In this document: positions 1-64,000 of the stretch, piece after piece | Position numbering within the stretch: the first letter of the stretch is position 1 | How the letters are laid out: each line of letters opens with the position of its first letter | Assembly (NCBI RefSeq): GCF_045037415.1 | Contig: NZ_CP173438.1 | DNA from: Escherichia coli | Lineage (GTDB): Bacteria > Pseudomonadota > Gammaproteobacteria > Enterobacterales > Enterobacteriaceae | Direction: 5' to 3' (one strand) | Length of the DNA stretch: 64,000 nucleotides | Position numbers and translations under genes: made by a program | The notes under the pieces: generated by a model | Database searches by the model: none | Told to the model about the DNA's origin: nothing | Seen by the model: the letters and a program-made list of their open reading frames with translations, nothing else

Positions 1-504
1 GTGATCGCCACGCGGGAAATCACTGCGCCCTACTCCGCCTTTGAAAATAACATCGCCAGAAATGAGCAGCCTTGCCTGCTCATTAAAAAACACCACATGA
101 CCCGGCGTATGCCCGGGGCAATGTAACACCTGTAAAGTCACATTCCCTATGCTGATGGTATCGCCTTCGTTCAGCCAACGATCTGGCGTCAGCGGCTGGC
201 ACTCTTCCAGACCAAACATACGACTTTGCGCAGGCAAGCCTTGCAGCCAGAACTCATCTTCTTTTTCCGGGCCAAAAACCGGCACGCCGTAATGTTGCGC
301 CAGTTCCGCCGCTGCGCCAACGTGGTCCAGATGACCATGAGTCAGCAGGATCTGCATCAGTGTCAGGCCGCTGGCATCAACTTCCTGTTTGATTTTTTCC
401 GCATCGCCGCCAGGATCGACCAGTGCGGCCAGACGGGTTTGTTCACACCAGATCAATGAACAGTTCTGGGAGAATGCGGTGACCGGAATAATACGATAGT
501 TCAT
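1..504 (-). CDS. gloC: Hydroxyacylglutathione hydrolase GloC (YcbL), 3' end truncated by window edge
   Basis: Reverse-complement translation from ATG at 502-504 gives [61 protein letters not shown] (metallo-beta-lactamase fold THGHLDH motif); conserved position next to ycbK. Not in ORF track because it runs off the window. Confidence 0.7.
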
Positions 505-530
505 ACTGCCCCTGTTTCGTTAAGCGATTA

Positions 531-1079
531 CTACCAGTGCCGTGCTGGCCCGGTATCAATATGCACAAAGTTACTACGTGGGTAATATCCTACACCACCT
601 GCGCGCATAGATAACGCGGCTTTGCGAATATTGCTTAACGCGATACCTTCAATGTGGAAATCCATCGCCTGGCCTTTGGTGTGATAGCTTTTCTTCGCTA
701 CTCCACGGCTGCGGGCGCGTAGTTCATTGTTGGTATCAATGGAACGATAACCGGAAATGAGTTGCACCGGTTTGCGGGTGCCTAACAACCCTTGCAGGCG
801 ATACAACTGGTCGAATAATCCTGGGTCGATGGACTTTATTTTGTTCGCGCGGTAATCGCGGAAAAAATGGTTAAGTTTTGCCAATTCTTCCTGAATATAG
901 CCTCTGCCATCGAAAAACTCCGCTTTGATTGACTCTCCGGTATGAAGATTATTGAGTGTCAAAATGCGCGGGCGTGGGGTAGAGAGTGTTGCAAACGCCG
1001 GGGTCGGCAGGATGGCGGCACCGAGTGCAACGCCACCAAGCGCCAGCAGTTTGCGGCGATTAGCGTCGAATTTGTCCAT
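531..1079 (-). CDS. mepK: Murein endopeptidase MepK (YcbK), Tat-signal periplasmic peptidase
   Basis: ORF 531..1088; twin-arginine-like signal MDKFDANRRKLLALGGVALGAAILPTPAFA; start set at Met4; identity by recall of YcbK and synteny. Confidence 0.7.
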   Translation of the reverse strand: MDKFDANRRKLLALGGVALGAAILPTPAFATLSTPRPRILTLNNLHTGESIKAEFFDGRGYIQEELAKLNHFFRDYRANKIKSIDPGLFDQLYRLQGLLGTRKPVQLISGYRSIDTNNELRARSRGVAKKSYHTKGQAMDFHIEGIALSNIRKAALSMRAGGVGYYPRSNFVHIDTGPARHW

Positions 1080-1259
1080 GATAATCAAGTCTACAGGTCA
1101 ATGTTATCGTTTATATGCACTTCTGGCGCACAAGAGGCACCTTAACCGCCCGTAAAGAAGACGTCAAGATGACTCAACCCCAGCAGTGACGGGGGCTGCA
1201 GAGAATCGCCCCCGATCATGCTAATTATTACGACAACTGATTTCCCCGAACTGCTTCAT

Positions 1260-3107
1260 TTACCTGATTAATTGTTCCGCTTTCGATACAATTTGCGAGC
1301 TGGATCGCGCAGGCAGATCATAATTGTAAATATCTGTACGATACTGGGTACGACCATCAGCACCAACAAAGGCCGTCAGATAGTAGAGATTCACCGGAAT
1401 CGACTGCCGAATATTGACGTAACGCGTATCGCCCTGCTTCAGCGCATCAGAAATACGTTTGTCATTCCATCCTGCATCCTGCAACAGCATATTCGCCAGA
1501 TCGGAAGCTTTATTCACTCGTACACAGCCTGAGCTCAATGCGCGTGTATCACGTTTGAACAGATTGTGGTTCGGCGTGTCATGCAAATAAATGGCCTCTG
1601 AACTCGGCATATTGAATTTATAGCGCCCCAGCGAGTTCCGTGGGCCTGGAGCCTGCTGGAAACGGAACGGTAAATTCGAGGCCGTGATTGTAGACCAGTC
1701 AACCTGCCATGGGTCAATCGCTTCTCTGCTGTTCCAGCCGCGCATCACCGTATAGCCATGGCTTTCGAGATATCCCGGATCGTTGCGCACTTTCGGCAGA
1801 ATATCTTTGCGTGCCAGAGTTGGTGGTACGTTCCACGGCGGGTTTACCACTACGTTGTTAAGTGCACTGCTCATCATCGGCGTTTTGCGATCGGGGCGAC
1901 CGACAATGACTCGCGAATCCAGCACCTGATTGCCGTTCTGATAGTAGACCAGCGAATAGGCTGGAATGTTAACCATGATCCCGGTAGAAAGCTCTGTTGG
2001 CAGCAAGCGCAATCGCTGGATGTTGAGTGCCAACACGCCAGCACGCTGGGCGGGCGTTACGTTTAACCAGTCACGCGTTGCCGGGCCAATAGCACCATCT
2101 GCTCCCAATCCTTGCCATGCCTGAAAACGTTTAACGGCTTCCACCAGTTCATTATCGTAGGCGGCGCGAACGGCAGGCGCAGGTTTACTACGAGACGTAG
2201 TTTGTTTGTCCATCAGCTTAGTTTCTGCTGTTTCAACAGTAACAGCCGATGGGCTGACTACCGCGTCAGTTGGCGTGTCATCGCCAGGTAGCGTAATTTT
2301 CGGTCCCCCGTCCAACATGCCTGTACGTTGCAATATTTCGCGCAACGCCGGTACGTCGTTACTCCACTGTCCTGGGCGCAACGTTGCTTTACCGGTCAGT
2401 TGAGGCCACGGTTTGGTGTCACTGAGTAAGGCCAGTAACGATTCATGCATCGCCGCATATTGCGGATGCTGCGGTGCCAGTCCTGCAACAAACGTCGGCA
2501 ATTGACCTTTATCCAGCGCCAGCTGCCATTGGTTAATCACCGAAAGCGGCGGCGTTGCAAGCGCATAAGGTTTACTGCTATATAGCCAGCGAGTGCCTTT
2601 GACCGGAATATTTGCAATGAAATGGAGATAGCCCATCATCGCATCAGAGAGCACCACGTCGCGTGCCATCCCGTTAACACCAGGATCGGTCAGTAACTCT
2701 ACCCATTTATTAAACTGCGGCTGGAAACCGGCAATCGCCACCTCTGCCAGCTGTTGCTGGAAGGCTTTAACAGCATCACGGTTTTCCCACATGGGTTGCA
2801 TATCGCGTGCGGCATACAACAATTGAAGCTGGTTAAGATAAACCGGCTTATAACCTGCGGGTAATTGAGATTCGATTTGCGTGCGGGCTTTTTCAGCCGC
2901 ACCTTCAGGCAATGGCTGGATCCCCGCCATTATTGCCGTGGCTTGCGCCTGCGGCAGTGCCTCGCCCTGTTCACTGACAGCCACCGGGCTGTCGCCAGGG
3001 ATTACTTCAGGCTCATCGGCCTGCGCATTGAACAGTGGAGCGAATGTTACGGCCAGGCACAAACTGATTGCCGACAGCCGACGACCACACATCATATTAA
3101 GCAACAT
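1260..3107 (-). CDS. ldtD: L,D-transpeptidase LdtD (YcbB)
   Basis: 615 aa; N-terminal signal peptide; C-terminal YkuD-type catalytic motif [11 protein letters not shown]...SSGCVRV; synteny upstream of mukB. Confidence 0.8.
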
Positions 3108-3330
3108 CCCTTGCCCCCTGTTTTTATCATACTCTGAATAGCCAGGCTGTTATTTTACGACTTGCCTGTACAACGCCAATACTCACGAAAGTATGACGAG
3201 CAAGCCTGTTACTCATCAGGCTTATCTTCAGTATATAAACGCCGATACGTTTTTACATAACCTAATGTAAAGAAGTTTAAAGAAAAGCGCGCCGTAATGT
3301 GCCACTTTTTTAGTGCAGAAACGGAGTTTT

Positions 3331-3361
3331 CGGAAAAAGAAAAGGCGGCATTGCTGCCGCC
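3331..3361 (-). terminator. Rho-independent terminator downstream of mukB
   Basis: Hairpin ggcggca-ttgc-tgccgcc (3344..3361) followed on minus strand by a U-run (complement of aaaaagaaaa at 3331..3343), 7 nt after the mukB stop. Confidence 0.55.
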
Positions 3362-3367
3362 TTAATT

Positions 3368-6300
3368 TTAACTCGCCTGAGAAGGCGCTTCGTCACTTCC
3401 TGGAAGCGTTTCAGGGAGTTGAGGCGCAAATCCTCGCAGGCCGACGACGTGAACGTGTTCGGTATTCTGGAAGACTTTACGTACCAGTTTATAGGTGGTG
3501 CCTTTCTCCGGGCTGATATTTTCCGGCGCTGCGATAATGAGCTGCATTTGCAAACGTTCACACAATTCAAACAGCGTGGCGATGGAACGGGCGTCCAGTC
3601 GCGCTGCTTCATCGAGGAACAGCAGGCGGCAAGGAGAGATATCTTTACCGCGCAGGCGGCGAGATTCATCTTCCCAGCTTTGTACCACCATCACCAGAAT
3701 CGACATACCGGTACCAATCGCCTCACCGGTCGACAATGCACCAGACTCTGCACGCAACCAGCCATCGGAACCACGGTTAACCTCAACTTCCATTTCCAGA
3801 TAGTTGCGGTAATCCAGCAGTTCTTCACCGATGGTCTGCGGCGTGCGCTGCCCCATATCAATCTGCGGGTTAAGACGTTGATACAGTTTCGCCAGCGCTT
3901 CTGAGAAGGTCAGGCGGTTGCTGTTAAACAGATCCTGATGCTGCTCGTGCTGTTCAGAGAGCACATCCAGCAGCATGGCGTGCGTTTCACGTACGTTCAC
4001 GTTCAGACGTACGCTGTTCACCTGGCCAAACGATACGTTCTGCAACCCCTGGTTGAGCATACGGATACGGTTCTGCTCGCGCTGAATGGTTTTGCGAATG
4101 ATGTTCGCCACGCTGCGGGAACTGATCGCCAGTTTCTGTTCACGAGAGGTTAATTCTTCGGTCAGACGGCTAAGCTCGATCTCCATCTGTTCGATAGCTT
4201 CCACCGGATCATCGGTACGAATAATATCCTGACGAATACGTTCACGCAGATGCTGATAAACCGCCACGAAGAACTGAATTTTACGTTCCGGACGTTTTGG
4301 ATCTTCCGACATCCGCAGCACGTCGCGCAGATGTTCGTTATCCGCCACCGCCAGACGCAGCGCACCTAACGCCTTATCCGACATGGAGCGCAAATCATCA
4401 GCGGAGAGATAAGCCAGCTCACGACGGTGTAAGCGACGCTCAACGCCATTATCTTTCACCATGCGCATCACCGCACACCAGCCCGCTTTGGCGGTCACTA
4501 CCTGCTCGCGCATCTCAAAGTAATCCCGCTCCAGCTTGCGCAGTTTACGGGTCAGGTTGTCCATCTCCGCTTCGCAGAAGGTAAGCGCTTTTTCCAGTTG
4601 ATTGCGTCGTGAACGGTTATTGCTCAGTTGCGCGTGCAACTCGTCACGGCGAATACGTGCCCGCTCTTCTGCCCCGCTATCAGCACGCACGCCGATATCC
4701 TGCAATTCACGTTGCAGATCGTTAAGTAGCTCTTTTTTGGTGTCATACGAACTTTTCAGCGAAGCCAGCACCTGGTTGTACTGATTCAACTGCGCTGCGT
4801 GTCCGCGCAACGCTTCACGAGCGCGGGTACGCTCCGCTTCCGCCTGTTCCAGACGTTCACGCAGTTTTTCGTTGAGATCGCTGTTACCGCTAAGCATTTC
4901 TGCCGAGTCAGAGTAGCTAAAGTGCGCACGACGCTGCACCACTTCCGTCAGGGCAAACGCCTGCTGACGGGCATCGCGCTGCATCTGCTGAGAGTACGCG
5001 TAATCTTCTTTTAATTGTTCGAACTGTTCCGGGTCGCTCTGCAATACCGAAACGATCGGCTCCAGTTTCGCCAGTTGATTGCCAAACTGCTGAACAAAAC
5101 GCGCGGCTTCCTGGGCTTCATCCAGACGTTCGCGGATTTCATCGACGCGATCCGCCAGGCTGTCATCAGCCAACAGGTTGAGACGCGGCAGAATGCGGTT
5201 CAGCGCCGTAACGCCCTCTTTCGCCTGCTCAAACTGAATACGCTGCTGCTGGTTATCATTTTCATGATTACTCAACGCCCGTTCCAGTTCGACGCGACGG
5301 CTGTTCAGTTGACGGATTTCTGCTTCCGGGTCAGACTCAAACGCCACCGCCAGATGACTGCCGATAAAGCGGCTGAACGCCTGATGCAGACGCTGGGTTT
5401 TCTGTACATCAAAGGAAAGCGTGGCGAAGCGTTCGGAAAGCACTTCCCGCTCGGCATGGAGGCTTTCAATACGGCTTTCACGCGCAGCACGACCAAACAG
5501 CGGCACTTCCGGGAAACGTGAATAACGCCACTGACGATCGGCGATTTTCACCACCACCGCTTTTTCCAGCTCATCAACGCTGAACACGCTGTCATCGAAT
5601 GACTGCGGATCCCCTTCGATCAAATAGAGATCTTCCGGGCAATCGGTCAAGCCTTCCAGGTGTTCGGTTACCTGTGACAGATCTGGCACCACGATGGCGT
5701 GGCGTGACGGGCCATACAGTGCTGAGAAGTACGGCGCATCTTCCAGGCTAACGTCGTCATAAATTTCTGACAGCAGCACACCACCAAAACGCTCCGCCAG
5801 CGCGTTCAGACGCTGATCTTCAGAACCACCTGGCTGGCTTAAACGTTCGATCTCTTCATCGACGGCGTTTTTGCGCGCGCCTACTTCATCGCGTTCAACA
5901 ATTGCCTCGCGCTCACGCTCCAGCAACTGTTGCAGAAATTCGGTGACATCCTGGCTGGAGGTGAACTCTTCGCCGCACTGTTCGCTCAACTGGTTGAGAC
6001 TGTTTTGCGCTGCCAGCCAAACCGGCGCACGCTGCATCAAACTCTGAATGCGAGACTGCAGCTGTTCCTGCTCCTGGCGCAGTGCCATCCGCTCTTCTCG
6101 GGCGTTAGAGACGCTATCGGAAAGAGAGGCAATGCGTGCTTCCAGCTCCTGATGCAGAGCTTCCAGTTCATCAATATCAAAATTCTTGCCCTGACGTTTG
6201 CAGAAATCTGCCAGCAGACGCTCAGCTTCTTGCTGCTCACGCAGACGCTGTTCCAGTTCGCTTAAGCGCATCCGCAACGGCTGAACCTGCTCTGCCAGGT

Positions 6301-7828
6301 GACGCTGATCGACCCCTTCGCGCAATAGTTCGCGAGCGACATCCCACGCCTCGTTACGCGCCAGCGGGCCGTTGATTGCCACCACCAGCTGATAAGCCTG
6401 CTCAAACTGGCTGTGCGCGGTTTGCGCCATGCTCATTTTCTGCTCAAGAGAGAGCATTTTTTCGGTCGCTTCCAGCTCTTTCGCCTGGAAGGTTTCCAGC
6501 CATTCGGCAGCGCTGTCGGCGGTTAAGTCCGGCAGATGGCACAGTTCTTTGGCACGATTAAGCGCAGCAATCGCCTGGTTATACTGGATCGCGCGCGTTT
6601 GCTGGACGTCCAGCGCCTGCTGGTAGTCAGCAAGCTGGCTTTTCAGCTCGTCCACTTCCAGTTCGGCAGCTTCCGCACGAGCCTCGTTCTCTTCCTGGCG
6701 TTCGATGGCTTCTGCCACCACTTCGTTTTGCTCTTCCAGACGGATCTGCAGCTCATCGAGATCCGCTTCGTAGCGTTCGATCTTCTCCTGCTGACGCAGT
6801 GCGGTTTGCACCAGGTTCAGGTGATCGCTGGCCGCCTGATAATCCGCTTCCAGATCGCCTTCGGCACCGTTGTGCTCAGCCAGCTCTCGCGCCATGTCGA
6901 CGTGTTTGTACTGCTCAGCCGCCAGTTGCTGACGCGAAGTATGTAGCTCGCGACGAAACTCCAGGGCCTTATCGAGATGAACACGGCGCTCGTTGGCGTG
7001 ACGCATGTAGTCCGCCGCCACGTAGTTGGTGGCTTCGCTGATCAGATGCTTAAACAGGTCACGGTCCGACTGGGTGACACGAATCGCTTCCAGCGTCATG
7101 CGGTTTTCACGCAGCGCCGCTTCCATGTCCTGGAACGCTTTCCACACCCCACTGTTTTCCGGCAACAGGTAGTCGCGCAGAGAACGAGTAATGGCGCTGG
7201 AGATCCCGCCATACAGCGAGGCTTCGATCAGACGATAGAATTTACTACGGTCAGACGCTGAGCGCAGACGACGCGCGATGATGCCCAGATCGAACATCAG
7301 CGAGTGGTAATCGGTAATGGAGTTGAACTGTTTAAACTGCACGCCTTCCATCGCCTCGAGCTTGTCTTTCAGCTCGTTAAGCGGCAGCACGCGCGCCTGG
7401 CGTTCGTTCAGAGTTTCGGTCACCAGTTGTGTCGGCTGCACCGACATCGGCAGTCCCTGAATGGCAAACGGCTTGATATCCACTTTACGATCGCGTCCGG
7501 CAACCTGTTGCAGACGCACACCGACCACCACGCGCTGGTGACGCGAGTTAATGGTGTCGAGCATCGAATAACAGACACCCGCTTTCAGCTTACCGTGCAG
7601 ACCTTTATCGCGCGAACCGCTGGTGGCCCCGGCTTCCGTAGTGTTACGGAAATGCAGCAGGGTCAGATCGGGGATAAGCGCCGTAACGAACGCCGCCATG
7701 GTGGTGGATTTACCCGCCCCGTTACCGCCAGAAAGCGTCGTGACCAGCTCGTCAAGGTCAAAAGTTCGGGCAAAAAAGCCGTTCCAGTTAATCAGCGTCA
7801 GTGAGCGAAATTTACCGCGTTCAATCAT
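3368..7828 (-). CDS. mukB: Chromosome partition protein MukB (SMC-like condensin)
   Basis: 1486 aa; N-terminal Walker [10 protein letters not shown]; very long coiled-coil; mukF-mukE-mukB order. Confidence 0.95.
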
Positions 7829-8532
7829 TATTCTTCCTCTCCGCTATCTGGCTGACTCTCTTCGGTTTCATCGTTGAGTTGCAGATGATTTTCAATCGGC
7901 ATTGCTTCACCATCACGAATCAGGCGACGCTGTGCTTCACGGGGATCGTCGCCAGCACGCACATCGGCGCCGAAGCGGAACACCGATTCGGTAATGCGGA
8001 ACTTGCTGCTGTCGTGGCCCATAAACCACACCATGCCTAAACGACGCAGACGGTTGAGCGAAGAACGTACTTTTTCCTGCAACTTCTGACGGTCAACGTC
8101 TGAACCGGTTGAACGGTTGTTCACCAGTTTCAGCAGTTTCGCTTCATCGGCCAGGGTGAGCAGTTCGTCGTACAGTTCCTGTTGAGTAAAAATCCCCTCA
8201 TTCGCCAGCCGTTCCGGGCTGAGATAGAGATAACAGAGGATTTTCCCGACCATCATATCCAGTTCCGACAAGACGGAACGAGGGATCAGCGTGGTGGAAC
8301 GTGGGCGTAGATAGAAGAACCCTTCCGGTGCACGAATAAGCTCAACGTTATAACGCGCGTAAAACTCTTCCAGATATTCCTGAAAATCCATCAGGAATGC
8401 ATGATTATCCAGTTCGTCGAGGCCAATATGGCGGCCTGAACGTAAGGCGCTATCCAGCGCCGGAAATAACGGATTCGCCAGCGCCTGCGCCAGCTTAACC
8501 GGCATCACTTGTTCAATATTTGTCGATGACAT
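7828..8532 (-). CDS. mukE: Chromosome partition protein MukE
   Basis: ORF 7828..8559; start likely at internal [16 protein letters not shown]; acidic C-terminus; located between mukF and mukB. Confidence 0.85.
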
Positions 8533-9835
8533 GCGCCTGTACCTTGGCTCCGTAATCATTAATCGGCTGCCATTTCGCTGGCAGTCCGGTGAAATCTGCT
8601 TGCGCTACGCCAAGACGTACCGCCTGATCAATAACAATGCGCGCAACGTCAAAGTGACGTGCACGCGGATACTGTGACAGATATTCGCGTACCACCAGAC
8701 CAAGATCCAACGGCACTTGTCTGGTTTTGTACACGGCAAGTTGTTCTTCGATGATCGCCGCCAGCTGTTCGCGGATCTCGTTAAACTCTTCGTACTCCAG
8801 ATCCTCAGGAAGTTCCCCAGTCACTTCTTCATCGCGCAGTACCATCTCTTCGTCACGCATATCCAGCAGACGATCGGCATTGGCATAAGTTAGCGCCCAC
8901 GGCTCATCAAAATAGGTTTGTACCGACTGACGTAACCGCTGAGCAAAGACGCGGTTTTTATCCATATCGATCGCAGTACGAATAAATTTGTGTACGTGGC
9001 GGTCGTAGCCAATCCACAAGTCGATGGATTGCTGGCCCCAACTGATAATACGGTCGAGTTTGCTCTGAAGATCGAACACCAGACGATCGACAAAATGCAG
9101 GTCGTCATGGGTCATCGTCGCATCCTGAATGCGTAACAGGTTGGCCTGCAATTTATCGCCTGCCGCTTCCAGCGTATCCTGCAATTCACGCAGCGTTCCG
9201 GAAGTTTCTGAAAGCAACAATTCACAGCTGGAAATCGCCGCCCGCCAGTCTTTGTTCAACAACTGGGCGATATCATCCTTCACCTGCTGCTGCTGTTCAT
9301 CCATCAGACGTTGCGTCAGGTCGATACTGTCGAAAATTTCTGCTACCGAATATTTCAGTGGCGCATAAACATTGCGGTGCCAGTGAAATTCATCACCGCC
9401 CTCTTCGGCGGCATCTGCTGCGCGTTTGAGCTCACCCGCCACAATCGACAATTGCATAGAAAGGCGCAGCGTAGAAAACTCGCGCTGACGAATGTAATAG
9501 TCAGTGATGCCGATGCCGAGCGGCGTCAGACGGTAAATTGCGTTCCCTTCCGCCTGCTCGCTGGTAAAGCGGTTCAGCAGACGTTGACGCACCATGTCGT
9601 TGATCGCGTTGTTGGCGCGCACGCCGATGGTTTCGCTGGTTTGCTCAAACGCATCACTCACATGGCGGAATGCATCCACCAGCTCGCCTTCACTCATCTC
9701 ACCATCCAGACGCTCGCCGTTCAGCGTGGCAACCGCCAGCAGAAAAGAGAGTCGGTCTACCGGCAGCGAGATGGAGAAGTCATTTTTTCTGGCCCAGGCA
9801 ACCAGTTCGGGGACTGTCTGGGAAAATTCACTCAT
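8513..9835 (-). CDS. mukF: Chromosome partition protein MukF (kleisin)
   Basis: 440 aa; N-terminal [22 protein letters not shown]; mukFEB operon context. Confidence 0.9.
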
Positions 9836-10617
9836 ACTTTATCCTTGCTCTGCGGTTTGCGCGCGGTGACATGAATATAACGCCCCAGGGTAATATACGG
9901 TTCCTGACGGCAATAACGCGTTTCTAATTCAAGTAATGCTTCATAGCAGTCGCGCTGCTGGTGCTTCTCACGCAGATAATCATGAAACACGCGAACGCCT
10001 GTCTTACCCAGAATTTGCCAACCAGCTTCTTCCAGCCACAGATAAACCTGCGCCGGGTCGCGTGGATAATCTGGCGAAAGCGTCCGTTTTTTCTTTTTCG
10101 GCATTCCCGCCTGCACGTAATCAAAATTCCCGGCGACCATGTTATGCATCAACAAACCATGCGCATTGTAGAACATTAACGACAACACGCCGCCTGGACG
10201 CAACACTGACCACAGGGTCTGTAATACGCTGCGGGGATCGGCCACCCACTCGAGCACCGCATGGAACAATATCAGATCAACGGGCGTTTCCAAATGCGAA
10301 GCAACATCCTGAGCGGCGCAATGTATAAATTGCATGTTGTCGCTCACACCTTTTGCTTCTGCCGCCTGTTTTGCGCGGTCGATCATCTGCGCAGAAAGAT
10401 CGCATAAAATGACCTGATGCCCGCGCTCGGCCATTTTGATTGCGGTCTGCCCTTCTCCACCGCCAGCATCCAGCACACGCAGTTTTTGCGGGCCTATTTC
10501 TGCCAGCACGCGATCGAGATCCTGCCACAGAATAGCCTGTCGAAGCTGCCCTTTGGTGGTGCCGTAAATGTTACGGGAAAACTTTTCCGCAATATCATCA
10601 AAATTGCGATCCTGCAT
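9832..10617 (-). CDS. cmoM: SAM-dependent methyltransferase CmoM (SmtA)
   Basis: ORF 9832..10629; class I methyltransferase motif VLDAGGGEG; directly upstream of mukF as in E. coli; start set at MQDRNFDD. Confidence 0.8.
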
Positions 10618-10752
10618 TGCTTTCTCCACCGGTTGGCTAAGACGTTTTCTGATAAAGACGCTATTTTGTCACAGCCACGGCGAGAATGAACCCGTCTGGT
10701 GTAATATCGCTGGCGATCCCTTGCTATATGGTTAAAAAAGGAACCAGAAAGG

Positions 10753-11532
10753 ATGCTTTTTACACTGAAAAAAGTGATTGGCAATATGTTGCTGCCACTT
10801 CCGCTAATGTTGTTGATTATTGGCGCTGGCCTGGCGCTGCTGTGGTTTAGCCGTTTTCAAAAAACCGGGAAGATTTTTATTAGCATTGGGTGGCTGGCGC
10901 TCTTGTTATTGAGTTTGCAACCGGTAGCCGACCGCCTGCTGCGTCCCATCGAAAGCACCTATCCGACATGGAATAATTCGCAAAAAGTGGACTATATCGT
11001 GGTGCTCGGAGGTGGTTATACCTGGAACCCGCAGTGGGCGCCGAGCTCTAATTTAATCAATAACAGTCTGCCACGCCTGAATGAAGGTATTCGCTTATGG
11101 CGCGAAAATCCGGGATCAAAACTGATCTTCACGGGAGGCGTAGCTAAAACCAATACGGTGAGCACAGCCGAAGTCGGTGCCAGAGTTGCGCAATCGCTGG
11201 GCGTGCCGCGCGAGCAAATTATCACCCTGGATTTGCCAAAAGATACCGAAGAAGAAGCTGCAGCAGTGAAACAGGCGATTGGTGACGCACCTTTCCTGCT
11301 GGTGACCTCCGCATCACATCTGCCGCGGGCGATGATCTTTTTTCAGCAGGAAGGGTTAAATCCGCTACCAGCCCCGGCGAATCAGTTGGCCATCGACTCG
11401 CCGCTTAATCCGTGGGAACGGGCAATCCCTTCTCCGGTTTGGTTGATGCATAGCGACCGCGTTGGCTATGAAACGCTTGGCCGGATCTGGCAGTGGCTGA
11501 AAGGTTCGTCAGGCGAGCCACGGCAAGAGTGA
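10753..11532 (+). CDS. elyC: Envelope biogenesis factor ElyC (YcbC), DUF218 membrane protein
   Basis: 259 aa; two N-terminal TM helices then YdcF/DUF218-like domain; synteny. Confidence 0.7.
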   Translation: MLFTLKKVIGNMLLPLPLMLLIIGAGLALLWFSRFQKTGKIFISIGWLALLLLSLQPVADRLLRPIESTYPTWNNSQKVDYIVVLGGGYTWNPQWAPSSNLINNSLPRLNEGIRLWRENPGSKLIFTGGVAKTNTVSTAEVGARVAQSLGVPREQIITLDLPKDTEEEAAAVKQAIGDAPFLLVTSASHLPRAMIFFQQEGLNPLPAPANQLAIDSPLNPWERAIPSPVWLMHSDRVGYETLGRIWQWLKGSSGEPRQE

Positions 11533-12402
11533 TTTTGATGCCAGATCGAAGTTACGCCGATTAAATCGTCCGGTGTTGACCAGTTGCGCAACTTCATCCC
11601 ATAACACATACAACCAACGCCGCCAGATGAACGACTCCGCCACTGGCGCGCGTTGCAGATAACTCCAGAGCAAATCTTCCGCCAGAGAATTATCCATTAG
11701 TCGGAACAGTTCGTATTCTCGCGGTGCCCAAAGCATTAGTCCCGGTCCGACCATCGCCAGTAACTGATCGCTGCGCGAATCTTTCAGCATGCTGCGTAAA
11801 CAGAAGTTACCGTGAATCAGTACACAATTGTCGTTAAAGCCTTCAAATAATGCCGGGAGACATTCGCGAGTGCGAAACAGGATCCGCTTATCCTGCATCG
11901 ATAGACCGGTGTTATTGAACTGATTGAGCGTGGTCCATAGCACTTCAACATGTTGCCGGTACCATGAGGGCCAGAAATTTTCCTGAGTATTGTCGACCGC
12001 GCCGACGCAACCACGACTGTCCTGACGGTGCCAGGCCAGTAAGGCTTCAACGATTTGGTCTTTGAGTTGTTCCCAGCGTTCTGGTGTTCGGGCTGGTGCC
12101 TCCACCGAAACACCACGCATTCGCTCCAGTAGCAGGACATCGGGGCCGGGGTGTTCTTCATGCGTCATCACACCATAAATAGTCGGCATACGGACAGTCC
12201 CACTTCTTGCCAGCATGGTGGTTTTCCATGCCAGTTGTCGGGCTTTTCCGGGCGTACTAAAGCTTCTTGCCATTAACGGCATTGGGTTTCCCTGGCTGTC
12301 ATACAAAGCCCACAACGCCGTATCCGCTTTTTCATTGACGCACTCAATACGACTGAGTTTTTCGCCCAGTAAATGGCTTAATTCGGCACGCAGCTGTTCC
12401 AT
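11509..12402 (-). CDS. ycbJ: Putative phosphotransferase YcbJ
   Basis: 297 aa; convergent with elyC; synteny with kdsB; identity by recall. Confidence 0.65.
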   Translation of the reverse strand: MEQLRAELSHLLGEKLSRIECVNEKADTALWALYDSQGNPMPLMARSFSTPGKARQLAWKTTMLARSGTVRMPTIYGVMTHEEHPGPDVLLLERMRGVSVEAPARTPERWEQLKDQIVEALLAWHRQDSRGCVGAVDNTQENFWPSWYRQHVEVLWTTLNQFNNTGLSMQDKRILFRTRECLPALFEGFNDNCVLIHGNFCLRSMLKDSRSDQLLAMVGPGLMLWAPREYELFRLMDNSLAEDLLWSYLQRAPVAESFIWRRWLYVLWDEVAQLVNTGRFNRRNFDLASKSLLPWLA

Positions 12403-12555
12403 TCAGATTACCCTCATAAAAGCTACTGCTTTCATAATGAGCGCCAATATAAAAGATGTCACCTGAATGAGATCAATTGTTGAAAAGAAAAATTGAGGAA
12501 AATCGTAACGGTACGACACTCCTCCCAAAATTGGCTGGAGTGTCGTGAAGTGAAA

Positions 12556-13481
<926 letters not shown>

Positions 13482-13532
13482 AGTTCCTCCAGATGGATCG
13501 GGTTATGAATGCATAAATCTTATCATAATCAT

Positions 13533-25288: not shown

Positions 25289-26004
25289 CTGGCCTCCAGT
25301 TTCTGTTGTTCCTGCCCACTGACCGGGCGGTGCAGTCTGACGTTCTGCCCTTCACGAAACCCCGCATAGCGCGAGGCGTCGCCATTGCGGCTTCTTCCCG
25401 GTTTACGCGCCCTGGTGGTTTGCGTCTGCGGGTATTTATGTTCCAGCCACTGCTGCATCAGTTCACGCTCATCATCGGTCAGGGCAAAGGACTGTATTTC
25501 ACTGATAACGGCCAGCACCCAGCCTTCGGCAAACTGGTCTCCACGGCTGGTGCGGGTGGCGGTTTTTATTCTTTTGTTCTGTGCACTGATATACTGCTGA
25601 CGCGCCTTTTTCAGCTGACGGGCCAGCACTTCCCAGGTGTATGCAGCCAGTGCCGCACGTTCCCGGTTGCCGTAGAACCCCACAGACGGATGCGTGCCGG
25701 GGTGAATGATGGAGTTAACACCAAATACCTCGCGGATGATGTTCATCAGGCCCAGCATGTAGCGCGGTGGACGGAGACTGCCTGTCGGCCAGTAGTGACT
25801 GATGGTTTCATCAATATCACTCATAGCAATGTCGGAATGTGTGATGCCGTGAACATCCATCAGTTTACGGGCTCGGCGCAGTGCCAGAGCGGCCTCGTGC
25901 GGGTTGCCGGATGCGGCCAGCGCCAGCAACTTTTTCAGTTTCTCAATGTGTTTATTCTGGTCTGTCATTGTTCTGTATCTCCGGTATTTTTCTGCCGTTT
26001 CCAT
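25285..26004 (-). CDS. DUF2786-like hypothetical protein
   Basis: 239 aa; N-terminal IEKLKKLLALAASGNPHEAALALRRARKLMDVHGI signature recalled for DUF2786. Confidence 0.4.
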   Translation of the reverse strand: METAEKYRRYRTMTDQNKHIEKLKKLLALAASGNPHEAALALRRARKLMDVHGITHSDIAMSDIDETISHYWPTGSLRPPRYMLGLMNIIREVFGVNSIIHPGTHPSVGFYGNRERAALAAYTWEVLARQLKKARQQYISAQNKRIKTATRTSRGDQFAEGWVLAVISEIQSFALTDDERELMQQWLEHKYPQTQTTRARKPGRSRNGDASRYAGFREGQNVRLHRPVSGQEQQKLEAR

Positions 26005-26180
26005 GCCCGGACAGCGTCGGACAGCTCTTTCAGGCTGTATGCTGCTTTAAGCTTTTCCCATAACCACTGTGTTGTTATGTGCATCAGCAGGGCAGCCAGG
26101 GCTGCCCCCGCACTGAGGCATGTCGCCAGGCCAGTAAGAATCAGTGTCCATGCGGTGATTTCCCTGAGTATGTCAGCCAT
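25965..26180 (-). CDS. Small membrane protein (71 aa)
   Basis: One or two predicted TM helices (WTLILTGLATCLSAGAALAALLM). Confidence 0.35.
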   Translation of the reverse strand: MADILREITAWTLILTGLATCLSAGAALAALLMHITTQWLWEKLKAAYSLKELSDAVRAWKRQKNTGDTEQ

Positions 26181-26194
26181 TGAATGCCTCCCGG

Positions 26195-26491
26195 TTACTC
26201 GTTCGTGTAAATCACGCCCAGTCGTGCAGCCAGACGTTCCAGTTTTTTCTGTTTGTGGAAGTCAATCAGCCGGTCCATCCCCTGAAGGCGCAGTTGCTCT
26301 GTCATGATTTCCACGTCTGCCAGCTCTGCCGCGAGGTCACTTTCGCTGCCCTGTCCGTTCAGGTTGCGGGCGGCACTGGCCGCCAGTTCAGCGGCCTCTT
26401 CTGCCAGTTTCAGGGCCTGTGCGTCCGGCCCGAAACGCTGCAGGGCCAGACGGTAGAGGGCGGTGCGGGTGAGTTCGGTGTTTCGTGTCAT
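26195..26491 (-). CDS. MazG-like all-alpha NTP pyrophosphohydrolase (putative)
   Basis: 98 aa; acidic motifs LKLAEEAAELAASAAR and DLAAELADVEIMTEQL resemble the EExxE...DxxELxD signature of the MazG/HisE-like family. Confidence 0.45.
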   Translation of the reverse strand: MTRNTELTRTALYRLALQRFGPDAQALKLAEEAAELAASAARNLNGQGSESDLAAELADVEIMTEQLRLQGMDRLIDFHKQKKLERLAARLGVIYTNE

Positions 26492-26500
26492 GCCGCGCCC

Positions 26501-26773
26501 TCAGTGCTTCCGGCTGACGGTGATGTGCAGGCCGCCTTCTGCAGTGGTTTCCATCCGGTACGGCACCTCATGCTCTGCCGTGTGGGTGAGTGTGTTCATC
26601 AGTACCTGCAGGGCAGCCTCCTTTCCGTTGGTCGCCACAATGGCCTGTGTGGCCATGCTGATTAGCGCCGTCAGGACGTGCTTCACATCGGTGAGGTCGC
26701 GGCATTCACACTCGTTGACATAGTGTTCAACAAGGGTTCGGGTGCGCTGTCGTGCTTCCTGTGGGGTAATCAT
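26501..26773 (-). CDS. Hypothetical phage protein (90 aa)
   Basis: Start/stop coupled to neighbours (ATGA-type overlaps). Confidence 0.35.
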   Translation of the reverse strand: MITPQEARQRTRTLVEHYVNECECRDLTDVKHVLTALISMATQAIVATNGKEAALQVLMNTLTHTAEHEVPYRMETTAEGGLHITVSRKH

Positions 26774-26964
26774 TGCGAGTCCTCCCTGTCAGGGCGGGAG
26801 AATTCCATGACGGGCACGTCTGCCGAAAAATGCTGGCTGCAGTACGGGCAGACCAGGGTGACGCGTACCGCAGGGATGTGGTATTTACCGGACATCACGG
26901 CGATGGCGCTGTGAAAACGCAGGGCTGTTATATCCCTCTCGCACTGAATACATTTAAATATCAT
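26770..26964 (-). CDS. Small zinc-ribbon protein (64 aa)
   Basis: CxxC (CIQC) and CxxC (CPYC) pairs 35 residues apart. Confidence 0.4.
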   Translation of the reverse strand: MIFKCIQCERDITALRFHSAIAVMSGKYHIPAVRVTLVCPYCSQHFSADVPVMEFSRPDREDSQ

Positions 26965-27061
26965 GATTTAATTCTCCTCTGTTTCCGGCGTGCAGAAGCC
27001 CGCGGCGCTGACGTCGGAATAAAAAAGAAAATGTTTTTATTAAATAATTAACGTGGTGTGT

Positions 27062-27592
27062 TTACTGCACATCCTGCTCAAAAGGAATTATTGAAAAATC
27101 CTCAATGTCGCTTTTAATGGAAATACCGGGAATATTTTTCACGGCCTCTTTTTCATTCAGGATAGCGTCTTTATTTATTTCCTCTTTTACACGAATAAAG
27201 CGCTCAAGCCCCAGACGTCTCAGTAATTCAATAACATTATCCGCCCCACGGATACTGACTGATGGCGGACGGTTTCGCCACTGCACCTCGCCGGTGGTGA
27301 GGTTAGCGAACTTCACCTTCCCGTTGCCGGTCAGTTCATCACGGTGTGCCTCACACCATGTCTGAATACCGGACTGCAGTTCGGCCATGCGTTTTTTCAG
27401 GCTCTCGGTGAGCGGGGCATAACGTGCGGTGATATCGCCAATGGCGTCATTCATTTCTGTTTCAGCCCTGACCAGTTCACGTTGTGCGTCACCGAGTAGT
27501 CTGATTCCCTCAATGACCTCTTCACGTGTCCCCGGCACCCAGAGTGCTGCTGCGGCCTTGATACGTTTTGCACCTTTTGTACTTTTTGCCAT
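27062..27592 (-). CDS. gam: Host-nuclease inhibitor Gam (Mu Gam-like)
   Basis: 176 aa; strong similarity to recalled Mu Gam over its length (ETEMNDAI..., WCEA.RDELT..GKVK.ANL.TG.V.WR.RPPSVSIRG, DFSIIPFEQ). Confidence 0.75.
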   Translation of the reverse strand: MAKSTKGAKRIKAAAALWVPGTREEVIEGIRLLGDAQRELVRAETEMNDAIGDITARYAPLTESLKKRMAELQSGIQTWCEAHRDELTGNGKVKFANLTTGEVQWRNRPPSVSIRGADNVIELLRRLGLERFIRVKEEINKDAILNEKEAVKNIPGISIKSDIEDFSIIPFEQDVQ

Positions 27593-27619
27593 TTTTTATG
27601 ATTTCTCCAGTTGTGCTGA

Positions 27620-27889
27620 TTACCACAAAGATTCCGGCCACACGACGCGACAGCCGTGCAGTTCGAAAACGCCCTGACGGAAATATCCCCTGTGGTCATG
27701 TCCGGTATACAGATAACAGGCCTTTCCCTGCTCAAGCATGCGCATGCAATGCGCACTCCGGGAAACGCGGATGACAGGTTTGTTACCCCTGATGGTGATG
27801 CTTTGTACATCCGTGTTCGTCGCCTTAAGCGCCATAATGGCTGACTGCACTTTGCTGATTTGCTGGTTGATACCTGTGGTGGATTTCAT
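27620..27889 (-). CDS. Hypothetical early protein in the Kil position (89 aa)
   Basis: Between MuB-like gene and gam; Cys/His-rich; no confident family. Confidence 0.35.
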   Translation of the reverse strand: MKSTTGINQQISKVQSAIMALKATNTDVQSITIRGNKPVIRVSRSAHCMRMLEQGKACYLYTGHDHRGYFRQGVFELHGCRVVWPESLW

Positions 27890-27891
27890 TA

Positions 27892-29097
27892 TTAAACCCC
27901 TTTGACAACGTCAGCGTTGACCTGTGGAACCCCGATTTCAGCGGCCAGATTCATGGCGGCTATTACCAGGTTACTGACGGCCAGCGGATACAGCAGGCTG
28001 ACCATATTTTTACGGTGACTTCCCGGATTGCTCAGGCGGGCACGTATGGCATCCACTGCACCGGCGTCCATAATGTCCGTCAGCTGTTTACCGGCCCGTT
28101 GCAGTTTGAACGTCAGAAATTCTTCAAGGTTATTGTCCAGAGGCAGAAGTTCGACCACCTCACAGCGCTGAACGACTTCACGGACTTCCATATTGCGTTC
28201 AGACAGTTTTGTCGCCAGTTCCGGCTGGCCAATCAGCACGATGGACAGCAGTTTTTTGAAACCGGACTCCAGCTCAAAAAAGCGTTTGAGGTGTTTCAGT
28301 GTCGGAATGGGCAGACTGTGGGCCTCCTCAATCACCAGAACGTGGCTGAACCCCGCCTGGCTGCTGTCTTTCAGGACGCGATGCAACTGGCGAAAACGGG
28401 CGTCCTGACTGCGTCTGATGCTTTCCAGTGGTGCGATGGTACTGATAATGGCTTCGGCAATAGCTGCTGCCTTCAGGGTTTTCCCTTTCACATCGTTGTC
28501 TTCCATAGCGATGATGTATGGCTCGATAACAATTACCGGCGCATTCTCGCGGTTGATACGTTCAGTCAGGTCGCGGCGCAGCGTGGATTTACCCGCACCG
28601 GACTCACCGATGACGGCCATAAACCCACCATGACGGGCTGTCTGGTACAGCGCCTCACGCACGTAGCGAATGTCCGGGGTGGTGAACACATCATCAGAAC
28701 CCTGCATGGCTTCGTCGGCGAACGGGTCACGGAAAAGACCAAACGCTTTTTTGGTTGCTGGAAATAACACCTGTTTTTTGAGTAACATATTCTCTTCCTC
28801 ACTGAGGCTCGTTTTATCTGTGGTACCCGCTGTACGGGGCGTGGCCGCGCCCTGTACAGCATCAAAACTCTTCGTTGTATCAATCCCCTGACTTTCCAGC
28901 CAGGACGCAAGACGCCGGCGCACTTCTCCGGGGCTGGTGCGGGGCCACGCGTTATGATTCACAATCTGGGCCAGCGTGGCCTCAGAAACATCGACAGCTC
29001 TCGCCACCACCGCCTGTGGAATACGGGCCTCTTTCAGTTGCTGCTTCAGTACCAGCATGTTTCCCTCCTCAGTTGCCGTTAACAATGCTGATAACAC
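27892..29097 (-). CDS. Transposition ATPase (MuB-like, AAA+)
   Basis: 401 aa; N-terminal HTH-like region; Walker A VIGESGAGKST; Walker B-like VLVIEEAH; immediately downstream of transposase. Confidence 0.65.
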   Translation of the reverse strand: MLSALLTATEEGNMLVLKQQLKEARIPQAVVARAVDVSEATLAQIVNHNAWPRTSPGEVRRRLASWLESQGIDTTKSFDAVQGAATPRTAGTTDKTSLSEEENMLLKKQVLFPATKKAFGLFRDPFADEAMQGSDDVFTTPDIRYVREALYQTARHGGFMAVIGESGAGKSTLRRDLTERINRENAPVIVIEPYIIAMEDNDVKGKTLKAAAIAEAIISTIAPLESIRRSQDARFRQLHRVLKDSSQAGFSHVLVIEEAHSLPIPTLKHLKRFFELESGFKKLLSIVLIGQPELATKLSERNMEVREVVQRCEVVELLPLDNNLEEFLTFKLQRAGKQLTDIMDAGAVDAIRARLSNPGSHRKNMVSLLYPLAVSNLVIAAMNLAAEIGVPQVNADVVKGV

Positions 29098-30838
29098 TGC
29101 TGCGGGCCGGTGTGGTCAGCGTGGCCATGACTTCATCCAGTGCGGCTTCCGGTACGCCGTCCGGGTACTGTGCCGTTAACTGGCGGTAATGTTCCGGCGT
29201 CCAGGTAAGGCCGTCGGCGCTGAACTTATCGCGCAGGGCTTTCGCGGCCTCCACATGAGTCATGGGACGTTGTTCAGTGCGCGGCCCGCGTACGTCAGAG
29301 GCCTGACCACGCTTCGGCATATAGGCCGGAAGTGTGGTGTCGTCGATATGTTTATACGGGTCAAGCCGCCCGCCGAACGGCAGCGCCTTCGCCTTGCGTG
29401 CGGCGGCTGCATCTGCGGCGTTGTCTGTACCGGTAACCAGCGCTTCGGTTTCTTTTGCCGCCATCTGTGCCGGGGTTTCCGGCAGGGCTTTGTAACTTTC
29501 GCCAAATACCGCCGCGCCTTCAGCAAAGCCAAACTCGTTCTTTCTGACCTCTTCGACCAGGAAGAACGTCTCGTGGCCGTCCTCACCGGTCAGAACCACC
29601 TGTGCCACATCGCTGCGCCATGGGTTACGGGTAATCATCAGTTTTTCACCAACCAGTACGCCCGGTACCGTTGATACGTCAAATTCAGTGCCCCGGAACG
29701 AGACACGAAGTTTTGGCGTGACTTTGCGGAGTTCTGGTGCCGCCACAGCCAGTTCACGACATACCTCAACGGAAGGCGCTTTTTTCAGCTGCTCAGCAGT
29801 AATCTTCAGCCAGATATCCGTGCGGGTTTTACCGTGGCGGCTGTGAACAGCCGTGGCGTTAAAGTGGCTGCGCCATTTCGCGGCCAGCGCGTTGAGTTCT
29901 TCCAGACTGTGAACCGGCCGGAACTTCAGACCCGGCTCCAGCTTGCGTTCGATAATGTCACGCGCCTTTTCCACCTGTCCGGTGGCGCGGGCGTTATGCG
30001 GCTTGTGCGCTATCAGGTCGATGCCCAGTGAGCGGCACATGTTTTTCGTCATACCCGCGGTGTTTGCCGAGCCGGGGTCGAGATAGAGTATTTTCGGCAC
30101 GCCGTGCAGCACGTCTGCGCCGCCACGCTCCTGCATGGCGTTGATAAGCACAGAACACAGGTTCTCACCTGATTCCGCGCCCGTCACATACTCAACGTAA
30201 ATCCAGCCGCTGGCATGGTCGGTAATCTCGTAACTCCACACGCGGTCACTGGCGATACGGGCAAGGTTAGCGGGCTTGTTCTTGTAGAACTTCGCGCTGT
30301 CCATCACCTGCAGCCCTTTATGTCCATTGCTCAGGTAGTAAAGCGTGCAGAGTGAGGCGTCAATCTGCCAGACATGATTGGGATGCAGACTGGCCACTTC
30401 GGTATGTGGTGCAGGGGCATCCAGTTGTTCCGGGTGCAGGCCATAGTTACGCAGAGCACGGCTGATGGCATCTTCAGACAACGGGAAAAACTCACTGGTG
30501 GTTTCATCTGTTCTGCCTGCGGTGATAAAGCCGTTAGCCCGCAGGGTTTCCACTGCATCTGCGATGGAATAGAGACGCTTACCGTTCTTGCGGGTGGCCT
30601 CACGCAGTGTGGCAGATATCAGCGCGGCTTCGTCGCGGGTCAGGGCGCTGCGCCCGGCATCGGCGCGTTTTTTGCGTTTATCAGTCACAGATACCTCCTT
30701 CAGCCTGCGCAGCAGAGTGGCGCGGGACATGCCAAGTTCAGCACAGGCAGCGTCGTATATTGCACCGCGTTTACCATGCCCCGCGTCACGTGCCGCGCGG
30801 GCTGTTTCAACCAGTTTTTCAGTCAGTGCCGGGGTCAT
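29069..30838 (-). CDS. DDE transposase (Mu A-like, rve/integrase core)
   Basis: 589 aa; N-terminal HTH; catalytic core HVWQIDASL...YLDPGSANTAG...ATGQVE consistent with D,D,E triad. Confidence 0.8.
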   Translation of the reverse strand: MTPALTEKLVETARAARDAGHGKRGAIYDAACAELGMSRATLLRRLKEVSVTDKRKKRADAGRSALTRDEAALISATLREATRKNGKRLYSIADAVETLRANGFITAGRTDETTSEFFPLSEDAISRALRNYGLHPEQLDAPAPHTEVASLHPNHVWQIDASLCTLYYLSNGHKGLQVMDSAKFYKNKPANLARIASDRVWSYEITDHASGWIYVEYVTGAESGENLCSVLINAMQERGGADVLHGVPKILYLDPGSANTAGMTKNMCRSLGIDLIAHKPHNARATGQVEKARDIIERKLEPGLKFRPVHSLEELNALAAKWRSHFNATAVHSRHGKTRTDIWLKITAEQLKKAPSVEVCRELAVAAPELRKVTPKLRVSFRGTEFDVSTVPGVLVGEKLMITRNPWRSDVAQVVLTGEDGHETFFLVEEVRKNEFGFAEGAAVFGESYKALPETPAQMAAKETEALVTGTDNAADAAAARKAKALPFGGRLDPYKHIDDTTLPAYMPKRGQASDVRGPRTEQRPMTHVEAAKALRDKFSADGLTWTPEHYRQLTAQYPDGVPEAALDEVMATLTTPARSSVISIVNGN

Positions 30839-30853
30839 AGCTTGTCTTCCCTG

Positions 30854-31171
30854 TTATCCGATTCTGGCGGCAATTTTTCTGGCGAGGTCGCACAGTGTTT
30901 CGCCATCGCAGGTTTTCACCACGGTATTTACCGGTTGCGGTGCAACTACCGGGCGTAATGCTGACTGATTCTGCAGACGTCTTATCTGCTGCATCAGCAT
31001 CACCTCCATCGTCAGTACAAACGGGTGCGTCTCCTGTGCGGGTACGCAGATTTCACCGGAAGGGGTCACCACGCGGAAACCCTGCACCATCTCCGGCAGC
31101 AGATTACACAGTGCGTGCCCCAGTGCCTCCGGGCTGTCCATCAGGGTATTTTGTGTGTTATTCGTATTCAT
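30854..31171 (-). CDS. Hypothetical protein (105 aa)
   Basis: Operon-coupled between transposase and the 306-aa ORF; no motif recognised. Confidence 0.35.
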   Translation of the reverse strand: MNTNNTQNTLMDSPEALGHALCNLLPEMVQGFRVVTPSGEICVPAQETHPFVLTMEVMLMQQIRRLQNQSALRPVVAPQPVNTVVKTCDGETLCDLARKIAARIG

Positions 31172-32091
31172 TACTGCATATCCTCCGGTCGGTTGATTTC
31201 AGGTTCCGGTTCGGTCAGCCAGGCGGGGGCATCGTTACCCGATGGAGCGGCCTCAAGGTCAAACGTCTCACGTAATGCATGAACACTGCGTTCAATCTGG
31301 CAGACCAGACCGGCCATGAAATCTCTGGGGGTATCGATCATGTTTTTGGTGCAGTATTCACACAGGGTCTCAAAAACACTGGACAGCCGGACGGCGATAG
31401 CCGATTCGGCCTCAACCGCTAATGCCGTCACTTCCGCCCGCAATTTTTTCAGTTCTTCGTCTGGCGGCGGAGGTTGCAGGCGCGATTTCTTCTCCAGTTT
31501 TGTGGCCAGTTCGTTGATTTTTTCGTCCTTTCCGGCAAGCACCTGTTGCTGAGCTGCGTTGGTTTCGCGCGCTTCACGCAGGGCGGCCTTCAGTTCGCGG
31601 CTGGTCATGCGATCAATATCATCAAGCGTTGCACCGGCGACGGTTCCACCATCAGCTAATGCGTCGAGTTCTTCGTCATCCAGAACCATCAGTTCATATA
31701 ACTTGGTTTTTCCCAAAACGCTCAGCGCTGAGCGTTTTGGCTGTTCATCTCCATTGCCGAGAAATTTCACGCTGGCCTGCATCATGCGACGAGCTACCTG
31801 TGGTGCTAATCCGAGGTCGTTTTCCAGAATATTTGTGAAATCACCATGCGGTTCATTTTCTTTTAAGATGATCAGCCGCTTACCCGCTTCCAACATAGAT
31901 TCAGCACTCTGCGCCATATAAAAACGTGCTTCGTGAACGATGCGTTCACGTTCATAAGGCAGTCCATCACCAAACTGCTGCATGATCTCCATGCGATGCT
32001 GTGTCATGGCATTCAGGCTGACGTTGAGATCATCCGACAGCGGTACATCGGCGTTCAGTTCAGTGTTAATCGGTGATTTGGTACGTCCCAT
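31171..32091 (-). CDS. Hypothetical coiled-coil protein (306 aa)
   Basis: Long predicted coiled-coil in the central region; located between ner and transposase, a position empty in Mu. Confidence 0.4.
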   Translation of the reverse strand: MGRTKSPINTELNADVPLSDDLNVSLNAMTQHRMEIMQQFGDGLPYERERIVHEARFYMAQSAESMLEAGKRLIILKENEPHGDFTNILENDLGLAPQVARRMMQASVKFLGNGDEQPKRSALSVLGKTKLYELMVLDDEELDALADGGTVAGATLDDIDRMTSRELKAALREARETNAAQQQVLAGKDEKINELATKLEKKSRLQPPPPDEELKKLRAEVTALAVEAESAIAVRLSSVFETLCEYCTKNMIDTPRDFMAGLVCQIERSVHALRETFDLEAAPSGNDAPAWLTEPEPEINRPEDMQ

Positions 32092-32101
32092 TGATTACTC
32101 C

Positions 32102-32416
32102 TTACAAACGACTACCTGAAATGACACGTTGGTTAATTTCGTTAATACGATCCTGTGCACGTGCCATCTCGTTACTGTGGGCCATGGCGATCTGCAGTAA
32201 CTGGATGCCCGGTGCAAAACGTCCGTTCTCCAGTTTCAGAGCCAGCCCTTCTTCAATGAGGGTGTTGAGTGCCCGGTTGATGTTTGCCGGTGACTCGTGC
32301 AGTGCTGTCGCCAGTTCACCGTTAGAAATACCGTTCAGGGCATGACCGCGCAGCGCTTTGAGTACCCGGAGGATGCGACTGCCGGAGCTTGAAACATTCG
32401 TCTTACTCATCTGCAT
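32102..32416 (-). CDS. Putative winged-helix DNA-binding protein (104 aa)
   Basis: Segment RILRVLKALRGHALNGISNGELATALHESPANINRALNTLIEEGLA resembles an IclR/MarR-type wHTH. Confidence 0.4.
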   Translation of the reverse strand: MQMSKTNVSSSGSRILRVLKALRGHALNGISNGELATALHESPANINRALNTLIEEGLALKLENGRFAPGIQLLQIAMAHSNEMARAQDRINEINQRVISGSRL

Positions 32417-32462
32417 ACCTCTTTTGCGATATGTGATAACCTTTTACAAAGACTCAAAATAT

Positions 32463-32651
32463 TTAGGCCGCCTGAGCTGTTGATTTCAGTCCCAACTTCA
32501 CGGCGATTTCATGGGATTTACCGTAACGGGCTTTGGTCTGCCCGTTGAGAACGCGGTATACCTCATTGCGGTTGTAGCCGTTTTCTTCTGCCCAGCGGGT
32601 GAAAGTGATCCCGCGCTGGCGGAAGAGAGCTTTGACTTGTTCTGCAGTCAT
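32463..32651 (-). CDS. ner: Ner-like DNA-binding regulator
   Basis: 62 aa; first gene of the leftward early operon, divergent from repressor; Ner/Nlp-like HTH by recall. Confidence 0.6.
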   Translation of the reverse strand: MTAEQVKALFRQRGITFTRWAEENGYNRNEVYRVLNGQTKARYGKSHEIAVKLGLKSTAQAA

Positions 32652-32703
32652 CGTTGTCTCCTTTGTTGATGCAATGATGTTTGCCTTATATGTGTTAGAT
32701 TAT

Positions 32704-32721
32704 TGCTCATAATTATGAGCA
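32704..32721. promoter_or_regulatory. Candidate operator: perfect 18-bp palindrome TGCTCATAATTATGAGCA in the ner/repressor divergent intergenic region
   Basis: Read directly; centred in the 93-bp gap between divergent ner and repressor starts; half-site ATGAGCA recurs at 32745. Confidence 0.5.
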
Positions 32722-32744
32722 TATCAAGATAGAGATTCACTTTT

Positions 32745-33101
32745 ATGAGCAAAGATATAGGAGAGCGCGTTATTTCTGTGAGGAAGAAAGCAGGGTTGAA
32801 CCAGAGAGAATTTGCAGCTCGTTTAGGTATTTCTAATGGTGGTATCAGTCAGATTGAAAATGGAAAGGCGATGCCTGGAGGGGAGTTTCTGTTAAAGATG
32901 CATCAAGAGTTTAATGTTGATGTAAATTGGTTGCTCACTGGAATGAGCACAGATGGTATGACTAGAAACCAGAATCAAATTTCCCCAGAAAAACAAAAAC
33001 TAATAGATACTTTTGACGACATGACACCAGACCAACAACGCTCATTTCTTGAGATTGGGCGATTCTATACTCAGCCAAAACCAGGAAAAATCGCAGGCTG
33101 A
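32745..33101 (+). CDS. Prophage repressor (XRE-family HTH)
   Basis: 118 aa; N-terminal HTH LNQREFAARLGISNGGISQIENGKAMP; divergent from ner. Confidence 0.65.
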   Translation: MSKDIGERVISVRKKAGLNQREFAARLGISNGGISQIENGKAMPGGEFLLKMHQEFNVDVNWLLTGMSTDGMTRNQNQISPEKQKLIDTFDDMTPDQQRSFLEIGRFYTQPKPGKIAG

Positions 33102-33186
33102 TACTGACCCGGACACAAAGGACAGGTGGTTGATCTGGATGCTTTCAGAAAACATCGCCAGTGACATAGTGGAAGTTGTTTGGTTT

Positions 33187-33218
33187 ACCGGAAAGCATTG
33201 TGCTTTCCGGTTTTGTTT
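33187..33218 (+). terminator. Rho-independent terminator after repressor gene
   Basis: Hairpin accggaaagca-ttg-tgctttccggt followed by ttttgttt. Confidence 0.5.
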
Positions 33219-33982
33219 CAGAAGTTGCAGATTAGCAGTTCACGGCGCGGCGTGGGTTTACCCGCCAGACTGTAGTTGATATTCACTGTCTGTATGTTCA
33301 GTCCAGTGAACACCTCGCGCATCTGCGGGATGTCGTTCACCGAAATTATCATTTTTCCTCTGATGCACCGGGCCAGCTCTGCCAGCCGCGAGTAGTTCCC
33401 TTCAGGAAAATCCACACCATAGCCTTCCGTACCCAGGTACGGTGGGTCGCAGTAGAACAGCGTGTGCGGACGATCATAACGCTCAATGCACTGTTGCCAG
33501 TCCATGTGTTCTATGACTGTTCTGGAAAGCCGCAGGTGTGCCGCTGACAGTTCTTCTTCAATACGTAGCAGGTTGAAGCGTGGCGGGGATGTGGTGGAGG
33601 TACCGAAGCTGTGCTCTGCCACCTTGCCGCCAAACGCCTGCTTCTGAAGGTAGTAGAACCGTGCCGCACGCTGGATATCCGTCAGTGTTTCTTCCGGGGT
33701 GATCTGCAGCCATTTGTAGATCTGACGGCTGACCAGCGCCCATTTGAACTGGCGGACAAATTCTTCCAGGTGATGCTTTACCACCCGGTACAGATTCACC
33801 AGTTCACCGTTGATATCATTGATGACTTCGATCTTGCCGGGTGTCTTAAGAAAATAGAGCGCTGCTGCCCCACAAAACGGCTCCACATAACATTCATGCG
33901 CCGGAAACAGCGGCAGAATGTGTTTTGCAAGGCGGCGTTTGCCACCAATCCACGGCACGATGGGTAATGTCTGCATTTTCAT
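33218..33982 (-). CDS. Dam-like N6-adenine DNA methyltransferase (D12 class)
   Basis: ORF 33218..34072; likely start MKMQTLPIVPWIGGKRRL at 33982; SAM-binding FCGAAA and catalytic DPPY motifs. Confidence 0.7.
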   Translation of the reverse strand: MKMQTLPIVPWIGGKRRLAKHILPLFPAHECYVEPFCGAAALYFLKTPGKIEVINDINGELVNLYRVVKHHLEEFVRQFKWALVSRQIYKWLQITPEETLTDIQRAARFYYLQKQAFGGKVAEHSFGTSTTSPPRFNLLRIEEELSAAHLRLSRTVIEHMDWQQCIERYDRPHTLFYCDPPYLGTEGYGVDFPEGNYSRLAELARCIRGKMIISVNDIPQMREVFTGLNIQTVNINYSLAGKPTPRRELLICNF

Positions 33983-34172
33983 AATCTGCAAGCCTTTTAC
34001 AATTATTAAAAAATATGGCAGTCTGGTCAGGTCTCGCGAGACTGACTGAACCTTGGTCGGCTCACAGCGCATTCCTGTGGGGCGATGACCAGCCCGGCTT
34101 TCGGGTGCCGGGCTGGTCGTTCTTTCATGATGCGGCAGGGATGGCGGGATTTCTGTTAATGTGGTTTAGGGA

Positions 34173-34388
34173 TTATCCGGGGCGATTTTCTGACCTTATC
34201 CGGTCCAGGGCATAAGTAATACCTTCTGCAAAAACAGAAGTATCAAACTGCTTTTGTATTCCCTGAAAATGAAAAGCGGCACGACAGACACTCAGTTCTC
34301 CGCGGTATAACCGGATAATATCTTCCAGAACATTGTTCACTGCTTCAGCACGGCGCTGATGTTCTGTTAACGTTAATCGGGGATTCAT
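34173..34388 (-). CDS. Hypothetical small protein (71 aa) in cargo module
   Basis: ORF only; its start overlaps the start of the divergent 134-aa ORF, so one of the two may be spurious. Confidence 0.25.
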   Translation of the reverse strand: MNPRLTLTEHQRRAEAVNNVLEDIIRLYRGELSVCRAAFHFQGIQKQFDTSVFAEGITYALDRIRSENRPG

Positions 34389-34791
34389 GATGCACTCCTT
34401 AAATGATGATTTTTATGTACTCACCGGCAAAATATTCTGCCGATTACTGAACACGCATCCGGCACCTCAGGTTTTGATTTATTCTGGTTTTTTCGATATC
34501 CCGGACCAGGTTGATCACGACCAGAAAAAGTGCCGGTGTTTTATTGATACGCTGATATGGCTTCGGGATAACAGCTATATTCGTTACTCTCAGTTGCTGG
34601 CTGTGGGAGCGGCTGATGTCGTCCTCACGGAAAAAACGCTCTGTCTGCTCAATGCCATGCCGACCTTTCTGCAGCCCCGGCCCGTACCATTTAAAGAGTC
34701 ACTTCTGGATGCAGTAAAAACCGGTGAAAATGCAGTCATCGCTGAATGCGTATCCCGGATTATGCGTTACGTGTTTAATGAACGTAAGTGA
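34387..34791 (+). CDS. Hypothetical protein (134 aa) in cargo module
   Basis: ORF only; convergent 25-nt overlap with the P-loop gene; no motif recognised. Confidence 0.3.
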   Translation: MMHSLNDDFYVLTGKIFCRLLNTHPAPQVLIYSGFFDIPDQVDHDQKKCRCFIDTLIWLRDNSYIRYSQLLAVGAADVVLTEKTLCLLNAMPTFLQPRPVPFKESLLDAVKTGENAVIAECVSRIMRYVFNERK

Positions 34792-35495
34792 GGTTTATCC
34801 GCTGTCTGCATAATCCCGATAGCCAGTGCGAGGGGAAGTAATTCCGGGGAAACTCTTTCAAACAGCGATGCCCATTCTCCTCTCGCCATCACTCTGTCCA
34901 GCCCGCCCTCCAGTTGCATTTCAGCAATCTTCCTGATTTCCCGGAACAACGCCGCTTTGATCTCTTCATGCTCAGCTTTATTTTCCGGTGTCAGAAGGTA
35001 TTCGTCGAAGAACCGGGGAGGCTGGTTAATCGGGATGTGTTCCTGTTTGCCGTACTTCGGGGACGAACAACATTCTGTTGACTGACCAGTGAGTTTACGT
35101 AACTCCTTCATGAGCAGCTCCTGATCGTAAACTGTCATCAGTGCCGCAATGGTGGCATGCAGTGCATCGGGCAGTATCCAGGGTTGCCGGCCCGTGGGGC
35201 ATATAACATCCAGCAGCTCATTCGTCCGACAGATACGCTCCTCGCCGTATGACAACAGGCCCTGTCCCGTGTATTCCTCCAGCCTGATCACTGTGCCAGC
35301 CCGTGGTTTCTGCCATGTGCTCAGATCATCCCCACTCATACGGCGCTCACCGTCCACGTCTGCGGCGTCGACAATGACGCTGTTTCCGAATTCCTGTTTC
35401 ACCACTTCCTCTATTCGCGCCAGTACGTAACTTTTACCGCTGCCCACAGGACCGGACACGGTGACAGTGATGACCGGATTCAGTGTCTGCGTCAT
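34767..35495 (-). CDS. P-loop NTPase-like protein of unknown function (242 aa)
   Basis: Walker A VTVSGPVGSGKSY at N-terminus; remainder unrecognised. Confidence 0.45.
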   Translation of the reverse strand: MTQTLNPVITVTVSGPVGSGKSYVLARIEEVVKQEFGNSVIVDAADVDGERRMSGDDLSTWQKPRAGTVIRLEEYTGQGLLSYGEERICRTNELLDVICPTGRQPWILPDALHATIAALMTVYDQELLMKELRKLTGQSTECCSSPKYGKQEHIPINQPPRFFDEYLLTPENKAEHEEIKAALFREIRKIAEMQLEGGLDRVMARGEWASLFERVSPELLPLALAIGIMQTADKPHLRSLNT

Positions 35496-35625
35496 ATCGT
35501 ATTCTCCTCTGTGAATAATTCATCGTTTATCCTGCACATCCCGTATCCCCGGCTCTCTTAACGCGCTTTAAAATCCTTCGCGCCCTGTATTTGTGATGCT
35601 GTCTCCACCAGATAAGGAGACACAC

Positions 35626-35976
35626 ATGAAAAACCTGAAAAAATTCATTCCCCCTGTTAAAAAACCTCGCCTCAGCGGCTGGCTGCTGACCTCAGTGCTG
35701 TTGCTGGGCACCATCGCTCTGGTCTCACCACAGCAGCTGCCTGTTGTGATCTACAAGCTGGCACTCATCACGCTGGCAGCAGTGCTGGGTTACTGGCTTG
35801 ACCGTTCGCTCTTCCCCAAAGCCCGTCCCGGTCAGTACCTGAAACATGACGACAGGCTGATGGCTGAAGGGCGTTTCCCGGTACAGACCGGCCTTCACCT
35901 GGTGTTTTCTGCTGCGTTAATCCGCCGTGCACTGATTGTTGCAGCGGTCTGCCTGGCTGTTGCGATGGGGCTTTAA
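35626..35976 (+). CDS. Putative holin / small membrane protein
   Basis: ORF 35593..35976; ATG at 35626 preceded by SD aaggaga; about 3 predicted TM segments; first gene of lysis cassette. Confidence 0.4.
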   Translation: MKNLKKFIPPVKKPRLSGWLLTSVLLLGTIALVSPQQLPVVIYKLALITLAAVLGYWLDRSLFPKARPGQYLKHDDRLMAEGRFPVQTGLHLVFSAALIRRALIVAAVCLAVAMGL

Positions 35977-35978
35977 TC

Positions 35979-36719
35979 ATGAACTGGCCGCAGATCACCT
36001 GGATTGTATGCATGTCCCTGAAACTGGCTTTCGAAGCCTTTCGGGTCTTCATCAGAACCGAACGCCTGTCAGTCCGCGCCGGGACCTTTCTGGTTCATAT
36101 GGCATGGGTATTCTTTGTCGCAATGTTGCTCTGGTGTGGCGGCTTTTTCAGCCAGGCATGCGCAGCACAACCTCCGCAGGCTGCGCTGCAGTATCGCGAT
36201 GATGTGATCCGTAATGCCCGGCTTGAATGGGGACTGTCTGCGCCGGTGGCCGATTTCGCCGCGCAACTGCATCAGGAAAGCGGCTGGCGACCTGATGCGA
36301 TCTCGCCGGCTGGCGCTCAGGGACTGGCGCAGTTCATGCCTGCCACTGCCGACTGGATAAGCCAGTTGATACCGATGCTGAGCAGTCGTGAGCCGTTTAA
36401 TCCGGCATGGGCTATCCGGGCGCTGGTCAGCTATGACCGCTGGCTGTGGCAGCGTGTCAGCGCCGCCAGTGACTGCGAGCGTATGGCCATGACACTGTCG
36501 GGCTATAACGGTGGTCTGGGCTGGGTACAACGGGACAGGCGGCTTGCATCACAGAAAGGTCTGGACAGCACCCGCTGGTTCGGACATGTCGCCACGGTGA
36601 ATGCCGGACGCAATGCGGCCAGCTGGCGGGAGAACCGCCATTATCCGCAGCGCATCCTGCGCGAACTGGCACCGCGATATCTCACATGGGGAGGCAGCAG
36701 TTGTGTGGCATCTGGTTAA
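35979..36719 (+). CDS. Endolysin, lytic transglycosylase (SLT domain) with hydrophobic N-terminus
   Basis: 246 aa; motif LHQESGWRPDAISPAGAQGLAQFMPATA typical of SLT domains; hydrophobic N-terminal stretch suggests signal or SAR anchor; true start may be internal. Confidence 0.65.
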   Translation: MNWPQITWIVCMSLKLAFEAFRVFIRTERLSVRAGTFLVHMAWVFFVAMLLWCGGFFSQACAAQPPQAALQYRDDVIRNARLEWGLSAPVADFAAQLHQESGWRPDAISPAGAQGLAQFMPATADWISQLIPMLSSREPFNPAWAIRALVSYDRWLWQRVSAASDCERMAMTLSGYNGGLGWVQRDRRLASQKGLDSTRWFGHVATVNAGRNAASWRENRHYPQRILRELAPRYLTWGGSSCVASG

Positions 36720-37353
36720 AAAGCTGCCGTGGCGCGGCATTCTGCTGGCCATTCTTATCAATGCCTTTCTGGTCGGCCTGTATGCCATGGGATACAGAAG
36801 TGGTCATGACTCTGCAAAGCGTGACGGTGATACCGCGCTAAGTCAGTTGCAGTCAGCATTTGACGCGTACAAAACGGAGCAGGCAACGCTTGAGAATGCT
36901 GCGCTGCGGGCCTGGGCCAGACGGTATCAGGAGCAGGTGGCCGCCGGGCAGCGGGCTGAAGCCGGTTATCTTGAGCAGATTGCTCAACTGGAGAGCCGGA
37001 ACAAACAACTACAGGGGCAAATTAACGATGTCACACAGCGCTGGATTGATGAAAAAGGTAAGAGTCATCCCATTGAGTGCGTGTTTACTCGCGGTTTCGT
37101 GCGCCAGTACAACGCCGCACTCGGATATGACAACGCATCCGTCGACACCGGTCATTCAGACTCAGTTGCCGCCACTGGCACCCGCTCTGGCACAGCGACC
37201 GGGCAACCTGAAACCACTGACACCCGGTTACGCGATTCGGGTGTCTCCCAGCGTGACGTTCTCGCCAACATCATCGACAACGCATGGCAATGTCGTCGCT
37301 GGCGGAACCAGATAAACGCGCTGCTGGATGAACGGGAAGGATTACAGAAATGA
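36703..37353 (+). CDS. Rz-like i-spanin
   Basis: ORF 36601..37353; GTG at 36703 preceded by ggagg; N-terminal TM (ILLAILINAFLVGLYAM) then coiled-coil. Confidence 0.5.
   Translation: MWHLVKKLPWRGILLAILINAFLVGLYAMGYRSGHDSAKRDGDTALSQLQSAFDAYKTEQATLENAALRAWARRYQEQVAAGQRAEAGYLEQIAQLESRNKQLQGQINDVTQRWIDEKGKSHPIECVFTRGFVRQYNAALGYDNASVDTGHSDSVAATGTRSGTATGQPETTDTRLRDSGVSQRDVLANIIDNAWQCRRWRNQINALLDEREGLQK
37049..37315 (+). CDS. Rz1-like o-spanin lipoprotein embedded in Rz (+1 frame)
   Basis: Within ORF 36860..37315; MKKVRVIPLSAC with lipobox LSAC; Pro-rich mature region. Confidence 0.5.
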   Translation: MKKVRVIPLSACLLAVSCASTTPHSDMTTHPSTPVIQTQLPPLAPALAQRPGNLKPLTPGYAIRVSPSVTFSPTSSTTHGNVVAGGTR

Positions 37354-37676
37354 CACTGCAGGTTGAATTCTGGACGGTGGTGAGTTTTCTGCTCACCTTC
37401 ATGAGGTTTGTGGGAGGGCTCGCCAAATGGTTGTTCAGTAAAACAGAAGAACGCCAGGCGGCACGATTCGCCTCCCTTGAACAGGCCCTGCAACAATCCG
37501 CCTCCAACTGGGGCGAGCTGGAAAAAGAATTTATGCGATTTAAAGCGGATTTACCGCTGAATTATGTCCGTCGAGAGGATTATATCCGTGGCCAGACAGT
37601 CATTGAGGCCAAACTGGACGCGCTTTATAACAAACTGGAAGTGGTACAGCAGTACCGCAATACCGGAGGTCAATAA
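37350..37676 (+). CDS. Membrane-anchored phage protein (108 aa)
   Basis: N-terminal TM helix then helical region. Confidence 0.4.
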   Translation: MTLQVEFWTVVSFLLTFMRFVGGLAKWLFSKTEERQAARFASLEQALQQSASNWGELEKEFMRFKADLPLNYVRREDYIRGQTVIEAKLDALYNKLEVVQQYRNTGGQ

Positions 37677-37987
37677 TGGTCGATATTACCCGGGTACGCC
37701 GCGAATCCCTGCGCTGGAGTCTGCTGGTTGCCCTGAACAAGACCCGCCCTTACACCGCCAGCGAGACGCTGCTGCTGGATGTGTCCCGTGCCATCTACCC
37801 GGACACCACACCGCTGGAACTGCGCCGCGAACTGGATTATCTGGCTGACCGTAAAATGGTTGAGCTGGAGAAAAAACCTTCTGGCGACTGGTTTGCTGAC
37901 CTGACCCGCCTCGGCGTAGACCTGGTGGAATACACCGTGGAATGTGGTCCGGGTATTGCCCGCCCGGAAAAGTACTGGAGTGAATAA
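37676..37987 (+). CDS. Hypothetical phage protein (103 aa)
   Basis: Start/stop coupled (ATGG overlap) within late operon. Confidence 0.35.
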   Translation: MVDITRVRRESLRWSLLVALNKTRPYTASETLLLDVSRAIYPDTTPLELRRELDYLADRKMVELEKKPSGDWFADLTRLGVDLVEYTVECGPGIARPEKYWSE

Positions 37988-38532
37988 TGGCCAGACGCAG
38001 CACAATAGAAAAGCTGCCGGAAGACGTGCGCCGCTGGCTTGAACGGGCGCTGACTGAATCCGGCTTCAGCGGGTATAACGAGCTGGAGTCACTGTTGCGT
38101 GAGCGGGGGTACGTCATCAGCAAATCCGCTATCCATCGCTATGGACAGAAGATTGAGCGCCGCTATGGTGCTATCCGTGCGGCAACAGAAGCGGCCCGCA
38201 TGCTGACCGAAGGCGCAGCAGACGATCAGGATGCGCGTTCGGAGGCTGTGATAGCCCTTATTCAGACCGAGCTGTTCGAGAGTATTGTCCAGTTGCAGGA
38301 GGCGGAAGAAGGCGAAGTCGATCCTAAAGAACGCGTGGCCCTGCTGTCGAAGGTGGCGAAGAATGTGGCTACGCTGTCCCGCGCGTCCGTCAACCTCAAA
38401 AAGTTCCAGTCTGAAGTACGGGCCAGAGCGCAGCAGGCAGCCAGCAACGCCGAGAAAATTGCCCGTAAGGGGGGACTGTCAAGCGACGCAGTACAGGCGC
38501 TTCGTCGCGAGATTCTGGGGATTGCCACATGA
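37987..38532 (+). CDS. Putative terminase small subunit (Mu gp27-like)
   Basis: 181 aa; immediately upstream of large terminase; helical, basic N-terminus. Confidence 0.5.
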   Translation: MARRSTIEKLPEDVRRWLERALTESGFSGYNELESLLRERGYVISKSAIHRYGQKIERRYGAIRAATEAARMLTEGAADDQDARSEAVIALIQTELFESIVQLQEAEEGEVDPKERVALLSKVAKNVATLSRASVNLKKFQSEVRARAQQAASNAEKIARKGGLSSDAVQALRREILGIAT

Positions 38533-40124
38533 CAAAATCATCCGGAGTGATTTTAAACGCCGCTGGCGGCGGCCCCGAAGGGATGAGTCCCATGGACGGG
38601 AGGAATAACCTTGCTCCCGTTTTGCCTGATACCTCGGCGCTGGATGCCCCTCCCGTTCTGTTGCCTTACCAGCAGCGCTGGGTGGCAGACACCTCTCCGC
38701 TTAAGGTGATAGAAAAGAGCCGTCGTACCGGTATTACATGGGCTGAGGCATCCGATAACGTACTGACCGCCGCCTCTTCTGCGCCAGCAGGCGGGATGAA
38801 TGTGTATTACATCGCTTATAACCAGGACATGACCGTCGAATACATTCAGGCGTGTGCGATGTGGGCACGGGCATTCAACTATGCGGCCAGTGAAATTGAA
38901 GAAGGATTCTGGGAAGAGGACGACGACGACAAACACATCAAGACTTACACCATCAAATTTCCTGACTCCGGCTTTCGTATTGTTGCGCTCTCCAGCCGCC
39001 CGTCTAACCTGCGTGGCCGTCAGGGTATTATTGTTATCGACGAAGCGGCGTTCCATGAGCAACTGGACGAACTGCTGAAAGCGGCGCTGGCGATGCTTAT
39101 CTGGGGGGGAAAGGTACGCGTTATCTCCACCCATGACGGTGACGACAATCCGTTCAATACGCTTATCGGGGATATCCGTGCCGGACGTCAGGGAGGCAGC
39201 ATACATCGCATCACTTTCCGGGAAGCCGTATCTGAGGGGCTGTTCCGGCGCGTCTGTCTGCGCACCGGGAAGGAATGGTCGGAGGCATCCGAGCAGGCCT
39301 GGATGGCATCGGTGTACAAATTCTACGGTGCCGGCGCATCCGAAGAGCTTGACTGTATTCCGGCCAACGGTGGCGGTGCCTGGCTGTCCCGTGCCCTGAT
39401 AGAGTCCCGCATGTCCGCTGATACGCCGGTATTGCGTCTGACCTGCAAGGAAGGTTATGAACTGCTGTCTGATGAGGTTCGCTTCCGCGAGACGCAGGAC
39501 TGGCTTGATGAGTATCTGAAACCATTGCTGGAGGCACTCCCCACTGATGCCCGCTCTTTCCTGGGGCGCGACTTTGGCCGTAGCGGTGATTTGTCGGTGG
39601 ACTATCCCCTGCTGCAGGAGAAGAACCTGGTACGACGCGTGCCATTCGTACTGGAGCTGCGTAACGTGCCGTTCAGACAGCAGGAGCAAATCACCTGGTA
39701 TCTGATGGATGGCCTGCCCGGTCTGCTGGGTGCAGCGTTTGATGCCCGTGGTAATGGTGCCTATCTGGCTGAATACGCCATGCAGCGCTACGGCTCCGGC
39801 CGGGTTCAGCAGGTGATGCCAACCGAAGGCTGGTACCGGGAGCATATGCCTCCGGTCAAAGCTGCACTGGAAGACGGCAACCTGGTGGACTTACCAAAGG
39901 ATGAAGACACACTGGATGACCTGCGGGCCGTTCAGGTGGTGAACGGTGTCCCCCGCGTACCGGAGCAACGCTCAAAAGCAAAGGCTGACGGTGGTAAACG
40001 CCACGGGGATTCAGCCATCGCACTGGCGCTGGCGTATTTCGCCAGCCGTGAAATTAACAAAGGGCCGGTGAAGGCAAGCTCACGCCGTCGTCGTCAGGCG
40101 GCCCGTATGCTGGAGGGATTCTGA
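38529..40124 (+). CDS. Terminase large subunit (Mu gp28-like)
   Basis: 531 aa; ATPase region with Walker B-like IIVIDEAAF; nuclease C-terminal region; followed by portal. Confidence 0.7.
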   Translation: MTKSSGVILNAAGGGPEGMSPMDGRNNLAPVLPDTSALDAPPVLLPYQQRWVADTSPLKVIEKSRRTGITWAEASDNVLTAASSAPAGGMNVYYIAYNQDMTVEYIQACAMWARAFNYAASEIEEGFWEEDDDDKHIKTYTIKFPDSGFRIVALSSRPSNLRGRQGIIVIDEAAFHEQLDELLKAALAMLIWGGKVRVISTHDGDDNPFNTLIGDIRAGRQGGSIHRITFREAVSEGLFRRVCLRTGKEWSEASEQAWMASVYKFYGAGASEELDCIPANGGGAWLSRALIESRMSADTPVLRLTCKEGYELLSDEVRFRETQDWLDEYLKPLLEALPTDARSFLGRDFGRSGDLSVDYPLLQEKNLVRRVPFVLELRNVPFRQQEQITWYLMDGLPGLLGAAFDARGNGAYLAEYAMQRYGSGRVQQVMPTEGWYREHMPPVKAALEDGNLVDLPKDEDTLDDLRAVQVVNGVPRVPEQRSKAKADGGKRHGDSAIALALAYFASREINKGPVKASSRRRRQAARMLEGF

Positions 40125-41620
40125 TGGCGAGGGGTATCTGGGTTTCACCCGATGAATTTGTTGCTTTTTCTGAGCCTCAGAAATCACTGACCGCGCAGAT
40201 TGCCTCCCGCAGCCGCGCGATCGACTTTTACGGACTGGGCATGTATCTGCCCAATCCTGATCCCATTCTCAAGGCTCAGGGACGGGATATCCGTATCTAC
40301 CGCGAACTGCGCACCGACCCGCTGGTCGGGGGCTGTATCCGCAGACGTAAAGCAGCGCTCAAATCGCTGGAGCGTGGACTGGAGCGTGGTCACGCCTCTG
40401 CCCGGGTCTTCCGTTTCATCCGCGACATGCTCGACGATCTGGATCTGTCCCGCATCATCGGTGAAATGAGCGATGCCGTGCTCTACGGGTATCAGCCCTG
40501 TGAAATCATGTGGGGCCGTTCGGTCAGGTCGTGGGCGGTGACGGATATTGTCGGCAAACCGCCTGAGTGGTTTCAGTTTGATACGGACAACTGCCTGCGC
40601 TTTCGGGCGCGTGATGCGGGTGTGGAGGGTGAGCTGCTGTCACCGTCAAAATTCGTGGTGCCGGCACAGGATGCCTCGTATGACAATCCTTACGGTTTCC
40701 CGGACCTGTCCATGTGCTTCTGGCCGGTCGCCTTCAAGAAAGGCGGGATGAAATTCTGGCTCCGCTTTGCCGAAAAGTTTGGCTCCCCGTGGGTGATCGG
40801 TAAGCACCCGAGGGGCGCAAATGATGCAGAGATTGAAAAACTGCTGGACTCCATGGAGCAGATGGTGGAGGACGCGGTGGCCGCCATCCCCGATGACAGC
40901 AGTATTGAGCTCAGGGCAGCGGATGGCAAGGCAGACAGCAGCGAGGTATTTCGCGAGCTGATCACACTGTCACGCAGTGAGATCTCCATTGCATTACTCG
41001 GTCAGAATCAGACCACGGAAGCGAACAGTAACAAGGCCTCTGCACAGGCCGGGCTGGAGGTAACGGCTGATATCCGCGATGCGGATGCGGACATCATTCA
41101 GGCGGCAGTGAATCAGGTCATCAGAACGGTGGTCACCCTGAACTTCGGCGATGTGCCGTGTCCGGTCTGGGCCATGTGGGAACAGGAGGCCATTGATGAC
41201 ACCCGTGCCACCCGCGACGAAAAACTCACCCGGGCGGGTCTGCGTCTGACCCCGCAGTACTTCAAGCGTGAGTACCAACTGCAGGACGGCGATATTGACG
41301 AGACACCACCGTCGGAACGCCAGAATAACATGCTGCCGCTGTCATTTGCCGAGGCGATTGATGCTGATATTCAGGCTCAGCAGCAGCTTGACGACGCGCT
41401 GGACATTCTGATGAACGGAGGCGCGTTAAATGGCACGCTGGAACCCGTCCTGGCACCTCTGTTCAGGCGGGTCGAAAACGGGGTTAACCCGTCTGAGCTG
41501 CTGGGCGAACTGGCGGAGCTCTACCCTCAGATGAACACGGACGATCTGCAGGAGCGGCTGGCCCGCATTCTCTTTGTGGCAAATATCCGGGGACGTCTGC
41601 ATGAGCGTGACAACGGCTGA
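40124..41620 (+). CDS. Portal protein (Mu gp29-like)
   Basis: 498 aa; gene order terminase-portal-F. Confidence 0.65.
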   Translation: MARGIWVSPDEFVAFSEPQKSLTAQIASRSRAIDFYGLGMYLPNPDPILKAQGRDIRIYRELRTDPLVGGCIRRRKAALKSLERGLERGHASARVFRFIRDMLDDLDLSRIIGEMSDAVLYGYQPCEIMWGRSVRSWAVTDIVGKPPEWFQFDTDNCLRFRARDAGVEGELLSPSKFVVPAQDASYDNPYGFPDLSMCFWPVAFKKGGMKFWLRFAEKFGSPWVIGKHPRGANDAEIEKLLDSMEQMVEDAVAAIPDDSSIELRAADGKADSSEVFRELITLSRSEISIALLGQNQTTEANSNKASAQAGLEVTADIRDADADIIQAAVNQVIRTVVTLNFGDVPCPVWAMWEQEAIDDTRATRDEKLTRAGLRLTPQYFKREYQLQDGDIDETPPSERQNNMLPLSFAEAIDADIQAQQQLDDALDILMNGGALNGTLEPVLAPLFRRVENGVNPSELLGELAELYPQMNTDDLQERLARILFVANIRGRLHERDNG

Positions 41621-42422
41621 ACTGGCGTACTGCATGACGCTTCCCCCGAAGCGGGCAATCAACTACCTGAAGTCCAAAGGATATCAGATTACCTGGGACT
41701 GGGAAGAAATGTGGCAGGAGGCCCATGCCCGCGCCTTTACCGTTGCTAAAGTGACCCGCCTGGATATCCTGGAAGATATTCGCGGGGCACTGCAGCAGGC
41801 TGTCGATGAAGGAAAAACCGATCGCTGGTTCCGGCAGGAGCTGGAGCCGGTGCTGAAGCGTAAGGGATGGTGGGGACCACGTGACACGACTGACCCGGTA
41901 ACGGGTGAGCCGGTCACCATTCAGCAGGGCAGTCCGTGGCGGCTCGATACCATCTTTCGCACCAATATGTCCGTACTCTACAGCGCCGGTCGTTGGGCGG
42001 AACAGATGGAAAACGTCGACGACAGGCCGTACTGGATGTATACCGGCATCAACGACAGCCATACCCGCAGGAGCCATCTGGCGCTGCATGGTCTGGTGCT
42101 GCGCTGGGATGACCCGTTCTGGCAGGCATTTTACCCGCCGAACGGCTGGCGCTGCCGCTGTAGTGTTATTGCCCTGAGTGCGGCGGATGTACGTGCCCGT
42201 GGCCTGAAGGTTATCAGCTCCGGCTCTGCCATGGGCCAGGAACTGAAACTGGTCTCAGAGAAAACCGGCGAAATGCGGAACGTGGCCACCTTTAATACCG
42301 GCACCACGAAGGTGACCACCGACGTCGGCTGGTCTTATGCTCCGGGGGCAGCATACCGTCCCGACCTGGCCCGCTATCAGGGTACGCTTCAGCCACTGGC
42401 ACAACAGGAACTGAGAGGATAA
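41601..42422 (+). CDS. Head morphogenesis protein (Mu F-like)
   Basis: ORF 41574..42422; ATG at 41601; follows portal. Confidence 0.6.
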   Translation: MSVTTAELAYCMTLPPKRAINYLKSKGYQITWDWEEMWQEAHARAFTVAKVTRLDILEDIRGALQQAVDEGKTDRWFRQELEPVLKRKGWWGPRDTTDPVTGEPVTIQQGSPWRLDTIFRTNMSVLYSAGRWAEQMENVDDRPYWMYTGINDSHTRRSHLALHGLVLRWDDPFWQAFYPPNGWRCRCSVIALSAADVRARGLKVISSGSAMGQELKLVSEKTGEMRNVATFNTGTTKVTTDVGWSYAPGAAYRPDLARYQGTLQPLAQQELRG

Positions 42423-42424
42423 CA

Positions 42425-42883
42425 ATGGCTTCCGATAACCTGGTCAGTATCACCATTAACGATAAGTCCCTGCGCCGGAGCCTCCGTGCGCTGGATCTTG
42501 CTGCCACAGACCTGGAGCCCGCGATGCGCAAAATCGCCGGAACCCTGCTGGCGGAAACACAGTTTAACTTTCTTGATGAGGGGCGTCCGGGGTGGATGCC
42601 CTCGCTGGCAGCGGAAGAACGTGACGGGCAGACACTGCAGGATACCGGGCGTCTGATGGGGTCAGTATCAACCGACCATGACGACCGGCAGGCTGTTGTG
42701 GGGACCAACGTTGTTTACGGTGCCATTCACCAGTTCGGGGGTAAAACGGGGCGTAATGAGTCTGTTGAACTTCCGGCCCGCCCGTTCCTGCCGGTGACGG
42801 GGGATGGAGAACTACAGCCTGAAGTGGTAATCCCCATCCTCGATACCATTGTCCGCCATCTTGAATCAGCGGCCCGTCGCTGA
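42425..42883 (+). CDS. Virion morphogenesis protein (Mu G-like)
   Basis: 152 aa; position after F-like gene. Confidence 0.5.
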   Translation: MASDNLVSITINDKSLRRSLRALDLAATDLEPAMRKIAGTLLAETQFNFLDEGRPGWMPSLAAEERDGQTLQDTGRLMGSVSTDHDDRQAVVGTNVVYGAIHQFGGKTGRNESVELPARPFLPVTGDGELQPEVVIPILDTIVRHLESAARR

Positions 42884-43097
42884 GTTTTCTCTCTTCAGGC
42901 GGGTGATTTATCATTGCCAGCGAATGAGGGGCTGTATTACCTTTATAAAGGCTTTACAGCCTCTGTTTTATAACCGCCTCCGGTTCACCGCATTGCTTTC
43001 CCTGTCCTTCTCCCCTGATGTTTTCTAAAGCAGATTAAAATCGCCGGGCCTGCATTTCTCACAAACTGTCTCCGACAACATAACGCGGGACAGCAAA

Positions 43098-44213
43098 ATG
43101 TCAGCCATTCACATTTTTAAAGCCGGTACTCATACCGATATGCACGGCAAAAAACTGCCGTTCACGCCAGACGATCTTGCCGCCTGCGTGAAAGCCTATG
43201 ACCCGTCCGTCCATGAAGCACCACTCGTGATTGGTCATCCCAGAACGGAAGACCCGGCGTGGGGCTGGGTGAAAGCCCTGTCGCTCAGCGGCGTCGATCT
43301 GATGGCAGAGCCTGCCCAGCTGGACCCGCAGTTTGCTGAGATGGTCACCGACGGACGATTCAAAAAAGTGTCCGCCTCTTTCTACCTCCCGGATTCACCG
43401 TCCAATCCGAAGCCCGGCGTGCTCTACCTTCGCCATGTGGGCTTTCTCGGGGCACAGCCACCTTCCGTCAAGGGGCTGAAACAGGTGTCCTTCAGTGAGC
43501 AGGAAGAAGGTGTGGTGGAGTTCGCCGACTGGCAGGCCATCACGAATGCCTCCCTGTGGGGAAAGCTGCGCGATTTTCTGATCGCCCGCTTCAGTCTGGA
43601 CGAGGCAGAAAAAGTCCTGCCGGAATGGCAGCTCAACAGTCTGCGCGAAGAGGCGTACCGCGACACACTGTCGCAGGATGCAGCAGGTGCACAATTCAGT
43701 GAGACAGGCCCGGGGCCGTCTTCCGCAAGTAACGAGGAATCATCGATGACAAAAGAAGAGATTGAAGCCCTTCAGGAGGAGAACCGCCGCCTGAAGCAGC
43801 AGGCTGCTGATCGCGATGCGCGTGATGCACAGGTCAGACAGGAGCAACTGCATAAGGACAATGTGGCCTTTGCAGAAAAACTGGTCGCAGAGGGCCGTCT
43901 GGCTCCCCGCGCCTCCTCCGTGGTGGTTGCCCTGCTGGATGCCGTCGCCGGTGGCGACAAGCCGGTGGAGTTTGCTGAGGGGGAAAGCCGCACACCGCTG
44001 GCCACCGCCTTTCGTTCATTGCTCTCCGACGGGGAGCCGGTGATGAATTTCGCCGAACAGGCCACAAAAGAGCGTGTCGGCGACACGGTGAAGGTGGATG
44101 TGGCAGAGTTTGCGGAAGCCGATCCTGAGCGTCTGGCCCTGCATCAGAAAGCAGTGGCCCTGTCCAAAAAAGAAGGCATCAGCTATGAGGCTGCTGTCGC
44201 ACGCTGCCTGTAA
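43098..44213 (+). CDS. Head protease/scaffold (Mu I-like)
   Basis: 371 aa; precedes major head gene; acidic helical C-terminal half consistent with scaffold. Confidence 0.55.
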   Translation: MSAIHIFKAGTHTDMHGKKLPFTPDDLAACVKAYDPSVHEAPLVIGHPRTEDPAWGWVKALSLSGVDLMAEPAQLDPQFAEMVTDGRFKKVSASFYLPDSPSNPKPGVLYLRHVGFLGAQPPSVKGLKQVSFSEQEEGVVEFADWQAITNASLWGKLRDFLIARFSLDEAEKVLPEWQLNSLREEAYRDTLSQDAAGAQFSETGPGPSSASNEESSMTKEEIEALQEENRRLKQQAADRDARDAQVRQEQLHKDNVAFAEKLVAEGRLAPRASSVVVALLDAVAGGDKPVEFAEGESRTPLATAFRSLLSDGEPVMNFAEQATKERVGDTVKVDVAEFAEADPERLALHQKAVALSKKEGISYEAAVARCL

Positions 44214-44227
44214 TTTAAGGAGAGAGC

Positions 44228-45181
44228 ATGTCTGATTACTTAAAAGGTAAACGTGTCGTTGATCCGGTACTGACCAGTATCGCCCGTGGCTATAAAAATG
44301 CCGCATTCATCGGCGAACGTATTTTCCCCGTCGTGCTGACGGACAAGGAAGGCGTGCGTGTACCGACCTTCGGGAAAACCGCCTTTGTGGAATATGACAC
44401 CGAGCGTGCCGTCGGGGCGGACAGCAATGTTCTGGTCCGTGAAAAAACAGGCACGCTGGACCTGGTGCTGGGTGAACACGATCTGGCTGCGCCGGTGGAC
44501 TATCGCGAGCAGGCGGAGTCCATGTTTAACGAAGAGAGCAAGGCCATCCGTCGCGCCACGAATGGCGTGAACCTGCGCCGTGAACTTATCGCTGCCCGTC
44601 TGGCTCAGGATGAAAAGGTCTACCGTACCGGGCACGTCAAAAAACTGACAGCCAGTGATCGCTGGGCCGGTGGTAAGGGGGACCCCATCGGGGTGATTGA
44701 AGCCGGTATGGAAGCGGTCCGTACGGCCACGGGGCTGCGTCCTAACCTGATGACCATGGGGGCCGGCGTGATGGCGCTGCTGAAGTTCCACCCGGCGATT
44801 CAGGCCGCCATCGGAGCCAACGAACGCAAGCGCATCACCACAGAAATCCTGCAGGACCTCTTTCAGATCGAAGAGATCGTCATCGGTGCCCCAGTCTCCC
44901 TGCCGTCCATGAAAGCGGCAATGGATAAGAACAGCGTGCCGGCGGATATCTGGGGAGACAATCTGATGCTGCACTATGTCGGCAAACCGCAGCCGGGGGC
45001 GGACAGCGCGGACGAGAACGAGCCGTCCTTCGGCTACACCCTGCGTCGTAAGGGGATGCCTGTTGCCGACAAATACGACGGAGCCGGTGGCAAGGTGAAG
45101 TACTGCCGTTATACCGATATCTACAAAGTCGCCGTGGTTGGTGGCGATGCCGGGTATCTCATTACCGGTATCAGTAAATAA
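44228..45181 (+). CDS. Major head subunit (Mu T-like)
   Basis: 317 aa; strong SD aaggagaga before ATG; position after protease/scaffold. Confidence 0.6.
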   Translation: MSDYLKGKRVVDPVLTSIARGYKNAAFIGERIFPVVLTDKEGVRVPTFGKTAFVEYDTERAVGADSNVLVREKTGTLDLVLGEHDLAAPVDYREQAESMFNEESKAIRRATNGVNLRRELIAARLAQDEKVYRTGHVKKLTASDRWAGGKGDPIGVIEAGMEAVRTATGLRPNLMTMGAGVMALLKFHPAIQAAIGANERKRITTEILQDLFQIEEIVIGAPVSLPSMKAAMDKNSVPADIWGDNLMLHYVGKPQPGADSADENEPSFGYTLRRKGMPVADKYDGAGGKVKYCRYTDIYKVAVVGGDAGYLITGISK

Positions 45182-45190
45182 GGAGGCGTT

Positions 45191-45529
45191 ATGGGAACCA
45201 CTCAGCAGGTCATTCTGATCACAACCGTAACGGCAGGGGCAGCACTGGCACAGCAGCGTTTTGTCGGGGCAGATAATACCCCCTGTAAAGCCGGTGCCGC
45301 AGCGCTCGGGGTTGCCGAAGTGGATGCTGTTACCGGCGACAGCACGCCGGTGAGCGTTCTGGGCATTATTGCTGTCGAGGCCGGGGCCGCTGTCAGCCGT
45401 GGTGTGGCTGTTCAGTCAGATGCTCAGGCCAGAGCCGTGCCGCAGTCCGGCGACGGTAAATCCTGTGGTATTGCACTTGATGAAGCCGGGGGTGAAGGCG
45501 ACGTCATTCGTATCCTGCGCGGGGTGTGA
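45191..45529 (+). CDS. Small head-associated protein (112 aa, Ala/Gly-rich)
   Basis: SD aaggagg; follows major capsid. Confidence 0.4.
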   Translation: MGTTQQVILITTVTAGAALAQQRFVGADNTPCKAGAAALGVAEVDAVTGDSTPVSVLGIIAVEAGAAVSRGVAVQSDAQARAVPQSGDGKSCGIALDEAGGEGDVIRILRGV

Positions 45530-45530
45530 C

Positions 45531-45977
45531 ATGTACTGCACCCTGGAGGATTTGCTTGCGCAGGTGCCGGAGCGGACGCTTATCGAGCTCACCAGTGAAG
45601 AGATGGACTTCGACTCACCTGCAACAGTGAATACCCGTGTGGTGGACAGCTGTATCCGCTATGCCGACGAGCTGATTGATGCCCATCTGCGCGGACGCTA
45701 TATCCTGCCACTGGCAGAGATACCGACTGTTCTGCGGGACATTGCCATCACGCTGGTCCGTTACCGGCTCTACGCCCGCCGCCCGGAAGGTGACCTCCCG
45801 GATACGGTGAAGGATGACCACAAAGAAGCGCTGCGGCAACTCAGGGAGTTACGTGATAACAGGCTCACGCTGGGGCTGCCGTCCACTCAGAAAGATGTGC
45901 CTGAGCCTGGCGAGTTTCGTGTACGCAGTCGCCCGGCCACTTTCGGCGGTCGTGACGGTTTACTGGAGAAATACTGA
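45531..45977 (+). CDS. Head completion/connector-like protein (Mu gp36-like)
   Basis: Within ORF 45369..45977; ATG at 45531 right after previous stop. Confidence 0.4.
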   Translation: MYCTLEDLLAQVPERTLIELTSEEMDFDSPATVNTRVVDSCIRYADELIDAHLRGRYILPLAEIPTVLRDIAITLVRYRLYARRPEGDLPDTVKDDHKEALRQLRELRDNRLTLGLPSTQKDVPEPGEFRVRSRPATFGGRDGLLEKY

Positions 45978-46441
45978 TGAACGTTCTGCCCGTCCTTGAT
46001 GCGGTACTGGCCCGGTTACGCGAGAAGCTGCCGCAACTGCAGGTGGAGTACTTCCCGGAGAAACCGGCTGAATATCGCCTGAACCATCCGGTTGGCGCGT
46101 TGCTGTTGAGCTATGCCGGTTCGCGCTTTGACAGGCCGGATGATACCGGTGCGGTGATCCAGTCTCAGACTATCCAGCTCTGCGTCACGGTGGTCTTCCG
46201 CCAGCTCAACGGTAAAAAAGGGGCGATTAATGTCCTGGATGCTGTCCGCCGCATTCTCGGTGGCCACACCCCGCCCGGCTGCCGCCGCCGTATCTGGCTG
46301 ACCCGCGAGGTGTTTATCGGTGAAGTCAGGGGGCTGTGGCAGTACGCCCTCGACTTCGCGACTGAAAGCGTCTTTATCGAAGACAGCGATTTACCGTCCG
46401 GCCCGCTGTTAACCGAAGTGAACTATGAGGAAAGCGAGTGA
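45977..46441 (+). CDS. Phage structural protein (Mu gp37-like)
   Basis: 154 aa; ATGA overlap with previous gene. Confidence 0.4.
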   Translation: MNVLPVLDAVLARLREKLPQLQVEYFPEKPAEYRLNHPVGALLLSYAGSRFDRPDDTGAVIQSQTIQLCVTVVFRQLNGKKGAINVLDAVRRILGGHTPPGCRRRIWLTREVFIGEVRGLWQYALDFATESVFIEDSDLPSGPLLTEVNYEESE

Positions 46442-46692
46442 TGAAAGAATACCGCTATTCCGGCCCGGCCAGCGGCGTCACGCTGTCGGACGGAACCGAA
46501 ATCCTGCTCTGGCCGGGGAAGACGGTTTCCCTGCCGGAGGAGCATGACTACGTGAAGGTACTGGTGGCGCTGAAACATCTGACGCCGGTACCTGAAGAGA
46601 CTAAACCCGCCGGCACACCGGCTGTGCAGTCACCAAAGCGCAGAAGCAGCAGTGACAGCGAAGTGAAAACGGAGGACACCCATGGCAGCTAA
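46438..46692 (+). CDS. Small structural protein (Mu gp38-like)
   Basis: 84 aa; overlaps neighbours by 4 and 11 nt. Confidence 0.35.
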   Translation: MMKEYRYSGPASGVTLSDGTEILLWPGKTVSLPEEHDYVKVLVALKHLTPVPEETKPAGTPAVQSPKRRSSSDSEVKTEDTHGS

Positions 46693-48109
46693 CTATCTGC
46701 ATGGTCCCGAAACCATTGAGGTGGAAAACGGTGCCCGCCCGGTTAAAACGGTGAAATCTGCCGTTATTGGCCTGATTGGTACCGCCCCGATGGGGGATGT
46801 CAATACGCTGGTACAGTGCCTGTCTGAGAAAGACGCAGCGGCATTTGGCAGCCAGTTCACCGGCTTTACCATTCCGCAGGCGCTGGATGCGATTTATGAC
46901 CATGGTGCAGGCACCGTTCTGGTCATTAACGTCCTCGACCCGGCGAAACATAAAACGGCGATCGAGGATGAGGTGGTTACCTTTGACAAATCGACAGGGC
47001 AGGCCAGACTGGCGCATCCGGTTGTCGCTAATGTGGTGGTGAAAAACAGTGAAGGCAGCACCACCCACACGGCGAACACGGACTACCGTGTTGATGCGCA
47101 GGCGGGTGTGCTCACGAACCTGGGCAAGGCTATTGAGGCCGGTGGCAGCGTGAAGGTGAGCTATGAGTACGCGGACCCGTCGAAGGTGACTGCGGCGGAC
47201 ATCATCGGCGGGGTGAACAGCGCCGGAAACCGAACCGGCATGAAGCTGCTTAACGACAGCTTCAACCTGTACGGCTATTTCGCCAAAATTCTGATTGCGC
47301 CGGTGTTCTGCACCCAGAAGAGTGTCGCAGTTGAGCTTATCGCCATGGCAGAGAAGCTGGGCGCGGTAACCTACATTGATGCGCCTGTCGGTACCACCTT
47401 TGCACAGGCTCTGGCAGGTCGTGGCCCGGAAGGCACCATCAACTTCAATACCAGCTCCGACCGCGTCCGTCTGTGCTATCCGCATGTGAAGGTATATGAC
47501 CCGGTGACAAACACAGAGCGTCTGGAGCCGCTCAGCCAGCGTGCAGCAGGTCTGCGTGCCAGAGTCGATCTGGACAAGGGCTACTGGTGGTCATCCTCCA
47601 ATCAGGAGATTCTGGGGATCACCGGCGTGGAGCGCCAGCTGTCCGCGATGATTGATGACCCGCAGAGTGAGGTGAACCTGCTTAACGAACAGGGGATCAC
47701 CACGGTATTCAGCAGTTACGGCAGCGGCCTTCGTCTGTGGGGTAACCGGACGGCAGCATGGCCAACGGTCACCCATATGCGTAACTTTGAGAACGTTCGC
47801 CGCACCGGTGATGTGATCAACGAGTCCATTCGTTATTTCAGCCAGCAGTACATCGACATGCCGATTACTCAGGCGCTGATTGATGCACTGACGGAGTCGG
47901 TCAACGCCTACGGTCGCAAAATGACTGGTGATGGTGCGGTACTGGGCTTCCGTTGCTGGTTTGATCCGGCCCGCAATCCGGAGACGGAGCTGGCCGCCGG
48001 GCACCTGTTGCTGAGCTACAAATATACGCCACCACCGCCGCTGGAGCGACTGACGTTTGAGACTGAGATCACCTCGGAATACCTGTTAACCCTGAAAGGG
48101 GGCAACTGA
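46682..48109 (+). CDS. Tail sheath protein
   Basis: 475 aa; followed by tube gene; contractile-tail module order. Confidence 0.7.
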   Translation: MAANYLHGPETIEVENGARPVKTVKSAVIGLIGTAPMGDVNTLVQCLSEKDAAAFGSQFTGFTIPQALDAIYDHGAGTVLVINVLDPAKHKTAIEDEVVTFDKSTGQARLAHPVVANVVVKNSEGSTTHTANTDYRVDAQAGVLTNLGKAIEAGGSVKVSYEYADPSKVTAADIIGGVNSAGNRTGMKLLNDSFNLYGYFAKILIAPVFCTQKSVAVELIAMAEKLGAVTYIDAPVGTTFAQALAGRGPEGTINFNTSSDRVRLCYPHVKVYDPVTNTERLEPLSQRAAGLRARVDLDKGYWWSSSNQEILGITGVERQLSAMIDDPQSEVNLLNEQGITTVFSSYGSGLRLWGNRTAAWPTVTHMRNFENVRRTGDVINESIRYFSQQYIDMPITQALIDALTESVNAYGRKMTGDGAVLGFRCWFDPARNPETELAAGHLLLSYKYTPPPPLERLTFETEITSEYLLTLKGGN

Positions 48110-48630
48110 TGTCAAAGATTGAGATAAACCGCATCACGAATGCCAACATCTATCTGGATGGTACTAACCTGCTGGGACGGGCTGAGGAAGTTAAACTCCC
48201 CGATGTCTCCATGATTATGCAGGAACACAAGGCGCTGGGGATGGTGGGTAAGGTGGAACTCCCGGCTGGTTTTGACAAACTGGAAGGCGAAATCAAATGG
48301 AACAGCTTTTACCGCGATGCGATGCTGTCTGCCGCGAACCCGTACAGGTCGCTGGCACTGCAGTGTCGTTCCAGCGTCCAGCGCTACAGCTCGCAGGGGC
48401 TGATTGACGAAATCCCGCTGGTCACCTTCCTGACGATTATGTTCAAGAAGAACCCGCTGGGGACGTTCAAACAGCACGAGAACGCCGAGTTCTCCAGTAG
48501 CTTCACCTGCACGTATATCAGACAGGTACTGGATGGTGAAGAGCTGCTGCAACTGGACTATCTGGCCAACATCTTCCGGGTCGGCGGTGTTGATCAACTG
48601 ACTGACTACCGTATCAATATCGGGGGCTGA
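48109..48630 (+). CDS. Tail tube protein
   Basis: 173 aa; ATGA overlap with sheath stop. Confidence 0.6.
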   Translation: MSKIEINRITNANIYLDGTNLLGRAEEVKLPDVSMIMQEHKALGMVGKVELPAGFDKLEGEIKWNSFYRDAMLSAANPYRSLALQCRSSVQRYSSQGLIDEIPLVTFLTIMFKKNPLGTFKQHENAEFSSSFTCTYIRQVLDGEELLQLDYLANIFRVGGVDQLTDYRINIGG

Positions 48631-48632
48631 CG

Positions 48633-48914
48633 GTGAGTGTTGAACTGACGGATAAAGGAGGACGATGTGCGGCACTGGGCATGTCAAATGGTACGTGGTT
48701 TACCCTCCTTGATATTCCGGGGGTGGAAACCCTTTTTAATACCCGTAAAACCAATGACCCGATTGACTGCACACGTTCAAAGGCCCGCAAACTGGCGGAT
48801 TTGATTGAAGCATGGGAGCCTCCCGACCACTGGTTCTCCGGCATCGGCAAATCTGAGGGAAAGACGCTTCTCATCGCTTTCCTGCGTAACTGCAAGGGGT
48901 TTCGCACTTGCTGA
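48633..48914 (+). CDS. Hypothetical small protein between tube and chaperone
   Basis: ORF only; possible internal ATG start after SD aaggagga. Confidence 0.3.
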   Translation: MSVELTDKGGRCAALGMSNGTWFTLLDIPGVETLFNTRKTNDPIDCTRSKARKLADLIEAWEPPDHWFSGIGKSEGKTLLIAFLRNCKGFRTC

Positions 48915-49011
48915 CATCACAGGGGCTCCGGCCCCTTCTTCTTAATCTCCTTTAATATCCGTCACGCGCTTCTCCCGACATACTGCCCTGAACTTACACA
49001 GGAGCACAATC

Positions 49012-49347
49012 ATGTCACAGACCCCATCCGATACTTTTAAATTGTCTTATCCCTTCACCACTGCTGCAGGCACCAGAATTGAGCTGGTTGAACTGAAACG
49101 CCTGACGGTAAAAGACCTGAAGCAGGTGCGCAAAATCAGCAAAAACCCGGCAGACTGGGACGAACCGCTGATTGCCCGCAGTACTGGTCTTCTCCCGGAG
49201 GATCTCGACAATATGGATCTGGCTGATTACCTGCAGTTACAGAAACGATTTCAGCTCATCACGGGGATGGGTGAGAGCAACCAGGGCGCTGACGCAGGCG
49301 CAGGGGCTGCTGGCGAGATGGTTCCGGTTTCAGCCGGGGGAGATTGA
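49012..49347 (+). CDS. Tail assembly chaperone (putative)
   Basis: 111 aa; immediately upstream of tape measure; overlapping second-frame ORF 49172..49429 with acidic C-terminus. Confidence 0.45.
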   Translation: MSQTPSDTFKLSYPFTTAAGTRIELVELKRLTVKDLKQVRKISKNPADWDEPLIARSTGLLPEDLDNMDLADYLQLQKRFQLITGMGESNQGADAGAGAAGEMVPVSAGGD

Positions 49348-49504
49348 TGCCCTCGATACTGACGATCTGGAGATGTGGCTGGAGCAGGCTGAAGAGCAAA
49401 TCAAAAGCGAGTACGGCGACAAATCATAGTACAGACAGCCGCCAGTAGCGGCTGTTCTGCGTTATCCCCTCACGTCTTTTCACCTTCCCCGGAGGTTAAC
49501 CACT

Positions 49505-52456
49505 ATGTCGGGACAGTTTTCAGTCGGCGTTGTTATCGGCGGGATGATTGGCAGCACATTCCGTTCTGCAATGAGCGGTACCCGCCGTGCGCTTGATTCC
49601 CTGAGCGATACCTCACGCCGCCTGCAGGAACGTCAGAACGCTTTAACCCGTGCAACAGAACGTTATGGTCAACTGGGTTCTTCCCGGATGCAGCATCTCA
49701 ACAGCGAGCTGCTGCGGGTAAGCCGCACCATGGAGCAAATTGAGCGCCAGCAGCGCCGTCTGTCAGCGGCATCCGCTACCAGTGATGCGCTGAAAGCTAA
49801 CCGCATGGCGCTGTATGGTCAGGGGATTGAAGCGTATGGCATGGCACAGACTGTTTATCATACGGTTTCCCCTGCCGTTCAGCAGTCCATGTCTTTTCAG
49901 GACAAAATGATTGATATGTCGATCACCGCAAAATATGACAATAAAACGCGGGATGCACTTGCCGGACAGATAAAAGGCTGGGCGCTTAAATACAATCAGT
50001 ATCAGGATGAGCTGCAGGAGGCGATGGGTTCACTCATCAGCGACAATATTGATAATGTGTCAGATATCGGTTTTCTGATGCCGGATATTGCCCGCGCGGC
50101 AACGGCAACACGCACGTCTGCTCAGGACTGGGCAAAAGTGGCCGCAGTCTGGCAAAACTCCCTGAAAGGCGCGGCCAGAGATTTTGGTGCCGTTCAGAAT
50201 ATTATGGCTTATGCCGGTGACCAGGGGTCATTTGAAATCCCGGATCAGGTCAAGTGGATGCAGTCCCTGGCCCCAATGATGGCGGGTATTGCCAGTGGAA
50301 AAGAGGCTGTTGCTGAAATCGGGGCCAGTCTCCAGATAGCAAAAATCGGTGCAGGTTCCACCGACGAAGCAGCCAATAATTTTAAAAACTTTCTTACCAA
50401 AATTTTTGCCCGCGATACTCAGAAACAGTTTGCTGATCTGGGTATTGATTTGCAGGGATCTATTGCGAGTTATAAAGCTGCGGGGATCTCTCCGATTGAA
50501 GGGATGTTGAGTGTTATAGAACGTTACCTCAATGCCAAAAGCCCCGAAGCGCTGGCCGGCTTCAAATCAGCCATGAAAATAAAGAATGATACGGCAAGAG
50601 ATGAGGCACTTCAGGCTCTGGCGAAAAACTTTGGTCTGGGCGATATGTTCGCGGATATGCAGGTCATGGCATTTATCCGCCCGATGCTGGCCAACATGGA
50701 CAGATATCGAGAGATCCGTGCCGGTGCTCTCAGGGCTGCGGATAACGATTTGCTTGCCAGTGCTTATGATCAGCGGCTGAAATCTCCCCTTGAAGCCACT
50801 AAAACACTTATGGTCAGCAGTCGCGATCTGGCAATTACGCTGGGCGATCAATTAGCTCCATCTTTTATTTCTCTGACTCAGGACTTGCTCCCACTCATTC
50901 AGGGGACAAAACACTGGGTGGCGACTCACCCGCAATTTGTCAGTGGGGCTTTTAAGCTCATCAGTGCGCTCCTTGCGATTAAGATAGCGACTGTTGGTCT
51001 CAAACTGGGGCTGAATCTCCTTATTTCCCCCTTTGTGAACGTCTGGAAAACTGCTGTTTTACTCCGGACCAACTGGCATCGACTGACTACCGCACTCGGA
51101 GAAGGTGGCAAATTACGCTGGCTTGTCACTGGATTCAGCCGACTGACCAGCGGAGGACTGAAACTCAGCAAAGTTCTGGCGGGCAGCCTCGTTCGCGGTT
51201 TTATGAGCGCTGCACGTGCCGTTCTCTGGATTGGGCGAGCGCTGATGATGAATCCCATCGGTCTCGTTATCACCGCTGTCGCGGCAGCAGCTTACCTTAT
51301 CTACCGCAACTGGGGGGCAGTCAGTGGCTGGTTTAAACAGCGCTGGGCTGACATTCAGGAAGCCTTTAACGGCGGTATCGCGGGAACTGGTAAGCTGCTG
51401 ATTAACTGGTCGCCGGCAGGCCTGCTCTATAAAGCCTTTGCGGCTGCGCTGAAATATTTCGGCGTTACTCTGCCGGCAAAGTTCACCGACTTCGGTGGCC
51501 ATCTTATCGACGGTTTGATTAACGGTATCAAAAACAAATGGGGGTCGCTCAAATCCAGTGTAACCGGAATGGGTGACAGCATCAGTAGCTGGTTTAAACA
51601 ATGCTGGGCTGACATTCAGGAAGCCTTTAACGGCGGTATCGCGGGAACTGGTAAGCTGCTGATTAACTGGTCGCCGGCAGGTCTGCTCTATAAAGCCTTT
51701 GCAGCTGCGCTGAAATATCTTGGTGTTGATCTGCCGGCAAAGTTTACCGACTTCGGTGGCCATCTTGTCGATGGTCTGATTAACGGTATCAAAAACAAAT
51801 GGGAGTCGCTCAAATCCAGTGTAACCGGAATGGGCGACAGCATCAGTGGCTGGTTCAGCGAAAAGCTGGGCATTCATTCGCCGAGCCGCGTGTTTATGGG
51901 CTTTGGTGACAATATCGCGCAGGGGGCCGCCATTGGCCTGCAGCGGACCACTCCGCTTGCAGCTCTGGCCGGGCAGCGAATGGCCAGTGAACTGCTCCCC
52001 AGAATGCCCGTGAGCATTCAGGGGCCAGAAATACGGGATAACACTTCAGGTGTTCGCTTCAGTATGCCGTTGCCCGATATCAATGGGTTTATGTCGTCTG
52101 CTAAAAATGCGATCGGAGCCGTAATCAATAGTTTGTCTTCCATGCCCGCTATTCCGCTCTCCACCCGGGCATCGATTTTACCAGGGCAACGTCTGGCAAA
52201 TGAGATGACACCGGATGTTCCCCGTATCCCCTCGCCTGAAATCCTGGCTGCCGGATATTCAGGCCGTGGTGCAGCTGCAACCGGCGGTGGAACGTCTGGT
52301 GGTATCCAGGTCAGCTTTAATCCTCAGTTTTTCCTCAATGGCAGGGAAACCACAGCGCCTGCAGGACTGACTGGTGCCCTGAATATGAGTCTGCATGAGC
52401 TGGAAAAAATGCTGGAGCGTCTGCTGGCTCAGAAACAACGTAAGGAGTACCGCTGA
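49505..52456 (+). CDS. Tail tape measure protein
   Basis: 983 aa; largely helical, internal repeats; located between chaperone and baseplate genes. Confidence 0.8.
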   Translation: MSGQFSVGVVIGGMIGSTFRSAMSGTRRALDSLSDTSRRLQERQNALTRATERYGQLGSSRMQHLNSELLRVSRTMEQIERQQRRLSAASATSDALKANRMALYGQGIEAYGMAQTVYHTVSPAVQQSMSFQDKMIDMSITAKYDNKTRDALAGQIKGWALKYNQYQDELQEAMGSLISDNIDNVSDIGFLMPDIARAATATRTSAQDWAKVAAVWQNSLKGAARDFGAVQNIMAYAGDQGSFEIPDQVKWMQSLAPMMAGIASGKEAVAEIGASLQIAKIGAGSTDEAANNFKNFLTKIFARDTQKQFADLGIDLQGSIASYKAAGISPIEGMLSVIERYLNAKSPEALAGFKSAMKIKNDTARDEALQALAKNFGLGDMFADMQVMAFIRPMLANMDRYREIRAGALRAADNDLLASAYDQRLKSPLEATKTLMVSSRDLAITLGDQLAPSFISLTQDLLPLIQGTKHWVATHPQFVSGAFKLISALLAIKIATVGLKLGLNLLISPFVNVWKTAVLLRTNWHRLTTALGEGGKLRWLVTGFSRLTSGGLKLSKVLAGSLVRGFMSAARAVLWIGRALMMNPIGLVITAVAAAAYLIYRNWGAVSGWFKQRWADIQEAFNGGIAGTGKLLINWSPAGLLYKAFAAALKYFGVTLPAKFTDFGGHLIDGLINGIKNKWGSLKSSVTGMGDSISSWFKQCWADIQEAFNGGIAGTGKLLINWSPAGLLYKAFAAALKYLGVDLPAKFTDFGGHLVDGLINGIKNKWESLKSSVTGMGDSISGWFSEKLGIHSPSRVFMGFGDNIAQGAAIGLQRTTPLAALAGQRMASELLPRMPVSIQGPEIRDNTSGVRFSMPLPDINGFMSSAKNAIGAVINSLSSMPAIPLSTRASILPGQRLANEMTPDVPRIPSPEILAAGYSGRGAAATGGGTSGGIQVSFNPQFFLNGRETTAPAGLTGALNMSLHELEKMLERLLAQKQRKEYR
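51328..51849 (+). repeat. Near-perfect tandem duplication (2 x 261 bp) inside tape measure gene
   Basis: Unit starting ctggtttaaacagcgctgggctgacattcaggaagcc at 51328 recurs at 51589; encodes SWFKQxWADIQEAFNGGIAGTGKLLINWSPAGLLYKAFAAALKY... twice. Confidence 0.85.
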
Positions 52457-53340
52457 TGTTTGCCGTACTGGGTGATATTGAGTTTGAGCTGATTACCTAC
52501 TGGGACGGCTTCGAGGCCACGTTCGGCGTCGATTATGCGGAGCATGCCCGCATCGGGGGTAAGCCTGGTCTGCAGTTCGTCGGCGACAGGCTGGACGAAA
52601 TCCAGATAACTCTGGTTTTCCATCAGCATTATTGTGTACCCGATGTGGAGCTGGCGAGACTGCGAACAGCCATGAAAGCCCATCAGGCACTGGCGCTGGT
52701 CTTCGGCAACGGTGACTATCGCGGCTGGTTCGTGATCACCGATGTGACTGCAACCAGCGAGCAGACTGACAGTACCGGCAACGTGCTGGCTGTCAGTGCC
52801 ACCGTGTCTCTCCGGGAATACACCGGTGACCCGAAAAATCCTCTGCAACCACCGGCAATACGCACGAAGCTCCCGGGTGTCGGGGCGGTCTCCGGTGCCA
52901 TACCTTCACCTTCAGGGGTGGCGCAGTTCATCCGCAACGGCGTCAACTATGCGAAACAGGCGCAGTCTGTACTCCAGACCACTATCAGCGCCGTTCGGGT
53001 GACACAGAAAATGAAGGATAACCCCGTTGTCGCACTGACCCGTGTGCCGGGGCTGATGAGCGGACTGGGTAATATCTCCGGGGCTCTGGGGAAAAGTGTT
53101 CCGGCGTTTAACGCACTCTCTGAATCCATGCCCGATGCCATCAGTCTGGCCAGAACAGCCAGCGAAGCAGCCACGTATGTACAGCAGGCACAGTCTGCGC
53201 TGAGTGGTGTGGACAAAAGAAATATTGCAGGTGCTCTGGATACCGTTTCCGGGCAGCTTAACGCCGTCGGCACAGCATTCAACCGCATGTCTCCGGGATT
53301 AAGTGCAATGGCCGCCAGAATACTGACGAGGAGTGTGTGA
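52456..53340 (+). CDS. Tail/baseplate protein following tape measure (Mu N-like position)
   Basis: 294 aa; ATGA overlap with TMP stop. Confidence 0.4.
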   Translation: MFAVLGDIEFELITYWDGFEATFGVDYAEHARIGGKPGLQFVGDRLDEIQITLVFHQHYCVPDVELARLRTAMKAHQALALVFGNGDYRGWFVITDVTATSEQTDSTGNVLAVSATVSLREYTGDPKNPLQPPAIRTKLPGVGAVSGAIPSPSGVAQFIRNGVNYAKQAQSVLQTTISAVRVTQKMKDNPVVALTRVPGLMSGLGNISGALGKSVPAFNALSESMPDAISLARTASEAATYVQQAQSALSGVDKRNIAGALDTVSGQLNAVGTAFNRMSPGLSAMAARILTRSV

Positions 53341-53552
53341 TGTTTCTTGAACATGTTACCCGTGACGGAGAGCGCTGGGATTCGCTGGCATGGCAGTACT
53401 ACGGTGACCCGCTGGGCTATCCCCGGATTATTGCCGCCAATCCGCACGTGGCCATCACGCCGGTGCTGCCCTCCGGGCTGTTGTTACTGATCCCGGTGAT
53501 TGAGGCTGAAGAAGCCCGTACAGAAGAGGATATTGCCCCATGGCTGAGATAA
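53337..53552 (+). CDS. Tail protein X-like small protein
   Basis: 71 aa; size and position match gpX-like proteins upstream of hub gene. Confidence 0.4.
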   Translation: MMFLEHVTRDGERWDSLAWQYYGDPLGYPRIIAANPHVAITPVLPSGLLLLIPVIEAEEARTEEDIAPWLR

Positions 53553-54694
53553 ACAGCACTGCGCAAGTCACATCAGCGTTAACCGGCGTCAGCGATGTGC
53601 TGACACCGGTGTTCACTCTGTGGTATCTGCAGAAAAACATCACCTCTGATATCGCGCCTTATGTCACCCGTGTGACCTGGAGCGATAACATCAAAAATGA
53701 GTCCGATACCATTGAGGTGGAGCTGGACGACACCGATGGCCGCTGGCTGGATAAATGGTATCCGGGCAAGGGTGACACGCTGACGCTGAAAATGGGCTAT
53801 CAGGGCGAGAAGCTGCTGTCCTGCGGTACGTTCTCTATAGACGAGATCGAAGTGAGTTCGCCCGCTTCCGTTGTTTCTATCCGTGGGGTGGCCACCTCGG
53901 TTAACAGTGCCCTGCGGACTAAAACCAGTCGTGGTTTTGAGAACACCACGCTGGCAGCTGTTGCGGGGCGGATTGCCAGAAAGCACCGGCTGAAACTGGT
54001 GGGCAGCATTGAGTCCATCAGAATCGACCGGGTGACCCAGTATGCTGAAACCGACGTGGGTTTTCTGCGCCGGCTGGCCAGCGAGTATGGTTATGCAGTG
54101 AAAGTGGTCAGTGACCAGCTGATTTTTTCTCATCTGGCCACACTGCGCAGTCAGGAGCCGGTCAGGCAGTTAAAACCGCAGGATGTGGCCCGCTTTTCCC
54201 TGCGTGACACCATCAACCGGGTCTATAAATCTGCAAAGGTAAAACACCAGAAAAGCAGCAGTAAAAAACTGATCGTCTACGAAGCTGATGGTGGTACCCG
54301 TGAAAGCGACAAAAAGCTCAAAGGTGGTAAGGTTACCAGCGCTGACTCACTTAAAGTTAACAGCCGCGTCAGCGACCCGGACAGTGCCCGGATTAAAGCG
54401 GATTCAGCACTGGCCAGACATAACGAATACCAGCAGAACGGCTCCCTGACGCTGACGGGAACACCTCAACTGACAGCAGGCAACAAAATTGAACTGGTGA
54501 GTTTTGGGCAGTTATCCGGGCCATGGCTCATAACCACTGCCCGCCATGCGTTTGACCGTAACAGCGGCTACACCACAGAGCTGGAAGTGGCACGGGGGCC
54601 AGTCACAAGAGGGAAAAAACAAAAAACTCAGAAACTCACGGTTTATCACCCGGATGGCAGTACATCGACGGTGATTAAGGAGAAGAAAAAATGA
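53540..54694 (+). CDS. Baseplate hub protein (Mu P / P2 gpD-like)
   Basis: 384 aa; position and size. Confidence 0.55.
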   Translation: MAEINSTAQVTSALTGVSDVLTPVFTLWYLQKNITSDIAPYVTRVTWSDNIKNESDTIEVELDDTDGRWLDKWYPGKGDTLTLKMGYQGEKLLSCGTFSIDEIEVSSPASVVSIRGVATSVNSALRTKTSRGFENTTLAAVAGRIARKHRLKLVGSIESIRIDRVTQYAETDVGFLRRLASEYGYAVKVVSDQLIFSHLATLRSQEPVRQLKPQDVARFSLRDTINRVYKSAKVKHQKSSSKKLIVYEADGGTRESDKKLKGGKVTSADSLKVNSRVSDPDSARIKADSALARHNEYQQNGSLTLTGTPQLTAGNKIELVSFGQLSGPWLITTARHAFDRNSGYTTELEVARGPVTRGKKQKTQKLTVYHPDGSTSTVIKEKKK

Positions 54695-55287
54695 CTGGTG
54701 TCACTCGTCAGGTCGGTACGGTCAGTGCCGTTGATGCCGACAGGGTTCAGGCCCGCGTTCGTCTGCCTGAATGCGATAACCTGCGCACAAACTGGCTTAA
54801 CGTGCTGCAGCGCAATACCCAGGATAACAAAGATTACTGGCTCCCTGACGTGGGGGAGCAGGTTGAGGTGCTGCTCGATGCCAACGGCGAGGATGGTGTT
54901 ATTCTGGGCGCGGTGTATTCAGACGTCGATAAACCACCGTTCAGTGACAAAAATATCCGGGGAACCCGGTTTGCTGATGGTGCAGAGTACAGCTACAACC
55001 GGAAGACGCACACTCTGATCATCCGGGGCGGCATTGAGCATATTGTCATTGAGTGTGGTGCTGATGTGGTATTGAAAACACAGAAAGCCACGATTGACGC
55101 ACCGGAAACCGAACTTACCGGAGATCTGCGTGTCAGGGGTAAGCTGATTTACGAAGGAGGCATGGCGGGTTCTGGTGGTGAAGGTGTTACCGCGACCATC
55201 CATGGCAATATCGAGATTAAAGGGAATGTCCATGCCACGGGCAGTATGTTGTCTGATGGCGAAAACTCCAGCCACCACTCCCACTGA
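54691..55287 (+). CDS. Baseplate spike protein (gpV-like)
   Basis: 198 aa; Gly-rich C-terminal region; position between hub and W-like gene. Confidence 0.55.
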   Translation: MTGVTRQVGTVSAVDADRVQARVRLPECDNLRTNWLNVLQRNTQDNKDYWLPDVGEQVEVLLDANGEDGVILGAVYSDVDKPPFSDKNIRGTRFADGAEYSYNRKTHTLIIRGGIEHIVIECGADVVLKTQKATIDAPETELTGDLRVRGKLIYEGGMAGSGGEGVTATIHGNIEIKGNVHATGSMLSDGENSSHHSH

Positions 55288-55341
55288 GCTTTTTAAACGC
55301 CTTTAATATCAGCGTTCCCGCACGGGGGCAATACTGCCCCC

Positions 55342-55689
55342 ATGAAAACAACCTCAGTATTCTGGCAACCAGCCCTGCAGGCTCCCGGCGAAATTGTCCG
55401 GGGGCTGGATGATATCCGGCAGGCGATTCAAATTATCCTGCGGACTCCCCGCGGCAGCGACCCGCATCGCCCGGAGTTCGGCAGCAATCTGCATCTTTAT
55501 ATCGACTGGCCTGTAGACCGGGCCATTCCGCATGTGGTGCGCGAATCCGTCGATGCCATCCGGCGCTGGGAGCCCCGCTGCCAGCTTATGTCAGTTAAAC
55601 CCGCCGTCGACGGCGAACATCTTACGCTCCGGGTGAGCTGGAAAGGCTCAGACGGACAGACCCGGACTCAGGAGCTGCTATGGCGCTGA
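55342..55689 (+). CDS. Baseplate wedge protein (gpW/gp25-like)
   Basis: 115 aa; precedes J-like gene. Confidence 0.5.
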   Translation: MKTTSVFWQPALQAPGEIVRGLDDIRQAIQIILRTPRGSDPHRPEFGSNLHLYIDWPVDRAIPHVVRESVDAIRRWEPRCQLMSVKPAVDGEHLTLRVSWKGSDGQTRTQELLWR

Positions 55690-56783
55690 CAGAACCCGAT
55701 TTTATTGAACGCGATGCCGACAAAATCACGGCAGAAATGATTGCGAAGTATGAAGCGGATACCGGCAAAACGCTGTACCCGGCACAGGCAGAACGTCTGC
55801 TGATTGATCTGTGGGCCTATCGCGAAATGCTGGTCAGGGTTGCGGTACAGGAGGCAGCAAAGCAGAATCTGGTCGCCTTTGCCCGTGAGCCGATGATTGA
55901 TTACCTCGGTGAACTGGTCGGTGTATACCGTCTTGCCGCGCAGCCTGCCACCACCACGCTCCAGTTCTCCGTAGATGAGGCACTGGCCATTGATGTGCTG
56001 ATCCCGGCAGGCACCCGCGTCAGCGCTTCCGACAGCGTTATTTTTGCCACCGATACAGATGTGGTACTGAAGGCCGGATTGCTGCTGGTCAATGTCACGG
56101 CCACCTGTACCGAACCCGGTACCGCTGGTAACGGCTGGCAACCTGCGCAGGTCAGTCAGTTACTCGATGAGATTGATAACGTTAACCTGCTGGTGAGCAA
56201 TCTGATGGCCAGTTCCGGCGGTTCAGAACAGGAAGACGATGACAGGCTCCGGGAGCGTATCAGGCTGGCCCCGGAGTCATTCACCAATGCCGGAAGCCGT
56301 GGCGCATACCGCTTTCATGCCATGCAGGCCCATCCCAACATTGTCGATGTTGCTGTGCTTTCCCCGGTTCCCGGGACCGTAGATCTGTATCCGCTGCTCA
56401 GTACCGGTCTGCCGGACGGCGGTGTTCTCACGCTGGTAGAGAGTTTCTGCTCTGATGAGAAAGTCAGGCCACTCACTGATACAGTGCGGGCTAAAACACC
56501 AGTGAAGGTGGATTACACCATTGAAGCCAGGATTACGATCTATCGTGATCAGGATGCCAGGTCTGTAAAAGATGCCGCTAACAGCGCCATACAGAACTGG
56601 GTGGCATCACGTGCCGCCACGCTGGGGCGCGATATTGTCCCCAGCCAGATTATCAGTGCATTGTCCGTTTCCGGGGTGTACCAGGTTGAACTGGTGACAC
56701 CGGCACTGCGGGTGGTGGCAGAAAACGAATGGGCAAACTGTACGGCAATCACTCTTAACATGACTGGAGTGTCTGATGACTGA
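55680..56783 (+). CDS. Baseplate J-like protein
   Basis: 367 aa; canonical W-J-I order. Confidence 0.65.
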   Translation: MALTEPDFIERDADKITAEMIAKYEADTGKTLYPAQAERLLIDLWAYREMLVRVAVQEAAKQNLVAFAREPMIDYLGELVGVYRLAAQPATTTLQFSVDEALAIDVLIPAGTRVSASDSVIFATDTDVVLKAGLLLVNVTATCTEPGTAGNGWQPAQVSQLLDEIDNVNLLVSNLMASSGGSEQEDDDRLRERIRLAPESFTNAGSRGAYRFHAMQAHPNIVDVAVLSPVPGTVDLYPLLSTGLPDGGVLTLVESFCSDEKVRPLTDTVRAKTPVKVDYTIEARITIYRDQDARSVKDAANSAIQNWVASRAATLGRDIVPSQIISALSVSGVYQVELVTPALRVVAENEWANCTAITLNMTGVSDD

Positions 56784-57354
56784 GCCATTACAACTCCCGC
56801 CACCGCTTGAGGGTGATATCAGTCTCAGGACGCTGGGAAGACTGGCAGGACGGCTGGATAACATCGACCTGAGCGTACTGATGGTCTTTCTCGTCGATAT
56901 CGTCGACAGTTCCGCGCTGCCATGGCTGGGCGAGCAGTTCTCACTGTCTGGCGATGGCTGGGAGCTGGCGGAATCGGACGATGTTCGCCGCATGCTTATA
57001 AAAGCAGCCATCGAACTGCACCGGTATAAAGGGACGCCGTGGTCAATCCGGGAAGTTATCCGCCGTTTTGGCTTTGGTGAAGTGGATCTGATTGAAGGCA
57101 CAGGTCGTCTCAGTTACGACGGCAATCGCAGCTATAACGGACTGTTTGTTCATGGAGATGCAGCCGCCTGGGCAGTTTATCGCGTTATTCTGAAACAGCC
57201 CATTACTAACGATCAGGCCGCGATGCTGCGTCAGACGCTGGCTGCATTTGCACCGGCCCGCTGCCATCTGGCCAGCCTGGAGTATCAGTCTGTGGCCATT
57301 CGCTATAACAATACCGCCATCCATGATGGCAGTTATAACCACGGGAGCAGTTGA
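56776..57354 (+). CDS. Baseplate/tail protein (gpI-like)
   Basis: 192 aa; overlaps J-like stop and fibre start. Confidence 0.5.
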   Translation: MTEPLQLPPPLEGDISLRTLGRLAGRLDNIDLSVLMVFLVDIVDSSALPWLGEQFSLSGDGWELAESDDVRRMLIKAAIELHRYKGTPWSIREVIRRFGFGEVDLIEGTGRLSYDGNRSYNGLFVHGDAAAWAVYRVILKQPITNDQAAMLRQTLAAFAPARCHLASLEYQSVAIRYNNTAIHDGSYNHGSS

Positions 57355-58688
57355 TTATGGGAAACCTGAATGAAACAGAAAAGTGGGAAGAAAATATCTA
57401 TCAACTGGAGACATCAGATCCGGTTCTGGGTGGTGCAGACGGGATATCAAATCGAGCCCCCCGGCAACTGGCAAACAGGACGAAATGGCTGAAGAAGAAA
57501 ACGGAGGAAGCCGCACAGTCACTGGCTGAACACGTACGTTCCCGTAACCACCCGGACGCGACACTGACAGCTAAGGGGTTCACCCAACTGAGCAGTGCCA
57601 CCAACAGCACCTCTGAAACGCTGGCCGCCACACCAAAAGCGGTCAAGGCTGCATACGACCTGGCAGCCGGCAAGGCGCCTGCCAGCCACACTCACCCGTG
57701 GAGTCAGATAACGGGAGTGCCTGCGGCTTCACTGACGGCAAAAGGCACCGTACAACTGAGCAGCGCCACGGACAGTCAATCAGAAACTGAGGCTGCCACG
57801 CCGAAGGCGGTCAAGGCTGCATACGACCTTGCAGCCGGCAAGGCGCCCGTCAGCCACACTCACCCGTGGAGTCAGATAACGGGAGTGCCTGCTGCCTCGC
57901 TGACGGCAAAAGGCACCGTACAATTGAGCAGTGCCATCAACAGCACGTCTGAAATACTGGCCGCCACACCGAAAGCGGTCAAGGCTGCATACGATCTGGC
58001 AAACGGAAAACAACCGGCAGATGCCACGCTCACTGCTCTGGCAGGACTTGCCACTGCAGCAGATCGGTTGCCTTATTTTACCGGAGCAGACCGCGCAGAG
58101 CTGGCAACCCTTACAGCTATTGGTCGCGCTATTATCGCTAAGGGCAGTATAAAAGATGTCCTCAATTACCTTGGTTTAGGAGAAGGCTCGGCGCTACCCG
58201 TTGGTGTGCCTGTTCCGTGGCCCACCGCCACACCGCCAGCAGGCTGGTTAAAGTGCGACGGGCGCGCCTTTACAAAAGAACAATATCCTGTTCTGGCCAG
58301 AGTCTACCCGACCCTCCGTCTTCCCGATTTACGCGGTGAGTTTATCCGTGGATGGGACGACGGGCGCAAAGTTGATACAGGACGTAAGTTGCTGTCCGCA
58401 CAAGGGGCAACGCTGTTAAGAACAGCAATGCTGGATTATTATAACCAGGACACTACGGGAACCTCGGGGATAGTCGGCATGGGATTCAACAATGAAGATT
58501 CCATTACAGACCTTCGTGAGGGCAGCTTTAAAATGCCGGACGGGACAACATTCAGCGATCCTGTCGTGGCAATGTCAGACAATGGTATGCAGGCTACTAT
58601 TCTGACCTCTATCAGAAGCGGGTATGCGAAGGGTATCACTGTCAGACCCCGTAGCATTGCACTTAATTACATTGTGAGGGCAGTTTAA
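57351..58688 (+). CDS. Tail fibre protein (constant N-terminal part fused to variable C-terminal cassette 1)
   Basis: 445 aa; three tandem fibre repeats (TAKG.QLSSAT.S.SE..AATPKAVKAAYDLA.GK); C-terminal part homologous to the two inverted cassettes. Confidence 0.8.
   Translation: MIMGNLNETEKWEENIYQLETSDPVLGGADGISNRAPRQLANRTKWLKKKTEEAAQSLAEHVRSRNHPDATLTAKGFTQLSSATNSTSETLAATPKAVKAAYDLAAGKAPASHTHPWSQITGVPAASLTAKGTVQLSSATDSQSETEAATPKAVKAAYDLAAGKAPVSHTHPWSQITGVPAASLTAKGTVQLSSAINSTSEILAATPKAVKAAYDLANGKQPADATLTALAGLATAADRLPYFTGADRAELATLTAIGRAIIAKGSIKDVLNYLGLGEGSALPVGVPVPWPTATPPAGWLKCDGRAFTKEQYPVLARVYPTLRLPDLRGEFIRGWDDGRKVDTGRKLLSAQGATLLRTAMLDYYNQDTTGTSGIVGMGFNNEDSITDLREGSFKMPDGTTFSDPVVAMSDNGMQATILTSIRSGYAKGITVRPRSIALNYIVRAV
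57561..58005 (+). repeat. Three tandem copies of about 50-aa tail-fibre repeat
   Basis: Protein-level repeat seen directly in the translation. Confidence 0.7.
58160..58185. other. Candidate invertase crossover site 1 (gix/hix-like)
   Basis: TCCTCAATTACC-TT-GGTTTAGGAGAA; right half-site complement TTCTCCTAAACC resembles Gin/Hin half-site TTCCTGTAAACC; at constant/variable junction of fibre gene. Confidence 0.55.
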
Positions 58689-59302
58689 TGAGTAACACTG
58701 CAGTTCTGGATGAAAACGGTATCGCCACTGTAGCGGGCGATATCACTGTATATCACTATGACGAGGAAACCCGGGAATACACCTCATCCTCTGTGGAGTA
58801 TCTCGCCCTTGGGGTGGGTACTCCGGCACATTCGTGCGCCGATGCACCGCCGGAAGCAATTTCGGGTTACGTGGTTTGCCGGACTGCCACGCTGAACGGG
58901 TGGGAGCATGTGCCTGATCACCGCGGCGAGACGGTATACAGCACGGAGAACGGTAACCCCGTTCTGATTACCCAACCGGGTGATTACCCGGCGGACACCA
59001 CCACAAAACAGCCAGCCACGCCATGGGATACCTGGAACGGTGAGGCGTGGGTAACCGATACTGAACGGCAGCGAGCCGCAGAACTGGAGGTTGCCAGACA
59101 GCAACGCCAGCAACGGGTGAAACAGGCGATGGCGTCCGTCGATCTTATCAACCTCAAACTGCGTGCTGGTCGCAGTCTGAAACCAGAAGAAACGGCAAAA
59201 CTGAACGCCGTGCTGGATTATATCGACGAGCTGAACGCACTGGATATCAGCAAGGCACCTGAAATCAGCTGGCCGGAAGCGCCACTGGCGCTTGCCGGCT
59301 GA
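58688..59302 (+). CDS. Tail fibre assembly protein (putative)
   Basis: 204 aa; ATGA-coupled to fibre stop. Confidence 0.5.
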   Translation: MSNTAVLDENGIATVAGDITVYHYDEETREYTSSSVEYLALGVGTPAHSCADAPPEAISGYVVCRTATLNGWEHVPDHRGETVYSTENGNPVLITQPGDYPADTTTKQPATPWDTWNGEAWVTDTERQRAAELEVARQQRQQRVKQAMASVDLINLKLRAGRSLKPEETAKLNAVLDYIDELNALDISKAPEISWPEAPLALAG

Positions 59303-59308
59303 ACGGTA

Positions 59309-59770
59309 TCACGCCGCCCTCACGATATAGTTAAATGCGATATTGCGGGGGCGAGCTGATACATAAGCCCACCAGTCATATCTTTGTGCACCTTTAGAGG
59401 ATGCATCAAATATCCACTTTTTGCCATTTAAGACCCCCAGTTGATTAGAGGTTAAAGCGTCACCAAATCCGTATTGTGTAGAGCCGAGCGAACTGATATC
59501 TCCGGTATCATTATCATCAAAACCGGATACGATAGTCCCTTCCTGAAATGAAAGTAGCGCACGCCCGGTATCAACCTTGCGACCACCGTCCCATCCACGG
59601 ATAAACTCACCGCGCAAATCGGGAAGACGGAGGGTCGGGTAGACTCTGACCAGAACAGGATATTGTTCTTTGGTGAACGTAGCTCCGTTGCACTGTAACC
59701 AGCCTGCTGGCGGTGTGGCGGTGGGCCATGGAACCGGTACACCAACAGGCAATGCAGAGCCTTCCCCCAA
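59309..59770 (-). CDS. Alternative tail-fibre C-terminal cassette 2 (inverted, promoterless)
   Basis: 153 aa; begins GEGSALPVGVPVPWPTATPPAGWL..., ends RPRNIAFNYIVRAA, both matching the resident fibre C-terminus; starts at crossover site 2. Confidence 0.6.
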   Translation of the reverse strand: MGEGSALPVGVPVPWPTATPPAGWLQCNGATFTKEQYPVLVRVYPTLRLPDLRGEFIRGWDGGRKVDTGRALLSFQEGTIVSGFDDNDTGDISSLGSTQYGFGDALTSNQLGVLNGKKWIFDASSKGAQRYDWWAYVSARPRNIAFNYIVRAA

Positions 59771-59787
59771 ACCAACGTTTCTATGCC
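59762..59787. other. Candidate invertase crossover site 2 (inverted relative to site 1)
   Basis: TTCCCCCAAACC-AA-CGTTTCTATGCC. Confidence 0.5.
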
Positions 59788-60209
59788 GCCCTTACGATGT
59801 AATTAAACGCAATGTTACGGGGACGAATGGTCACATAATTAACCCCATCGCCTCGCGAAGGACCTGCAAATGAAAAACGGGAGAATCCAGGTTGGTTGTC
59901 AACGATTTGGTCATAGTTATTGATTGAATGACCAGACCCAATGTCAAAATTACCTGCGTAATGAGAAAAACTTGTACCATCCTGCCGTGAAAGCAGATCG
60001 CGCCCTGTATCCACTTTTCGCCCGTCGTCCCATCCACGGATAAACTCACCGCGTAAATCGGGAAGACGGAGGGTCGGGTAGACTCTGGCCAGAACAGGAT
60101 ATTGTTCTTTTGTAAAGGCGCGCCCGTCGCACTTTAACCAGCCTGCTGGCGGTGTGGCAGTGGGCCACGGAACAGGTACACCAACGGGCAGCGCCGAGCC
60201 TTCCCCCAA
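59781..60209 (-). CDS. Alternative tail-fibre C-terminal cassette 3 (inverted, promoterless)
   Basis: 142 aa; first 70 residues nearly identical to the resident variable part; ends RPRNIAFNYIVRAA. Confidence 0.6.
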   Translation of the reverse strand: MGEGSALPVGVPVPWPTATPPAGWLKCDGRAFTKEQYPVLARVYPTLRLPDLRGEFIRGWDDGRKVDTGRDLLSRQDGTSFSHYAGNFDIGSGHSINNYDQIVDNQPGFSRFSFAGPSRGDGVNYVTIRPRNIAFNYIVRAA

Positions 60210-60227
60210 ACCAACGTTTATCTCTCA
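60202..60227. other. Candidate invertase crossover site 3 (same orientation as site 2)
   Basis: TTCCCCCAAACC-AA-CGTTTATCTCTC; immediately upstream of invertase gene. Confidence 0.5.
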
Positions 60228-60280
60228 AATCCTCCCCACATTATCTCAGTACTTTAACCACTCAAAAGGGAGTATTTTTA

Positions 60281-60853
60281 ATGCTGATTGGCTACATACG
60301 TGTGTCAACAAATGACCAAAACACAGATTTGCAACGCAATGCATTAATGTGCGCAGGATGTGAACAGATTTTTGAGGACAAAATGAGCGGAACCAAGTCG
60401 GAACGACCAGGCCTGAAACGCGCTTTAAAGTGCCTTAAAAGAGGGGATACATTGGTGGTCTGGAAGCTGGATCGGTTGGGTAGAAGAATGAAACACCTCA
60501 TTGCTCTCACAGAAGAGCTACGCGCAAAAGGTGTCAATTTTCGCAGTCTGACGGATTCAATCGATACCAGCACTCCGATGGGAAGGTTCTTTTTTCATAT
60601 GATGGGTGCACTGGCAGAAATGGAGCGTGAACTGATAGTTGAGCGCACGCTGGCTGGACTGGCTGCTGCGCGAGCACAAGGAAGAGTTGGAGGACGTCGC
60701 CCGAAACTGACGAAGGAGCAGCATGAGCAGATCGCAAGATTGCTCCAGAAAGGGTATGACAGAAAGCGGCTGGCAATTATCTATGATATTGGACTGTCAA
60801 CGATCTACCGCTATCACCCTGTTGGGACTGTCATAACGCAACCTGAAATGTAA
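60281..60853 (+). CDS. Serine-recombinase DNA invertase (Gin/Hin/Pin/Cin family)
   Basis: Within ORF 60152..60853; ATG at 60281 after SD aaaggga; N-terminal MLIGYIRVSTNDQNTDLQ with catalytic Ser; C-terminal HTH. Confidence 0.85.
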   Translation: MLIGYIRVSTNDQNTDLQRNALMCAGCEQIFEDKMSGTKSERPGLKRALKCLKRGDTLVVWKLDRLGRRMKHLIALTEELRAKGVNFRSLTDSIDTSTPMGRFFFHMMGALAEMERELIVERTLAGLAAARAQGRVGGRRPKLTKEQHEQIARLLQKGYDRKRLAIIYDIGLSTIYRYHPVGTVITQPEM

Positions 60854-60910
60854 TTCTTTTTCAAATAATGAAACGCCGCGTGGATGCCATTTATCGCACA
60901 AGATAGAGTG

Positions 60911-60931
60911 CATTTATCGCGCGGCGCATCA
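60911..60931 (-). repeat. Prophage right terminal inverted repeat (reverse complement TGATGCGCCGCGCGATAAATG)
   Basis: Ends in CA at 60931; a second GCGATAAATG-like motif at 60888..60897. Confidence 0.6.
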
Positions 60932-60937
60932 TTCTTC
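60932..60937. repeat. Right copy of target-site direct repeat (ttcttc), overlapping displaced ycaL start codon
   Basis: 60932..60939 reads ttcttcat; on minus strand this is ATG AAG AA, i.e. ycaL codons 1-3. Confidence 0.6.
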
Positions 60938-61108
60938 ATGTGAATCATCCGTTGATTAATTATATATAAACATTATGTATCAACAAGTTACATTGATAAT
61001 TAACGCTACCATTAATAAAAATACCCCACAAGGTCCGAAAAAAAACGCCGGCAATGTGCCGACGTCTTTGAAAAGAAAGGATTGTCTATGTTATCGCCCG
61101 TTATTCAT

Positions 61109-62393
61109 TCAGCCGGGTTGACTTATCCGCGCCAATTGCTCGAAATAGTCTGGAAAAGTTTTAGCGGTACATTTTGGATCAAGAATCGTCACAGGCGTAT
61201 CTGATAATGCGACCAGCGAGAAACACATCGCCATCCGGTGATCATTATAAGTGGCGATCTCAGCAAATTTCAGTTTTTCCGGTGGCGTAATGCGAATGAA
61301 ATCATGCCCCTCTTCGACTTCCGCACCGACTTTACGCAGTTCTGTTGCCATCGCAAACAGGCGATCGGTTCTCTTTAACACGCCAGTTATAGATATTGCG
61401 CAGCGTGGTGGTGCCTTTTGCAAATAACGCCGCGGTGGCAATGGTCATCGCCGCATCGGGAATATGGTTCATATCCATATCAATGGCGTTCAGTTCACCA
61501 CGCGTGCAGGAAATATAATCATCGCCCCAGCAAATGGTCGCGCCCATTTTTTCCAGAACATCAGCAAAGCGAATATCACCCTGCATACTGTTGCGTCCAA
61601 TGCCGGTCACTTTTACAGTGCCGCCTCTGATTGCTGCTGCTGCCAGGAAATAAGAAGCCGAAGATGCATCGCCTTCAACCAAATAAGTGCCCGGAGACTG
61701 GTAAGACTGCCCCCCTTTTACGACAAATTGTTGATAGTGCTGATTTTCAATTTCAACACCAAACGTCTTCATCAGATTGAGGGTGATATCGATATAAGGT
61801 TTAGAAACCAGATCGCCTTTAATACGAATCACCGTATCTTCCGGCGCAAGAGGCGCAGTCATTAACAGTGCGGTGAGGAACTGGCTGGAAACGGAGCCAT
61901 CAACATCAACGTTGCCGCCAGTAAAGCCGCCCTGTAAACGCAATGGCGGATAATTTTCTTGTTCCAGGTAAGTGATCTTCGCCCCGCCCTGGCGCAGCGC
62001 ATCCACCAGATGACCAATCGGGCGTTCTTTCATTCGCGGTTCACCGCTCAGTACAATATCATTGCTACCCAGGCAAAGTGCTGCCGCCAGCGGACGCATT
62101 GCCGTTCCGGCGTTACCGAGGAACAACTCCCGGGCACTTTCTGCGTGTAATGGACCACCGTTACCGATAATTTCGCAACGCGTACGATCGGCTGAAAGCG
62201 TATAGCTTACCCCTAACGCTGTTAATGCATTCAGCATATGGCGCACGTCATCGCTATCCAGCAGATTGGTTAATACTGTTTTGCCGTGTGCTAATGCCGC
62301 CAGCAATAAAGCGCGGTTAGAAACGCTCTTGGAACCGGGCAGATTAATAGTGCCATCGACACGAGCGATGGGTTGTAACGTTAGGGATTCCAT
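61109..62393 (-). pseudogene. aroA: aroA (EPSP synthase) with internal +1 frameshift
   Basis: N-terminal 353 codons (61332..62393) read ...NIYNWRVKE then go out of frame; AroA sequence resumes as [16 protein letters not shown]... in ORF 61109..61441. Consistent with a 1-bp insertion at the GGTT at 61367..61370. Confidence 0.75.
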
Positions 62394-62463
62394 GAACTCA
62401 ACTCTCTACAACAGAAATAAAAACCCCACAGGCTGGCTGTGGGGATTATGCAAAATTTCGACA

Positions 62464-63552
62464 TTAGCCGTGACGACGTTCGAACTCAACCATGAAGTCT
62501 GTCAGTGCTTTAACACCTTCCAGCGGCATGGCGTTATAAATAGACGCACGCATTCCGCCGACCACTCGGTGACCTTTCAGCGCATGTAAGCCCGCAGCGA
62601 AAGACTCTTCGAGGAACAATTTATCAAGCGCGCTATCCGCCAACTGGAACGGCACGTTCATCCGCGAACGGTTAGCTTTCGCCACATCATTGCGGTAGAA
62701 ATCGCTGTTATCAATCACCCCATACAGCAGTTCTGCTTTTTGCTGATTGATCTTATCCATTGCAGCCACACCGCCGTTCGCTTTCAGCCATTTGAAGACC
62801 AGGCCAGATAAGTACCAGGCAAATGTCGGCGGCGTGTTGAACATGGAATCGTTATCGTTGAGGATGGAGTAATCCAGAATCGATGGGCAGGCGATATTCG
62901 CTTTGCCCAGCAAATCTTCACGAACGATGACGATTGTCAGGCCAGCCGGGCCGATATTTTTCTGCGCGCCAGCGTAAATTACACCATAACGGCTGACATC
63001 AATCGGACGGGAAAGAATGGTTGAAGAGAAGTCAGCGGCGACCACCACGTCTTTACCGAAGTCTGGTGTTTCATCGATAGCGATACCATCGATGGTTTCG
63101 TTCGGGCAGTAATGCATATAAGCAGCATTATCAGAGAGTTGCCATTCACTCATTGGCTTAACTGCGCGAAGACCATCAACGGTCACTTTCGCATCAAACA
63201 CATTTGGTGTGCAGTATTTTTTCGCTTCTTTGATAGCACTTGCTGCCCAGTAACCCGCATCAACATAATCTGCAGTGGTTTTATCACCAAGAATATTCAA
63301 CGGTACTGCAGCAAATTGACCGCGACCACCGCCATGGCAGAACAATACTTTGTAGTTGGAGGGGACGTTAAGAAGATCGCGAAAATCCTTCTCGGCTTCC
63401 TCTGCAACCTGAATGAACTCTTTGCCACGGTGACTCACTTCCATCACCGACGTACCAAGACCGTTCCAGTCGCGCAGTTCCTGTTGAGCCTGTTTAAGCA
63501 CCTCTGCCGGTAGCATTGCCGGACCAGAACTAAAATTGAAGATTTGAGCCAT
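62464..63552 (-). CDS. serC: Phosphoserine aminotransferase SerC
   Basis: 362 aa; [26 protein letters not shown]; class V aminotransferase; serC-aroA order. Confidence 0.95.
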
Positions 63553-64000
63553 TTCCCCTCACCACGTTGCGTTGCTATTAACCCGCGGTCAATCGATTGC
63601 GACCACAGGTAATACATTATTCCAGTGGCTATCGGTTTTATCATTCAGTGACACACATCGCAATGAGTAAAACCGTTGAGGGCAAAAATGTGGCTTGCAT
63701 CACACAAAAGAATCTCTCGGATTATTAGCAAAAAGCCGATGTTTTTGCTGTCAGGTCACCCGTTTAGCTCGACTTGCCTTCGTCCATTCTGGATTTGCAC
63801 AGCGCGGACATAATTGTTTTTCCCCCGCGTTCATATGAATGATTTCACTGCAACGGATGCAGGCATAGTCCGCCGACTCCGGCACCACTTTGTAACGCTG
63901 AGTACAGTCACTGGGTAAAATAAGTAACCCCGGTTTCACCTTGTCATCTTCAAAGAAATAAACACTGATTTGCCCGTTGGTTTCGAGAATCGCCAGACGT

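Follow-up and report, generated by a model that had tools for sequence, protein, structure and literature searches.

A tail-fibre gene interrupted by a crossover site, with two further sites and an invertase gene downstream, raises the question of whether the fibre switches among three tips, and how much of such a switch is new. The window analysed here was a stretch of 64,000 nt from Escherichia coli. Its positions 57351-60853 were 100% identical to EC958, and judged by its sequence the locus is prophage Phi2 of that E. coli ST131 strain. Phi2 is a Mu-like transposable prophage of the BcepMu type. Its gene set was complete in appearance, and its fibre gene is a pseudogene in the PGAP annotation, in every isomer described below.

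The three-tip tail-fibre switch was confirmed to be real and active, with one Gin-type invertase and three crossover sites (Table 1). Both the inversion of this locus and the three-site design have been in print since 2014. What goes beyond the available literature is solely the evidence that two prophage modules recombined, with inversion of 44 kb of chromosome.

Table 1. Features of the Phi2 tail-fibre switch, in positions of the window
Feature	Position	Strand	Remarks
Constant part (Sc) of tail-fibre gene	57357..58170	+	ORF 57351-58688; alternative TTG start at 57351
Crossover site 1	58159..58184	-	TTCTCCTAAACC AA GGTAATTGAGGA on minus strand; within fibre gene at constant/variable boundary (..LNYL/GLGEG..)
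Cassette 1 (Sv1)	58173..58688	+	Supplies the expressed tip in the window; collar domain and variable tip
tfa (tail-fibre assembly/chaperone)	58688..59302	+	Single copy; ATG overlaps Sv1 stop (TAATG); PGAP annotation
Cassette 2 (Sv2)	59309..59773	-	Promoterless, inverted; in segment A with Sv1 and tfa
Crossover site 2	59762..59787	+	TTCCCCCAAACC AA CGTTTCTATGCC; right half holds cassette 3 stop codon
Cassette 3 (Sv3)	59781..60212	-	Promoterless, inverted; forms nested segment B; without its own tfa
Crossover site 3	60201..60226	+	TTCCCCCAAACC AA CGTTTATCTCTC
Invertible segment A	58173-59773		Sv1, tfa and inverted Sv2; 1601 nt
Nested segment B	59776-60212		Inverted Sv3; 437 nt
Gin/Din-family serine DNA invertase	60281..60853	+	190 aa; catalytic Ser9 in YIRVSTNDQ
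Putative recombinational enhancer	60302..60365	+	Inside invertase 5' end; predicted from homology

Crossover sites

The 64-kb window was searched with the pattern TTCYCCYAAACCAASGT, allowing up to two mismatches, and shuffles served as the control. Exactly three matches were obtained, at 58168-58184 (minus strand), 59762-59778 (plus strand) and 60201-60217 (plus strand). Only 0.07 were expected from the shuffles, none of which attained three. All three 26-bp gix-like sites have the half-site TTCYCCYAAACC and a central AA (AA/TT) dinucleotide in common, and site 1 is inverted with respect to sites 2 and 3. The first-pass annotation, which had proposed three gix/hix-like sites with one opposed to the other two, was borne out in this; its coordinates were exact for site 2 and one base off for sites 1 and 3.

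Site 1 has the same sequence as the 'Phi2_5prime' entry of Table 3 in Forde et al. (2014), site 3 matches their 'Phi2_3prime', and all three sites agree with the consensus that they tabulate (PMC4134206). Site 3 lies upstream of the invertase gene, 67 nt from its centre to the ATG, a spacing equal to that between gixR and gin in Mu. A 229-nt repeat begins at each site. The copy at 58168-58396 is 94% complementary to 59989-60217 and 85% complementary to 59550-59778.

Invertase and putative enhancer

The invertase contains the Pfam domains Resolvase (E = 1e-50) and HTH_7 (E = 2e-12). It matched the solved structures of Mu Gin (4m6f and 3uj3) at E = 2e-93 across residues 1-181, with the YIRVSTNDQ motif in line with Gin. 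Matches to the Hin DNA-binding domain (E = 1e-10) and to the DNA invertases of phrog_125 (E = 1e-94) were also obtained. The proposal that a Gin-family invertase adjoins the cassettes was therefore supported by the two domains and the match to Mu Gin. For the invertase, tfa and the cassettes, no NCBIfam match exceeded the curated cut-offs.

Basic residues of helix B (Hin 47, 48 and 51), together with Gln151, Arg154 and Leu155 in helix 1 of the DNA-binding domain, are conserved only in Fis-dependent invertases (PMC3798978). The segments RPGLKRALK and EQIARLL are kept in the Phi2 invertase, aligned with Gin, and in the sequence alignment it carries the residues assigned in that study to contact with Fis and the enhancer.

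The 5' region of the invertase gene is 82% identical at the nucleotide level to the gixR-gin 5' region of Mu. Candidate Fis motifs, GTGTCAACAAATGAC and GCGCAGGATGTGAAC, occur at about +95 and +144 from the centre of site 3, and candidate G-N13-C motifs lie at these same offsets (+95 and +144) in Phi2, EPEC and Mu. The enhancer of Hin lies about 100 bp from hixL (PMC3798978). These features suggest that the Phi2 invertase would depend on Fis and an enhancer.

Tail-fibre gene and cassettes

The constant part contains three 168-nt tandem repeats (direct repeat at 57562-58065), each encoding one Phage_fiber_2 repeat. Pfam correspondingly gave three Phage_fiber_2 matches and a Collar domain for the fibre protein.

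Cassettes 2 and 3 have no start codon of their own, and inversion fuses both in frame to the constant part. The three in-frame fusion fibres are 443, 426 and 415 aa long. This agreed with the first-pass annotation, which had read the nested, promoterless, inverted cassettes as sources of three alternative fibre C-termini. Each of the three cassettes is an intact ORF in which both the collar domain and a C-terminal RPRNIAFNYIVRA motif are preserved. They are alike in the collar domain and in the last 13 or so residues, and unlike in the central 60-90 residues. This central stretch is presumably the receptor-binding tip, and the three tips may differ in receptor specificity. The sequences show three different tips; the three receptor-binding specificities named in the first-pass annotation are a prediction from them.

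The Sv3 tip shares 86% identity with the tip that is fused in the EPEC module, and about 62% with fibre tips in phages mEp043 and 500465-2. For the Sv2 tip, almost no relatives were found among 50,697 phage records.

Four isomers in complete genomes

Four isomers (I0-I3, 3503 nt each) were built from the site layout, with the exchange set at the central dinucleotide, and were compared with complete genomes. All four were present over 3503 of 3503 nt with 0 mismatches, each in a different complete ST131 chromosome: I0 in EC958, I1 in AR_0055, I2 in AR_0086 and I3 in strain 4/4. The earlier claim that site 1 recombines with site 2 or site 3 to give three tips was borne out by natural examples of every predicted arrangement.

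Switching has also been seen by others. The inversion between sites 1 and 3 was observed within an EC958 culture by PacBio reads (PMC4134206). A preprint gives PCR-confirmed switching in a prophage 'Entero_P88' of ST131 'Bone' isolates. The phage record PV468777 ('Entero_P88', from an ST131 host) matched our locus at 99.9%, and we therefore took it to be the same prophage type.

The best explanation of the observed sites, in-frame fusions, invertase family, four isomers and crossover position is, with high probability, a multiple-inversion host-range switch of Phi2 run by one Gin-family invertase on three 26-bp sites. In this model the one serine invertase would act on all three sites, presumably assisted by host Fis, which would bind the putative enhancer within the 5' part of the invertase gene. 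Each site consists of a 'cassette' half (TTCYCCYAAACC, which encodes GLGEG) and a 'flank' half; the flank halves are the last stretch of the constant part, the region around the cassette 3 stop codon and the leader of the invertase gene. When strands are exchanged at the central AA/TT, a flank half would always be rejoined with a cassette half, so that segments A and B could both invert and permute. The four isomers make up a cycle in which a small (about 1.6 kb) or a large (about 2.0 kb) inversion links each of them to two others, and they place Sv1, Sv2 or (in two isomers) Sv3 in frame behind the constant part.

The single tfa gene

The tfa product matched phrog_105 'tail fiber assembly' at E = 3e-87, and it is 52-59% identical to the products of tfa genes behind similar tips in phage 500465-2 and EPEC. 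In isomers I1 and I3, tfa is antisense to the fibre operon; Sv2 is therefore never co-oriented with tfa. The way in which the single tfa would serve the cassettes is a presumed part of the model. Inversion of segment A turns tfa as well, so that one Sv3 isomer has tfa in sense and the other in antisense; on a weaker reading these two could have different phenotypes, which would give four states from three cassettes.

This arrangement bears on an alternative in which the switch is real, yet yields one or two specificities plus 'off' states, or is decaying in a domesticated prophage, with the Sv2 or tfa-antisense fibres poorly folded or non-working. It would be favoured by the antisense position of the only tfa in I1 and I3, by the presence of tfa directly downstream of the related Sv3-like tips in other phages (mEp043 and 500465-2), always immediately adjacent, and by the scarcity of relatives of the Sv2 tip. 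A promoter and terminator scan of 57300-60970 found none for expression of tfa, including no sigma-70-like promoter for its independent expression; the scan was insensitive and uninformative on this point, since it missed the invertase promoter as well.

On the other hand, the three cassette ORFs are intact with collar and RPRNIAFNYIVRA motif retained, and the prophage gene set looks complete. The single-tfa layout is also kept in the diverged EPEC module (tfa 59% and invertase 86% identical), and tandem cassettes without tfa occur in a P1/p15B-type phage as well. This conservation of layout across Phi2, EPEC and P1/p15B-type elements favours function. We consider partial or failing function unlikely, and prefer a switch among three tips that would all work.

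Position of the crossover

The natural isomers equalled the predicted sequences exactly, and therefore the exchange took place within the 7 nt TTGGTTT. The nearest polymorphism to the left and to the right of the central dinucleotide sets the limits of this interval.

The segments could also be inverted by RecA-dependent homologous recombination, with the 229-nt inverted repeats as substrates, instead of by the invertase. These long imperfect repeats (85-94% identical) flank the segments, and recombination between such repeats is known to invert DNA. However, exchange anywhere within the repeats would leave chimeric cassette heads, and the natural isomers showed 0 mismatches to the predictions from the central dinucleotide. 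The 7 nt to which the crossover was confined lie just where the homology ends and unrelated sequence begins, and in strain 4/0 (see below) the central AA is precisely the point where identity to I2 stopped. An invertase of the Gin family, with sites to match, is also adjacent. RecA-dependent exchange is thus very improbable, and the invertase remains the preferred agent.

Junction census

An isomer census was tried with seven junction queries across 5426 complete E. coli genomes. The figures are junction counts, not isomer frequencies: at 100% identity, c/a2 was found in 166 genomes, c/b2 in 157, b1/a1 in 185, a2/r in 180 and a1/r in 226, and the b2/r junction was found in 287. Since these genomes span different strains, the counts show past switching and not its rate.

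The counts did not sum to four clean classes, with c/b2 at 157 versus 406 for a2/r and a1/r together. The fusion of adjacent BLAST pieces by the search tool, over the 229 nt that the cassettes share, was rejected as a full explanation: it predicted 189 for b2/r, and 287 were observed. A two-site variant without segment B gained no support, as all four of the a2/r genomes inspected were plain I2. The mismatch is likely caused by a second near-identical module, carried by a P2-like prophage in some strains, by inter-prophage recombinants, by two-site relatives such as phage 503046, and by non-ST131 strains that share cassettes.

The exact presence of I1 and I2 in complete genomes indicated that internal site 2 is also used. 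The alternative that only outer sites 1 and 3 form a two-state switch, with site 2 an inactive relic between tandem cassettes, follows Forde et al. (PMC4134206), who list two crossover sites and one invertible segment of 2067 bp for Phi2, but is hardly credible, since I1 and I2 (3503 of 3503 nt each, if the assemblies are correct) need exchange at site 2, 166 genomes have their diagnostic junction c/a2 and 185 have b1/a1, at 100% identity, and the small inversion was directly observed by PCR and sequencing in the homologous EPEC module (PMC4272514).

Recombination with a second prophage

In ST131 strain 4/0, the Phi2 module had recombined with the module of a second prophage (P2-like, EPEC-type) exactly at the crossover site. 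The sequence is that of isomer I2 through the central AA of the outer site, and continues as the fibre gene of the P2-like prophage. This joint forms an in-frame hybrid fibre with a P2-type shaft and the Phi2 Sv2 tip, and the reciprocal joint leaves the cassette array between two invertase genes. The two joints are 43.6 kb apart, with aroA, serC and ycaP between them, and about 44 kb of chromosome is inverted.

It may be, with a chance somewhat short of even, that the Phi2 sites are not a closed set, and that they and the near-identical sites of an unrelated prophage in the same genome belong to a single recombination network. If so, invertases would exchange fibre cassettes between different phages, and inversion of the intervening chromosome would be a by-product.

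The ST131 three-tip switch leaves current understanding unchanged. As textbook bet-hedging, it lets part of every prophage burst bear a different receptor-binding tip, and it is worth knowing that there are three tips, not two, in the globally dominant ST131 clone. The locus also gives rise, again and again, to assembly 'errors', spurious contigs and an annotation in fragments. It offers a natural test-bed for the logic of multi-site serine invertases, and its tip cassettes, set between standard half-sites, are portable parts for the engineering of phage host range.

Comparison with known systems

Recombinase domains, a relationship to Gin, inverted 26-bp sites with an identical core and actual inversion at that core were all found in Phi2, as in Din-family inversion systems. 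Like Mu G/Gin, P1 C/Cin and e14 P/Pin, Phi2 has a site inside the fibre gene at the boundary between constant and variable parts, and an invertase just outside the segment. Those systems have two sites, two states and a chaperone with each cassette (S-U and S'-U' in the Mu record), whereas Phi2 has three sites, three cassettes and one tfa. It thus lacks the exactly two sites and two mirror-image cassette-chaperone pairs of the Mu G type.

The Min system of p15B, which belongs to a P1-type plasmid prophage, is said to have six sites that yield hundreds of isomers. It is the classical multi-site (multiple-inversion) precedent, in print since 1990 (Sandmeier et al., PNAS 87:1109). In p15B Min as in Phi2, one Din-family invertase serves tail-fibre cassettes with crossover sites in excess of two, and Phi2 represents a minimal three-site version. 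The P1/p15B-like phage vB_EcoM-673R5 has cassettes in tandem that are about 440-490 nt long and lack a tfa; between them lie sites such as TTCCCCCAAACCAACGTTTTTATGCC, which is almost identical to site 2 of Phi2.

In the R64/IncI shufflon, as in Phi2, multiple inversions swap the C-terminus of a receptor-recognition protein (PMC9881135, PMC4272514). The shufflon uses the tyrosine recombinase Rci, sfx sites and the pilus adhesin PilV. Phi2, with a serine invertase acting on a phage tail fibre, does not belong to the R64 type.

The closest counterpart is the 'complex phase variation' module of EPEC E2348/69, described by Goldberg et al. (2014; Genome Med 6:112, PMC4272514) with three repeats, four variants and three C-termini. 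All four variants coexist there, by PCR and deep sequencing (PMC4272514). The EPEC module and Phi2 share three sites, four isomers, three C-termini, a single tfa in the larger segment and an invertase beside the outer site. With more than two sites for one invertase, all predicted isomers and homology to EPEC, Phi2 was classed as a multiple-inversion module.

The inversions are 2008 and 1576 bp with a nested 432 bp in EPEC, and 2042, 1603 and 439 bp (site centre to centre) in Phi2. Identity between the two is 86% for the invertase, 86% for the nested tip and 59% for tfa, the sites are near-identical, and the EPEC layout corresponds to isomer I3. On the other hand, the EPEC carrier prophage is P2-like and that of Phi2 Mu-like (BcepMu-type), and two of the three tips are unrelated, with about 50% identity that lies mostly within the shared collar.

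For Phi2 itself, Forde et al. (2014; PLoS One 9:e104400, PMC4134206) reported an alternative PacBio contig in which a Phi2 segment was inverted. It is the same locus, and their 2067-bp segment is the interval marked in the first-pass annotation. The novelty which that annotation implied over the two-state Mu G and P1 C segments did not stand, as the inversion of the locus (PMC4134206) and the three-site, four-isomer design in EPEC (PMC4272514) were already published. The available part of Forde et al. gives two sites in a mirror-image drawing of two alleles, with no mention there of the internal site or the third cassette. Unlike that account, the present analysis documents the four-isomer structure of Phi2, from other genomes.

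Prophage and module layout

The source chromosome is of E. coli ST131, and EC958, JJ1887 and many further ST131 genomes were 100% identical to positions 57351–60853. The switch module occupies the right end of a ~37-kb prophage inserted between ycaL and aroA. The prophage's DDE transposase, Gam, Mor and Mu/P2-type baseplate and tail genes identify it as a Mu-like (BcepMu-type) transposable prophage, Phi2 of EC958. The exact ends are TG at 23887 and CA at 60931 (37,045 bp; end regions 23881–23890 and 60928–60937), with a 6-bp target duplication, TTCTTC, on both sides. GATAAATG motifs at both ends are likely transposase-binding sites. Relative to K-12, the insertion is in ycaL codons 2–4, and therefore separates ycaL from its native start and promoter.

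In the neighboring aroA (61109–62393, minus strand), an extra T at 61366–61372 (GGTTCTC, versus GGTCTC in EC958) causes a frameshift, leaving two ORFs (61332–62393 and 61109–61441). All 5426 complete E. coli genomes searched lack this base (closest match 200/201); it represents either a sequencing error or an aroA-null mutation private to the source strain.

The first-pass annotation had described three sites, nested inverted cassettes and a Gin-family invertase. This was confirmed: the half-site pattern gave three matches against 0.07 expected in the 64-kb window and none there outside the three sites, which had been placed correctly to within one base. A 229-nt repeat begins at each site, with 85–94% identity among the alternative C-terminal cassettes Sv1, Sv2 and Sv3.

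Features of the switch module (window positions), with sites and joints in comparison loci (L numbers)
Feature	Position	Strand	Remark
Constant tail-fibre part (Sc)	57357–58170	+	three Phage_fiber_2 repeats
Crossover site 1	58159–58184
Cassette Sv1	up to 58688		Collar domain and tip
tfa, tail-fibre assembly	58688–59302		phrog_105
Cassette Sv2, inverted	59309–59773
Crossover site 2	59762–59787
Cassette Sv3, inverted	59781–60212
Crossover site 3	60201–60226
Invertase gene	60281–60853
Comparison site	L012 ~4623–4648		stop-codon flank half
Comparison sites	L011 ~5210–5235, ~5701–5726		stop-codon flank half
Strain 4/0 joints	L018 ~5300–5313; L020 ~4255–4269		counterpart, site 3

In the constant part, three 168-nt direct repeats stand in tandem (57562–58065), each encoding one Phage_fiber_2 repeat; identity to the first copy is 83% and 65% for the other two. 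The fibre gene appeared as fragments or pseudogenes in the PGAP annotation of every isomer examined.

Isomers and crossover

All sites are composed of one cassette half and one flank half, and therefore only four arrangements are possible. With segment A (Sv1, tfa and inverted Sv2) and segment B (inverted Sv3), these are I0, the window arrangement, expressing Sv1; I1, with A inverted, expressing Sv2; and I2 (B then A) and I3 (B then inverted A), both expressing Sv3. The four 3503-nt isomers were constructed in silico, with exchange set at the central dinucleotide, and zero-mismatch natural copies were found, one chromosome for each: EC958 (I0), AR_0055 (I1), AR_0086 (I2) and strain 4/4 (I3). 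I1 and I2 need exchange at site 2; site 2 of Phi2 is used. These exact matches supported the earlier proposal of inversion among three sites giving three alternative C-termini.

Joints were also counted at 100% identity in the 5426 genomes, the figures being counts of junctions and no clean isomer census (c, constant part; a1/a2 and b1/b2, segment ends; r, invertase-side flank). The rearranged joints c/a2, c/b2, b1/a1, a2/r and a1/r occurred in 166, 157, 185, 180 and 226 genomes, and the window-type joints c/a1 and b2/r in 283 and 287.

Partner sites differ at the base immediately 5' of the core and at the sixth base 3' of it. Together with the exact isomer matches, this placed the crossover within 7 nt, TTGGTTT, and so ruled out that the isomers arise mainly by general homologous recombination within the 229-nt repeats. 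The mechanism is multiple inversion of the Gin type, and the four isomers present three tips.

Invertase and putative enhancer

Resolvase and HTH_7 domains were identified in the invertase, which matched solved Mu Gin structures (E = 2e-93). The Mu gixR-gin DNA is 82% identical to the Phi2 invertase gene and leader, with the same spacing of 67 nt from site centre to ATG. Certain residues are conserved only in Fis/enhancer-dependent invertases (McLean et al., PMC3798978), and the Phi2 enzyme retains them. Candidate Fis motifs lie at +95 and +144 relative to the point of crossover, alike in Phi2, Mu and the three-repeat module of a P2-like prophage of E2348/69 (EPEC module; Goldberg et al. 2014, PMC4272514). 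From this placement we infer that they may act in the switch.

Fibre tips and the single chaperone

The three cassettes have in common their first ~70 residues (GLGEG...collar) and last ~13 (RPRxIAxNYIVRA), and diverge over 60–90 central residues. Whereas Mu has a separate U gene per cassette, Phi2 has one tfa only, which in I1 and I3 runs antisense to the fibre operon. In mEp043 and 500465-2, an Sv3-like tip is directly followed by a tfa with, respectively, 39% and 52% identity to that of Phi2. Either a single Tfa acts on all three tips via the common C-terminal motif and is expressed some other way, or fibres are chaperone-less in some isomer states. The EPEC module has the same single-tfa layout, and this conservation argues that the layout may well be functional.

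The flank half of site 2 (59776–59787) consists of the preceding cassette's last codon and stop codon (..GCA TAG AAACG); its equivalents are GCA TGA AAACG in EPEC and GCA TAA AAACG in a P1/p15B-type phage. Each ~440-nt cassette carries a cassette half-site 5' and a flank half-site 3'. Tandem insertion of a cassette therefore makes a complete site automatically, which could offer such arrays a simple way to expand.

Possible inversion between prophages

Strain 4/0 (NZ_CP023849.1) carries an EPEC-type P2-like prophage ~44 kb from Phi2 (protein I 100% and invertase 99% identical to those of E2348/69). Its Phi2 module is I2 for exactly 2864 nt, as far as and including the central AA at the outer site, and then runs into the P2-like fibre gene. 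The in-frame hybrid fibre (570 aa) has a P2-type shaft and a C-terminal Sv2 tip. At the reciprocal joint, the P2-like cassette array is joined to the Phi2 invertase, aroA and serC; the array lies between two invertase genes, and aroA, serC and ycaP are inverted between the joints. In this one assembly, the joints would be the product expected of site-specific recombination between the two prophages' sites, a 43.6-kb chromosomal inversion. An inter-prophage recombination network is possible.

Strain 4/0 belongs to a Swedish series of similarly named isolates in which 4/1-1 (NZ_CP023844.1) and 2/0 (NZ_CP023853.1) are I0 and 4/4 (NZ_CP023826.1) is I3. If 4/0, 4/1-1 and 4/4 share one patient, this would be within-host switching.

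Comparison with known systems

In Forde et al. 2014 (PMC4134206) this locus appears as prophage Phi2 of EC958, with two sites identical to sites 1 and 3, an invertible segment of 2067 bp and the inverted allele on a separate PacBio contig. The parts of that paper covering the locus draw a two-allele mirror-image switch and give no internal site. A preprint on ST131 'Bone' isolates reported PCR-confirmed switching in a prophage named 'Entero_P88', and phage record PV468777 of that name (ST131 host) matched the switch locus at 99.9%.

The EPEC module has the I3 layout, almost the same segment sizes as Phi2, and sites of the form TTCCCCCAAACCAA(G/C)G...; its invertase shares 86% identity with that of Phi2, and its nested tip 86% with Sv3. 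It has three alternative C-termini, and Goldberg et al. demonstrated all four variants by PCR and deep sequencing. A P1/p15B-type phage has tandem cassettes without tfa, and the intervening sites nearly match site 2. Among multi-site systems, Min of p15B is the classical example. Phage 503046 (CP025887.1; L007 3075–4715) is ~98% identical to Phi2 over Sc, Sv1 and tfa, with only two sites and one alternative cassette, the tip of which shows 42% identity to Sv2; this form either represents the ancestral two-state switch or arose by deletion between sites 2 and 3, which are direct repeats.

Given the Phi2 account, the EPEC module, and the related phages and Min, the locus and the three-site architecture are both already in the literature. 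Added here are the use of site 2 in Phi2 and the common occurrence of all four isomers among sequenced ST131 genomes.

Follow-up and report, generated by a model that had tools for sequence, protein, structure and literature searches.

Tail fibres of Mu-like and P1-like phages

The tail fibre of phage Mu, S (gp49), is encoded between gene I (gp48) and a fibre assembly gene, and consists of a constant N-terminal part and a C-terminal part that can be switched by the adjacent serine invertase Gin, the alternatives being present as two Sv/U pairs. It contains a single unit of the PF03406 motif, at aa 112-152. The fibre lies along the sheath, with the N-terminus of gp49 bound to a loop of the wedge protein gp48 (PMC11915804). 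In the phage-plasmids of the P1/p15B type, a fibre gene S is likewise found together with a serine invertase, Cin or Min. The work on P2, P1 and p15B in the early 1990s led to the view of fibre genes as evolving through exchange at motifs that they share. [quoted passage not shown]

The fibre gene described here shares with Mu S the order of the genes, the division into a constant N-terminal and a switchable C-terminal part, and the adjacent serine invertase, but it carries three PF03406 units (up to ten in its relatives) where Mu S has one, it is served by three crossover sites and one assembly gene instead of two Sv/U pairs, and it belongs to a prophage that is BcepMu-like and not Mu proper. 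With the S genes of the P1/p15B type it has in common the same 56-aa and 44-aa units, the segment that follows them, the crossover region and a related invertase, whereas the N-terminal region of the latter, of about 400 aa, is unrelated, and their host element is a plasmid prophage and not a transposable one. The motif is also that of lambda Stf and of the EHEC proteins; in contrast to these, the array of the present fibre consists of units alone, placed head to tail. That such fibres contain this domain, that they are repetitive and that they evolve as mosaics is already known and is ordinary phage biology. The new findings are small ones: a series of alleles with 3 to 10 units in fibres that are otherwise identical, a single event, resolved cleanly, that indicates an unequal exchange, and a conserved, optional His-x-His insert that separates the 56-aa from the 44-aa units.

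The prophage and its fibre gene

The window, a stretch of 64,000 nucleotides from an Escherichia coli contig (NZ_CP173438.1), contains a 37-kb Mu-like (BcepMu-type) transposable prophage of E. coli ST131, inserted between aroA and ycaL. The prophage spans about 23880-61100; in other strains it is found at unrelated sites (by ddpB, by rstA, and inside a FHIPEP gene), as is expected of a transposable phage. Escherichia phage PhiKM, which comes from uropathogenic E. coli and is a transposable phage of the Bcepmuvirus type, matches positions 23887-58303 at 99.9-100% identity and has a fibre that is 100% identical. The fibre gene is also 100% identical in many ST131 (O25b:H4) chromosomes, and its protein is found unchanged in hundreds of database records.

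The gene follows the baseplate genes D-V-W-J-I and precedes the gene of the assembly protein. Its reading frame opens at a TTG (57351), and the RefSeq start in identical genes is the ATG at 57357, which gives a protein of 443 aa. The protein matches PHROG tail fibre families (best E 5e-145), and its C-terminal part matches T4 gp37 and a short tail fibre in the PDB. By analogy with the docking of Mu gp49 on gp48, the 67-aa N-terminus is most likely the baseplate anchor. The parts of the gene outside the repeats and the gene that follows it are:

57351..58688, + strand, tail fibre gene, the analogue of Mu S and P2 H (from the ORF list, the PHROG families and the gene order)
57357..57557, + strand, N-terminal 67 aa, the putative baseplate anchor, identical in the nine loci tabulated at any unit count
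58020..58163, + strand, post-repeat constant segment (…GKQPADATLTALAGLATAADRLPYFTGADRA…IKDVLNY), conserved in all alleles
58187..58688, + strand, variable C-terminal receptor-binding part with a tail collar domain (PF07484 at aa 285-332)
58688..59302, + strand, tail fibre assembly protein (PF02413, E 5.6e-27; phrog_105)

The repeat array

Between the N-terminus and the post-repeat segment lie three tandem units in one reading frame (57558-58019), two of 56 aa and a terminal core of 42 aa:

57558..57725, + strand, repeat unit 1, 56 aa, PF03406 core with HxH insert
57687..57695, + strand, His-Thr-His of unit 1, candidate inter-chain metal site (read from the sequence)
57726..57893, + strand, repeat unit 2, 56 aa, PF03406 core with HxH insert
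57855..57863, + strand, His-Thr-His of unit 2, candidate inter-chain metal site (on the same basis as in unit 1)
57894..58019, + strand, repeat unit 3, the terminal 42-aa core only, without HxH insert

Counted from the ATG at 57357, the units occupy aa 68-123, 124-179 and 180-221. PF03406 (Phage_fiber_2, “Phage tail fibre repeat”) matches all three of them, with an E value of 5.4e-56 and 186.4 bits against a gathering cut-off of 22. In the DNA, Tandem Repeats Finder reported 57585-58001 with a period of 168 nt, 2.5 copies, 84% matches and a score of 650, and a repeat search gave copies in register at 57562-57729, 57730-57897 and 57898-58065, of which the second and third are 83% and 65% identical to the first; unit by unit, the DNA of unit 2 is 82-83% identical to that of unit 1 and shares with it an exact run of 42 nt. 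A search of all frames of the 64-kb window revealed no further copies of the motif.

The preliminary description had reported three tandem copies of a motif of roughly 50 aa at 57561-58005. Their presence was established by all three methods, but the array is made of two full units and one core, since the third copy is without the 14-aa tail “SHTHPWSQITGVPA”, and the measured period of 56 aa replaces the earlier estimate. The terminal core unit is the same in every allele compared.

The inversion system downstream of the array

The constant part of the fibre ends at a putative crossover site, beyond which a DNA-inversion region is recognizable:

58164..58186, + strand, putative DNA-inversion crossover site AATTACCTTGGTTTAGGAGAAGG at the end of the constant part, a unique exact match in the window
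59309..59770, − strand, alternative fibre C-terminus of 153 aa, promoterless and inverted, with a collar domain (I2, 85%)
59781..60209, − strand, second alternative fibre C-terminus, of 142 aa, promoterless and inverted, with a collar domain (I1, 94%)
60281..60853, + strand, serine DNA invertase of the Gin/Cin/Min type (PF00239 Resolvase, E 8e-51, and PF02796 HTH_7)

Related copies of the site in inverted orientation are present at about 60225-60200 and about 59785-59760, before the two alternative C-termini on the minus strand, and a 229-nt arm (58168-58396) has inverted copies at 59989-60217 (I1, 94%) and at 59550-59778 (I2, 85%). The locus thus has the adjacent serine invertase, the crossover inverted repeats inside the fibre frame and the alternative C-termini on the opposite strand that are characteristic of the Din family, but not an assembly gene of its own for each alternative C-terminus, as in the Sv-U and Sv'-U' pairs of Mu: there is a single one, at 58688-59302. 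Other C-termini are fused to the same constant part in L003, L006 and L007 and in the protein P0120 (from an O25b:H4 strain, with a 3-unit constant part), which means that the inversion occurs in nature; in L003 and in P0120 (417 aa) it is the 142-aa end that is joined. The array lies upstream of both the crossover site and the 229-nt arm, and its earlier assignment to the constant part of the fibre was therefore correct.

The region 58164-60853 taken as a whole has three crossover sites, three alternative C-termini and one assembly gene, and when the 142-aa or the 153-aa end is fused to the fibre, the assembly gene is oriented the wrong way. It may be, therefore, that these short ends need no chaperone of their own for folding, or that they borrow one.

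Unit number in related prophages

Fibres were compared in complete E. coli genomes in which the gene has the same gpI neighbour, WP_000138756.1 (in L006 under a different accession). Their first 67 aa are identical and their post-repeat segment is the same, yet these fibres contain 3, 5, 6, 7 or 10 units:

3 units, the window allele
5 units, L003, L005, L006, L007, L008 and L012
6 units, L010
7 units, L009
10 units, L004, a fibre of 787 aa

A search of the protein database with the constant part gave proteins with the same N-terminus (MGNLNETEKWEE…) and 3 to 8 matches to the motif, spaced 56 or 44 aa apart, several of which scored above the 100%-identical self match because they have more units; four-unit forms (471 aa) are abundant in that database. 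For a wider sample, the left flank was joined to the right flank as a query, so that the length of the array could be read as the span of the match. Both flanks were present in 593 genomes, and the array lengths read in 31 evenly spaced rows with two flanks were:

445 nt (3 units), 18 of 31 genomes
745 or 781 nt (5 units), 6 of 31 genomes
877 nt (6 units), 2 of 31 genomes
1045 or 1117 nt (7 units), 5 of 31 genomes

All of the differences in length are sums of whole 132-nt or 168-nt units, and all are in frame. The suggestion of the preliminary description that the copy number is variable is thereby borne out by the comparison of related prophages, with 3, 5, 6, 7 and 10 units on identical flanks and one clean event of 300 nt (see below). 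An invariant number, or a match to a standard domain count, was also looked for, and neither was found. A profile search with one unit retrieved 5144 representative proteins, in which PF03406 is present in 2 to about 23 units as counted by the tool's matched stretches, or 2 to 18 on a recount, and a standard domain count thus does not exist. The spacing of the units in this family peaks at 44 aa (119 cases) and at 56 aa (54 cases).

The differences in copy number could be ascribed to faulty assembly, or the true count might be a fixed standard number, since many of the database proteins are “partial”, short-read contigs break in or after this region, and one nanopore-era genome (L002) is frameshifted inside the array. 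We consider this hardly credible, because complete genomes that are independent of each other have array lengths in common (1117 nt, for instance, in four strains), because the alleles differ by exact whole units in a sequence that is otherwise identical, and because short-read contigs also span arrays of 6-7 units. The L002 locus itself (NZ_CP124492.1, 3007-5108) has at least 5 units, then the frameshift, and then fragments; it may be a longer array hurt by a sequencing error, or a true pseudogene.

How units are gained or lost

The units of the arrays are 132 or 168 nt in length and 80-100% identical in their DNA, so that unequal homologous exchange (or slippage) could add or remove whole units in frame. 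The strain SCU-313 made it feasible to follow one such change to the nucleotide. The 3-unit gene of the window equals the 5-unit gene of SCU-313 minus exactly 300 nt and is otherwise identical to it over 1050 nt, and the exact window sequence is obtained whichever of 30 consecutive offsets is chosen for cutting 300 nt out of the SCU-313 gene. The equivalence of these 30 offsets places the junction inside a 29-nt tract of perfect identity between units:

57612..57641, + strand, junction tract of the 300-nt event (alignment of SCU-313 with the window)

The 10 kb around the SCU-313 fibre gene are 99.9% identical to the window, and the SCU-313 prophage is at a different site, by ddpB. The 300-nt difference indicates what is probably one unequal homologous exchange. 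A deletion from 5 to 3 units is tentatively favoured over the reverse event, on the single ground that the 3-unit allele has no unit of the 44-aa type. Other alleles contain perfect or nearly perfect larger repeats: a 300-nt block, made of a 44-aa and a 56-aa unit, is present at 100% DNA identity twice in L010 and four times in L004, and a 336-nt block is repeated in L009 at 99-100% identity. As read from the alignments, such blocks, which are recent amplifications, and the 300-nt event are the traces that unequal homologous exchange between units, or their slippage, would probably leave.

The rate of these changes can be judged from ST131. In each of the 23 ST131 rows sampled the match was one unbroken collinear stretch, with an identity of 99.8-100% overall and of 100.0% in 22 rows, and a collinear match was found in up to 369 genomes. 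The constancy of this allele across ST131 means that the changes are rare, and that the polymorphism is a slow one and not phase variation; it could be nearly neutral. Long and near-perfect direct repeats, with blocks of 100% identity in some alleles, would also be expected if the array were programmed for high-frequency change in the manner of a phase-variable contingency locus. Such a role is largely refuted and very unlikely, given the collinearity of the ST131 rows and of the other collinear genomes, units of 132-168 nt that are far longer than the typical repeats of contingency loci, and the fact that every variant stays in frame, which leaves no room for on/off switching.

The array as a joint between fibre modules

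In the P1-like phage-plasmid pGF60-C the fibre, a protein of 960 aa, contains a tandem array of 8 units, again of the 56-aa and the 44-aa type, followed by a post-repeat segment that is near-identical to that of the window (about three substitutions relative to the fibre of the P1-like phage-plasmid), by the crossover region and by an invertase. The similarity of the two proteins starts at the first unit (aa 66 of the window fibre) and extends through the post-repeat segment and the crossover site, with 82.5% DNA and 89% protein identity over the shared part, whereas the N-termini, of about 400 aa in pGF60-C and 67 aa in the window fibre, are unrelated. P2-type fibres are about 80% identical to the window fibre in their DNA over one unit only, and in the representative proteins P0122 and P0124 the same units stand behind a different N-terminal domain. 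The sharing of units with pGF60-C and with the P2-type fibres suggests that the array is a place where anchor modules and receptor-binding modules are joined in mosaic fashion, a role compatible with a tuning of length, and this fits the long-standing view of exchange at shared fibre motifs.

Three further matches, H32-H34, in which the query aligned from position 235 only, were considered as fibres with a different N-terminus and rejected, H32 being a 5-unit Mu-like fibre aligned out of register; the true mosaic example is the match to the P1-like plasmid, H38.

It is conceivable, though on balance somewhat improbable, that the array is chiefly such a recombination joint, at which Mu-like, P1-like, P2-like and lambdoid phages swap receptor-binding ends, and that the variation in copy number is a by-product and not a selected adjustment of length. 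The exact start of the pGF60-C similarity at the first unit, with unrelated N-termini before it, would be explained in this way, as would the single unit shared with P2-type fibres and the other N-terminal domain of P0122 and P0124. However, the perfect amplification of blocks in single alleles arises within a gene and not by exchange between phages, and a joint is in any case compatible with length tuning.

The HxH insert

What distinguishes the 56-aa from the 44-aa units is the insert “SHTHPWSQITGVP”. In trimeric fibres and spikes, HxH motifs form buried octahedral iron sites that are thought to keep the three chains in register (PMC6116203), examples being the shaft of the R1/R2 pyocin fibre, the T4 gp37 needle and P2 gpV. 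As in these proteins, the window fibre has a His-x-His motif in a trimeric fibre protein that is conserved in diverse homologues; unlike in them, each 56-aa unit has one copy of the motif and the 44-aa units have none, and its role in metal binding is putative. Among diverse members of the PF03406 family, H-x-H is present in 90 of 380 linkers between units, usually as H-x-H-x-W-x-Q-I-T-G-x-P. The pattern H-x-H-x-W...P is invariant in 13 of 13 diverse two-unit segments, an invariance that is partly built in, since all of the segments were picked for having the insert. By analogy with the known iron sites, we propose that the 12-aa HxH insert of the 56-aa units may hold a metal in a buried site and in this way keep the three chains in register.

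PDB searches by sequence and by profile returned only the one-unit entries of Mu S and matches to the collar domain, and the HxH insert was in no entry. AlphaFold2 was applied to the full fibre as a single sequence, with a mean pLDDT of 36, and to a linked trimer of a two-unit segment (three copies joined by 40-residue Gly/Ser linkers, with a matched alignment of 13 rows), with a pLDDT of 29. In both of these low-confidence models “KGxVQLSS” forms a short hairpin and “PKAVKAAYDLA” a helix, which is to be taken as a hint only.

A proposed role in stalk length

The array is situated between the putative 67-aa baseplate anchor and a receptor-binding end that could be swapped by the Gin-type invertase. 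With an invariant anchor on one side and a switchable end on the other, added units should lengthen the stalk. The steps may be pictured as follows: unequal exchange or slippage between similar units would generate the 3 to 10 units of related prophages, each unit would add a fixed increment to a trimeric stalk, the copy number would thereby set the distance of the tip from the baseplate, and the His-x-His insert of the 56-aa unit would form a buried metal site that aligns the three chains. The array, its position, the polymorphism in copy number and the 300-nt event are seen directly in the sequences, and the explanation as a whole is quite probable; a stalk whose length is set by the units is the proposed part of it.

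That the array forms a shaft, as the preliminary description had put it, and how much each unit would contribute to it, we infer from the position of the array and by analogy with published fibres. The R2 pyocin fibre is about 340 Å in length, for 691 residues as inferred from the domain numbering given (PMC6116203), and for the Sf14 fibres the published lengths are about 430 Å (391 aa) and about 630 Å (792 aa) (PMC11821841). From these published fibres a scale of about 0.5-1.1 Å per residue was used, on which the gain would be roughly 3-6 nm per 56-aa unit and roughly 17-38 nm for the step from 3 to 10 units.

The same units could instead be ligand-binding modules, for example weak binders of glycans, of which more copies would confer avidity for the cell surface. 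From unit to unit the core changes at three residues (TNSTSETL, TDSQSETE, INSTSEIL) and is otherwise almost constant, and the globular bead suggested by rotary shadowing for the Pf2 region (PMC3368898) would also suit such a role. It is nevertheless an improbable one, since the units lie in the constant part beside the anchor, far from the receptor-binding tip, and since the same unit sequences go with different receptor-binding ends.

The length-setting role can be carried one step further, to a molecular ruler under selection, in which the 56-aa units are the metal-clamped nodes of a beaded trimeric stalk; we regard this stronger proposal as rather unlikely. If it were true, the units would tune the reach of the tip through O-antigen or capsule, or the packing of the folded fibre along the sheath, and the host range could be adjusted independently of the switching of receptor-binding ends by the invertase. 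The short 3-unit allele fixed in ST131 would then be an adaptation to the surface of that lineage. A search of the literature on fibre repeats, copy number and host range found nothing directly relevant.

The natural series of alleles (3, 4, 5, 6, 7 and 10 units) is well suited to testing stalk length against adsorption or host range, and the array offers a natural splice point for the engineering of chimeric fibres or tailocins. The practical value is modest, and the current understanding of phage fibres is unchanged.

Annotation of the fibre gene and other features of the prophage

The results also explain why the fibre gene is so often broken, truncated or mis-annotated in assemblies. Many partial database proteins stop exactly at the crossover site, and the repeat, together with the breaking of contigs at the inversion site, is a plausible source of the misannotation of the fibre. 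In strain 4/1-1 (L011, 8395-9528), RefSeq splits an intact and 100% identical fibre gene into an “incomplete” pseudogene fragment and a “phage tail protein”, and many partial database copies of the fibre carry the name “short-chain fatty acid transporter”; the fragment calls and the latter name look like annotation errors.

At the edge of the prophage, aroA (61109-62393, − strand) is broken into two open reading frames by one extra T at about 61369. This T, which gives the gene 1285 nt against 1284 nt in the intact form, is the sole difference between the window and strain 4/1-1 over 14.8 kb; it may be a sequencing error in a short run of T, or a true frameshift of the source strain.

Within the prophage, the tape measure gene contains a tandem duplication of 261 nt (87 aa) at 51321-51855, with 93% matches. 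The duplication coincides exactly with a sequencing gap in the PhiKM record, and the gene is 2952 nt long in all three relatives for which a length is shown. Since the length of the tape measure sets the length of the tail, the duplication is a second length-determining repeat in the same virion.

Follow-up and report, generated by a model that had tools for sequence, protein, structure and literature searches.

Three crossover sites, four isomers and a single assembly gene at the tail-fibre inversion region of a Mu-like Escherichia coli prophage

We read the 3.5 kb region at 57351-60853 of the window (the whole stretch of E. coli DNA that was analysed, 64,000 nucleotides), comprising a fibre gene, a 204-aa gene, two minus-strand reading frames and a recombinase gene, as a three-site, nested inversion switch of the Min type, in which two orphan cassettes would be functional, start-less 3′ segments of one tail-fibre gene and a single assembly gene (Tfa) would most likely be a generalist; we put this reading at a probability of roughly 60%. 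This is the tail-fibre inversion region that Phi2, a Mu-like transposable prophage of E. coli ST131, carries at its right end. The region is 100% identical to many ST131 genomes, including EC958 (across 3,503 nt) and JJ1887, and the baseplate genes of an isolated phage, PhiKM (classed Bcepmuvirus), whose record contains a transposase, GemA and a Mu C-type late regulator, are 99.8% identical to the surrounding prophage. The PhiKM record is broken at a repeat, an assembly artefact, and the packaged isomer is not readable there. Close relatives of the prophage occupy unrelated chromosomal positions with truncated host genes adjoining (near cysS, flgA, uvrD, ssuB/pepN and emrA), a scatter that would be expected of transposition.

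The switch is of a known kind and its locus has already been published. “Allele switching” of the Phi2 tail fibre in EC958 was reported by Forde et al. 2014 (PMC4134206) on the strength of alternative PacBio contigs; they also saw the inversion directly in PacBio reads of that strain, gave two 26-bp crossover sites and one 2,067-bp invertible segment, and described the alternative alleles in general terms, as a mirror-image arrangement that includes a cognate minor fibre gene. To the two sites given there we add a third, which is internal; the locus has four isomers and three cassettes, with a single Tfa. What is added here is therefore the third site, the four observed isomers, the exchange at the core, the apparent selection on the orphan cassettes, and a module of one Tfa and many tips that is widespread.

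The tail-fibre gene (57351-58688, plus strand) is a 445-aa open reading frame whose product carries, in Pfam, three Phage_fiber_2 repeats and a Collar domain (E = 8e-15). Its constant 5′ part (Sc, 57357..58171, plus strand), which holds the three Phage_fiber_2 matches, matches PHROG tail fibre families and contains 168-nt tandem units at 57562-58065 (repeat finder), is fused in the window to cassette 1 (Sv1, 58172..58688, plus strand, 169 aa from GEGS). Two orphans lie on the minus strand: cassette 2 (Sv2, 59309..59774, reading frame 59309-59770, 152 aa) and cassette 3 (Sv3, 59781..60213, reading frame 59781-60209, 141 aa), the latter on a small invertible segment of its own. An NCBIfam search with Tfa and the fibre returned no informative family. 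The fused fibre gene is annotated as an incomplete pseudogene by the NCBI automatic pipeline in several records.

The original prediction was that all three cassettes start with a near-identical block of about 70 residues and share the ending RPR.IA.NYIVRA, and the protein alignment and the repeats bear this out. Residues G7-R77 (GEGSALPVGVPVPWP...GRKVDTGR) are near-invariant across the three, RPR.IA.NYIVRA is the C-terminus of each, and the differences lie in between, the variable part being longest in Sv1 (100 aa versus 83 and 72 in the other two). In nucleotides, the repeat finder returned a 229-nt inverted repeat between 58168-58396 and 59989-60217 (94% complementary), a second one of 229 nt between 58168-58396 and 59550-59778 (85%), and a direct repeat of 246 nt between 59535-59780 and 59974-60219 (86%), whilst the 3′ ends of cassettes are paired by a 35-nt inverted repeat, 58647-58681 with 59788-59822 (86%). 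Sv2 and Sv3 have no start of their own, because the minus-strand frames are open just 6-8 codons upstream of GEGS, and Sc joins each cassette in frame, with predicted fusions of 445, 428 and 417 aa.

Each cassette begins at a 26-bp crossover site of the Din type, with two imperfect 12-bp half-sites round a 2-bp core, and the sites stand in inverted orientation. Site A (58159..58184, plus strand) reads TCCTCAATTACC TT GGTTTAGGAGAA, with its TT core at 58171-58172; site B (59762..59787) and site C (60201..60226), both on the minus strand, read on that strand GGCATAGAAACG TT GGTTTGGGGGAA and GAGAGATAAACG TT GGTTTGGGGGAA, respectively. Common to all three is ...AC[CG] TT GGTTT[AG]GG[AG]GAA, and a pattern search of the prophage fibre region found these three matching cores and no others. 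Sites A and C are identical in sequence to ‘Phi2_5prime’ and ‘Phi2_3prime’ in Table 3 of Forde et al. 2014 (PMC4134206), who had already matched both to the published site consensus; site B, between cassettes 2 and 3 and overlapping the Sv3 stop and the Sv2 start, is absent from the 2014 list. Outside the invertible DNA, with its ATG just 54 nt from site C, lies a gene for a 190-aa Din-family serine DNA invertase (60281..60853, plus strand; phrog_125 ‘DNA invertase’, E = 1.3e-94), which has the N-terminal catalytic and C-terminal helix-turn-helix domains of that family (Pfam Resolvase, residues 3-135, E = 1e-50; HTH_7, residues 138-180, E = 2e-12). We propose that this invertase, of the Gin/Cin/Pin/Min family, would exchange strands at the TT core of the three sites, each placed so as to fall exactly at the beginning of a cassette, that inversions A × B and A × C and those that follow would generate four isomers, and that in each isomer the Sc shaft would be fused to one of three alternative C-terminal tips.

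With segment X defined as 58172-59774, segment Y as 59775-60213 and a prime marking inversion, one plus-strand site and two minus-strand sites predict four arrangements. The window itself is XY, in which Sc-Sv1 is followed by Tfa on the same strand as the fibre and by inverted Sv2 and Sv3, and three fetched genomes show the remaining isomers base for base: X′Y in L001 (Sc-Sv2, inverted Tfa, Sv1, Sv3), Y′X′ in L003 (Sc-Sv3, an Sv2 fragment, inverted Tfa and Sv1) and Y′X in L002 (Sc-Sv3, an Sv1 fragment, Tfa on the same strand as the fibre, inverted Sv2). Synthetic recombinant junctions were then built and searched against 5,426 complete E. coli genomes. Counts of genomes at ≥80% coverage, which are bounds since they take in two- and four-cassette relatives and P1-like plasmids, were 235 for the window arrangement (3,503 nt; 40 of 40 matches listed identical over the full length), 166 for the Sc-Sv2 junction (638/638 nt in 25 of 25 matches listed), 157 for the Sc-Sv3 junction (605/605 nt in 25 of 25 matches listed), 185 for the Sv3-to-Sv1 adjacency (733 nt; 10 of 10 matches listed identical over the full length) and 242 for Sv2 beside the invertase flank (753/753 nt in 60 of 60 matches listed). 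The last of these is a direct junction query for the Sc-Sv3/Sv1/Tfa isomer, which accordingly has at least 60 perfect matches.

It is clear that all four isomers are common in complete E. coli genomes. More than two crossover sites with overlapping segments, more than two isomers, and an Sc in frame with several start-less 3′ parts are the features of a Min-type system, and the sites, isomers and junctions together support the original proposal that the cassettes are alternative 3′ parts of one fibre gene, with the adjacent invertase as driver. Complete ST131 genomes differ at the locus only by isomer, and false variant calls are easier to avoid once its three sites and four states are known; assemblers have produced spurious contigs at the Phi2 fibre locus (PMC4134206).

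Two further readings would deny the invertase or the orphans their part in the switch. The 229-nt inverted repeats, at 85-94% identity, are long enough for RecA-dependent homologous recombination between them, rather than the invertase, to make the isomers. The position of the exchange makes this extremely improbable. In the window and L001-L003 the outer half-sites stay fixed, TCCTCAATTACC at Sc, GGCATAGAAACG at the 3′ end of Sv3 and GAGAGATAAACG at the invertase flank, whilst each inner half-site travels with its cassette, as do the cassette-specific polymorphisms, which start 6 nt past the TT core. In all isomers examined the exchange must therefore fall within the 7 nt TTGGTTT. Together with synthetic junctions that were built on the core and match at 100% in every match listed, the half-site pattern in L001-L003 is that of conservative core exchange with reciprocal hybrid sites, and confinement of this kind marks a Din-family invertase, as opposed to RecA working over 229 nt. 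On a longer time scale homologous exchange has left a trace: from one prophage to another, the two collar alleles KCDGRAF and QCNGATF are combined with cassette types in a mosaic fashion, which indicates gene conversion over evolutionary time. The earlier suggestion that the repeats could also recombine homologously is thus kept for long-term gene conversion and dropped as a source of isomers.

Nor are the orphans likely to be decaying remnants of former cassette-plus-Tfa pairs, with the resident arrangement alone functional. The mirror-image, two-Tfa layout of related switches, of which phage SKA5 is an example, makes loss of a second Tfa a plausible history, but we consider the remnant reading very improbable. 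Disabling mutations in related genomes had been named as the sign of decay; instead, every relative examined has intact orphans, and these relatives lie at different chromosomal sites. Pairwise Nei-Gojobori counts on the variable parts gave pN/pS values of 0.15 for Sv2 (few differences), 0.15 for Sv3 (pS 0.18) and 0.18 for Sv4 (pS 0.26), as would be the case for cassettes kept by purifying selection rather than decaying. Fusions of Sc to orphans are, moreover, common in genomes, and because the switch fuses Sc to each tip, the orphans would be functional, start-less 3′ segments and not remnants. The layout is also conserved from E. coli to Klebsiella and P1-like plasmids. Each relative examined has exactly one Tfa, with at least five orphan types among them: one orphan in L005, L012, L014 and Klebsiella phage KP12, two in the window, L010, L011 and L013, and three in L009 (the P1-like phage vB_EcoM-673R5 was left out, its cassette region being frameshifted). 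Among 79 IMG/VR loci with a relative of cassette 2 the one-Tfa layout is recurrent, with up to seven cassettes (L069), and the classical two-Tfa layout is likewise found. One Tfa with 1-6 orphans recurs across Mu-like prophages, phage KP12, the P1-like plasmid pKY1497_2 and IMG/VR loci, and on these comparisons “one Tfa, many orphan tips” is a widespread mobile module.

The shared ends of the cassettes resemble those of a T4-type fibre tip. A profile of 32 cassette types matches the T4 gp37 tip (PDB 2XGF) twice, once through the N-terminal block and once, separately, through the extreme C-terminus; the C-terminus of gp37 reads ...NIAFNYIVRL, and T4 gp12, also matched by the cassette profile, ends ...ETRPWNISLNYIIK. 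As in the gp37/gp12-type tip, a collar block and a C-terminal strand of the NIAFNYIVR type thus flank a variable insert. The gp37 chain runs out along the needle and back, so that both its ends pack in one collar domain. On the basis of this T4 fold, the shared 5′ and 3′ sequences may be a structural scaffold and the variable middle the receptor-contacting part; the common 229 nt and the common 3′ end would then encode the tip parts that are conserved in every fibre of the T4 gp37 type. The same conserved codons hold the inner half of each crossover site and the ribosome-binding site of Tfa. An AlphaFold2 monomer model of cassette 2, from the 32-sequence alignment, had a mean pLDDT of 50.8, too low to be of use, as expected for an intertwined trimer. 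Whilst the T4 gp37 and gp12 tips have the same N-terminal block and C-terminus as the cassettes, they are fixed, not switched, and use as chaperones gp38 and gp57A, which are unrelated to Tfa of the Caudo_TAP family.

As had been predicted, the orphans have no assembly gene of their own: the region holds one Tfa homologue, a Mu U-like gene at 58688..59302 (plus strand, 204 aa; phrog_105 ‘tail fiber assembly’, E = 3e-87). It has the C-terminal domain of the Caudo_TAP family (Pfam PF02413, residues 79-199, E = 8e-27) and, as is typical of that family, directly follows the fibre gene; searched by sequence against the PDB, Tfa gave no match. The Tfa ATG overlaps the Sv1 stop (TAATG), and its ribosome-binding site, GAGGG, lies 7 nt upstream, GTGAGGGC within the IVRA codons. 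After Sv2 the next feature comes at 6 nt, and after Sv3 at 10 nt. Because Sv2 and Tfa are convergent on the same invertible segment, with 6 nt between their stops, Tfa is always inverted when Sv2 is expressed. The original prediction had Tfa inverted with cassettes 2 and 3 alike, which is always so for cassette 2 but not for cassette 3 in isomer Y′X (L002), where one strand carries, in this order, Sc-Sv3, the Sv1 fragment, which is untranslated, and Tfa, which has a ribosome-binding site of its own. Two isomers (Sc-Sv1-Tfa and Sc-Sv3/Sv1 fragment/Tfa) thus have Tfa on the strand of the expressed fibre and downstream of it; in the other two, both common, it is inverted and antisense to the fibre transcript. 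Sv2 is conserved with no Tfa downstream on its strand, so either it folds without Tfa or there is another route of supply.

Comparison across loci favours a single chaperone for many tips. One Tfa cluster (≥80% identical) is found directly behind 15 different tip clusters, across which the variable regions average 25.6% identity and the Tfa N-domains 85.5%; how similar the tips are does not correlate with how similar the Tfa N-domains are (r = 0.06), and a Tfa 89% identical to that of the window follows a tip just 32% identical to Sv1. Tip types that are linked to Tfa in some phages are orphans in others, the convergent position included. Such related Tfa proteins behind very different tips suggest a generalist chaperone, and most likely one Tfa would serve every cassette by recognising the shared scaffold, not the variable tip.

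A Tfa specific for cassette 1, with the shorter orphan tips folding and trimerising without any phage chaperone, is possible, though we think it doubtful. Sv1 directly precedes a U-type Tfa in 14 of the 14 loci that hold it and is never an orphan, a co-inheritance that would equally fit a specific Sv1-Tfa pair; Sv1 also has the longest variable part, as given above, and a cassette convergent with Tfa is never co-transcribed with it, yet appears to be under purifying selection. A secondary account of the Mu Tfa structure (PMC9608196) has the N-domain as the non-conserved, fibre-binding part, which would predict specificity, against generality. The relatives of the orphan tips point the other way. 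In fixed, non-invertible fibres the nearest relatives of Sv2 (57% variable-part identity; L020 and L021) and of Sv3 (60%; phage mEp043) each have a Tfa from this family behind them. Tip cluster 0 adjoins Tfa directly in 8 loci and is an orphan in 12, and the tip of Sv6, which is an orphan in both L011 and L013, resembles that of Sv1. The promoter search, which turned up nothing that would express the inverted Tfa, fits a cassette-1 chaperone too: a scan of 57000-61200 for sigma-70 consensus promoters and terminators found none inside the invertible DNA, weak negative evidence that concerns the sigma-70 type only, and the only two sigma-70-like sites in that interval both lie beyond the invertase gene. 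The same scan speaks against another arrangement, in which Tfa would serve all cassettes in both orientations by means of an unrecognised leftward promoter on the invertase side, reading through one or more cassette fragments into the inverted gene. That arrangement would explain the maintenance of cassette 2 and has the geometry in its favour, in that the inverted Tfa of L001 and L003 lies on the minus strand downstream of the fixed invertase-side flank; we nevertheless hold it to be quite unlikely, also in view of the 54 nt that are all there is between site C and the invertase ATG. An orientation of Tfa that is itself phase-variable, with four virion phenotypes rather than three (Sv1 and Sv3 tips with Tfa, and Sv3 and Sv2 tips without it), is unlikely, if somewhat less so. 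The same secondary account (PMC9608196) has the Tfa of Mu remaining bound to the fibre tip and taking part in receptor recognition. Should this apply here, a given tip would recognise different hosts when capped and when uncapped, and cassette 2 would be naturally chaperone-independent. A generalist Tfa that recognises the scaffold, the reading we prefer, would let switches grow to seven minimal cassettes of ~450 bp.

The general picture of how such switches work is unchanged by these findings, and the question of chaperone supply is modest in scope. The Mu G segment with Gin, the P1 C segment with Cin and the e14 P region with Pin share with the window the invertase family, the 26-bp site type at the boundary of Sc and Sv, the place at the end of the tail module and an invertase gene just outside. 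They differ in having two sites and a mirror-image arrangement, Sv-U / U′-Sv′, in which each variable part has its own Tfa, whereas the alternatives here have none; the classical layout of Mu G and P1 C, with an assembly gene after each variable part, is not that of this locus. One Tfa with up to six chaperone-less tips is a clean natural test of whether Caudo_TAP proteins recognise a conserved scaffold or a variable tip, a question that matters for engineering host range by swapping in minimal cassettes. The R64 shufflon (Rci/pilV) likewise has a constant 5′ part, promoterless 3′ cassettes and nested inversions, and works with a tyrosine recombinase on a pilus adhesin of a conjugative plasmid. 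There is also a likeness in organisation to the Min system of plasmid p15B (Sandmeier, Iida and Arber, 1990-92), which also combines a Din-family invertase, more than two sites, overlapping segments and one constant 5′ part with several short 3′ parts, but which is P1-like and reportedly has six sites and 240 isomers, against three sites and four isomers in the Mu-like transposable prophage of the window. The P1-like plasmid pKY1497_2 has four cassettes, one Tfa and four sites with the site sequences of the window, its Sv1 plus Tfa is 99% identical in DNA to that of the window, and its invertase has the same protein accession; this shared module probably ties the system to the Min-type regions of P1-related plasmids such as p15B.

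The whole invertible module of the Mu-like prophage (window 58172-60853) is also present on the P1-like phage-plasmid pKY1497_2, where it occupies positions 4500-7700 of the extracted locus (L097). The crossover sites are common to the two, the tip cassette Sv1 together with the tail-fibre assembly gene Tfa shares 99% DNA identity, and the invertases are the same protein accession (WP_000904922.1). A module common to these two elements implies that the switch moved horizontally, and recently, between unrelated phage types.

Tfa and the cassette convergent with it are separated, stop codon to stop codon, by 6-7 nt in every single-Tfa locus (window 59303-59308; related loci L005-L090), and this gap is constant despite Tfa genes of different clusters (1, 2 or 12) and different convergent tips (Sv2, Sv4, tip 0 and tip 19), which suggests that tips are replaced through recombination inside the conserved flanks. 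The constant fibre part also varies: in the window it contains three 168-nt tandem repeats (57562-58065), each coding one Phage_fiber_2 unit, the later units sharing 83% and 65% identity with the first, and the shaft before the collar is 280 aa long vs. 380-480 aa in relatives; the copy number of the repeat varies among these, and therefore so does fibre length. In several inversion isomers the NCBI automatic annotation either gives the fused fibre gene the label 'incomplete; partial in the middle of a contig' or cuts it into pseudogene pieces; in each such case the fused frame is intact, at 428 or 417 aa (the three other isomers of this locus, L001, L002 and L003, corresponding to window 57351-58700).

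The prophage itself spans about 37 kb (window about 23900-61000) and lies between genes which we take to be ycaL and aroA, judging from open-reading frame sizes and the known gene order of E. coli K-12. Its relatives adjoin truncated host genes (ssuB, emrA and a hydrolase gene), which fits random insertion by Mu-type transposition. Beside the prophage, aroA (window 61109-62393) has one additional A at about 61370, reading GAGAACC vs. GAGACC in other ST131 records, which breaks the 427-codon gene into two frames that overlap, 353 and 110 aa long; the extra base is either a genuine frameshift of this strain or a sequencing error.

Among the orphan cassettes of the relatives, which lack a Tfa of their own, the type Sv5 (also tip cluster 0) encodes His-x-His motifs, EKHRHIVV (L009, 5031-5504; L010, 2507-2980). 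In the needle of T4 gp37, iron is held by such His-x-His pairs.

Follow-up and report, generated by a model that had tools for sequence, protein, structure and literature searches.

The aroA gene in the 64,000-nucleotide stretch of Escherichia coli DNA analysed here (the window) is disrupted as written by one extra base, and this frameshift, although correctly observed in the sequence, is most probably absent from the organism. We consider it likely that the extra base is a consensus error left uncorrected in an assembly of long reads, probably nanopore reads only, and that the aroA gene of the living strain is intact and functional. An error of this kind is favoured because the extra base duplicates the methylated adenine of a GAGACC site that abuts a Dam site, and because the insertion is private to this sequence while both the gene and the window are otherwise pristine. 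Most of the probability that we assign to an artefact is carried by this methylation mechanism, according to which the source assembly was presumably built from methylation-sensitive long reads, the strain presumably carries the restriction-modification system RM.EcoMI, and the methylation-linked error would have taken the form of an insertion. Before the methylation evidence was considered, mutation and error had appeared about equally likely, given that the long homopolymers of the window are correct and the insertion sits at a lone A.

An earlier note on this DNA had described a single-base insertion frameshift in aroA, and alignment to EC958, SA186 and JJ1887 bears this out, with one extra A directly after codon Glu341, so that the coding strand reads GAGAACC where the three relatives have GAGACC (Table 1). 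Translation agreed with the same note that AroA reads normally to ...NIYNWRVKE, then shifts frame and stops 12 codons later. The resulting ATG-started ORF on the minus strand encodes 353 amino acids, of which residues 1-341 are AroA. The number of native C-terminal residues left out of frame, previously put at 75, has to be raised to 86 (Thr342-Gly427); the native C-terminus lies in another frame that continues to the normal stop at 61109 (ORF 61109..61441). Across serC-aroA, alignment to relatives gave zero substitutions and a single indel, which is the extra A.

Table 1. Positions of the aroA lesion, its surroundings and the second private change, counted from the first base of the window.
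Feature	Position	Strand	Basis or remark
aroA (EPSP synthase gene), disrupted as written	61109..62393	-	Alignment to relatives
5' ORF: 341 native AroA residues, 12 out-of-frame residues, TAA	61332..62393	-	ORF translation
Extra base: coding strand AA (plus strand TT), against a single A (T) in relatives	61369..61370	-	Alignments to EC958, SA186 and JJ1887
Displaced native frame: codons Thr342-Gly427 and stop, 86 residues	61109..61369	-	Identical to relatives
Dam GATC (61363-61366) abutting GGTCTC, written as GGTTCTC (61367-61373)	61363..61373		Motif position analysis
serC, upstream of aroA, intact	62464..63552	-	Alignment; identical to relatives
C>T (plus strand), Met503Ile in ycaI (ComEC family)	18326	-	Only other private difference in the window

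Removal of one base from aroA restores the 427-residue ST131 allele WP_000445240.1, a protein found on at least 1000 contigs in the protein collection. In profile searches, the repaired protein covered positions 1-412 of the 415 positions of TIGR01356, the AroA equivalog, and it aligned over residues 1-426 to PDB 1G6S with the same numbering. The 353-residue ORF as written, on the other hand, matched the profile at positions 1-328 only, and the last 80 residues of the displaced frame (Met347-Gly427) corresponded to positions 335-413. As written, the locus does not encode an uninterrupted polypeptide of about 427 residues over the whole EPSP synthase profile (TIGR01356 / PF00275). The C-terminal residues Arg344, His385, Arg386 and Lys411, which we take from structural work on PDB 1G6S to be substrate-binding residues of EPSP synthase, all fall outside the as-written frame, being lost after Glu341, so that the ORF does not qualify as a functional class I EPSP synthase. 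A promoter and terminator scan of the aroA region revealed nothing relevant.

Sequence comparison places the window in E. coli ST131 clade C, with EC958, JJ1886, JJ1887 and 81009 among the clade C genomes that match it best. Only two positions in the entire 64,000 bases separate it from JJ1887, the aroA insertion and the C>T in ycaI. The 81 bases around the insertion were matched at 100% in 0 of 5,426 complete E. coli genomes, and those around the ycaI change in 0 of 5,398. While the ComEC protein with Met503Ile had one exact public occurrence (XKM74098.1 / WP_404999084.1), the truncated 353-residue AroA product had no exact copy among about 15 billion predicted proteins, and an exact search with the 110-residue overlapping ORF likewise gave no independent sighting of the insertion allele. 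An exact 25-mer scan placed the insertion allele on zero metagenome contigs, which carries little weight given that the wild-type control was found on 14. Besides aroA, no gene in the 64 kb was disrupted relative to relatives. The C>T in ycaI may genuinely mark the strain or be another consensus error; none of the seven ST131 methylation motifs tested includes it. A 3-bp difference at window position 34258, in a prophage intergenic/short-ORF region, is peculiar to EC958 rather than to the window: EC958 carries two GTA units in a row (GTAGTA), the window and most other ST131 genomes only one.

A 37-kb Mu-like prophage, corresponding to EC958 prophage Phi2, lies between aroA and ycaL (window 23887-60930); its products include a DDE transposase, Gam and Mor, along with a DUF935 portal, a contractile tail and a Dam-like methylase. 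The insertion, which follows the third ycaL codon and is accompanied by a duplication of 5-7 bp (GAAGAAT overlap), leaves the original ycaL ATG and promoter on the aroA side at about 60931-60939, and in relatives ycaL is annotated with a new start inside the phage end. Window positions 39001-64000, which include the right-hand part of the phage, were at least 80% present in at least 197 complete genomes. The prophage also contains an invertible tail-fibre segment similar to the Mu G segment (58168-60214), adjoined by a Gin/Pin-type recombinase gene (60281-60853); its 214-bp inverted repeats (58168-58381 / 60001-60214) are 96% identical and flank alternative tail-fibre ends and assembly genes. 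JJ1886 carries this segment in the orientation opposite to that in the window, EC958 and JJ1887. An ISEc23 element (IS66-family) is inserted in the JJ1886 prophage at the equivalent of window positions ~35405-35430 (JJ1886 locus 26863-29279); it is absent from the window, EC958 and JJ1887, and carried by several other ST131 genomes. Within the tape-measure gene (49505-52456), an internal direct repeat (51303-51855) consists of two copies of about 292 bp, offset by about 260 bp and 92% identical; part of the tail tape-measure protein has presumably been duplicated in tandem.

The extra base in aroA falls on a composite methylation site. Codons Glu341-Thr342 read GAG ACC, which is the Eco31I-type motif GAGACC, and the repaired plus strand at the site is GATCGGTCTC (61363-61372). 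The duplicated base is the m6A position of GAG(A)CC, that is, an m6A:T pair, and it adjoins the m5C:G pair. The methylome of EC958 showed that ST131 has an Eco31I-type Type IIS restriction-modification system, RM.EcoMI, on the island GI-leuX (PMC4659465); its genes in EC958 are EC958_0008 to EC958_0010. This system is identical to Eco31I and produces GAG(m6A)CC on one strand, with GGT(m5C)TC predicted on the other; the GAGACC adenines of EC958 were 100% methylated, and RM.EcoMI was present throughout except in clade B and a single clade C strain (PMC4659465). The composite site in ST131 carries m6A on both strands of GATC, a predicted m5C in GGT(C)TC, and m6A opposite in GAG(A)CC. The change in aroA thus lies on a methyltransferase-modified base, with the presence of RM.EcoMI in this strain taken from its clade. 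GAGACC/GGTCTC occurs 11 times in the window, and the aroA copy is the only one that abuts a GATC. A random position would fall on the m6A:T pair of a GAGACC site with p = 1.7e-4 (11 sites, 64 kb), and all modified base pairs of the six active ST131 motifs together make up about 1.4% of window positions, as derived from motif counts. Motifs of ST131 are GAGACC, GATC, CCWGG, CANCATC, AACN4CTTT and RTACN4GTG. As a separate observation, 11 sites in 64 kb compares with about 31 expected from length alone, a scarcity that may reflect avoidance of Eco31I-type sites or simply composition.

We propose that RM.EcoMI, by which GAGACC is expected to be fully methylated in ST131 clade C, would place m6A in GAG-A-CC and m5C opposite in GGT-C-TC, and that the aroA hexamer abutting the Dam GATC would yield a stretch of about 10 bp with four methyl groups across both strands. 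Basecallers untrained on this lineage-specific motif could misread the signal, and, with adjacent modifications on both strands, reads of the opposite strand would probably offer no rescue, so that a duplicated base could outlast polishing. Untrained lineage-specific motifs are documented to make nanopore consensus sequences err systematically, and polishing leaves such errors in place (PMC10687267; PMC11610573; PMC11610603). In R10.4.1-only E. coli assemblies, modification-induced errors are reported to be mainly C>T and G>A and strand-specific. Nanopore assemblies, even polished ones, are reported to retain about one substitution and one indel per 100 kb; the window, with one substitution and one indel in 64 kb, lies within this range, and its second private change is a C>T, the dominant class of modification error. 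The window therefore shares with the published modification-induced errors (Chiou et al. 2023, PMC10687267; Lohde et al. 2024, PMC11610573; Liu et al. 2024 'Hammerhead', PMC11610603) a change on the modified pair of a lineage-specific motif, a clean remainder and a companion C>T. However, those errors usually recur over many copies of a motif, whereas in the window one copy out of 11 is affected, the Dam-abutting one.

Several further observations count against a methylation-induced error. Published modification-induced nanopore errors are overwhelmingly substitutions, and the indel counts of R10.4.1-only assemblies are reported to be comparable to those of short-read-polished ones. Given that nearly all published cases are substitutions, an insertion would be an atypical form of such an error; of the two private changes, only the C>T in ycaI has the typical form of a strand-specific C>T or G>A substitution, and the aroA insertion does not. 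Since the ten other GAGACC sites in the window are correct and error-free, the effect is also not systematic at the motif. The aroA site was read correctly in the five error-prone ST131 assemblies sampled, and the usual long-read signature is absent from the window, where 65 of 65 homopolymer runs of at least 6 bases agree with relatives. Finally, the ycaI change lies outside the tested motifs and may simply be real, in which case it would show the strain to be genuinely distinct.

The more familiar route to a false aroA pseudogene is a homopolymer error, which we characterized in ten public error-prone assemblies with the AroA C-terminus called as a separate gene. All aroA breaks in these ten were deletions in homopolymers (G6 at codon 227, A6 at 281, A4 at 325 and C3-4 near 87); in the same assemblies the downstream T8 run was too short, and breaks were usually present in serC and phage genes as well. 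Such false pseudogenes resemble the aroA of the window in that a single-base indel splits a housekeeping gene, which can then be flagged as a frameshifted pseudogene. They are, however, deletions in runs of at least four bases with many neighbours hit, in contrast to an insertion at a run of one. Homopolymer error is thus out as the cause of the insertion in the window, where the G6, A6, A4 and T8 runs are correct, the 65 long runs agree with relatives and the affected base is a lone A. Identical aroA homopolymer deletions recur over NCBI and Logan assemblies and give rise to false aroA pseudogenes, and an 80-residue 'hypothetical protein' (e.g., BDY93805.1) derived from broken aroA was found on 112 contigs.

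A real inserted base would mean that a +1 frameshift, private and very recent, had arisen in a patient or during laboratory passage and had truncated EPSP synthase after Glu341. We regard this as unlikely, though clearly the most credible of the readings that differ from a consensus error. The insertion at a lone base is unlike the homopolymer deletions, with their broken neighbours, of the ten error-prone assemblies; all 65 long homopolymers of the window are correct, and the ordinary missense transition in ycaI gives the strain at least a second private change. A real mutation would, on the other hand, have had to fall by chance on a methylated GAGACC pair (~2e-4), or on any known modified position (~1.4%), and we know of no mutational process that targets m6A. 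Its allele was in no other genome, protein set or metagenome searched, and literature searches turned up no ST131 strain with a frameshifted aroA or with auxotrophy, nor any report tying ST131 to aroA loss. Because extraintestinal E. coli that lose aroA are strongly attenuated, a real null allele would be selected against: aroA deletion blocks growth on minimal medium and raises the mouse lethal dose by orders of magnitude, so that clinical clones should be rare, and an aroA deletion mutant of E. coli K1 did not grow on M9 without amino acids and was highly attenuated in mice. If the mutation were real, the clone would make a product without AroA profile positions 329-415 and would be an auxotroph requiring aromatic amino acids, p-aminobenzoate, and the precursors of quinones and catecholate siderophores that derive from chorismate. 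A real insertion provoked by the restriction-modification system at one of its own sites, through slippage during adenine flip-out by the methyltransferase or through faulty repair after self-restriction, seems very improbable. Eco31I cuts outside its own site, and deamination of m5C leads to C>T, not to an insertion. Under such a process, an Eco31I-type site in a housekeeping gene would be a mutational hotspot giving rise to a natural aroA-null, aromatic-auxotrophic ST131 clinical isolate. Local templating by a repeat or quasi-palindrome was also considered and rejected, there being no inverted copy and, as the only direct match, 5 nt (AGAAC) located 29 nt downstream. Small-colony-variant wound isolates of ST131 (bioRxiv 10.1101/2022.05.07.487787) offered no parallel, as their lesion is a hemB deletion and involves no aro gene.

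Two further readings of a real insertion have hardly any probability in our view. In one of them, enough EPSP synthase would be restored by +1 ribosomal frameshifting, whether programmed or fortuitous, by transcriptional slippage, or by a restart of translation at Met347 with two fragments then assembling. In the native frame, the Met347 ATG does lie 17 nt upstream of the premature TAA, and an 80-residue product from Met347 is called as a gene in other, error-ridden assemblies, but two fragments would still be without Thr342-Ala346, Arg344 included. Recoding signals are, moreover, normally conserved, whereas the sequence at this site occurs in 0 of 5,426 genomes; it contains no slippery heptamer, no long A/T run, no stop-stimulated shift site and no Shine-Dalgarno-like element before Met347. 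A programmed frameshift or recoding site was accordingly discarded, as the site is unconserved and without slippery motif or upstream Shine-Dalgarno-like element. The other reading would have the lesion mark a lineage, either one derived from an attenuated aroA vaccine or a clone whose genes decay under host restriction, and it draws only on the general analogy made in the earlier note, which expected, if the insertion was real, an aromatic auxotroph as in such lineages. We found no support for that expectation: none of the 5,426 genomes shares the lesion, the window has the background of ordinary virulent ST131 clade C strains and is identical to JJ1887 save for two bases, no other gene is disrupted in 64 kb, the neighbours of aroA are intact, and aroA itself is without secondary decay. 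The first two of these observations already refute the lineage part of the reading. Engineered aroA strains (E. coli O78:K80 Poulvac, E. coli K1 E11 delta-aroA and Salmonella aroA vaccines) are deliberate deletions or transposon insertions in other backgrounds, and vaccine strains are defined deletions made by allelic exchange, as opposed to a one-base insertion. A defined deletion of aroA characterizes the poultry vaccine strain, and chickens have also yielded aromatic auxotrophs whose aroA is wild-type. If the base in the window were real, the outcome would nonetheless be the same as in the engineered strains, with no EPSP synthase, no chorismate, aromatic auxotrophy and attenuation. Like the aroA of the window, pseudogenes of Shigella and Salmonella Typhi include frameshifts in metabolic genes, but these are lineage-wide and accompanied by many co-inactivated genes and secondary mutations, whereas the lesion in the window is private and the only one in 64 kb. 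The possibility of a sequencing error, which the earlier note had offered as the alternative to a real mutation, is in this way favoured by the position of the extra base on a methylated GAGACC site, and a private mutation keeps a minor part of the probability.

Should the base prove real, a pandemic clone would have yielded a natural isolate that is aroA-null, a rare case and modestly interesting with regard to within-host adaptation and to small-colony or auxotroph phenotypes. If, as we favour, it is a consensus error, the strain is an ordinary prototrophic ST131, and its aroA 'pseudogene' should be left out when gene loss, auxotrophy or vaccine-like attenuation is studied. The motif GAGACC/GGTCTC, methylated in most of ST131 clade C, may then, where it abuts a Dam site, let a long-read consensus invent a frameshift in a near-perfect assembly, and matching private indels to the methylation motifs of the strain itself would be a cheap filter for false pseudogenes.
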